A DNA stretch of 27,045 bases, taken from positions 1 through 27,045 of the forward strand of contig JANOQV010000172.1 in assembly GCA_031414955.1 (NCBI GenBank). The letters are read 5' to 3'. The stretch comes from Pedosphaera sp. Lineage in GTDB: Bacteria; Verrucomicrobiota; Verrucomicrobiia; Limisphaerales; SIBH01. A program made the position numbers and the translations under genes. Shown piece by piece: positions 1 through 27,045 of this stretch (its first letter is position 1; every line of letters starts with the position of its first letter). Under the pieces are notes generated by a model that made no database searches, was not told the DNA's origin, and worked only from the letters and a program-made list of their open reading frames with translations.

Positions 1-2549
1 TCGCGGTGCAAATGGCACGCGCCCCGGCCGCCGAGTGAGCAATAAGGCTCAGACTCCCGCTCCAGTTGCGCGAGCCGCGACATGGAGTCGTAAAGACCGG
101 CGTCACGAGCGCGCAGGTCGGCAAAGCGACCTTCTTCCAGCAGCATCCGGCTTTGGGGATCGAGCAGAAACGCGACGAAGACCGTCCGCAGTTCCCGACT
201 GTGCGTCGCGTTGGTTTCCTGCGTGGCGACGAATCTTTCAAACGCTTCATCCGCAAGCTGACTCCGCGTCGAAATCTCGCTAGTCAATCCGAACACGCGG
301 GCGAGGATTTCCCGCAAGCTCGGCAGGCGATCGGATTTGTAAACCTCCTGGAGCTTCGGGAGATTCCAGAACTCTTGCGGCTTCTCGAATAGCAGACGAC
401 GGACGCGCTCCTCGACGGCGGGCCAGTCTTCATCGTCGTAAGCCTGGCGTAGCACGGCGTCAGCGGCGACGGCTTCACTGGCCTGTTGCGCGAAACGCAC
501 GCGATACATCTCGCGGTCAATCCGCATCCCAAAAAGACCGATCTCTTCGCGGATGACCTCTGCCATCGGGTCAGGCGAGGTATTCGTGAAATCTTCGAGA
601 CGGATGCCACCCTCACCACCACCACCGCCTTCTTCCGGCGGGCCTTTGGGCAAAGTCAGCTTTTGGTCGTAATCGAAATCCTTCTCGAAGTATTCGCAGT
701 TGGCGAAGAAGTCGAAGAGCGCGAAGCCATCTTTCTTGGCCGTGCGCTGGCTTGCGCCTTCGCCGTGCTTGAAGGTGTAGAGCCGCGTGCCGCGACCTTT
801 GATTTGGATGAAGTCGGTCGGGGAGAAAATCGGACGTGTCAGTGCCACGTTCAGCAGGTCTTCGCAATCGTAGCCGGTGGTCATCATGCCGACGGTCACG
901 CAGACGCGCGTCCGGCTGGTGTCGTAATCGCGAAACTCGTCTGCTCGCCACTTGGATTTGCCGTTGAGGTTGTTATTGGCGAAATCAATCGTCATCTGCT
1001 GCGCGCCGGGAATGTTCGACGTGACCTGCACCGCAAACGTCGAACCGGCGGCGTATTCCTTCGGCCAGCGGCGCGTCGCCTCCTCGTTGAGCAGCGTCAC
1101 CAGCTTGGTGGCGTGCTTGCGGCTGACGGCGAACATGGTCGTCTTGCCAGGTTCGCCTGTGATGGGGTCGCACTTGGCGTTTTCGAGGAAGCAGCGGACG
1201 AAGCTCAGGTTGGTTTCATCTGAGAAAAACTTCCGCTCGTAGTCGCGCTTGCCGAAGGTCACTTCGGTTTCCTGCCCGTCCTCATTGGGCGGCAGCGTCA
1301 CCGCGTAGCCCTCGTCCGAAAGCATCTGCGTGGTGATGTCCGTGCGGGCATCGAGTGCGACGGGATTGCAGAGATACGGCGGGACGTGCTGAACGGCCTT
1401 GAGCAGGCTGTAGCTAAAAGTGGGCTTGCCGTCGTCACTGCCGAACGTCTGATAAGTATCGAGCAACAACCGCCGCTCGTATTCGCGCGGATCGTTCTGC
1501 CGCGCCGCATCATCCAGGCCTTTGAGATAATCACGCGGCGTGGCGGTGAGGCCGAGCTTCGCGCCCACGAAATACTCGAAGATGGCCCGGTTGTTTCCGC
1601 TGATGGTGCGGTGCGCTTCGTCGCTGATGATGAGCTGAAAATCCGTCGGGGCGAACTCGTGCAGGAAACGGTTGCGGGCGGCGAGGCTTTGAATCGTCGT
1701 CACCACCACCTGTGCCTGCATCCAATCCCGGCGCTTCTGTTTGTAGATGACGGTCTGAATGCCGTCGTTGGCGAGGTAGGCGTTGAAATTCTTCCACGCC
1801 TGATTCTCCAGCTCCAACCGGTCCACGAGAAACAGGATGCGCGTGGCGTTCTCGGTGCGGAGATACAGCTTGGCGATGGCCGCGCTCAACAGCGTCTTGC
1901 CCGTGCCCGTCGCCATCTCAAACAGAAACCGATGCAGCGAGGGTGAAGCAGCCTTTTGCAGCGCCCGCATCGCCTCGACCTGATAATCCCGCAGCAGGCG
2001 GATTTTCTTGTTCACCATCACAGTCGCGCGATCAGCGGAGGAATACGAAAGCCATGCGGCATCTTGCGACACGGCGATGTAATTCTCATCCACCTTCACG
2101 GCGGCGAGGCGCGCGGCATCAGGCCGCCACTCCGCCGCCTGGCCCAGTTGTTCCAAGGGCAGGAAGCGCGACACCTTCACCGGATTGCCCTGCCGCAGAT
2201 TCCAGTAGTAATGCACCAGCCCGTTGCTCAGGAAAATGTGGCTGACTCCGAGGCTCTCCGCGTAGGCGCGCGCCTGCTCCTTGCCGGTGAGCGGGTCAAT
2301 GCCTTCGCGCTTGGCCTCCGTGACCGCTACCGGGCGCTGGTCGGTATTCAGGTGGACGTAATCCACGAAGCCGTTCGGCGCGTGCTCAAAATCCTTGCCC
2401 AAATCCTGACTGGGGGAAAAGGCCCGCCGCGTGACGCGATGCTCGCAGATGATGTTTTCGCGCCGCCCCTGCGCATCCGGAAGAAACCGCCAGCCCGCCT
2501 CCTCCAGCATCTTGTTGATCGTGATGCGCGCTTGGGCTTCGGAAGGCAT
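1..2549 (-). CDS. hsdR: Type I restriction enzyme R subunit, partial (no stop codon within the window)
   Basis: Hand-translated from ATG 2549 (MPSEAQARITINKMLEEAGWR). It has the nuclease motif FVDY...VTEAKR, Walker A MATGTGKTL, ISDEAHR and motif VI IQIKGRGTR. The ORF track misses it because the frame runs off the edge. Confidence 0.93.
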   Translation of the reverse strand, partial: MPSEAQARITINKMLEEAGWRFLPDAQGRRENIICEHRVTRRAFSPSQDLGKDFEHAPNGFVDYVHLNTDQRPVAVTEAKREGIDPLTGKEQARAYAESLGVSHIFLSNGLVHYYWNLRQGNPVKVSRFLPLEQLGQAAEWRPDAARLAAVKVDENYIAVSQDAAWLSYSSADRATVMVNKKIRLLRDYQVEAMRALQKAASPSLHRFLFEMATGTGKTLLSAAIAKLYLRTENATRILFLVDRLELENQAWKNFNAYLANDGIQTVIYKQKRRDWMQAQVVVTTIQSLAARNRFLHEFAPTDFQLIISDEAHRTISGNNRAIFEYFVGAKLGLTATPRDYLKGLDDAARQNDPREYERRLLLDTYQTFGSDDGKPTFSYSLLKAVQHVPPYLCNPVALDARTDITTQMLSDEGYAVTLPPNEDGQETEVTFGKRDYERKFFSDETNLSFVRCFLENAKCDPITGEPGKTTMFAVSRKHATKLVTLLNEEATRRWPKEYAAGSTFAVQVTSNIPGAQQMTIDFANNNLNGKSKWRADEFRDYDTSRTRVCVTVGMMTTGYDCEDLLNVALTRPIFSPTDFIQIKGRGTRLYTFKHGEGASQRTAKKDGFALFDFFANCEYFEKDFDYDQKLTLPKGPPEEGGGGGEGGIRLEDFTNTSPDPMAEVIREEIGLFGMRIDREMYRVRFAQQASEAVAADAVLRQAYDDEDWPAVEERVRRLLFEKPQEFWNLPKLQEVYKSDRLPSLREILARVFGLTSEISTRSQLADEAFERFVATQETNATHSRELRTVFVAFLLDPQSRMLLEEGRFADLRARDAGLYDSMSRLAQLERESEPYCSLGGRGACHLHR

Positions 2550-2561
2550 GGTGTGGGGAAA

Positions 2562-3071
2562 TTACGACTGCGTGCTGTCTCCGTCAGTCAAACCTTCAGT
2601 GAAATCACGCTGGCCGCCGTTGAAAAATGCGCGGTCGAAACCGTCCGCCAGCTTGATGGCTTTGAACGCCACCTTTCCTGCTGTTTTGAATGTCTCGCAG
2701 TAGCGGTAAAAGGATTCCGAGTCATCCGTGATGACATACTCCGCATCAATGCGTGCGGCTTGCGCGATGATTTTGATGTCATCCTTCAAGGCATCGCGCT
2801 CCACACCGGGCGGACGCAATGGTTTCCAATCCAGCGCGGCGACGCGCAGGGCGTCATCCCAATTGAACGGCAGCACCACGCAGCAACGAAGGATTTGCGG
2901 GTCAATCTCCTGCTTCACGCAAAATTCCGAAACCACGATGGTCGAGAGATACATCGGGATTTGGTTCTCGGTGAAATGCCGCCAGTAACGGCGGGCCGCC
3001 TCATGATGCGCCCGGTGGCTGCCCGCCAGCGTGATCAGAAAACTCGTGTCCAGCAAAACTCCGGCCGCCAT
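2562..3071 (-). CDS. PIN-domain (VapC-like) ribonuclease, 169 aa
   Basis: The acidic PIN pattern is present: LLDTSFL, STIVVSEF, ALKDDIKIIAQA, YVITDD. It ends 12 nt before the hsdR start. Confidence 0.85.
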   Translation of the reverse strand: MAAGVLLDTSFLITLAGSHRAHHEAARRYWRHFTENQIPMYLSTIVVSEFCVKQEIDPQILRCCVVLPFNWDDALRVAALDWKPLRPPGVERDALKDDIKIIAQAARIDAEYVITDDSESFYRYCETFKTAGKVAFKAIKLADGFDRAFFNGGQRDFTEGLTDGDSTQS

Positions 3072-3074
3072 GCG

Positions 3075-3851
3075 TCAGTCTCCCCTCGCTTCCCTGACCC
3101 ACTTGGCCGCGTCCGGCACGTCCGCCCAAGCTTTCGCGCCCTTGGCGGCAAACCGGTCCAGCGCCGCCTCGTCATAACCCGGTTGATAATCCATGAAGGA
3201 AATCAAATGGACGTTCCGCAACTCGCCCGTCTTGTAATGCTGCTCGGCGCGAACGTGCAGCAGCGCCTTGTGATAAAGCCGGTTTTCCAATTGATCACGC
3301 AGGTAGCCTTGGGCCGCACCCACCAGCAGCGTCCGGCCTCCACGATCCAGCTTGAGGTGGATGTTGGCCTTTTGCACGCCGCCCATGTCGGTGATCTCGC
3401 CGAAGAGGTATTTCTCCACCGCTACCCACGGGATGATTTCGCCGACGCGGTAATCCGTCTCACGGCTGATGCGCACTTTGGCAATTCCCTCGCCTCCAGG
3501 CCGGACCTCGTAATTCAACTCCGGATTGCTTTTCGCCCGCGCCTGCCACTTCTGCACCACTTCCGCCCGCTTGATGTCCAGTTCGCCCAGCACATCCTGC
3601 CGGGACATCAGCTTCAAATCCGGTTCCAGGCTGGACAGCACCAAAGCCGGCAGCAAGGCGCGCAGCACGTAGGAACTCTTCGCAATCTCGACGTGGACTT
3701 GATCCAGTTTCAGCTTTTGGCTCCCGCCGATGAAGGTCTCGACCTGCTGGTTGAACTCATTGAACTGCGAGAGGCCGATGGTGCGCGGGGTAATCTCCTG
3801 CCCCTCCACCTTGCCGTGAAGCACAAACTCAATGGCGGTGTTTTCGTTCAT
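3075..3851 (-). CDS. Uncharacterised 258-aa protein coupled to the PIN gene (candidate antitoxin/sensor)
   Basis: Clean ORF starting MNENTAIEF. ATG 3851 is preferred over TTG 3899 because of the duplicated start context at 4036-4045. Its stop lies 3 nt before the PIN ATG. Confidence 0.85.
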   Translation of the reverse strand: MNENTAIEFVLHGKVEGQEITPRTIGLSQFNEFNQQVETFIGGSQKLKLDQVHVEIAKSSYVLRALLPALVLSSLEPDLKLMSRQDVLGELDIKRAEVVQKWQARAKSNPELNYEVRPGGEGIAKVRISRETDYRVGEIIPWVAVEKYLFGEITDMGGVQKANIHLKLDRGGRTLLVGAAQGYLRDQLENRLYHKALLHVRAEQHYKTGELRNVHLISFMDYQPGYDEAALDRFAAKGAKAWADVPDAAKWVREARGD

Positions 3852-3923
3852 GGCCTGCTTGATGGCGGCAACATACGCTATGCCCAAGCGCTTGGGCAAG
3901 CGTAGCGCAGTCCGGTTGGGATG

Positions 3924-4030
3924 GGAGCGCGGGCTTCAGCCCGCTTCAACTTCCGCCACGCCCGCCGCGCAGGGATTATTCCGATGCTTGCTCTCGTTCG
4001 GACGGTGAAGCGGCCTGAAGGCCGCGCTCC
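3924..4030. repeat. REP doublet (REPIN-like), GGAG-type family B
   Basis: GGAGCGCGGGCTTCAGCCCGCTTCA (3924-3948) and TGAAGCGGCCTGAAGGCCGCGCTCC (4006-4030) are 25-nt inverted repeats, each with its own internal hairpin. Confidence 0.85.
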
Positions 4031-4038
4031 GAGGGCGT

Positions 4039-4203
4039 TCATGGCGTGGCCTCCGGGGTGTTGCCCCAGACGCGGTCGAGGACGCGTTGGATTTTGGCCT
4101 CGAAACGGGGGAGCAGCGCACGCACCGAATCCATCTGCGCCGCCTCCGCGTCCAGCTCCGCCACGAGACGACGTTGCTCCGTCAGAGGCGGCAGGGGGAT
4201 TTC
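4039..4203 (-). pseudogene. hsdS: Orphan C-terminal conserved region of HsdS
   Basis: Reads EIPLPPLTEQRRLVAELDAE...RFEAKIQRVLDRVWG...stop. No TRD or credible start precedes it, and it abuts the REP unit at 4221. Confidence 0.85.
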
Positions 4204-4220
4204 GCACGCGCCGCGCCGGT

Positions 4221-4310
4221 AGGGCCAAAGGCCCGCCGCCATCCCAGCCTGGGCCAACGGCCCAGGTCTCGTGGAAAACAAAATCATCAGGGCTGAAAGC
4301 CCGTCCCATC
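4221..4310 (+). repeat. Three-hairpin REP unit 1 (family A)
   Basis: AGGGCCAAAGGCCCG..ATCCCAGCCTGGGCCAACGGCCCAGG..AGGGCTGAAAGCCCG..CCATC. Confidence 0.9.
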
Positions 4311-4312
4311 GT

Positions 4313-4765
4313 TCAATCCCACACATAAGCTTCGTCGTATTCCACGCCGTATTTTTTCAGGAACATCCGAAATTCATCCTGGAACGTCCGCGTTTTGTGA
4401 TGCTCCTCTTGGCCGTCAATGTAGGCGCGCAGGGAATCCAAATCCGCCGGGCCGACGGAAAAACATCCGTAGCCACGTTGCCACGAGAAGTCGGCGAGGC
4501 CCGGGGATTGCGTCTTCACCCATTTCGACGAGGACGTTTTCAACGTCTCCACCAAATCCGCGATGGTGATGGTGCGCGACAATCGGATGGCAAGGTGAAC
4601 ATGGTCCGCCACGCCGCCGACGCGATACGCCTCGCATCCCGCGTTGCGCGCCACGGTGGCGAGATACGCGTGGAGTTTCGGGCGCGTGTCCGGGTCGAGG
4701 AATGGGCGGCGTTCCTTCGTGCTGAAGATGACGTGGACGATGACGAGGCTCAATGATTGTGGCAT
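4313..4765 (-). CDS. tnpA: IS200/IS605-family HUH (Y1) transposase, REP-associated, 150 aa
   Basis: Motifs HVIFSTKER, HUH (DHVHL), WQRGY and catalytic YxxxQ (YIDGQEEHH). No tnpB is adjacent. Confidence 0.93.
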   Translation of the reverse strand: MPQSLSLVIVHVIFSTKERRPFLDPDTRPKLHAYLATVARNAGCEAYRVGGVADHVHLAIRLSRTITIADLVETLKTSSSKWVKTQSPGLADFSWQRGYGCFSVGPADLDSLRAYIDGQEEHHKTRTFQDEFRMFLKKYGVEYDEAYVWD

Positions 4766-4779
4766 GGCGATGTTCGGTT

Positions 4780-5009
4780 AGGGCCAACGGCCCGATTGAT
4801 TCCAGCCTGGGGCAACGCCCCAGGAAATCGGCAAACAAATTTGTCCCCAGCGCCAACGGCGCGGTTCACCGGGCCGGACGAATGATTGCGGTTGCGGTTT
4901 TGTTGGCATGTTCGCGGTTTGATGGGTCGGGCTTTCAGCCCTCATATTGTTTTCGGCCTTTGACCTGGGGCGTTGCCCCAGGCTGGGATGGCGATGCGCC
5001 GTTGGCGCT
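4780..5009. repeat. Inverted doublet of family A REP units 2 (+) and 3 (-)
   Basis: Core CCAGCCTGGGGCAACGCCCCAGG at 4802-4824 and its reverse complement at 4964-4986, each with flanking small hairpins. Confidence 0.9.
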
Positions 5010-7223
5010 TTCGGAGTCGCCGTTCCAGACGGCGTCAATCGTCGTCTGGATGCGTTCGCGGTCGGCGGCGATTTCGGATTCCAAGCGGGCAATCTCGTTC
5101 TGGTAGCCCTCGATTTCCGCCACGATGCGCCGCTGTTCCTCCAGCGGTGGCAGCGGGATTTCGAGTTGTTTGAGTGCGTTCGCATTGAATTGTGGCTGTC
5201 CGCCGCCAGAAACCAATTGGTCACGCTGCTGCCAATACTGTTTCGACTGCGCGAAGCACCAGTAGAACTCCGGCAGCACCTTTTCCGGGTCGAAGCGAAT
5301 CCGAATGAGATATGAAGCGAAGACTGCTGGCTCATCAGAGTCGAAAAGAAGCGTCTTACCCGCCGTCGCGCCAATTCGGGCAACGAGGATGTCGCCTTTG
5401 CACGCCAGACAAGCCTTCGCTTCCTTGTCGAGTTTGATGAATTTTGCATCGCCGGGGCGAAGCCGACCGAACTCGTTGATGTCCGTGATGCGAACGTAAC
5501 GAATGTCTCCTTCGTCGGCTGCGGTCGCCGTGTGTCCGTATTCAAATGTGGCGACATCACCCAAGGAAACCGTTTCGACTTCTGTGGATGTTGAACCGTT
5601 TCCGAGAAACGCCTCGGCTTGCAGGCTGACGGAGGGCATTTCGAGCAGCGCCTTTTTCTCCACACGCTTCCACACCACGCCAGCGCCAACGGCGCTGCCC
5701 ATCCCAGCCTGGGGCAACGCCCCAGGTGCGTCGTTCAAAAACATTTCCGAGGGCTGAAGGCCCGATCCATCGGCGGCGGATTGTTTGTCGCGGTGGGATG
5801 GGGCGGGCCGTTGGCCCTTCAATTGGTTTTGGGGATTCGTTTCCTGGGGCGTTGCCCCAGGCTGGGATAATGCCGCGCCTTTGGCGCTCAACGTCGGGCC
5901 GTTGGCCCTGCAATCCGCGCCGCCATTCGTCATTCGGAATTCGCCATTCGTCATTTGGAATTCGCCATTCGTCATTTGCTTGAGCCACGCCTTCACCACG
6001 CGCTCCGCTTCCGGCAGGTCGTTCGCCTCGATGGGATTTCGTTTGTCGCCGAGGTCGAAGCCGTCGGCGGTGATTTTGAGTAAGAGGATTTCCTTGGTCT
6101 GCCGCGCGAGTTTTTTGTCGAGCAGGAGGATGCTGGTCTTCACGCCGGAGTAGGGCTTGAACACGCCCGCCGGGAGCGAGACGACGGCCACGAGCGAGTC
6201 CTCGACGAGGAAGCGGCGCAGTTTCACGTAGGCGTTCTGCGTGGTGGCCACGATGCCGTTGGGCACGATGACGCCGCCGCGCCCGTCGCCGCTTAGGTGC
6301 TCGGCGATGTAGTCGGTGAAGAGCACCTCGGCCTTCTTCGCGGCGATGCGGAATTTGGTGTGCGGGGTGACGCCGCCTTTCGGGGTCATGAACGGCGGGT
6401 TGGCGAGGATGAGGTCGGCCTTCTCGTGCCAGCGGGCGTCGTTGCTCAGGGTGTCGTAGATATGGATGGCGGGGTCGGGAAAGCCGTGGAGGAAGAGGTT
6501 CACCTTGCTCAGCTTCACCATCTGATCGTCCACGTCGTAGCCGGCGAGGTTGCCATAGACCTTCTGGCGCTGGGCGTGGGTGAGTTTGTCGCCGGGCATG
6601 GTCGAGCCGGGCGAGGTGCTGTGCGCGAGGATGTGCCGGTAGGCGGAGACGAGGAAGCCGCCCGTGCCGCACGCGGGGTCGAGGATTTTGTCGCCCGGCT
6701 GCGGGTCGAGGCAAGCGACGATGAAATCAATGATGTGGCGCGGGGTGCGGAACTGGCCGTTCTCGCCCTGCGCGCCGGTGCATTGCAGGAGGTATTCAAA
6801 GGCGTTGCCGAGTTCCTCGCTGTGCGAGTAGGCGAAGCCGTTCACCTCGGTGAGGAACATGGTGAGGATGCGGCCGTCGCGGAATTTCAGGAAGGCGTTG
6901 CGGAAGATGTCGCGGAACAGGCCCGGCAGGTGCGCGGCTTTCTTCGCGTGACCGAGGGCTTCGACGCCCTCGGAAAAGAGCGTGACGCGTTCGTCGGCGG
7001 AGACGGTCTGCGGGAGGAGATTGCGCCAGCGGTATCTCGCCAACTCGCCGGTGAAGAAGCTGCGTTTGCCGCCGAGCTTCACGGATTCCTCATCAAGGTC
7101 GTCCATGAATTTGTAGATCAGCGCGAGGGTGATGAGTTCGACCTGATTGGACGGCTGCGGGAGTTTGCCGACGAGGACGTCGCGGCAGTTATCAATGCGG
7201 CGTTTGGTTTCGGAGTTGAGCAT
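4935..7223 (-). CDS. hsdM: Fused type I HsdM (N6-adenine MTase)-HsdS with a single TRD, 762 aa, carrying an in-frame repeat-derived insert
   Basis: Motifs GQFRTPRHI, ILDPACGTGGFL and LANPPF, then a TRD (YVRITDI..GDILVARIG..FASYLIRIR) and EIPLPPLEEQRRIVAEIEGYQ. The stop codon lies within REP unit 3. Confidence 0.92.
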   Translation of the reverse strand: MLNSETKRRIDNCRDVLVGKLPQPSNQVELITLALIYKFMDDLDEESVKLGGKRSFFTGELARYRWRNLLPQTVSADERVTLFSEGVEALGHAKKAAHLPGLFRDIFRNAFLKFRDGRILTMFLTEVNGFAYSHSEELGNAFEYLLQCTGAQGENGQFRTPRHIIDFIVACLDPQPGDKILDPACGTGGFLVSAYRHILAHSTSPGSTMPGDKLTHAQRQKVYGNLAGYDVDDQMVKLSKVNLFLHGFPDPAIHIYDTLSNDARWHEKADLILANPPFMTPKGGVTPHTKFRIAAKKAEVLFTDYIAEHLSGDGRGGVIVPNGIVATTQNAYVKLRRFLVEDSLVAVVSLPAGVFKPYSGVKTSILLLDKKLARQTKEILLLKITADGFDLGDKRNPIEANDLPEAERVVKAWLKQMTNGEFQMTNGEFRMTNGGADCRANGPTLSAKGAALSQPGATPQETNPQNQLKGQRPAPSHRDKQSAADGSGLQPSEMFLNDAPGALPQAGMGSAVGAGVVWKRVEKKALLEMPSVSLQAEAFLGNGSTSTEVETVSLGDVATFEYGHTATAADEGDIRYVRITDINEFGRLRPGDAKFIKLDKEAKACLACKGDILVARIGATAGKTLLFDSDEPAVFASYLIRIRFDPEKVLPEFYWCFAQSKQYWQQRDQLVSGGGQPQFNANALKQLEIPLPPLEEQRRIVAEIEGYQNEIARLESEIAADRERIQTTIDAVWNGDSESANGASPSQPGATPQVKGRKQYEG
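5682..5909. repeat. Inverted doublet of family A REP units 4 (+) and 5 (-), plus one extra hairpin, in frame within hsdM-S
   Basis: ATCCCAGCCTGGGGCAACGCCCCAGG at 5701-5726 and its reverse complement at 5843-5868. Confidence 0.9.
5921..5976. repeat. Heptamer tandem repeat (8 x 7 nt, 21-nt superperiod) within hsdM-S
   Basis: cgccatt cgtcatt cggaatt cgccatt cgtcatt tggaatt cgccatt cgtcatt; it encodes MTNGEFQ MTNGEFR MTNG. Confidence 0.9.
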
Positions 7224-7376
7224 TAGAGATTGGTGGCTGGTTTCTACTCCATCAGCTTTCGATGAGGCGGCGGTGGTCTTTTTGGGATGGAGCGAACCAG
7301 ATCATCGGGGTGATGATGATGGAAGGTGCGCCGGGTGGCGAGCGGCTTTTGTCTGGCTCACGCTGCCGGGGCGCGC

Positions 7377-7583
7377 TCAAGGTTGCGCCACGAGAATGAA
7401 TCCCGTCGCCAGGTCGCCCAGCAGTTGTGTGCGCCGACCGCGGTGCAGCCAGTGCCAGTAGCCGATGAGCGCGCAAAAGAACGCGTCGGTTTGGTCCTCA
7501 ATGTTTTTCGTCCACGGCGTGCCCAGCAGGCGGGAGAGTTCAGCGCTCACTTCCAGCGCGGGAAAATGGGCGGTCAGGCATTC
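7377..7583 (-). pseudogene. 3' fragment of a DUF429-like (predicted RNase H-fold nuclease) gene
   Basis: Hand translation gives ...KNIEDQTDAFFCALIGYWHWLHRGRRTQLLGDLATGFILVAQP*, which resembles DUF429 C-termini. There is no plausible start between the in-frame stop at 7644 and the fragment. Confidence 0.6.
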
Positions 7584-7643
7584 ATGGCGATGAACGCTCG
7601 CGCACCATCGAGGTGTTCCTCGGGAAACGCCAGCAATCCGGAC

Positions 7644-8081
7644 TCAGCGCGATACGACGAGCAGGGCGAGCGCGATCATCCCGCGGGCCGACCAGGCCAC
7701 CGTGCGCACCCAGTTGGTTCTGACCAAGCGGCGATGAGTGGCGTCATCGAAACTTTGCTCCAACCGGCGATGCGCGGGCACCTGCCAGAGCCAGGTGCTG
7801 AGCCAGATCACCATCAGCAGGACGAACCCGCTCCAGGCGAGCATGCCGCCCAACCGCCAGACCAGGGCGACGGCGCTCAGGAGTTCGGCCAGCATCGGGA
7901 CCGCCAGCACGTAACCAGTTCGTCGCGTGTTCTGCCGCTCGTATTCTGCGAACCCCGCCTTGCCGACTCGATGGAACAACGGGTAGTGAACAATTTGCAC
8001 GAACCAGATCACGCCGACCATGAAGAGCGTCACCACCACATGAACGAGCAAGAGCCAATCGTTGAAGGAGGCAAGATTCAT
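7644..8081 (-). CDS. Conserved hypothetical membrane protein (about 4 TM), 145 aa
   Basis: Four hydrophobic segments, with motifs IWFVQIVHYPLF, QVPAH and TNWVRT. Confidence 0.8.
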   Translation of the reverse strand: MNLASFNDWLLLVHVVVTLFMVGVIWFVQIVHYPLFHRVGKAGFAEYERQNTRRTGYVLAVPMLAELLSAVALVWRLGGMLAWSGFVLLMVIWLSTWLWQVPAHRRLEQSFDDATHRRLVRTNWVRTVAWSARGMIALALLVVSR

Positions 8082-8310
8082 GACGGGTGAGTGAGAAGCG
8101 GGGCAGCGGCGGCAAGGCGAGAGACCAAGCCTCTCTCGCCAAGGCGCTCGTGAGAAAAGTTCTCCACCGCCGCCCTGTTCCGTGCCAATGCGTGCATCAC
8201 GCCCGCCATGTTTGACTCAATTCGGCCCGGACGCAAACTCGGGCGGAGGGCGGATGTCGCCGCCTTGATGATTTGTTCCCGTCCGATCTTTGGTCTATGA
8301 CTTCTTCGTG

Positions 8311-9078
8311 ATGACGTCCACTCCCACTCCAGGTTTCCCGACCGAGTCGCAACGCCTCGCGGCACGGATGCGTCCCACTGGGCAGCCGGTGATGTTCCAG
8401 TCGTGGAGCGATCTGCTGTTTCTGCACTGGGAGTATTCCGTCGCGGCGATTCAGGCGACGCTGCCGGACGGTTTGTTCGTGGATACCTTCGGCGGCAAAG
8501 CGTACCTCGGTATCGTTCCGTTCTTCATGCGGAACATCCGCCCGCGCTTCCTGCCCGCCGTGCCGGGCATCTCGAACTTCATGGAGTTGAACTTGCGCAC
8601 TTACGTCCATGACCGGGCGGGCGTACCGGGCGTCTGGTTCTATTCGCTGGACGCAAATCAATGGCTGGCGGTGAAGATGGCCCGGCAGTTTTTCCATCTG
8701 CCCTACGAACATGCGAAGATGAATTCGAGCCGCACGCCGGAAGGCCGCATCCGCTACGAATCGCGGCGGGTCGGCCAGCGGGCAAACGGTGCGAGTTGTC
8801 TTTTCGACTATGCCCCCGGCACGGAATTGCCGCCGTCCGCGCCCGACTCGCTGGAGTTCTTCCTGATCGAGCGTTACCGCCTTTATTCCAGCGCGCCGGA
8901 CGGTCTCCGGCGCGGCACGGTTTTCCATCCACCGTATCCGTTGTGTCGCGCCGAGGTGACGGCCTGGGACGAACACTTGTTGATGCTCAATGGCTTTTCG
9001 CCCTCCGGCCGGCCGCCTGACCACATCGTCATGTCGCGCGGCGTGGACGTGACCGTCTTTCCGCTGGAACGAGGATGA
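8311..9078 (+). CDS. YqjF/DUF2071 family protein
   Basis: Motifs MFQSWSDLLFLHW, ELNLRTYV, GVWFYSLDA and FLIERYRLY. The start could be 8290, 8308 or 8311. Confidence 0.85.
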   Translation: MTSTPTPGFPTESQRLAARMRPTGQPVMFQSWSDLLFLHWEYSVAAIQATLPDGLFVDTFGGKAYLGIVPFFMRNIRPRFLPAVPGISNFMELNLRTYVHDRAGVPGVWFYSLDANQWLAVKMARQFFHLPYEHAKMNSSRTPEGRIRYESRRVGQRANGASCLFDYAPGTELPPSAPDSLEFFLIERYRLYSSAPDGLRRGTVFHPPYPLCRAEVTAWDEHLLMLNGFSPSGRPPDHIVMSRGVDVTVFPLERG

Positions 9079-9121
9079 CTTTCCTGCGCAAGGAGGATGC
9101 CATTAACGGAACACGGGGAAT

Positions 9122-10372
9122 TCACTGCTCCACCGGCGGACGCGGGCGACGTGGAGGTTGACCACCAGGTGCGCCGCCACCGTCCCGCGGCGCGGGCCGA
9201 AGCTCCTCCGCCGTCAATCGTCCATCGCCGTTGCGATCCAGTTTCCGCAACAAGGCCGGGGAATTTTCCAACTCCCACTCATCAATGGTGCCGTCGCCGT
9301 TCGCGTCGAGCGCGCTCATCACGGGCGGCATGGGAAGGCGCTGGCCCGGACCTTGACCCGGCGGATTGTTTTGCAGGCGTCCTTCACGCGGCGGACCAGT
9401 GACCACGAGCAGCCAGCCGCCATCCTTCAATTTCACTGCGCCGGGATCAGCACCCATCACCGACGGAAAATCTTCATCAACGATCCATGACACGCCGTTT
9501 GTGCTCGTGGCGGTCCAGACACTACCGGGACCGCCGGTGCCGAAGAAGCGAATCACGTTGCCGTCGGATTGCGCATTGCCCAACCAGCGCAGCCAGTTGT
9601 CCAGTGGCACATCGGCCTGGCGCGTGAAGTTCAATCCATCTTTGCTCGTGGCGTGATAGCCGGTGCCGCCGCGCGGCTGGTCAGCGGGATCGCGCCGCGC
9701 CACGCCGGGATTGTTGCCCGCGCCATTGTCTGGTGCGAAGAGATGAAACACGTCGTGATGCAGGGCCACCGCGCAATCAATCACCGGACGCCCTTCGATT
9801 CCGAAACGCACGCCCGGCTCGAACACGAAGTCGAGGCCGTTGCTCGACACCGCAGAATAAATCGCGGGCCGATCCTCGTTGAACTGCCGGCCCTTGAGCG
9901 AAGTGAAGTAAAGTCGCACGCGGCCATCGGACAACGGCACCAGCGTGGGATCGAACGGGAAACGCATTCCTTCCGGCAATCCCTCCAGCCGGATCACTTG
10001 CGCATCCGTCCAAGTCCGGCCTTCGTCGGACGAGAAATGCACGGCCACCTTGTCGAAGTCCGCGTCGTTGTCGGCGGGAAAATGCTGATGCGCGGCGGCG
10101 AGTCGTCCGTCCTTCAGCCGTGCGACCGTGGGCACGCCGGCGCGCGGGAACGTGGCGAGCTTCTCCACCTGGCCGTCCGCGCTGGCGCGATATGCAAGCA
10201 CGTCGTTATCCCACGGGCCGGGCCGGTTGCGATTGGGCTGGCCTTGGGGATTGAACGGCGGCGGCTCATTGTCTTGCGCTGGCAACGGTTGGCCAAAACA
10301 AACTCCGAGAGCACAAAGGAACGCGGCAATAACGAGACTCAGGCTCTCCCGGAGAGATTGTTTTTGGCTCAT
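9122..10372 (-). CDS. Secreted glycosidase-like/BNR beta-propeller protein with a C-terminal EF-hand pair
   Basis: Signal-peptide-like N-terminus, Asp-box SSDEGRTW, repeated SxDGLxF/W blades, and EF-hands DANGDGTIDEWE and DRNGDGRLTAEE. Confidence 0.75.
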   Translation of the reverse strand: MSQKQSLRESLSLVIAAFLCALGVCFGQPLPAQDNEPPPFNPQGQPNRNRPGPWDNDVLAYRASADGQVEKLATFPRAGVPTVARLKDGRLAAAHQHFPADNDADFDKVAVHFSSDEGRTWTDAQVIRLEGLPEGMRFPFDPTLVPLSDGRVRLYFTSLKGRQFNEDRPAIYSAVSSNGLDFVFEPGVRFGIEGRPVIDCAVALHHDVFHLFAPDNGAGNNPGVARRDPADQPRGGTGYHATSKDGLNFTRQADVPLDNWLRWLGNAQSDGNVIRFFGTGGPGSVWTATSTNGVSWIVDEDFPSVMGADPGAVKLKDGGWLLVVTGPPREGRLQNNPPGQGPGQRLPMPPVMSALDANGDGTIDEWELENSPALLRKLDRNGDGRLTAEELRPAPRDGGGAPGGQPPRRPRPPVEQ

Positions 10373-10495
10373 GGCAGAATAAGCATAGATCAAGGCGTGG
10401 CTCTGCGCAGCGACAAAAATCAGCGGTCCAGGCCGACGGGGCGCATCTCAATTCTCCCCTATACACGGCGCGCAGCCCTGTGATTTACTCGGCGC

Positions 10496-10807
10496 GTGAA
10501 TGTAAACCTCGGCATCTGGGACAAGCTGACCAAGCTGGCCGTGTTCTTTTTGTTCATCCTCGGCGTGGCGGGGGTCGCGCTTTGGTATTTCCCACTGATC
10601 AAGCAGAACGAGCGGATGCGACAGGACATGCTCAAGCTCGACGCAAAAATTAAAATCGAGCAAGAGCAGGATCGAGCGTTGCGCTCGTCCTTCGAGGCCG
10701 TGCGGAACAATCCCAAGACGATCGAGCGGCTGGCGCGCGCCAATCTCGGTTACGCCAAACCTGGCGAAACGGTCATCCGTTTTGAAGCTCCGACCCCGCC
10801 GCGCTGA
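10496..10807 (+). CDS. FtsB/DivIC septum formation initiator family protein
   Basis: One TM helix, a coiled coil and the signature IERLARANLGYAKPGE. GTG start. Confidence 0.85.
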   Translation: MNVNLGIWDKLTKLAVFFLFILGVAGVALWYFPLIKQNERMRQDMLKLDAKIKIEQEQDRALRSSFEAVRNNPKTIERLARANLGYAKPGETVIRFEAPTPPR

Positions 10808-11092
10808 TTCTCTCTCGTCCTGGGAATTTTTCCGCGCTGAGAATCCCGGCCGACCCAAGGCCCGGTTCCCGAGGCAAAAGCACTTTACTTGACTGCGCGC
10901 ACTGGACACCTTGGCGGCGCTCCTGAACGTGAAACGGAAGCGGCCGATTAAACCTGTCGTCCATTTGCTTTCTCCGTGGATTCCGGCGGCTAGTCCTGGT
11001 GAAGACCTTGTGGTGATTCAAATTTTAAAACCTGTTTCGAGGGCGGAGCTTCCGTGCCCTCAAGGATTCGGCGCGGACGAGGCGTCGTGCCC

Positions 11093-12988
11093 ATGAACCG
11101 CGCCGCCATGGATGTCTGGCTGGAGCGAACCATTCTGATTCTGGTCGTCGGCCTCCTGGGATTCGCCGTCCTGGCCTTGGGCGCGGCGCGACCGTCCGAG
11201 TATGCCATCGTGTGCTGGTTGATTACGGCTACCTTGGTGCTCTGGGGAGTGCGAGTCTGGCTGGCCCCGAAGTTTCGCTTTCTCTGGCCACCCATCTGCT
11301 GGGCCATCGTGCCCTTTGTGGGTTATGCCATCTGGCGGGCTTACACGGCAGAACTGAAATTTCCCGCGCGCGAGGAACTCCTCCAGATTCTCTTCGCCGC
11401 CCTGCTCTTCCTCGTGGTGGTGAACAATCTGTACGGGCAGGAATCCGTGCGCAGTTTGAGCTTCTGCCTGGTAGGACTGGCCATGATCGTGGCCATGTAC
11501 GGGCTTTATCAATGGCTTCGTCCCTCAAACTTGGTCTGGGGTTTCGAGCGGCCGTTGAGTTATCAGGGCCGGGCCTCGGGCACTTTTTTCTGTCCAAACC
11601 ACATGGCGGGTTTTCTGGAAATGATCATGCCTATCGGACTGGCCCTGACGGTAACGGGACGGGTCAAACCGGTGACCCGCATCCTCCTGGGTTATGCCAC
11701 GCTGGTTTCGCTGGCCGGCATCGCCACCACTCAATCGCGCGGCGGCTGGATTTCCGCGATGGTGTCGCTCATGGTGCTGTTCCTCTGTCTCATCCGGCGC
11801 AAAGACCAGCGCTGGATTGCCGTGATCATGCTCGGGGTGATGACCGCCGCCGGCTCGTGGCTTTACACACGGTCCGTCGCCCATCGCAGCGCCCAGACCT
11901 ATCTCAGCGGGCACGAGCGCGACATCCGCCAGCGCCTCTGGGTGTCGGGTTTACAAATGTGGAAGGACGCTCCCTGGACGGGCGTCGGCCCCGATCATTT
12001 CGACTACCGTTTTCGCCAGTATCGCGAGCCGGTGGACAAGACCCAAGTCCGGCCCGGCCGGATGCATAACGATTATCTCAACACGCTGGTGGACTATGGG
12101 GCCATTGGCTTGCTGCTCATCCTGCTCCCCATGGGCGTCGGGGTCTGGTCCGTGATTCGCTGCTGGCGGCATGTGCAGCGCGGGGAAAACGATTTGGGGC
12201 AGAAGAAAAGCAATCGCGCCGCCATCGTGCTGGGGGCCTCGGCGGGACTGGCGGCGTTGCTCGTCCATTCCTGTCTCGATTTCAACATGCACATTCCGGC
12301 CAATGCCCTCGTCGCCACCACGCTGCTGGCGCTGCTGGGCAGCCACATCCGCTTCGCCACCGAACGCTATTGGTTTACCGCCCGCTGGCCCCTCGCCACC
12401 GGCGCGACCCTGGCCCTCGCGGCCAGTTTGTTCTTTCTGCTTCCGGCCACGGTGCAACGCAGCCGCGAGGCCGGCTTGTTGCGCCGCGCCGCGCTCCTGA
12501 CCGATGGCACTACCAACAAGATCGAGATGTTGAAAACGGCCTTCGCCGTGCAGCCCTTGAACTTCGAGACGGCGGCGGCCATCGGCGAACATCTTCGGGT
12601 TATCGCCTGGATGGGGGAGGACGGCTATGAAGAGATCGCGAAGGAGGCGATGGGATGGTTCCAGCGCAGTCTGGCCCTGAACAAGTACGACACGTTGAGC
12701 CACCTGCACATCGGCATGTGCCTCGACAAGATCGAGCAGCATGGGGAAGCCGCGCCCTGGTTTGCCAAGGCCCTCGAAATGGATCCGGCGTATTGGTATC
12801 CCCATGCCATGATGGGCTGGCACGAATTCCAGGTCGGCCACTACCAGGAAGCCCGCGAGTGGATGGTGAAGTCCCTCGGGCTTTACCAGTCGGACGGAAC
12901 CACCGGGAACACCTTTGCCTGGCAATACGTCCAAATCATCGACCGCATGAACCGCAACCCGAACGCCCGGCTGCAAACCCTCCAGTGA
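11093..12988 (+). CDS. O-antigen ligase (Wzy_C) family membrane protein with C-terminal TPRs
   Basis: Multi-TM protein with motifs GTFFCPNH, TQSRGG, GVGPDHF and HNDYL, followed by TPR-like helices. Confidence 0.88.
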   Translation: MNRAAMDVWLERTILILVVGLLGFAVLALGAARPSEYAIVCWLITATLVLWGVRVWLAPKFRFLWPPICWAIVPFVGYAIWRAYTAELKFPAREELLQILFAALLFLVVVNNLYGQESVRSLSFCLVGLAMIVAMYGLYQWLRPSNLVWGFERPLSYQGRASGTFFCPNHMAGFLEMIMPIGLALTVTGRVKPVTRILLGYATLVSLAGIATTQSRGGWISAMVSLMVLFLCLIRRKDQRWIAVIMLGVMTAAGSWLYTRSVAHRSAQTYLSGHERDIRQRLWVSGLQMWKDAPWTGVGPDHFDYRFRQYREPVDKTQVRPGRMHNDYLNTLVDYGAIGLLLILLPMGVGVWSVIRCWRHVQRGENDLGQKKSNRAAIVLGASAGLAALLVHSCLDFNMHIPANALVATTLLALLGSHIRFATERYWFTARWPLATGATLALAASLFFLLPATVQRSREAGLLRRAALLTDGTTNKIEMLKTAFAVQPLNFETAAAIGEHLRVIAWMGEDGYEEIAKEAMGWFQRSLALNKYDTLSHLHIGMCLDKIEQHGEAAPWFAKALEMDPAYWYPHAMMGWHEFQVGHYQEAREWMVKSLGLYQSDGTTGNTFAWQYVQIIDRMNRNPNARLQTLQ

Positions 12989-13007
12989 GCGCGCCTGGAA
13001 CTTTCAG

Positions 13008-13036
13008 TTGACAGTCCGCCGCCAAAAACGCTGTCA
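13008..13036 (+). promoter_or_regulatory. Possible sigma70 -35 box overlapped by a TGACAG-N16-CTGTCA inverted repeat
   Basis: TTGACA at 13008-13013 and CTGTCA at 13031-13036. The -10 box is poor. Confidence 0.35.
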
Positions 13037-13095
13037 TCCACCATCTCTTTTAACGCTCGGCGCGCGATTTTTTGCGCGCCGGATAACAAAACCAA

Positions 13096-14220
13096 ATGAG
13101 TCAGAAGAAAATTAACGTCGCCATTGTCGGGCTTGGATTTGGCGCGGAATTCATCCCCCTTTGGCAGAAACATCCCCATGCGGATTGCTACGCCATCTGC
13201 CAGCGTAACGAAAAGAAACTGAACGACGTCGGAGACTACTTCGGAGTTAGGGTCCGTTATCAGGAATTTGACGCGCTGCTCAAGGACAAGAACGTCGATG
13301 TCGTTCACATCAATTCCCCCATCCCCGACCACGGCTGGATGAGCATCGCCGCGCTCAAGGCGGGCAAACACGTCGCCTGCACCGTGCCCATGGCCACCAA
13401 CATCGCGGACTGCAAAAAGATCGTCGAACTGGTCAAGAAAACCGGCCTGAAATACATGATGATGGAGACGGTCGTGTACGCCCGTGAGTATCTCTTCATG
13501 AAGGAACTGCTCGACCAGGGCAAGCTGGGCAAACTCCAGTTCGTCCAGGCGAGTCATCAGCAGGACATGGACGGCTGGCCGAATTACTGGCCCGGCCTTC
13601 CGCCGATGTGGTACGCCACGCACTGCGTTGGCCCCGTGGCGGGTTTGATCGGCAAGCCCGCCGAATATGTTTCCTGTTTCGGCTCCGGCACCGTGCGCAA
13701 GGAACTGGCCAAAGCCTATGGGTCGCCCTTCGCCGTCGAGACCGCGCACATCAAGTTCCGCGACACCGACGTCAACGCCCGCATCATCCGCTCGCTCTTC
13801 GACACCGCGCGTCAGTATCGCGAGAGCATCGACGTCTATGGCAGCAAGGCCTCTGTGGAATGGCCGCTCATCGAGCACCAACCTCTGGTCATGCACACCG
13901 CGAAACTGCCCGAGCCGAAGATTCCCAAGGCGGTCAAGTGTCCCGACTTTGCCAAGCGCCTGCCCAAAGGCATCGCGAAGTACACGACGCTGGGCGTTTA
14001 TGACGCGAGCAAGAAGACCCACCTGAGCTTCACCCAGGGCAGCGGTCACGGCGGCAGCCATCCGCATCTCGCGAACGAATTTGCCATGGCGCTCCACGAA
14101 GGCCGCGACCCGTTTCCGAACGCGAAGCAATCCGCCAACTGGACCTGCGTCGGCCTTTGCGCCCACGAGTCGGCCCTCAAGGGCGGCGCGATCGTGAAAC
14201 TTCCTGCATTCACTCAGTAA
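13096..14220 (+). CDS. Gfo/Idh/MocA family oxidoreductase
   Basis: Rossmann start INVAIVGLGFG, plus VDVVHINSP and ALKAGKHVACTVP. Confidence 0.9.
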   Translation: MSQKKINVAIVGLGFGAEFIPLWQKHPHADCYAICQRNEKKLNDVGDYFGVRVRYQEFDALLKDKNVDVVHINSPIPDHGWMSIAALKAGKHVACTVPMATNIADCKKIVELVKKTGLKYMMMETVVYAREYLFMKELLDQGKLGKLQFVQASHQQDMDGWPNYWPGLPPMWYATHCVGPVAGLIGKPAEYVSCFGSGTVRKELAKAYGSPFAVETAHIKFRDTDVNARIIRSLFDTARQYRESIDVYGSKASVEWPLIEHQPLVMHTAKLPEPKIPKAVKCPDFAKRLPKGIAKYTTLGVYDASKKTHLSFTQGSGHGGSHPHLANEFAMALHEGRDPFPNAKQSANWTCVGLCAHESALKGGAIVKLPAFTQ

Positions 14221-14242
14221 ACAAAACCAACCAAAAAACAAC

Positions 14243-15796
14243 ATGAGTAACGGAAACGGAAATTCACCAAACGCCAAACGGCTGCTCTGGGCTGGCTTCA
14301 TGGCCATCCTCGCGGCGGGCGTGGGCTTCTCAGTCCGAGGCGGCATTCTTGGCCAGTGGGCCGAGCAATTCGGCTTCACCATGACCGAACTGGGCACCAT
14401 CACTGGCGGTGGCCTGACCGGCTTCGGCGCGGTCATCATCATCACCAGCCTGTTTGCCGATAAAATTGGCTACGGCAAGCTGATGATCGCCGCCTTTGTG
14501 CTGCACCTGATTTCCGCCGTGCTCACCCTGGCCACTCCGGCCTTCTTCGCCTCCGGCGGCAAGGATGCGGCCTATTGGTGCTTGTTCATCGCCATGTTCA
14601 TCTTCGCCATCGGCAATGGCGTGTGCGAGGCCGTCGTGAATCCGCTCGTGGCCACCCTCTTCCCGAACAACAAGACCCATTACCTGAACATTCTCCACGC
14701 CGGATGGCCCGCCGGACTCGTACTCGGCGGACTGGCCTCCACCTTCATGGCGGCCAAGACGGATGCAGCCGGCCTGGTGATTTCGCCGGCGTTGGACTGG
14801 AAGATTCAAATGTCGCTCTTCCTGATTCCGGTCGTGTTCTACGGCGTGATGCTGCTCGGTCAGCGTTTCCCGAAATCCGAAGCGGCTTCCGCTGGCATTA
14901 CGGTGGGCGAAATGATCACCACCGTCTTCGCCCCGCTGATGGTCGTCCTGCTCGTGTTGCATGCGCTGGTGGGCTATGTCGAACTCGGCACCGATTCGTG
15001 GATCAGCAAAATCACGGGCAGCATCATGGCCAGCCCGCAGAAGGGTTTGATGCTCTTCGTTTACACTTCCTCGCTCATGTTCGCGCTTCGCTTCGTCGCG
15101 GGCCCGATCGTTCACAAGATTTCGCCGCTCGGGCTGCTGTTCGTGAGCGGACTCTTCGGAGCGGTGGGCCTCACGCTGCTGGGCAACGCCGAGGGCGTGA
15201 TCATGTGTACGATTGCCGCCACCGTTTACGCGCTGGGCAAAACCTTCCTCTGGCCCACCATGCTGGCCGTGGCCTCGGAGCGGTTCCCCAAAGGTGGAGC
15301 CGTTGCCATCGGCATGATGGGTGGAGTGGGCATGTTGTCCGCCGGTCTGCTGGGTGGCCCGGCCATCGGCTACAAGCAGGATTATTACGCCTCCAAGAAC
15401 CTGGAACAGCAGGCTCCTGAAACCTACCAGCGTTACGCGGTAGCAGAGCCAAAGGGCTTCATGTTCCTCCCGAAGATCAAGGGATTGGACGGTGCGAAGG
15501 TCGGAGTGCTGGGCGACCAAGGCAAGGAACTCGGCAACGTCGGAGCCGCCCTGACCAAGGCCAATAAGCAGGATGCCAACCACGAGGCGCTGGCCAAATG
15601 GTGGGAAACAGCCAAACCTTCCGTGGACCAGGACGCCAAGCCCGTGGGTGCGGCCACTTTGTTCGGCGGGCGCATGGCCTTGAAGGTCACGGCCGCCGTC
15701 CCGGCCATCATGGCTGTCCTCTACCTCCTGCTTATTCTCTATTTCAAGGCCAAGGGCGGCTACAAAGCCGTGCATCTCCAAGAAGGCAAGAAATAG
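14243..15796 (+). CDS. MFS transporter (probably sugar)
   Basis: About 12 TM helices, with motifs FADKIGYGKL, EAVVNPLVATL and ASERFPKGG. Confidence 0.9.
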   Translation: MSNGNGNSPNAKRLLWAGFMAILAAGVGFSVRGGILGQWAEQFGFTMTELGTITGGGLTGFGAVIIITSLFADKIGYGKLMIAAFVLHLISAVLTLATPAFFASGGKDAAYWCLFIAMFIFAIGNGVCEAVVNPLVATLFPNNKTHYLNILHAGWPAGLVLGGLASTFMAAKTDAAGLVISPALDWKIQMSLFLIPVVFYGVMLLGQRFPKSEAASAGITVGEMITTVFAPLMVVLLVLHALVGYVELGTDSWISKITGSIMASPQKGLMLFVYTSSLMFALRFVAGPIVHKISPLGLLFVSGLFGAVGLTLLGNAEGVIMCTIAATVYALGKTFLWPTMLAVASERFPKGGAVAIGMMGGVGMLSAGLLGGPAIGYKQDYYASKNLEQQAPETYQRYAVAEPKGFMFLPKIKGLDGAKVGVLGDQGKELGNVGAALTKANKQDANHEALAKWWETAKPSVDQDAKPVGAATLFGGRMALKVTAAVPAIMAVLYLLLILYFKAKGGYKAVHLQEGKK

Positions 15797-15821
15797 CACA
15801 ACCAGGATCCCCTTCCGCACG

Positions 15822-15852
15822 GGCGGCACCGCAAGGTGCCGCCTGTTTTTTT
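15822..15852 (+). terminator. Rho-independent terminator
   Basis: GGCGGCACC-GCAA-GGTGCCGCC followed by TGTTTTTTT, about 25 nt after the MFS stop. Confidence 0.85.
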
Positions 15853-15974
15853 GCACCGGGCGGGGCACGATCCGGCCCCGGCTTGAACACCGCCAGTTGC
15901 CACCCTTACCTTCCGCGCGTGATTCTAACTGTGTTCCCCAACGCCACCGCGATGCGAGCCGGAGTCCCGTCGCG

Positions 15975-18116
15975 ATGATCAGCGTCATCGACCAGCAACC
16001 GGCCGGCTCGTCCCTCGATTTGGTGAAGCAGGTTGAGGAGATTTTTTCGCCCACCGGCATTCTTTCCCGGGCCAAGAATTTTGAGTTCCGCCCCCAGCAG
16101 CAGCAGATGGCCGTGGCTGTGGCGCGCGCGCTGGAATCCGGCGAGCATCTCGCCGTTGAGGCGGGCACGGGCGTGGGCAAGAGTCTCGCCTATCTGGTGC
16201 CGGCGATTCTCTTCGCCGTGGCGCGCAAGAAGAAGGCGGTGGTCTCGACCCACACCATCAATTTGCAGGAGCAACTCACGCAGAAGGATCTGCCCATGCT
16301 CGAAGCGGTGCTGCCGGTGAAGTTCGCCTTCACCATGCTCAAGGGGCGCAGCAATTACCTCTGCTCGCGTCGGCTGCACAAGGCGATGATGCAGGCGGAC
16401 AGCCTCTTCACCTCGCCCGAAGTCGAGGAGTTGCGGCGCATCCACGCCTGGAGCAAGCGCACGGAAGACGGCAGCCTCTCGGACTTCGAGATCGAGCCGG
16501 ACATGAAGGTCTGGTCGCACGTCTGCTCGGAGCGCGGCCTGTGCTCACCGAAGATTTGCGGGCACGCCAGCGACTTCGCCAAGGACAACGGCATCTGCTT
16601 CTTCCAGCGCGCGCGGCACCGGATTCTCTCCGCCGACGTGCTGGTCTTGAACCACACGCTGTTCTTCACGCTGCTGCCCGGCGTGGATGAGGACCAGGAG
16701 GGCGGCGTGCTCTTCAAGAACGACTTCATCATCTTCGACGAGGCGCACACGGTGGAGAGCGTAGCCTCGAAGCACATCGGGGTGAGCGTTTCGAGCGGGC
16801 AACTGCGCTACGCCGCAAACCGCCTTTGGAATAAGCACACGCAGAAAGGGCTGCTGGCTACGTTGCGGCAGGGCGCGGCGGTGCAACTCGTCTCGGATAT
16901 GCTGAGCGCGAGCGATGATTTCTTCCTCCAGGTGGAGCAGGCTTGCGAGGACATGGCGCGGCAAGCGAGCGAAACCTCCGAGTACGAAGCCCGCGCCCGC
17001 GCCACCGGCGGCGAATCGAAGCGCCGCGAGTGGAAGGAACTGCGCATCCGCCGCGCCGATTTGGTCGAGGACAAATTATCACTGCCCATCCAGCGCCTGC
17101 GCGAATCGGTGAGCCAATTGATCAAGACGAGCGAGGACAAGGACACGGGGCAGGAACTGGTCGAGTGCAACCGGAGACTCGCCGAGTTGCGCGAAGGTCT
17201 GGCGACGTTTCTCAGCCAGTCGTCGGAGGAATTCGTTTATTGGGTCGAGCGCGGCGGCAAGACGCAGCGCAACCTCACGCTCAACGCCGCGCCGGTGGAC
17301 GTGGCGGCGTATTTGCGCGCGCGGCTGTTCGAGTCCGACACGTCGGTGATCATGACCAGCGCGACGCTGGCGGTCGGGGAGACCAAGAGTCCAACGGCCA
17401 AGGTTCAAGGTCCAAAGCCGGGGAAGGAAAACCCGCGGCCGGCGGCGATGATGTATTTTGCGCGCAAGGTCGGGGCGGAGAACGCCACTTTGCTGCAAGT
17501 GGGTTCGCCCTTCGATTACGAGCGGCAGATGAAGCTCTACGTCGCGGCCAAGATGCCCGACCCGCGCGAGCGTGGTTACAGCGACGCACTCGTGCAGAAC
17601 ATCGAGCACTTCGTGCGGCAGACGCACGGCAAGGCCTTCGTGCTCTTCACCAGCTACCGGCTCATGCAGGAGGTCTCGGAGCGGATGCAGCCCATCTTCG
17701 ACAAGCTCGGCCTGGCGTGTTTCGTGCAAGGCGCGGGCACACCGCGCTCGGTCATGCTGGAGAAGTTCAAGGACGACATCGACTCGGTGCTCTTCGGCAC
17801 GGACAGTTTCTGGCAGGGTGTGGATGTGCCGGGGGAGGCGCTCTCGAATGTGATCATCACCCGGCTGCCTTTCGCGGTGCCGGATCATCCGCTGATCGAG
17901 GCGCGCATCGAGGCCATCGAGGCACGGGGAGGAAATTCCTTCGGCGAATTCTCCTTGCCCGAGGCGATCCTGAAATTCCGCCAGGGCGTGGGCCGTTTGA
18001 TTCGCACCAAGAGCGACACCGGCATCGTGGTCGTGCTCGACAACCGCATCCTGAGCAAGAAATACGGCCAGGCCTTCATCGACGCCCTGCCCAAGTGTCC
18101 GCTGGAAATAGTTTAA
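15975..18116 (+). CDS. dinG: DinG/YoaA-family ATP-dependent Fe-S DNA helicase
   Basis: Q motif FRPQQ, EAGTGVGKS, Cys cluster, DEAH, TSATL, FWQGVDVPG and QGVGRLIR. Confidence 0.92.
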   Translation: MISVIDQQPAGSSLDLVKQVEEIFSPTGILSRAKNFEFRPQQQQMAVAVARALESGEHLAVEAGTGVGKSLAYLVPAILFAVARKKKAVVSTHTINLQEQLTQKDLPMLEAVLPVKFAFTMLKGRSNYLCSRRLHKAMMQADSLFTSPEVEELRRIHAWSKRTEDGSLSDFEIEPDMKVWSHVCSERGLCSPKICGHASDFAKDNGICFFQRARHRILSADVLVLNHTLFFTLLPGVDEDQEGGVLFKNDFIIFDEAHTVESVASKHIGVSVSSGQLRYAANRLWNKHTQKGLLATLRQGAAVQLVSDMLSASDDFFLQVEQACEDMARQASETSEYEARARATGGESKRREWKELRIRRADLVEDKLSLPIQRLRESVSQLIKTSEDKDTGQELVECNRRLAELREGLATFLSQSSEEFVYWVERGGKTQRNLTLNAAPVDVAAYLRARLFESDTSVIMTSATLAVGETKSPTAKVQGPKPGKENPRPAAMMYFARKVGAENATLLQVGSPFDYERQMKLYVAAKMPDPRERGYSDALVQNIEHFVRQTHGKAFVLFTSYRLMQEVSERMQPIFDKLGLACFVQGAGTPRSVMLEKFKDDIDSVLFGTDSFWQGVDVPGEALSNVIITRLPFAVPDHPLIEARIEAIEARGGNSFGEFSLPEAILKFRQGVGRLIRTKSDTGIVVVLDNRILSKKYGQAFIDALPKCPLEIV
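17381..17416 (+). repeat. Degenerate heptamer repeat (GTCCAAG-like) in frame within dinG
   Basis: gaccaag a gtccaac ggccaag gttcaag gtccaaa. Confidence 0.6.
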
Positions 18117-18153
18117 CCGGCCACGGACCACGACCCTCCTGGCCGCGTTCCGT

Positions 18154-18747
18154 TCAGCGCGTGGGCCAGTCCTCGAAGTAGCAGCCCACCGGTTGGGCGA
18201 ACAATCGTGGCGGCGTCTTCCCCGCCCGCACGGCCGCCATCGCGTCGCGCAATTCGCGATGCTGGATCACCGCGCGCGGCTTGCCCGGCGACAGATACCA
18301 GTCATCAATGCGGCCTCGATAGGCCACGTCCCCATCGGGTTTGAGCACGAACGCCTCCGGCACATGAGTCGGGCGCAACCAGCGGGCGAAGCGCCCCGTG
18401 TCATCGAACAGCACCGGATACTGGATGGCATACGCCTTCACGAAAGCAGCGGCGTTGCTGCGAGTGATGGACTTGCCCGAGATGATGCCGCAGAACTCGA
18501 CCCCGTTTGTCTTGTGCCCGGCCGCAAGGCGATTCAACTCCGGCACGTAGCGTTGGGAGACGGGACATTCCGGGCCGAGAAACACCAGGACGATGGCCTT
18601 GGTGGCCGCAGTTTCGCCCAACCGGTGCGGTTTTCCCTGAACATCCGTGGCGGTACGGACGCGGAAAAAATCCGGCAGGTCCGCGGCTGCGGCTGGCAGC
18701 GCAAGGAGCGCAAGCAGCAACCACTCAATTTGAAAACGGGCCGCCAC
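18154..18747 (-). CDS. Exported redoxin/AhpC-TSA domain protein
   Basis: Signal peptide, ECPVS, THVPEAFVL, YRGRIDD and PVGC. Confidence 0.85.
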   Translation of the reverse strand: MAARFQIEWLLLALLALPAAAADLPDFFRVRTATDVQGKPHRLGETAATKAIVLVFLGPECPVSQRYVPELNRLAAGHKTNGVEFCGIISGKSITRSNAAAFVKAYAIQYPVLFDDTGRFARWLRPTHVPEAFVLKPDGDVAYRGRIDDWYLSPGKPRAVIQHRELRDAMAAVRAGKTPPRLFAQPVGCYFEDWPTR

Positions 18748-18748
18748 G

Positions 18749-21700
18749 TTATTGCCTGCGGAAAGCCGCGTGACGCTGGTTGCCCGAGGACTCCATGTAG
18801 GCCAGCAGGTCGAGAATCTCCTCGCGGGTCAGGATGCTCGCCAGTCCCTCGGGCATCGGCGAGAGCTTCGAGGGCGTGCGGCTTTTCACGTCGGATTTCT
18901 TGACCTCAACCTTCTCGTTGGTGAGCGGGTTGACGACGAGCACCACCTTCACGGCCGTGTCCTCAACGATGCGGCCGGTGATGTCTTCGCCGTCCTGCTT
19001 CACCACCGTGATGTTCTGATACTGATCGGAGAGAACCTTCGAGGGTTCGAGAATCGATTCGAGCAGATCGCGGCGCGTGTATTTTGCACCCGCGCCAGCG
19101 AGGTCAGGGCCGATGCCGCCGCCTTCATCATTCAAGCGATGGCACTGCACGCACTGGCCGGCGAGAAACGCCTCGCGGCCGTTGGCGAAATTGCGGCCGC
19201 GCGAAGGTCCGTCCAGCGCGTCCGCAAAGTCGGACATTTTCCATTCCTGCACGAACTTGTGTTCCTTCTTCGGCTTGAGCAGGGCGAGCACTTCGGGCGG
19301 ATCGCTGAGGATGCTGGCCAACCCGTTCCGCTCCTCCGGGCTAAGGCTGTCGGTGAAGGTCTTCTTCAGGTTCTTGATGAAGTTGTTGTAGCTCGACCCG
19401 TTGCCGGCCCGGATGCCCACATCGGTAAACCATTGCTCGAACTCCGCCGGATGCTTGGCCGTGGCGCTGATGAAATAACTCGAACCCGCCGGATAGGTCG
19501 CACCGGCATCCTCGCCGGCGCTCCGCTTCTGGAACCAACTGAACCACGCCTTGTGCTCATCCAGCGTCCACGTCTTCGCTTTGCGCAAAGCCACGATGTA
19601 GTGCAACTGCTCCTCCTGCGTCTGGGCTTTAGCCACGAGGTCGAGCGTCTTCTTCACCACGCCGGGCGCGTCGAGGTAAATGAGGATTTGCGACAGCTCG
19701 CGGTTCAGCGGCCACGAGTTCGCGGGATAGAGCGGGGAAAGCTTCTCGATGCCGCGCTGCACGAACTCATCGGCGGGTTTGCCCTGACGTGCGATGCTCA
19801 CTTCGATGACGCGCAATTTGAGCAACTGCTGATCTTCCGGCAGCGCCGCCGTGGGAAATTTCGCCAGCGCGGTGAAGACGTCGCTTTGGTCCGCCTTGGT
19901 TCCCACGCGAGCCAAGGCGAGCAAAGCCGTCAAACCAGCGACGGGCTGCGTTTCCGCCAGGGCTTTTTCTTTCCATAGCGAAAGAGGTTGAGATTCAATC
20001 GCGACGCGCGCGGCGTTGTGCATGAAGCGGTCGGGCCAGTTCAGTGCGGGCCAGATTTTTTCCAAATCTTCTTTTCCAGCCGTCCCATGCCCGTGCCATC
20101 GCTCGATGTGTTTTCGAGCTTCTCGATGGGAAGCCGCCGTCGAGTTCTTGAACGTGGATGAATCGTCTGGCCCGGCATAACTGACACGATACAGACCCGA
20201 CTGCGTGCCGCGTCCGCCCGTCGCGAAATAGATCGCGCCGTCCGGCCCCACTTCCATGTCCGTGACGTTCAATGGCTTCCCTTTCACCACCGTCTCGAAG
20301 GTTCCGATGTAACTCGCGCCCTTGGGCTGGAGGGCCACAGCCATGATGCGTCCATAAGTCCAATCCATTATCCAGAGCGCGTTCTGGAAGCGCGCTGGAA
20401 ATTTTGCCTTCGTCGGCACCAGCACTCCCGTCGGCGAGCCGATGCCGATGTTCACGGTCTCGGGCAAGCTGTCCGCGTAGTAGGTCGGATATTTCGCCGA
20501 GCCTTCGCGAAAGCCCTGATCGCCGCCGCTCACGATGTGATAGGCGCGGGTTGGGCGATACCATGGCGAACCCCAGTCCCATTCCATGTCGCTGTCGAAA
20601 CCAAACAACTCGCCATCAGAATTGAATCCGATGTCGTAGGTGTTGCGTTGGCCGGAGGCGAACAGCTCGCAATTCTTTCCGTCCTTGTCCATCCGCACGA
20701 CGAAACCGCCCGGCGGCTTGCGGCCCGCGCCGAAACCGTTGCCATCCTCCATGCGCGGCAGCACGAGGTCGTCCGCGTAATTCTTATGCGGCGAGGTCGG
20801 GAGAATGTCATCCGGCACATCGACGAAGTTGCCGCACACCACGTAGAGCTGGTTGTCCGGCCCGAGCACGATGCCGTGCGCGCCGTGTTCGCCGGGGCCG
20901 CCCTTCCACTTGCGAATCAACTCCACCTTGTCGAACTGATCATCGTTGTTCGTGTCGGTGACGCGATACATGTGATAGCCCTCCGCGCCCTGGCCGTTCA
21001 CGTAGAGCGCGTCGAAGGCGTAGAGCAGACCCATCGCCGCGTTCACCGGCACCTCAATCTTCTCCATCTTCGCAATCTGCCCCTTGGCATCGAGCGTGAT
21101 GCGTAGCATCGGCTCCTTGCCTTGCGGTGAAATGATGAGGCGGCCCTTCGGGTCCACCGTCATCCCCACCCACGAGCCTTCGCCAGGCTGCGCGCTCCGG
21201 AGCAGTTCCACTTTGAAACCATCAGCCACCGTCAATGACTCAGCCGGCGTGGCCACCTTGCCGCCACCGGTCGCCGCCGCCGCGAGATTGCCCCACGGTT
21301 GCACGCCCAGTTTGCCGAGCGATCGGGGCGAGAGCCAATTCGCGCCCGGCTTGAACGCTGCCGTCTGCCAGCCCGCCTCCGCGCTCGTGCCCGTCTTCCA
21401 ACTCGCGTCCGTGACGATCTTGGCGCGCGTGCCCTCCTCGGTGGCGAAATCGAGTTCCGCGAGCAGACCGGCCGAGCCGCCCTCATTCTGCGCCTCGATG
21501 GCCACGATGTTCTCGCCCGGCTTCAGGTTCGCCTTCACGTCGAACTTGGGGAATGCCGACCACTCGGTGCCGCTGCCGATCTTCGCGCCGTTGAGATAGG
21601 CGGTGAACTTGTTGTCGGCGGAGACGGCCAGCGTGGCGCGGCGCACCGGACCATCGACGGTGAAGGTCTTGCGGAAGTAGCGGGTCTCGTCGTCTGCGGG

Positions 21701-21802
21701 CCGGGCCCCGTTGTTCGGATGCCAGATCCATTCGGGCGTGGACTGGGCCTGGACGCAAAGCGCGGCGGACAGGACGGCGAGGGCGATTTGGGCGAATCTC
21801 AT
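18749..21802 (-). CDS. PVC-type heme-c-binding putative dehydrogenase with an N-terminal carbohydrate-binding-like domain
   Basis: Signal peptide, WIW..RYFRKTF..ADNKF beta-sandwich, propeller (GEHGAHG, RNTYD, DSDMEWD), helical repeats, then CVQCH..GPDL..SPMPEGL. Confidence 0.88.
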   Translation of the reverse strand: MRFAQIALAVLSAALCVQAQSTPEWIWHPNNGARPADDETRYFRKTFTVDGPVRRATLAVSADNKFTAYLNGAKIGSGTEWSAFPKFDVKANLKPGENIVAIEAQNEGGSAGLLAELDFATEEGTRAKIVTDASWKTGTSAEAGWQTAAFKPGANWLSPRSLGKLGVQPWGNLAAAATGGGKVATPAESLTVADGFKVELLRSAQPGEGSWVGMTVDPKGRLIISPQGKEPMLRITLDAKGQIAKMEKIEVPVNAAMGLLYAFDALYVNGQGAEGYHMYRVTDTNNDDQFDKVELIRKWKGGPGEHGAHGIVLGPDNQLYVVCGNFVDVPDDILPTSPHKNYADDLVLPRMEDGNGFGAGRKPPGGFVVRMDKDGKNCELFASGQRNTYDIGFNSDGELFGFDSDMEWDWGSPWYRPTRAYHIVSGGDQGFREGSAKYPTYYADSLPETVNIGIGSPTGVLVPTKAKFPARFQNALWIMDWTYGRIMAVALQPKGASYIGTFETVVKGKPLNVTDMEVGPDGAIYFATGGRGTQSGLYRVSYAGPDDSSTFKNSTAASHREARKHIERWHGHGTAGKEDLEKIWPALNWPDRFMHNAARVAIESQPLSLWKEKALAETQPVAGLTALLALARVGTKADQSDVFTALAKFPTAALPEDQQLLKLRVIEVSIARQGKPADEFVQRGIEKLSPLYPANSWPLNRELSQILIYLDAPGVVKKTLDLVAKAQTQEEQLHYIVALRKAKTWTLDEHKAWFSWFQKRSAGEDAGATYPAGSSYFISATAKHPAEFEQWFTDVGIRAGNGSSYNNFIKNLKKTFTDSLSPEERNGLASILSDPPEVLALLKPKKEHKFVQEWKMSDFADALDGPSRGRNFANGREAFLAGQCVQCHRLNDEGGGIGPDLAGAGAKYTRRDLLESILEPSKVLSDQYQNITVVKQDGEDITGRIVEDTAVKVVLVVNPLTNEKVEVKKSDVKSRTPSKLSPMPEGLASILTREEILDLLAYMESSGNQRHAAFRRQ

Positions 21803-22063
21803 AAGGTAAAACGACGTTGTTTCGGGAACTGCTGTTCAGCGTATTTTTGCGCGCGAGCGACGGGCAAGGAGTTTTTGGGCGCATCTTGCCGCTGGCAGGT
21901 TGCGAGACTGGAAAGCCGGCGCTACGGGCGACATCGACATTCGTGTCGGCAGGCAGCGCCGCCTTCCAGCTTCGCAGTTCACAGACCCTCCGAGTTGTGC
22001 CCGTACTGACCCCGCCGGGCTTGTGTTTTCCATCGTGTGGCCGTTAGCTCCCCATCAAGCCAC

Positions 22064-22318
22064 ATGAGCGAGCCGCAACAACCGGAGAGTGGTCCCGATT
22101 CCCCAGGGATGGAGAGCAGGAGTACGCCGCCTCCACTGCCGGTGGACGCCCGGCCCGTTTTATCACCACCGCCTCTGCCGCCCAGGGCTGTGCCGCCTGC
22201 GCGCCCCGCACCGCCATCAGTTCTCAAAGGCTGCCTGATGGTGGTGGGGTTCATTCTCTTTGCCATCGTGTCGCTCGCTGTCGGAGTGCTGGCCTGGTGG
22301 ATTTGGAGCCAGAGCTGA
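22064..22318 (+). CDS. Small Pro-rich membrane protein
   Basis: Pro-rich N-terminus followed by a KGCL hydrophobic helix; it lies directly upstream of the kinase. Confidence 0.55.
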   Translation: MSEPQQPESGPDSPGMESRSTPPPLPVDARPVLSPPPLPPRAVPPARPAPPSVLKGCLMVVGFILFAIVSLAVGVLAWWIWSQS

Positions 22319-22384
22319 GTTCAGCGGCGGAAATTTCTCTATATCCGGGAATGGGACTTTGGAGTCTAATCGCCCGGAATCCGC

Positions 22385-24997
<2,613 letters not shown>

Positions 24998-25015
24998 ACC
25001 GGCGCTTTGTTGGCT

Positions 25016-25195
25016 TCAATCCAGTTCAATGGAGTCCGCGGTGAAAATCTTCTCCAGCAGCGCGTCGTAGTCCGGCGCGGCCTGATCAAGGCTCACCACT
25101 TCCACCTGTGTTTCCGGCCAGGCGCGCTGGCTGGCGATTAACTGCTGTGTCAGTTCGTCTTCGGTCCGGGTGAGAATGTGAAGCACGGAGCGCAT
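25016..25195 (-). CDS. Short DsrH/TusB-like protein, 59 aa (not in the ORF track)
   Basis: MRSVLHILTR...PDYDALLEKIFTADSIELD*. Its ATG directly follows the upstream gene's TAA. Confidence 0.7.
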   Translation of the reverse strand: MRSVLHILTRTEDELTQQLIASQRAWPETQVEVVSLDQAAPDYDALLEKIFTADSIELD

Positions 25196-25546
25196 TTAGA
25201 AACGGAGCACGTAGTTGGACTCGGCGGCGAGCTTCGCCAGTTGCGCGTCATCGACTTCCTCAAACTTCAGGGGCGACTCGCCGATCTCGCCCAGCAGTGC
25301 CGCGCCACGCTGCACGTAAATGGGCCGGCCGAATTCGCCCACGATGGGGAAGTAGCGCGAGTAGTTGTCCTCGTCGATGAACTCATCCACAAACTCGCTC
25401 AGCGCGAGCACGGCCGGGCCGCGCAGATAGACCGTCACGTCCGTTTTCTTCCAAGTGCCCACGCCGGCCGCGATGCGAATGGCCTCGGCCGGCTTGGCGC
25501 TGGAGCGCGGGTCGCCGGTGACGATGAAGAGGGCGCGCGGTTTCAT
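25196..25546 (-). CDS. DsrF/TusC-like (DsrE-fold) protein, 116 aa
   Basis: MKPRALFIVTGDPRSS..EAIRIAAG..VYLRGPAV..VLRF. The longer ORF-track call extends into the heptamer repeat. Confidence 0.8.
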   Translation of the reverse strand: MKPRALFIVTGDPRSSAKPAEAIRIAAGVGTWKKTDVTVYLRGPAVLALSEFVDEFIDEDNYSRYFPIVGEFGRPIYVQRGAALLGEIGESPLKFEEVDDAQLAKLAAESNYVLRF

Positions 25547-25550
25547 GGAA

Positions 25551-25688
25551 AAACACCAAACACCAAACACCAAACACCAAAGAAACACCAAGCTCCAAGC
25601 TCCAAACAGAAGCCCCGTGCGAACGACAGGCTTTTGGTGTTTGAGGTTTGGGATTTGCCTGGTGTTTGGTGCTTGGTGCTTGGTGTTT
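25551..25688. repeat. Inverted pair of heptamer arrays (MITE-like)
   Basis: Left arm (AAACACC)4-AAAG-AAACACC-(AAGCTCC)2. The right arm is its reverse-complement analogue with the same 4 heptamers + 4 nt + 3 heptamers layout. Confidence 0.9.
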
Positions 25689-25707
25689 CGCTCATGTTTC
25701 TTTTCGT

Positions 25708-26025
25708 TCAATTGAAACAAAGGAATCGCTCCGTCCCCGCGATGATGTCATTCACCACGGTGAGCCCGGCGAAGGTCGCATGGTCGGTGAGCGCGATGTT
25801 GCGCTTGTGCGCACCGTAGGCGCAGGCGTAGAGGTTCAGCCCGGCGGCCTTGAGGTTTTGCAATTCAGGATCAGCCACACCGCTCACCGCCTCGTCGATG
25901 CAGTAGAGATACACGTTCACCCCGCGTTTCAAGGCCGCACCCGCCACGCCAAGTCCGTGACGAAAGCCGGGCTGATCCGGTTTGCAGGCGATGAGAATGC
26001 CGAGTTTTTTGCCGCGCAATTCCAT
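25708..26025 (-). CDS. DsrE/TusD-like sulfur relay protein, 105 aa
   Basis: KKLGILI..VYLYCIDEAV..YACAYGAHKR (conserved Cys position)..FAGL. Confidence 0.82.
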   Translation of the reverse strand: MELRGKKLGILIACKPDQPGFRHGLGVAGAALKRGVNVYLYCIDEAVSGVADPELQNLKAAGLNLYACAYGAHKRNIALTDHATFAGLTVVNDIIAGTERFLCFN

Positions 26026-26031
26026 GCGCGC

Positions 26032-26061
26032 ACCGTAAGGCGGTGCGGCGCGGAGTGTCAA
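26032..26061 (-). promoter_or_regulatory. sigma70-type promoter for the dsrE-like operon, probably leaderless
   Basis: TTGACA-N18-TACGGT-N6-ATG on the minus strand. Confidence 0.55.
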
Positions 26062-26176
26062 ACCGAGGAGCCGCCCAGGGTGGGATTAGAAGTGAGGGAC
26101 AAAAAGGGGCAGACGGAACGGGAGGACGACCACCTTGGGGCTGGAGCGTCCGTAATTTTCCCCCCCACCCCCAGTT

Positions 26177-26465
26177 CCGCGCGGCTGGTAGCCGCGCGGC
26201 CCAGGCAGGTTGCCTGGGCCACCCCGGCGGCTGCGCCGCCGCAGCTTCGGAGTTCCGATTTACCCCGAACTCCGAAGAAGGAATGGACTGGCCGACGACG
26301 GGCGCGCGACGTCTTTTCTCAGTCGGTGGATTTGCCATCCTCAACACCTTCATACACGCCGAGCATCGGAATGGTGCTGGTGCCTTCCGACCCGGCCCCA
26401 CGCTGCGGGTTGAAAACCCGCGCGCCGGGGCCGGTCTTGGGGTCCGACCTCGCTCTTGTCGGTCG
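26177..26465. repeat. Cluster of consecutive hairpins / mixed REP-like elements
   Basis: Stems at 26177-26199, 26198-26220, 26225-26241, 26245-26277 and 26405-26421. Confidence 0.65.
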
Positions 26466-26473
26466 CGACAATT

Positions 26474-26922
26474 CTACGGCTTGAACAAACGATAGAACCG
26501 ATTGCCCGTGGGCGGGCTGACGGTGAGCGTCTTGTTCGTGCCATCGTCGGTGGGCGCGGCCACCACGTTCGTCCAGTTGGTCGTGTTCAGGTTGCCATTG
26601 AATTGCAGTTGGAACCCCGTGGAGGGCGACGGCCAGGAGACCGCCGCCGTGACGCTGTTCACCAGGCGGATGCGCAAGAGCGGCGCGCCGGGTGTTTGCA
26701 CGGCGAACAGGCTCCAGAAGCCGCCCGTGAGCGAAAAGTTCCCGCCACTGAGTTGCCCGCTCGCATCCGGTTGCCCAACGCTGCCGCTGACCGAGTAAAC
26801 GCCGCCCGTGCTCGTGCCCCCGCCGCCATCAATGGTGAACCAGTCGATGGCGTAGCTCTGCGCGTGGGCCAAAGTGTGGAAGAACAAGAACAGGGCCAAT
26901 AGGGAGAGCAGTGCGGCAGCAC
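26474..26922 (-). CDS. Small secreted protein with a C-terminal 'FYRL' domain; start unresolved
   Basis: Signal-like LLSLLALFLFFHTLAHA-QSYAIDWFTIDGGGGTS...SWP...NW...GNRFYRL. The upstream sequence is low-complexity. Confidence 0.75.
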
Positions 26923-27045
26923 GGAACGCAGCGGACTGGCGACAGCCGGCGGCGGTAACCCCTATCCATGAACCGGAGCGCCCGGGGGGCCCCCGCGGGG
27001 GGGTGAAGGACCCCGCCAACCCGCGGGGCCGCCCGCCCGCACCCC

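Follow-up and report, generated by a model that had tools for sequence, protein, structure and literature searches.

In the 27,045-nucleotide stretch of DNA analysed here (the window; Pedosphaera sp., contig JANOQV010000172.1), two genes, one for a PIN-domain nuclease and one for a partner protein of 258 residues, lie between the specificity and the restriction gene of a type I restriction-modification (RM) locus (Table 1). This is the operon slot of the classical guard PrrC, and the question arises whether the pair, which the initial annotation had proposed as an RM guard or abortive-infection system, watches over the restriction complex or represents a system in its own right. From our point of view, the pair is best read, tentatively and with close to an even chance of being right, as an autonomous toxin-antitoxin-like (TA-like) abortive-infection cassette that is carried in the hsdS-hsdR gap, and not as a PrrC-style guard.

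Table 1. Features of the pair and its surroundings, in window coordinates.
Feature	Position	Strand	Basis
hsdR (ResIII / EcoAI-like type I restriction subunit)	3..2549	-	Pfam, PADLOC, NCBIfam; truncated by contig end
PIN-domain nuclease, 169 aa, predicted effector/toxin	2562..3071	-	Pfam PF01850
258-aa partner	3075..3851	-	ORF and translation, homologue alignment
Promoter-like element of the pair	3870..3899	-	conserved motif across loci
REP-like repeated DNA between hsdS remnant and promoter-like element	about 3906..4038		genome repeats, depth
Remnant ORF with hsdS C-terminal conserved region	4039..4326	-	translation, tblastn to relatives
IS200-like Y1 transposase (RAYT-like), inserted in hsdS region	4313..4765	-	Pfam Y1_Tnp, 88.9 bits
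hsdM-hsdS fusion gene, type I (N6_Mtase and one Methylase_S domain)	4935..7223	-	Pfam; PADLOC MTase_I / Specificity_I

The restriction subunit downstream of the pair matches ResIII (123 bits), HSDR_N_2 and EcoEI_R_C in Pfam, REase_I in PADLOC and restrict_EcoAI in NCBIfam. On the other side of the pair, only the last ~53 residues of the remnant ORF correspond to the conserved C-terminal region of hsdS (EIPLPPLTEQRR...), with no second target-recognition domain left; a full HsdS with two such domains is present in a relative (P0243), and the arrangement with the Y1 transposase is the same in two further loci (L003 and L004). The 697 aa of P0243 look like an HsdS-partner fusion but result from a frameshifted read-through. 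The gene spacings noted at first are confirmed by the sequence, with 3 nt between partner and PIN (TGAcgcATG) and 12 nt between the PIN stop and the hsdR ATG (2549). For the partner, the ATG at 3851 is favoured over an alternative upstream TTG at 3899, because its 354 homologues are mostly 258 aa long and align from M1.

The two genes form an obligate, tightly coupled pair. When genomes were searched with a PIN profile, which is unbiased towards the partner, a partner homologue was found directly upstream of PIN in 21/21 informative genomes (one further genome, cut at a contig start, lies outside this number), and no PIN-only locus occurred among these 21. Viewed from the partner, PIN follows in 18/20 full-length genome loci and in 66 of the 73 informative metagenome loci; the partner is the first of the two genes, and -8 to +6 nt separate it from PIN in 55/58 distinct loci. 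The two-gene module proposed from the window is thus a conserved unit.

The 169-residue protein matches PF01850 with 33.9 bits (cutoff 23.6), and 952 homologues were found. Its acidic residues, which had seemed intact in the window, are D8, E49, D97/D98 and D117, a quartet that is invariant among 16 aligned homologues, as is a PFNWDDA motif at positions 68-74; there is an additional C-terminal extension of ~45 residues. By sequence, nothing significant was obtained against solved structures (best E 0.48). We predict PIN to be a Mg-dependent ribonuclease effector.

The partner belongs to no family in Pfam, NCBIfam, PHROGs or PADLOC, 24 members of its family gave no Pfam match at E <= 5, and a sequence comparison with solved structures was likewise without significant result (best E 0.8). 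Predicted models suggest a ferredoxin-like domain (~1-131), an OB fold (~140-225) and a C-terminal tail (~238-257), so that the OB-like, beta-rich body suspected from the sequence reappears in the predicted fold at residues 140-225. The structural matches behind these folds are moderately strong (OB Z 6-7.4, Foldseek E 3e-3), and those of the OB domain are mostly to ssDNA-binding proteins (SSB, PriB, ExoVII OB, MCM OB). For the N-terminal domain, Foldseek returned nothing below E 0.07 and VIA-align only hits of the general ferredoxin-like type (best Z 6.8, the next <= 5.3), and therefore no specific relative can be claimed; DUF6575, the nearest named ESM Atlas cluster (0.75, the other clusters being unnamed), was a weak lead and was dropped. 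No other segment of the family is as well conserved as the tail, AWADVPDAAKWVREARG in the window and G-x-x-AWADVPDxxxWVRExRG as a pattern, and this holds down to an overall identity of 35-40%; its pLDDT in the predicted model is nonetheless about 50.

In the mechanism that we consider for the TA-like cassette, the partner would bind nucleic acid via its OB and ferredoxin-like domains and likely holds PIN inactive, its conserved, low-confidence tail docking on PIN and blocking it. PIN would be freed when a phage infects or when the cassette is lost, and would then cut cellular RNA, so that growth stops. The restriction operon would thereby serve as a favoured landing site and functional neighbour but not as a required physical partner.

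The way in which the pair decays bears on this mechanism. Of 99 loci, which were found with the partner as query and therefore give a biased count, 69 carry an intact PIN, 12 a degraded one and nine none at all. In 13 of the 21 loci with degraded or absent PIN (L008, L010, L014, L022, L026, L033, L034, L040, L042, L048, L064, L090 and L095), the partner has kept its full length or is truncated by nothing but a contig end; it is deleted, frameshifted or partial in six loci (L076, L080, L087, L088, L093 and L101), and a damaged partner beside an intact PIN was seen in one case (L100), where the tail is retained. An asymmetry of this kind, with PIN lost and the partner kept, is what would be expected of a toxin.

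The same observations weigh on a second reading, in which the pair is a two-component defence nuclease whose partner is a required sensor and activator: the OB/ferredoxin-like protein would recognise phage nucleic acid or protein and switch on a PIN that is inert alone. The precedent is DS-5 of DefensePredictor, a validated system of a PIN ribonuclease and a DUF5830/AcrIF4-like partner, for which the available part of the source states that the partner and the PIN catalytic residues are required for defence and that the system is not TA (PMC13092281). Like DS-5 as described there, the pair combines a PIN nuclease with a larger partner unlike a classical antitoxin, and the size, the two domains and the predicted nucleic-acid-binding-type folds of the partner would suit a sensor; moreover, its OB-plus-tail module is also found without PIN, behind IetA-IetS genes, as might be expected of a reusable sensor module. 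An inert PIN should, however, be tolerated alone, and PIN was never alone in the 21 informative genomes and has often decayed beside a full-length partner, a pattern that leans to inhibition by the partner and away from DS-5 as portrayed in that part of the source. The Pfam search of 24 members also gave the partner no match to DUF5830 or to any other family at E <= 5. We regard a DS-5-like nuclease as unlikely.

Among known systems with a PIN toxin, VapBC-type type II modules offer a close anatomical comparison. In both, the PIN has conserved acidic residues, the non-toxic partner gene comes first with PIN following within a few bases, and the distribution is patchy and mobile; both also have a promoter of their own, a promoter-like element in the case of the pair, whose partner is conserved at the C-terminal segment, where VapB has its toxin-binding tail. 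A small DNA-binding antitoxin, in contrast, is not found: the partner is, as the initial annotation had pointed out, far larger than a VapB (258 aa vs about 70-90), lacks an AbrB, RHH, HTH or PhD domain and is predicted to contain ferredoxin-like and OB folds instead, and the pair's PIN differs in its C-terminal extension and its invariant PFNWDDA.

Several observations run against a TA-like reading. The partner, with its 258 aa and without a DNA-binding antitoxin domain, is unlike any known antitoxin, and DS-5, a validated PIN pair, needs its partner for defence and is not TA according to its description (PMC13092281). Short partner variants with a conserved tail also occur in three genomes (G035, G301 and G377) where no PIN of the pair's family was found, so that the binding target of the tail may be another molecule than PIN. 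The query bias of the decay count and the moderate strength of the fold matches weigh on this reading too.

With regard to its expression, the pair appears to be equipped for independence. The promoter-like element consists of a -35 hexamer TTGCCC (3899-3894), an 18-nt spacer and a -10 hexamer TATGTT (3875-3870), followed by 18 nt to the ATG. A consensus promoter scan of 2300-4400 gave 0 promoter-like sites because the hexamers match only 8/12 positions. Of 63 distinct upstream regions, 47, from RM and non-RM contexts alike, nevertheless contain a TTGNNN-N16-19-TANNNT motif ending 12-26 nt before the ATG, compared with a mean of 0.7 and a maximum of three in 200 shuffles. Judged solely by this conservation across loci, the promoter-like element travels with the pair. 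A 7-2-7 palindrome, GCCCAAGCGCTTGGGC (3897-3882), overlaps the -35 hexamer and the spacer and could possibly be an operator; since relatives carry different GC-rich sequences at this position, we infer an operator here as a candidate only.

The upstream region had been read differently before, namely as an insert at 3855-4045 whose removal would let the hsdS stop overlap the partner start, so that translational coupling would have wired the pair into the RM operon. The arithmetic of this proposal holds: the two copies of a 10-nt direct repeat, GCCATGAACG, occupy 4045-4036 and 3854-3845, and a 191-nt deletion would give ATGA. The proposed extent does not, as 3855 to ~3905 is the promoter-like region, which precedes the partner gene in relatives from every context, and only the stretch from there to about 4038 is REP-like repeated DNA, with 37 further matches in the same genome, many of them at contig ends, and a contig depth of 25-450x vs about 11x in the flanks. 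The REP-like DNA is absent from three relatives (L050, L051 and L011), and because such relatives still have a spacer of 55-95 nt between hsdS and the partner gene, coupling to hsdS is not supported; nor, given the promoter-like element of the pair itself, is the wiring into the RM operon.

In the typical hsdS-pair-hsdR order, hsdR starts 12-80 nt after PIN, and due to this short distance hsdR is probably co-transcribed with the pair. A conserved promoter-like element ahead of the pair and an hsdR gene 12 nt downstream of PIN point to a way for inserted cargo to capture hsdR transcription, which, if true, would affect the regulation of such restriction systems. One could further imagine a helper role in DNA processing, in which the OB protein binds ssDNA ends after HsdR cleavage and PIN is a DNA nuclease that degrades them; the ssDNA-binding proteins among the OB matches and the probable co-transcription with hsdR would agree with such a role. 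It is nonetheless very improbable, as PIN matches the VapC-type PF01850 and not FEN-like families, the pair often occurs without any restriction gene, and the frequent decay of PIN better fits a costly toxin.

Across its distribution, the pair is patchy and mobile (18/401 genomes of the phylum) and strongly enriched inside RM loci, well beyond what would be expected by chance. An RM gene lies alongside in 44/75 labelled loci and 6/21 species genomes, and none does in 31/75 and 15/21, respectively; the locus labels were assigned by hand from the neighbourhood results, near-identical loci from different samples being counted separately (81 rows, 67 distinct sequences), and the genes of relatives were called by a home-made GC3 frame method that can miss small or atypical neighbours. 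The usual order is hsdS-pair-hsdR, with hsdR directly downstream in 23/67 informative metagenome loci (and three more at contig edges) and in 9/21 genome loci, the window included. Two unrelated hsdR families are involved, one ResIII/EcoAI-like and the other HSDR_N/SWI2_SNF2. Taken together, the neighbourhoods of the homologues bear out the placement in restriction operons, at the PrrC slot, that had been noted in the window.

From here, the guard reading can be weighed. The prrC gene is flanked by hsdS and hsdR in a type IC locus, and PrrC responds to the inhibition of RM by phage; both its position and its trigger, named in the initial annotation, are given in PMC12707154. In a PrrC-style guard, the type I complex would keep the pair latent, and the pair would fire when a phage anti-restriction protein disables the complex. 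Like PrrC of EcoprrI and like RloC, the pair would be a latent RNA-directed nuclease in the hsdS-hsdR slot, which relatives at 39-45% identity still keep (L094, L098 and L099), and loci with RM neighbours turn up in all parts of the family tree (partial partners, i.e. those below 240 aa or with stops, lie outside the tree). The pair is, however, unlike PrrC in kind: PrrC combines an ABC-ATPase-like part and an anticodon-nuclease domain in one protein, the pair consists of two genes, and neither protein contains PrrC or RloC domains in Pfam, NCBIfam or PADLOC. Furthermore, pairs at 57-82% identity stand beside the two hsdR families, type III-like and Mrr-type genes, prophage regions or housekeeping genes, and the near-identical ones among them (79-82%) already occur with both hsdR families and with type III-like mod-res genes. 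The many loci without an RM neighbour, to which the promoter-like element of the pair can be added, speak against an obligate guard as first proposed. Finally, the gap between hsdS and hsdR is home to numerous unrelated cargo systems, among them HEC-01, PDC-M19A, PDC-S02, PDC-S15 and SoFic; the slot alone is therefore weak evidence for a guard, and such a defence neighbourhood also fits the cassette reading. A guard of the PrrC type is, in our estimation, clearly unlikely.

As a plain addiction module, the pair would act through post-segregational killing to maintain the mobile DNA that carries it, RM islands, prophages or plasmids for instance, and would have no anti-phage role. Its TA-like anatomy, its patchy distribution and its occurrence beside prophage genes and, in Bordetella, on a phage-like plasmid could be cited for this. 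The enrichment is, however, specific to restriction and defence neighbourhoods and does not extend to mobile elements generally; 50,697 phage records contained no match to the pair, and IMG/VR gave one locus only, on a 24,801-base contig like that of L078. Pure addiction hence appears quite improbable, and the abortive-infection cassette stays our preferred reading.

In a bolder proposal, the partner could be a new sensor of nucleic acid or of DNA mimics and the PIN pair a second line of immunity that is matched to several restriction types, the signal being that restriction is under way or blocked, whereupon PIN would be released. Single-stranded DNA or RNA ends would be candidate signals, as would an Ocr/ArdA-like DNA mimic caught by the OB and ferredoxin-like domains. 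Since the pair promoter would also drive hsdR, the supply of restriction enzyme would be tied to the same switch. We consider such a matched second line rather improbable, about on a par with the PrrC-style guard.

The comparison with catalogued systems agrees with the initial impression that the pair is no named defence system. The two proteins of the window (P0001 and P0002) matched no family of PADLOC-DB 2.0.0, its PDC and HEC candidate sets included, at E <= 0.1, and four further partner and five further PIN sequences matched none at E <= 0.001. A literature search yielded no paper describing the pair, and a term search of 10.64898/2025.12.08.692795 gave nothing on it. That PIN genes can share operons with hsdM, hsdS and hsdR, in some cases with no antitoxin to be recognised, has been reported, and according to that study such arrangements show little conservation among related species (Matelska et al., 2017, PMC5499597); unlike these, the specific pair considered here is conserved in the same slot down to 39% identity.

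A conserved PIN pair with several hundred homologues is thus carried under 'hypothetical protein' labels only, with neither a family name nor a PADLOC entry. If the pair is indeed anti-phage, its ferredoxin-like domain, OB fold and tail would represent a new partner architecture for PIN-based immunity, and the locus would be a tractable case in which to distinguish hsdS-hsdR cargo that cooperates with restriction from cargo that merely shelters there. As to the other cargo of the gap, PDC-M19 consists of a DUF488 protein (A) and an OB-fold protein (B); the 258-aa partner matches no PADLOC model, that of PDC-M19B included, and in two loci (L003 and L035) PDC-M19A lies directly upstream of the pair.

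The 258-aa gene and the PIN nuclease gene directly behind it form a real, conserved and uncatalogued pair, for which the coordinates and spacings in the initial annotation proved correct on re-reading of the sequence. The ATG at 3851 is supported as start of the 258-aa gene, since most homologues also measure 258 aa and align from M1. Housekeeping genes fill the remainder of the window.

Features of the window and positions of other cargo in related loci
Feature	Position	Strand	Remark
hsdM-hsdS fusion gene	4935-7223	minus	first in minus-strand order
IS200-like Y1 transposase (RAYT-like)	4313-4765	minus	inside hsdS region
hsdS remnant	4039-4326	minus	C-terminal conserved region only
REP-like repeats	~3906-4038		between hsdS remnant and 258-aa gene
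-35-like TTGCCC	3899-3894	minus	promoter-like element of pair
-10-like TATGTT	3875-3870	minus	promoter-like element of pair
258-aa gene	3075-3851	minus	3 nt before PIN gene
PIN gene	2562-3071	minus	12 nt before hsdR
hsdR	3-2549	minus	truncated at contig end
Other cargo, hsdS-hsdR gap	L003 502-3481; L035 2916-5157, 7054-7854; L079 807-1724; L085 2175-2813; L007 9423-10424		loci of relatives

Among loci gathered with the 258-aa protein as query, the partner gene is followed by PIN in 18 of the 20 full-length loci from genomes and 66 of the 73 informative ones from metagenomes; the two genes are -8 to +6 nt apart in 55 of 58 loci that are distinct. A PIN-profile search was added as a counter-check. 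PIN of this family occurs in 16 and the partner in 18 of 401 genomes of the phylum, and a class-level sample added six genomes with this PIN; a partner homologue lies immediately upstream of PIN in all 21 informative genomes, two very divergent partners being recognised by direct inspection only and one further genome, interrupted at the contig start, standing outside the 21. PIN and the 258-aa partner are an obligate unit. The genomes with a partner but no PIN (G035, G301 and G377) carry short variants of it.

Of 99 loci, 69 carry an intact PIN and 12 a degraded one; PIN is missing from 9, and in the other 9 it is cut or at an edge. Where PIN is degraded or absent (21 loci), 13 loci keep a partner that is full-length or cut only by the contig end. 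An intact PIN next to a partner with an internal deletion was seen once (L100), and this partner retains its C-terminal tail. Such asymmetric decay fits a toxin held by its antitoxin, in a set of loci biased by the use of the partner as query. Lone partner genes stand directly before hsdR, with PIN cleanly missing (L022, 8001-8830), and directly after an hsdR N-terminal fragment (L033/L034; L033 118-1208). One contig (L070) carries the pair twice, at 1507-2714 with a shortened PIN and at 4473-5764, with ~58% identity to the query.

The PIN protein matches Pfam PF01850 (33.9 bits), and D8, E49, D97/D98 and D117 as well as the PFNWDDA motif are invariant in 16 homologues. For the partner, searches of Pfam, NCBIfam, PHROGs and PADLOC came back empty, the 24 family members compared with Pfam likewise gave nothing significant, and sequence searches found no solved structure matching either protein. 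In the full-length model (pLDDT 74, pTM 0.52), residues 140-225 resemble the OB folds of SSBs, PriB, ExoVII and MCM (VIA Z 6.0-7.4; best Foldseek E 2.8e-3). The N-terminal 135 residues, modelled alone (pLDDT 86, pTM 0.83), are predicted to form a ferredoxin-like alpha+beta domain, for which fold searches found no specific relative. The last ~30 residues reach a pLDDT near 50 in the full-length model, yet no motif of the family is better conserved than the one they hold, G-x-x-AWADVPDxxxWVRExRG; it is still present where overall identity has dropped to 35-40%, and also in a Bordetella homologue. Strong conservation paired with low model confidence would be expected of a tail that binds a partner.

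From our point of view, the pair is best read as an autonomous toxin-antitoxin-like or abortive-infection cassette. PIN would be the nuclease effector, and its membership of the VapC-type family makes RNA the predicted target. The partner, probably a nucleic-acid binder, would be the keeper of PIN, with the tail as the likely contact. It has to be considered, however, that the partner resembles no known antitoxin, that the tail persists in PIN-less short variants behind IetA-IetS genes, and that DS-5, the validated PIN pair from DefensePredictor, is not a toxin-antitoxin system according to the part of that report consulted (PMC13092281). A literature search did not find a description of the pair. 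PIN-based toxin-antitoxin and abortive-infection modules are known; new is the partner's architecture.

The initial annotation had proposed a guard of the restriction enzyme or an abortive-infection system. The guard would work in the manner of PrrC, the nuclease between hsdS and hsdR of EcoprrI, whose position and trigger are as given in the consulted part of a review (PMC12707154). This model has some probability, as the slot between hsdS and hsdR persists in relatives. Aligned hsdS-partner junctions, and subsequently all upstream regions, revealed, however, that the pair has its own promoter-like element: TTGNNN-N16-19-TANNNT, ending 12-26 nt before the ATG, occurs in 47 of 63 distinct upstream regions (25/35 linked to restriction-modification (RM) genes, 20/24 others, 2/4 unlabelled) compared with a mean of 0.7 and a maximum of 3 in 200 shuffles. 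The hexamers of the window agree with the consensus at 8 of 12 positions, and a consensus promoter scan listed no site there. The 191 nt at 3855-4045, previously regarded as an insert that had broken translational coupling to hsdS, include the conserved element (3899-3870); only ~3906-4038 is REP-like (37 further matches in the genome; high contig depth). Relatives devoid of REP-like DNA still have a 55-95-nt spacer after hsdS, and translational coupling is unsupported. Since only 12 nt separate PIN from the hsdR start here, and as a rule 12-80 nt in relatives, hsdR is probably transcribed from the pair's promoter.

A second point against the guard is that two unrelated hsdR families (ResIII/EcoAI-like and HSDR_N/SWI2_SNF2/T1RH-like_C) adjoin the pair, even among pairs 79-82% identical to each other. 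The order hsdS-pair-hsdR is kept at 39-45% identity (L094, L098, L099), and hsdR follows PIN immediately in 9 of the 21 loci from genomes, window included, and in 23 of the 67 informative ones from metagenomes, with three more at contig edges. Elsewhere the pair stands before type III-like mod/res genes (L049/L092, L067, L044), before hsdM (L030/31) or behind an Mrr-type gene (G282). Many loci are, however, RM-free: 44 of 75 labelled rows on the partner tree (81 sequences, 67 distinct) are RM-linked, scattered such that well-supported branches force at least 9 changes for the non-RM label, and among the 21 species genomes, a less biased set, the context is type I in 5, Mrr in 1, prophage in 2, other defence-like genes (SIR2_2, Schlafen AlbA_2) in 3 and ordinary genes in 10. 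The preference for restriction operons is striking, yet not obligate; the enrichment is far above chance and agrees with a site at which defence cargo lands preferentially, being no proof of functional coupling. PIN-like genes coupled to type I subunits have been noted before, as poorly conserved arrangements, in the consulted part of Matelska et al., 2017 (PMC5499597).

The hsdS-hsdR gap of these loci also houses HEC-01 (A+B), PDC-M19A (DUF488, no recognisable B), PDC-S02, PDC-S15 (FRG), SoFic, DUF3800 and YhcG. In L003 and L035, PDC-M19A is found immediately upstream of the pair, but the 258-aa protein matched no PADLOC model. In one genome group the pair directly follows mutS (L009, L016/L075, L043, L055), with a classical small PIN gene in between in L016 and a TIR-domain gene after the pair in L055. 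The PIN-less short variants (L105 3906-4403, L108 ~1893-2399, L104 1919-2143, L106 1904-2155, L107 1619-2077) include an OB fold plus tail of ~165 aa, two such genes being located after the defence genes IetA-IetS (AAA ATPase and subtilase), and mini forms of 75-84 aa with first strand and tail only. A pair 33.7% identical (L114, 3326-4591), both genes labelled 'hypothetical protein' in RefSeq, lies on the 39-kb Bordetella bronchiseptica plasmid pA (NZ_CP132331.1), whose other genes include one for a YqaJ recombinase and numerous small ORFs.

In the window, the Y1 transposase and REP-like repeats stand in place of the second target-recognition domain of hsdS, and Y1 transposase genes, related to this one or not, are again found between hsdM/hsdS genes in several unrelated type I loci in which the pair is also present (L003, L004, L007, L029, L063). 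The linker between methylase and specificity part of the hsdM-hsdS fusion (~5590-5950, residues ~425-545) includes tandem MTNGEF repeats and stretches resembling translated REP elements (…GALPQAGMG…), apparently in frame.
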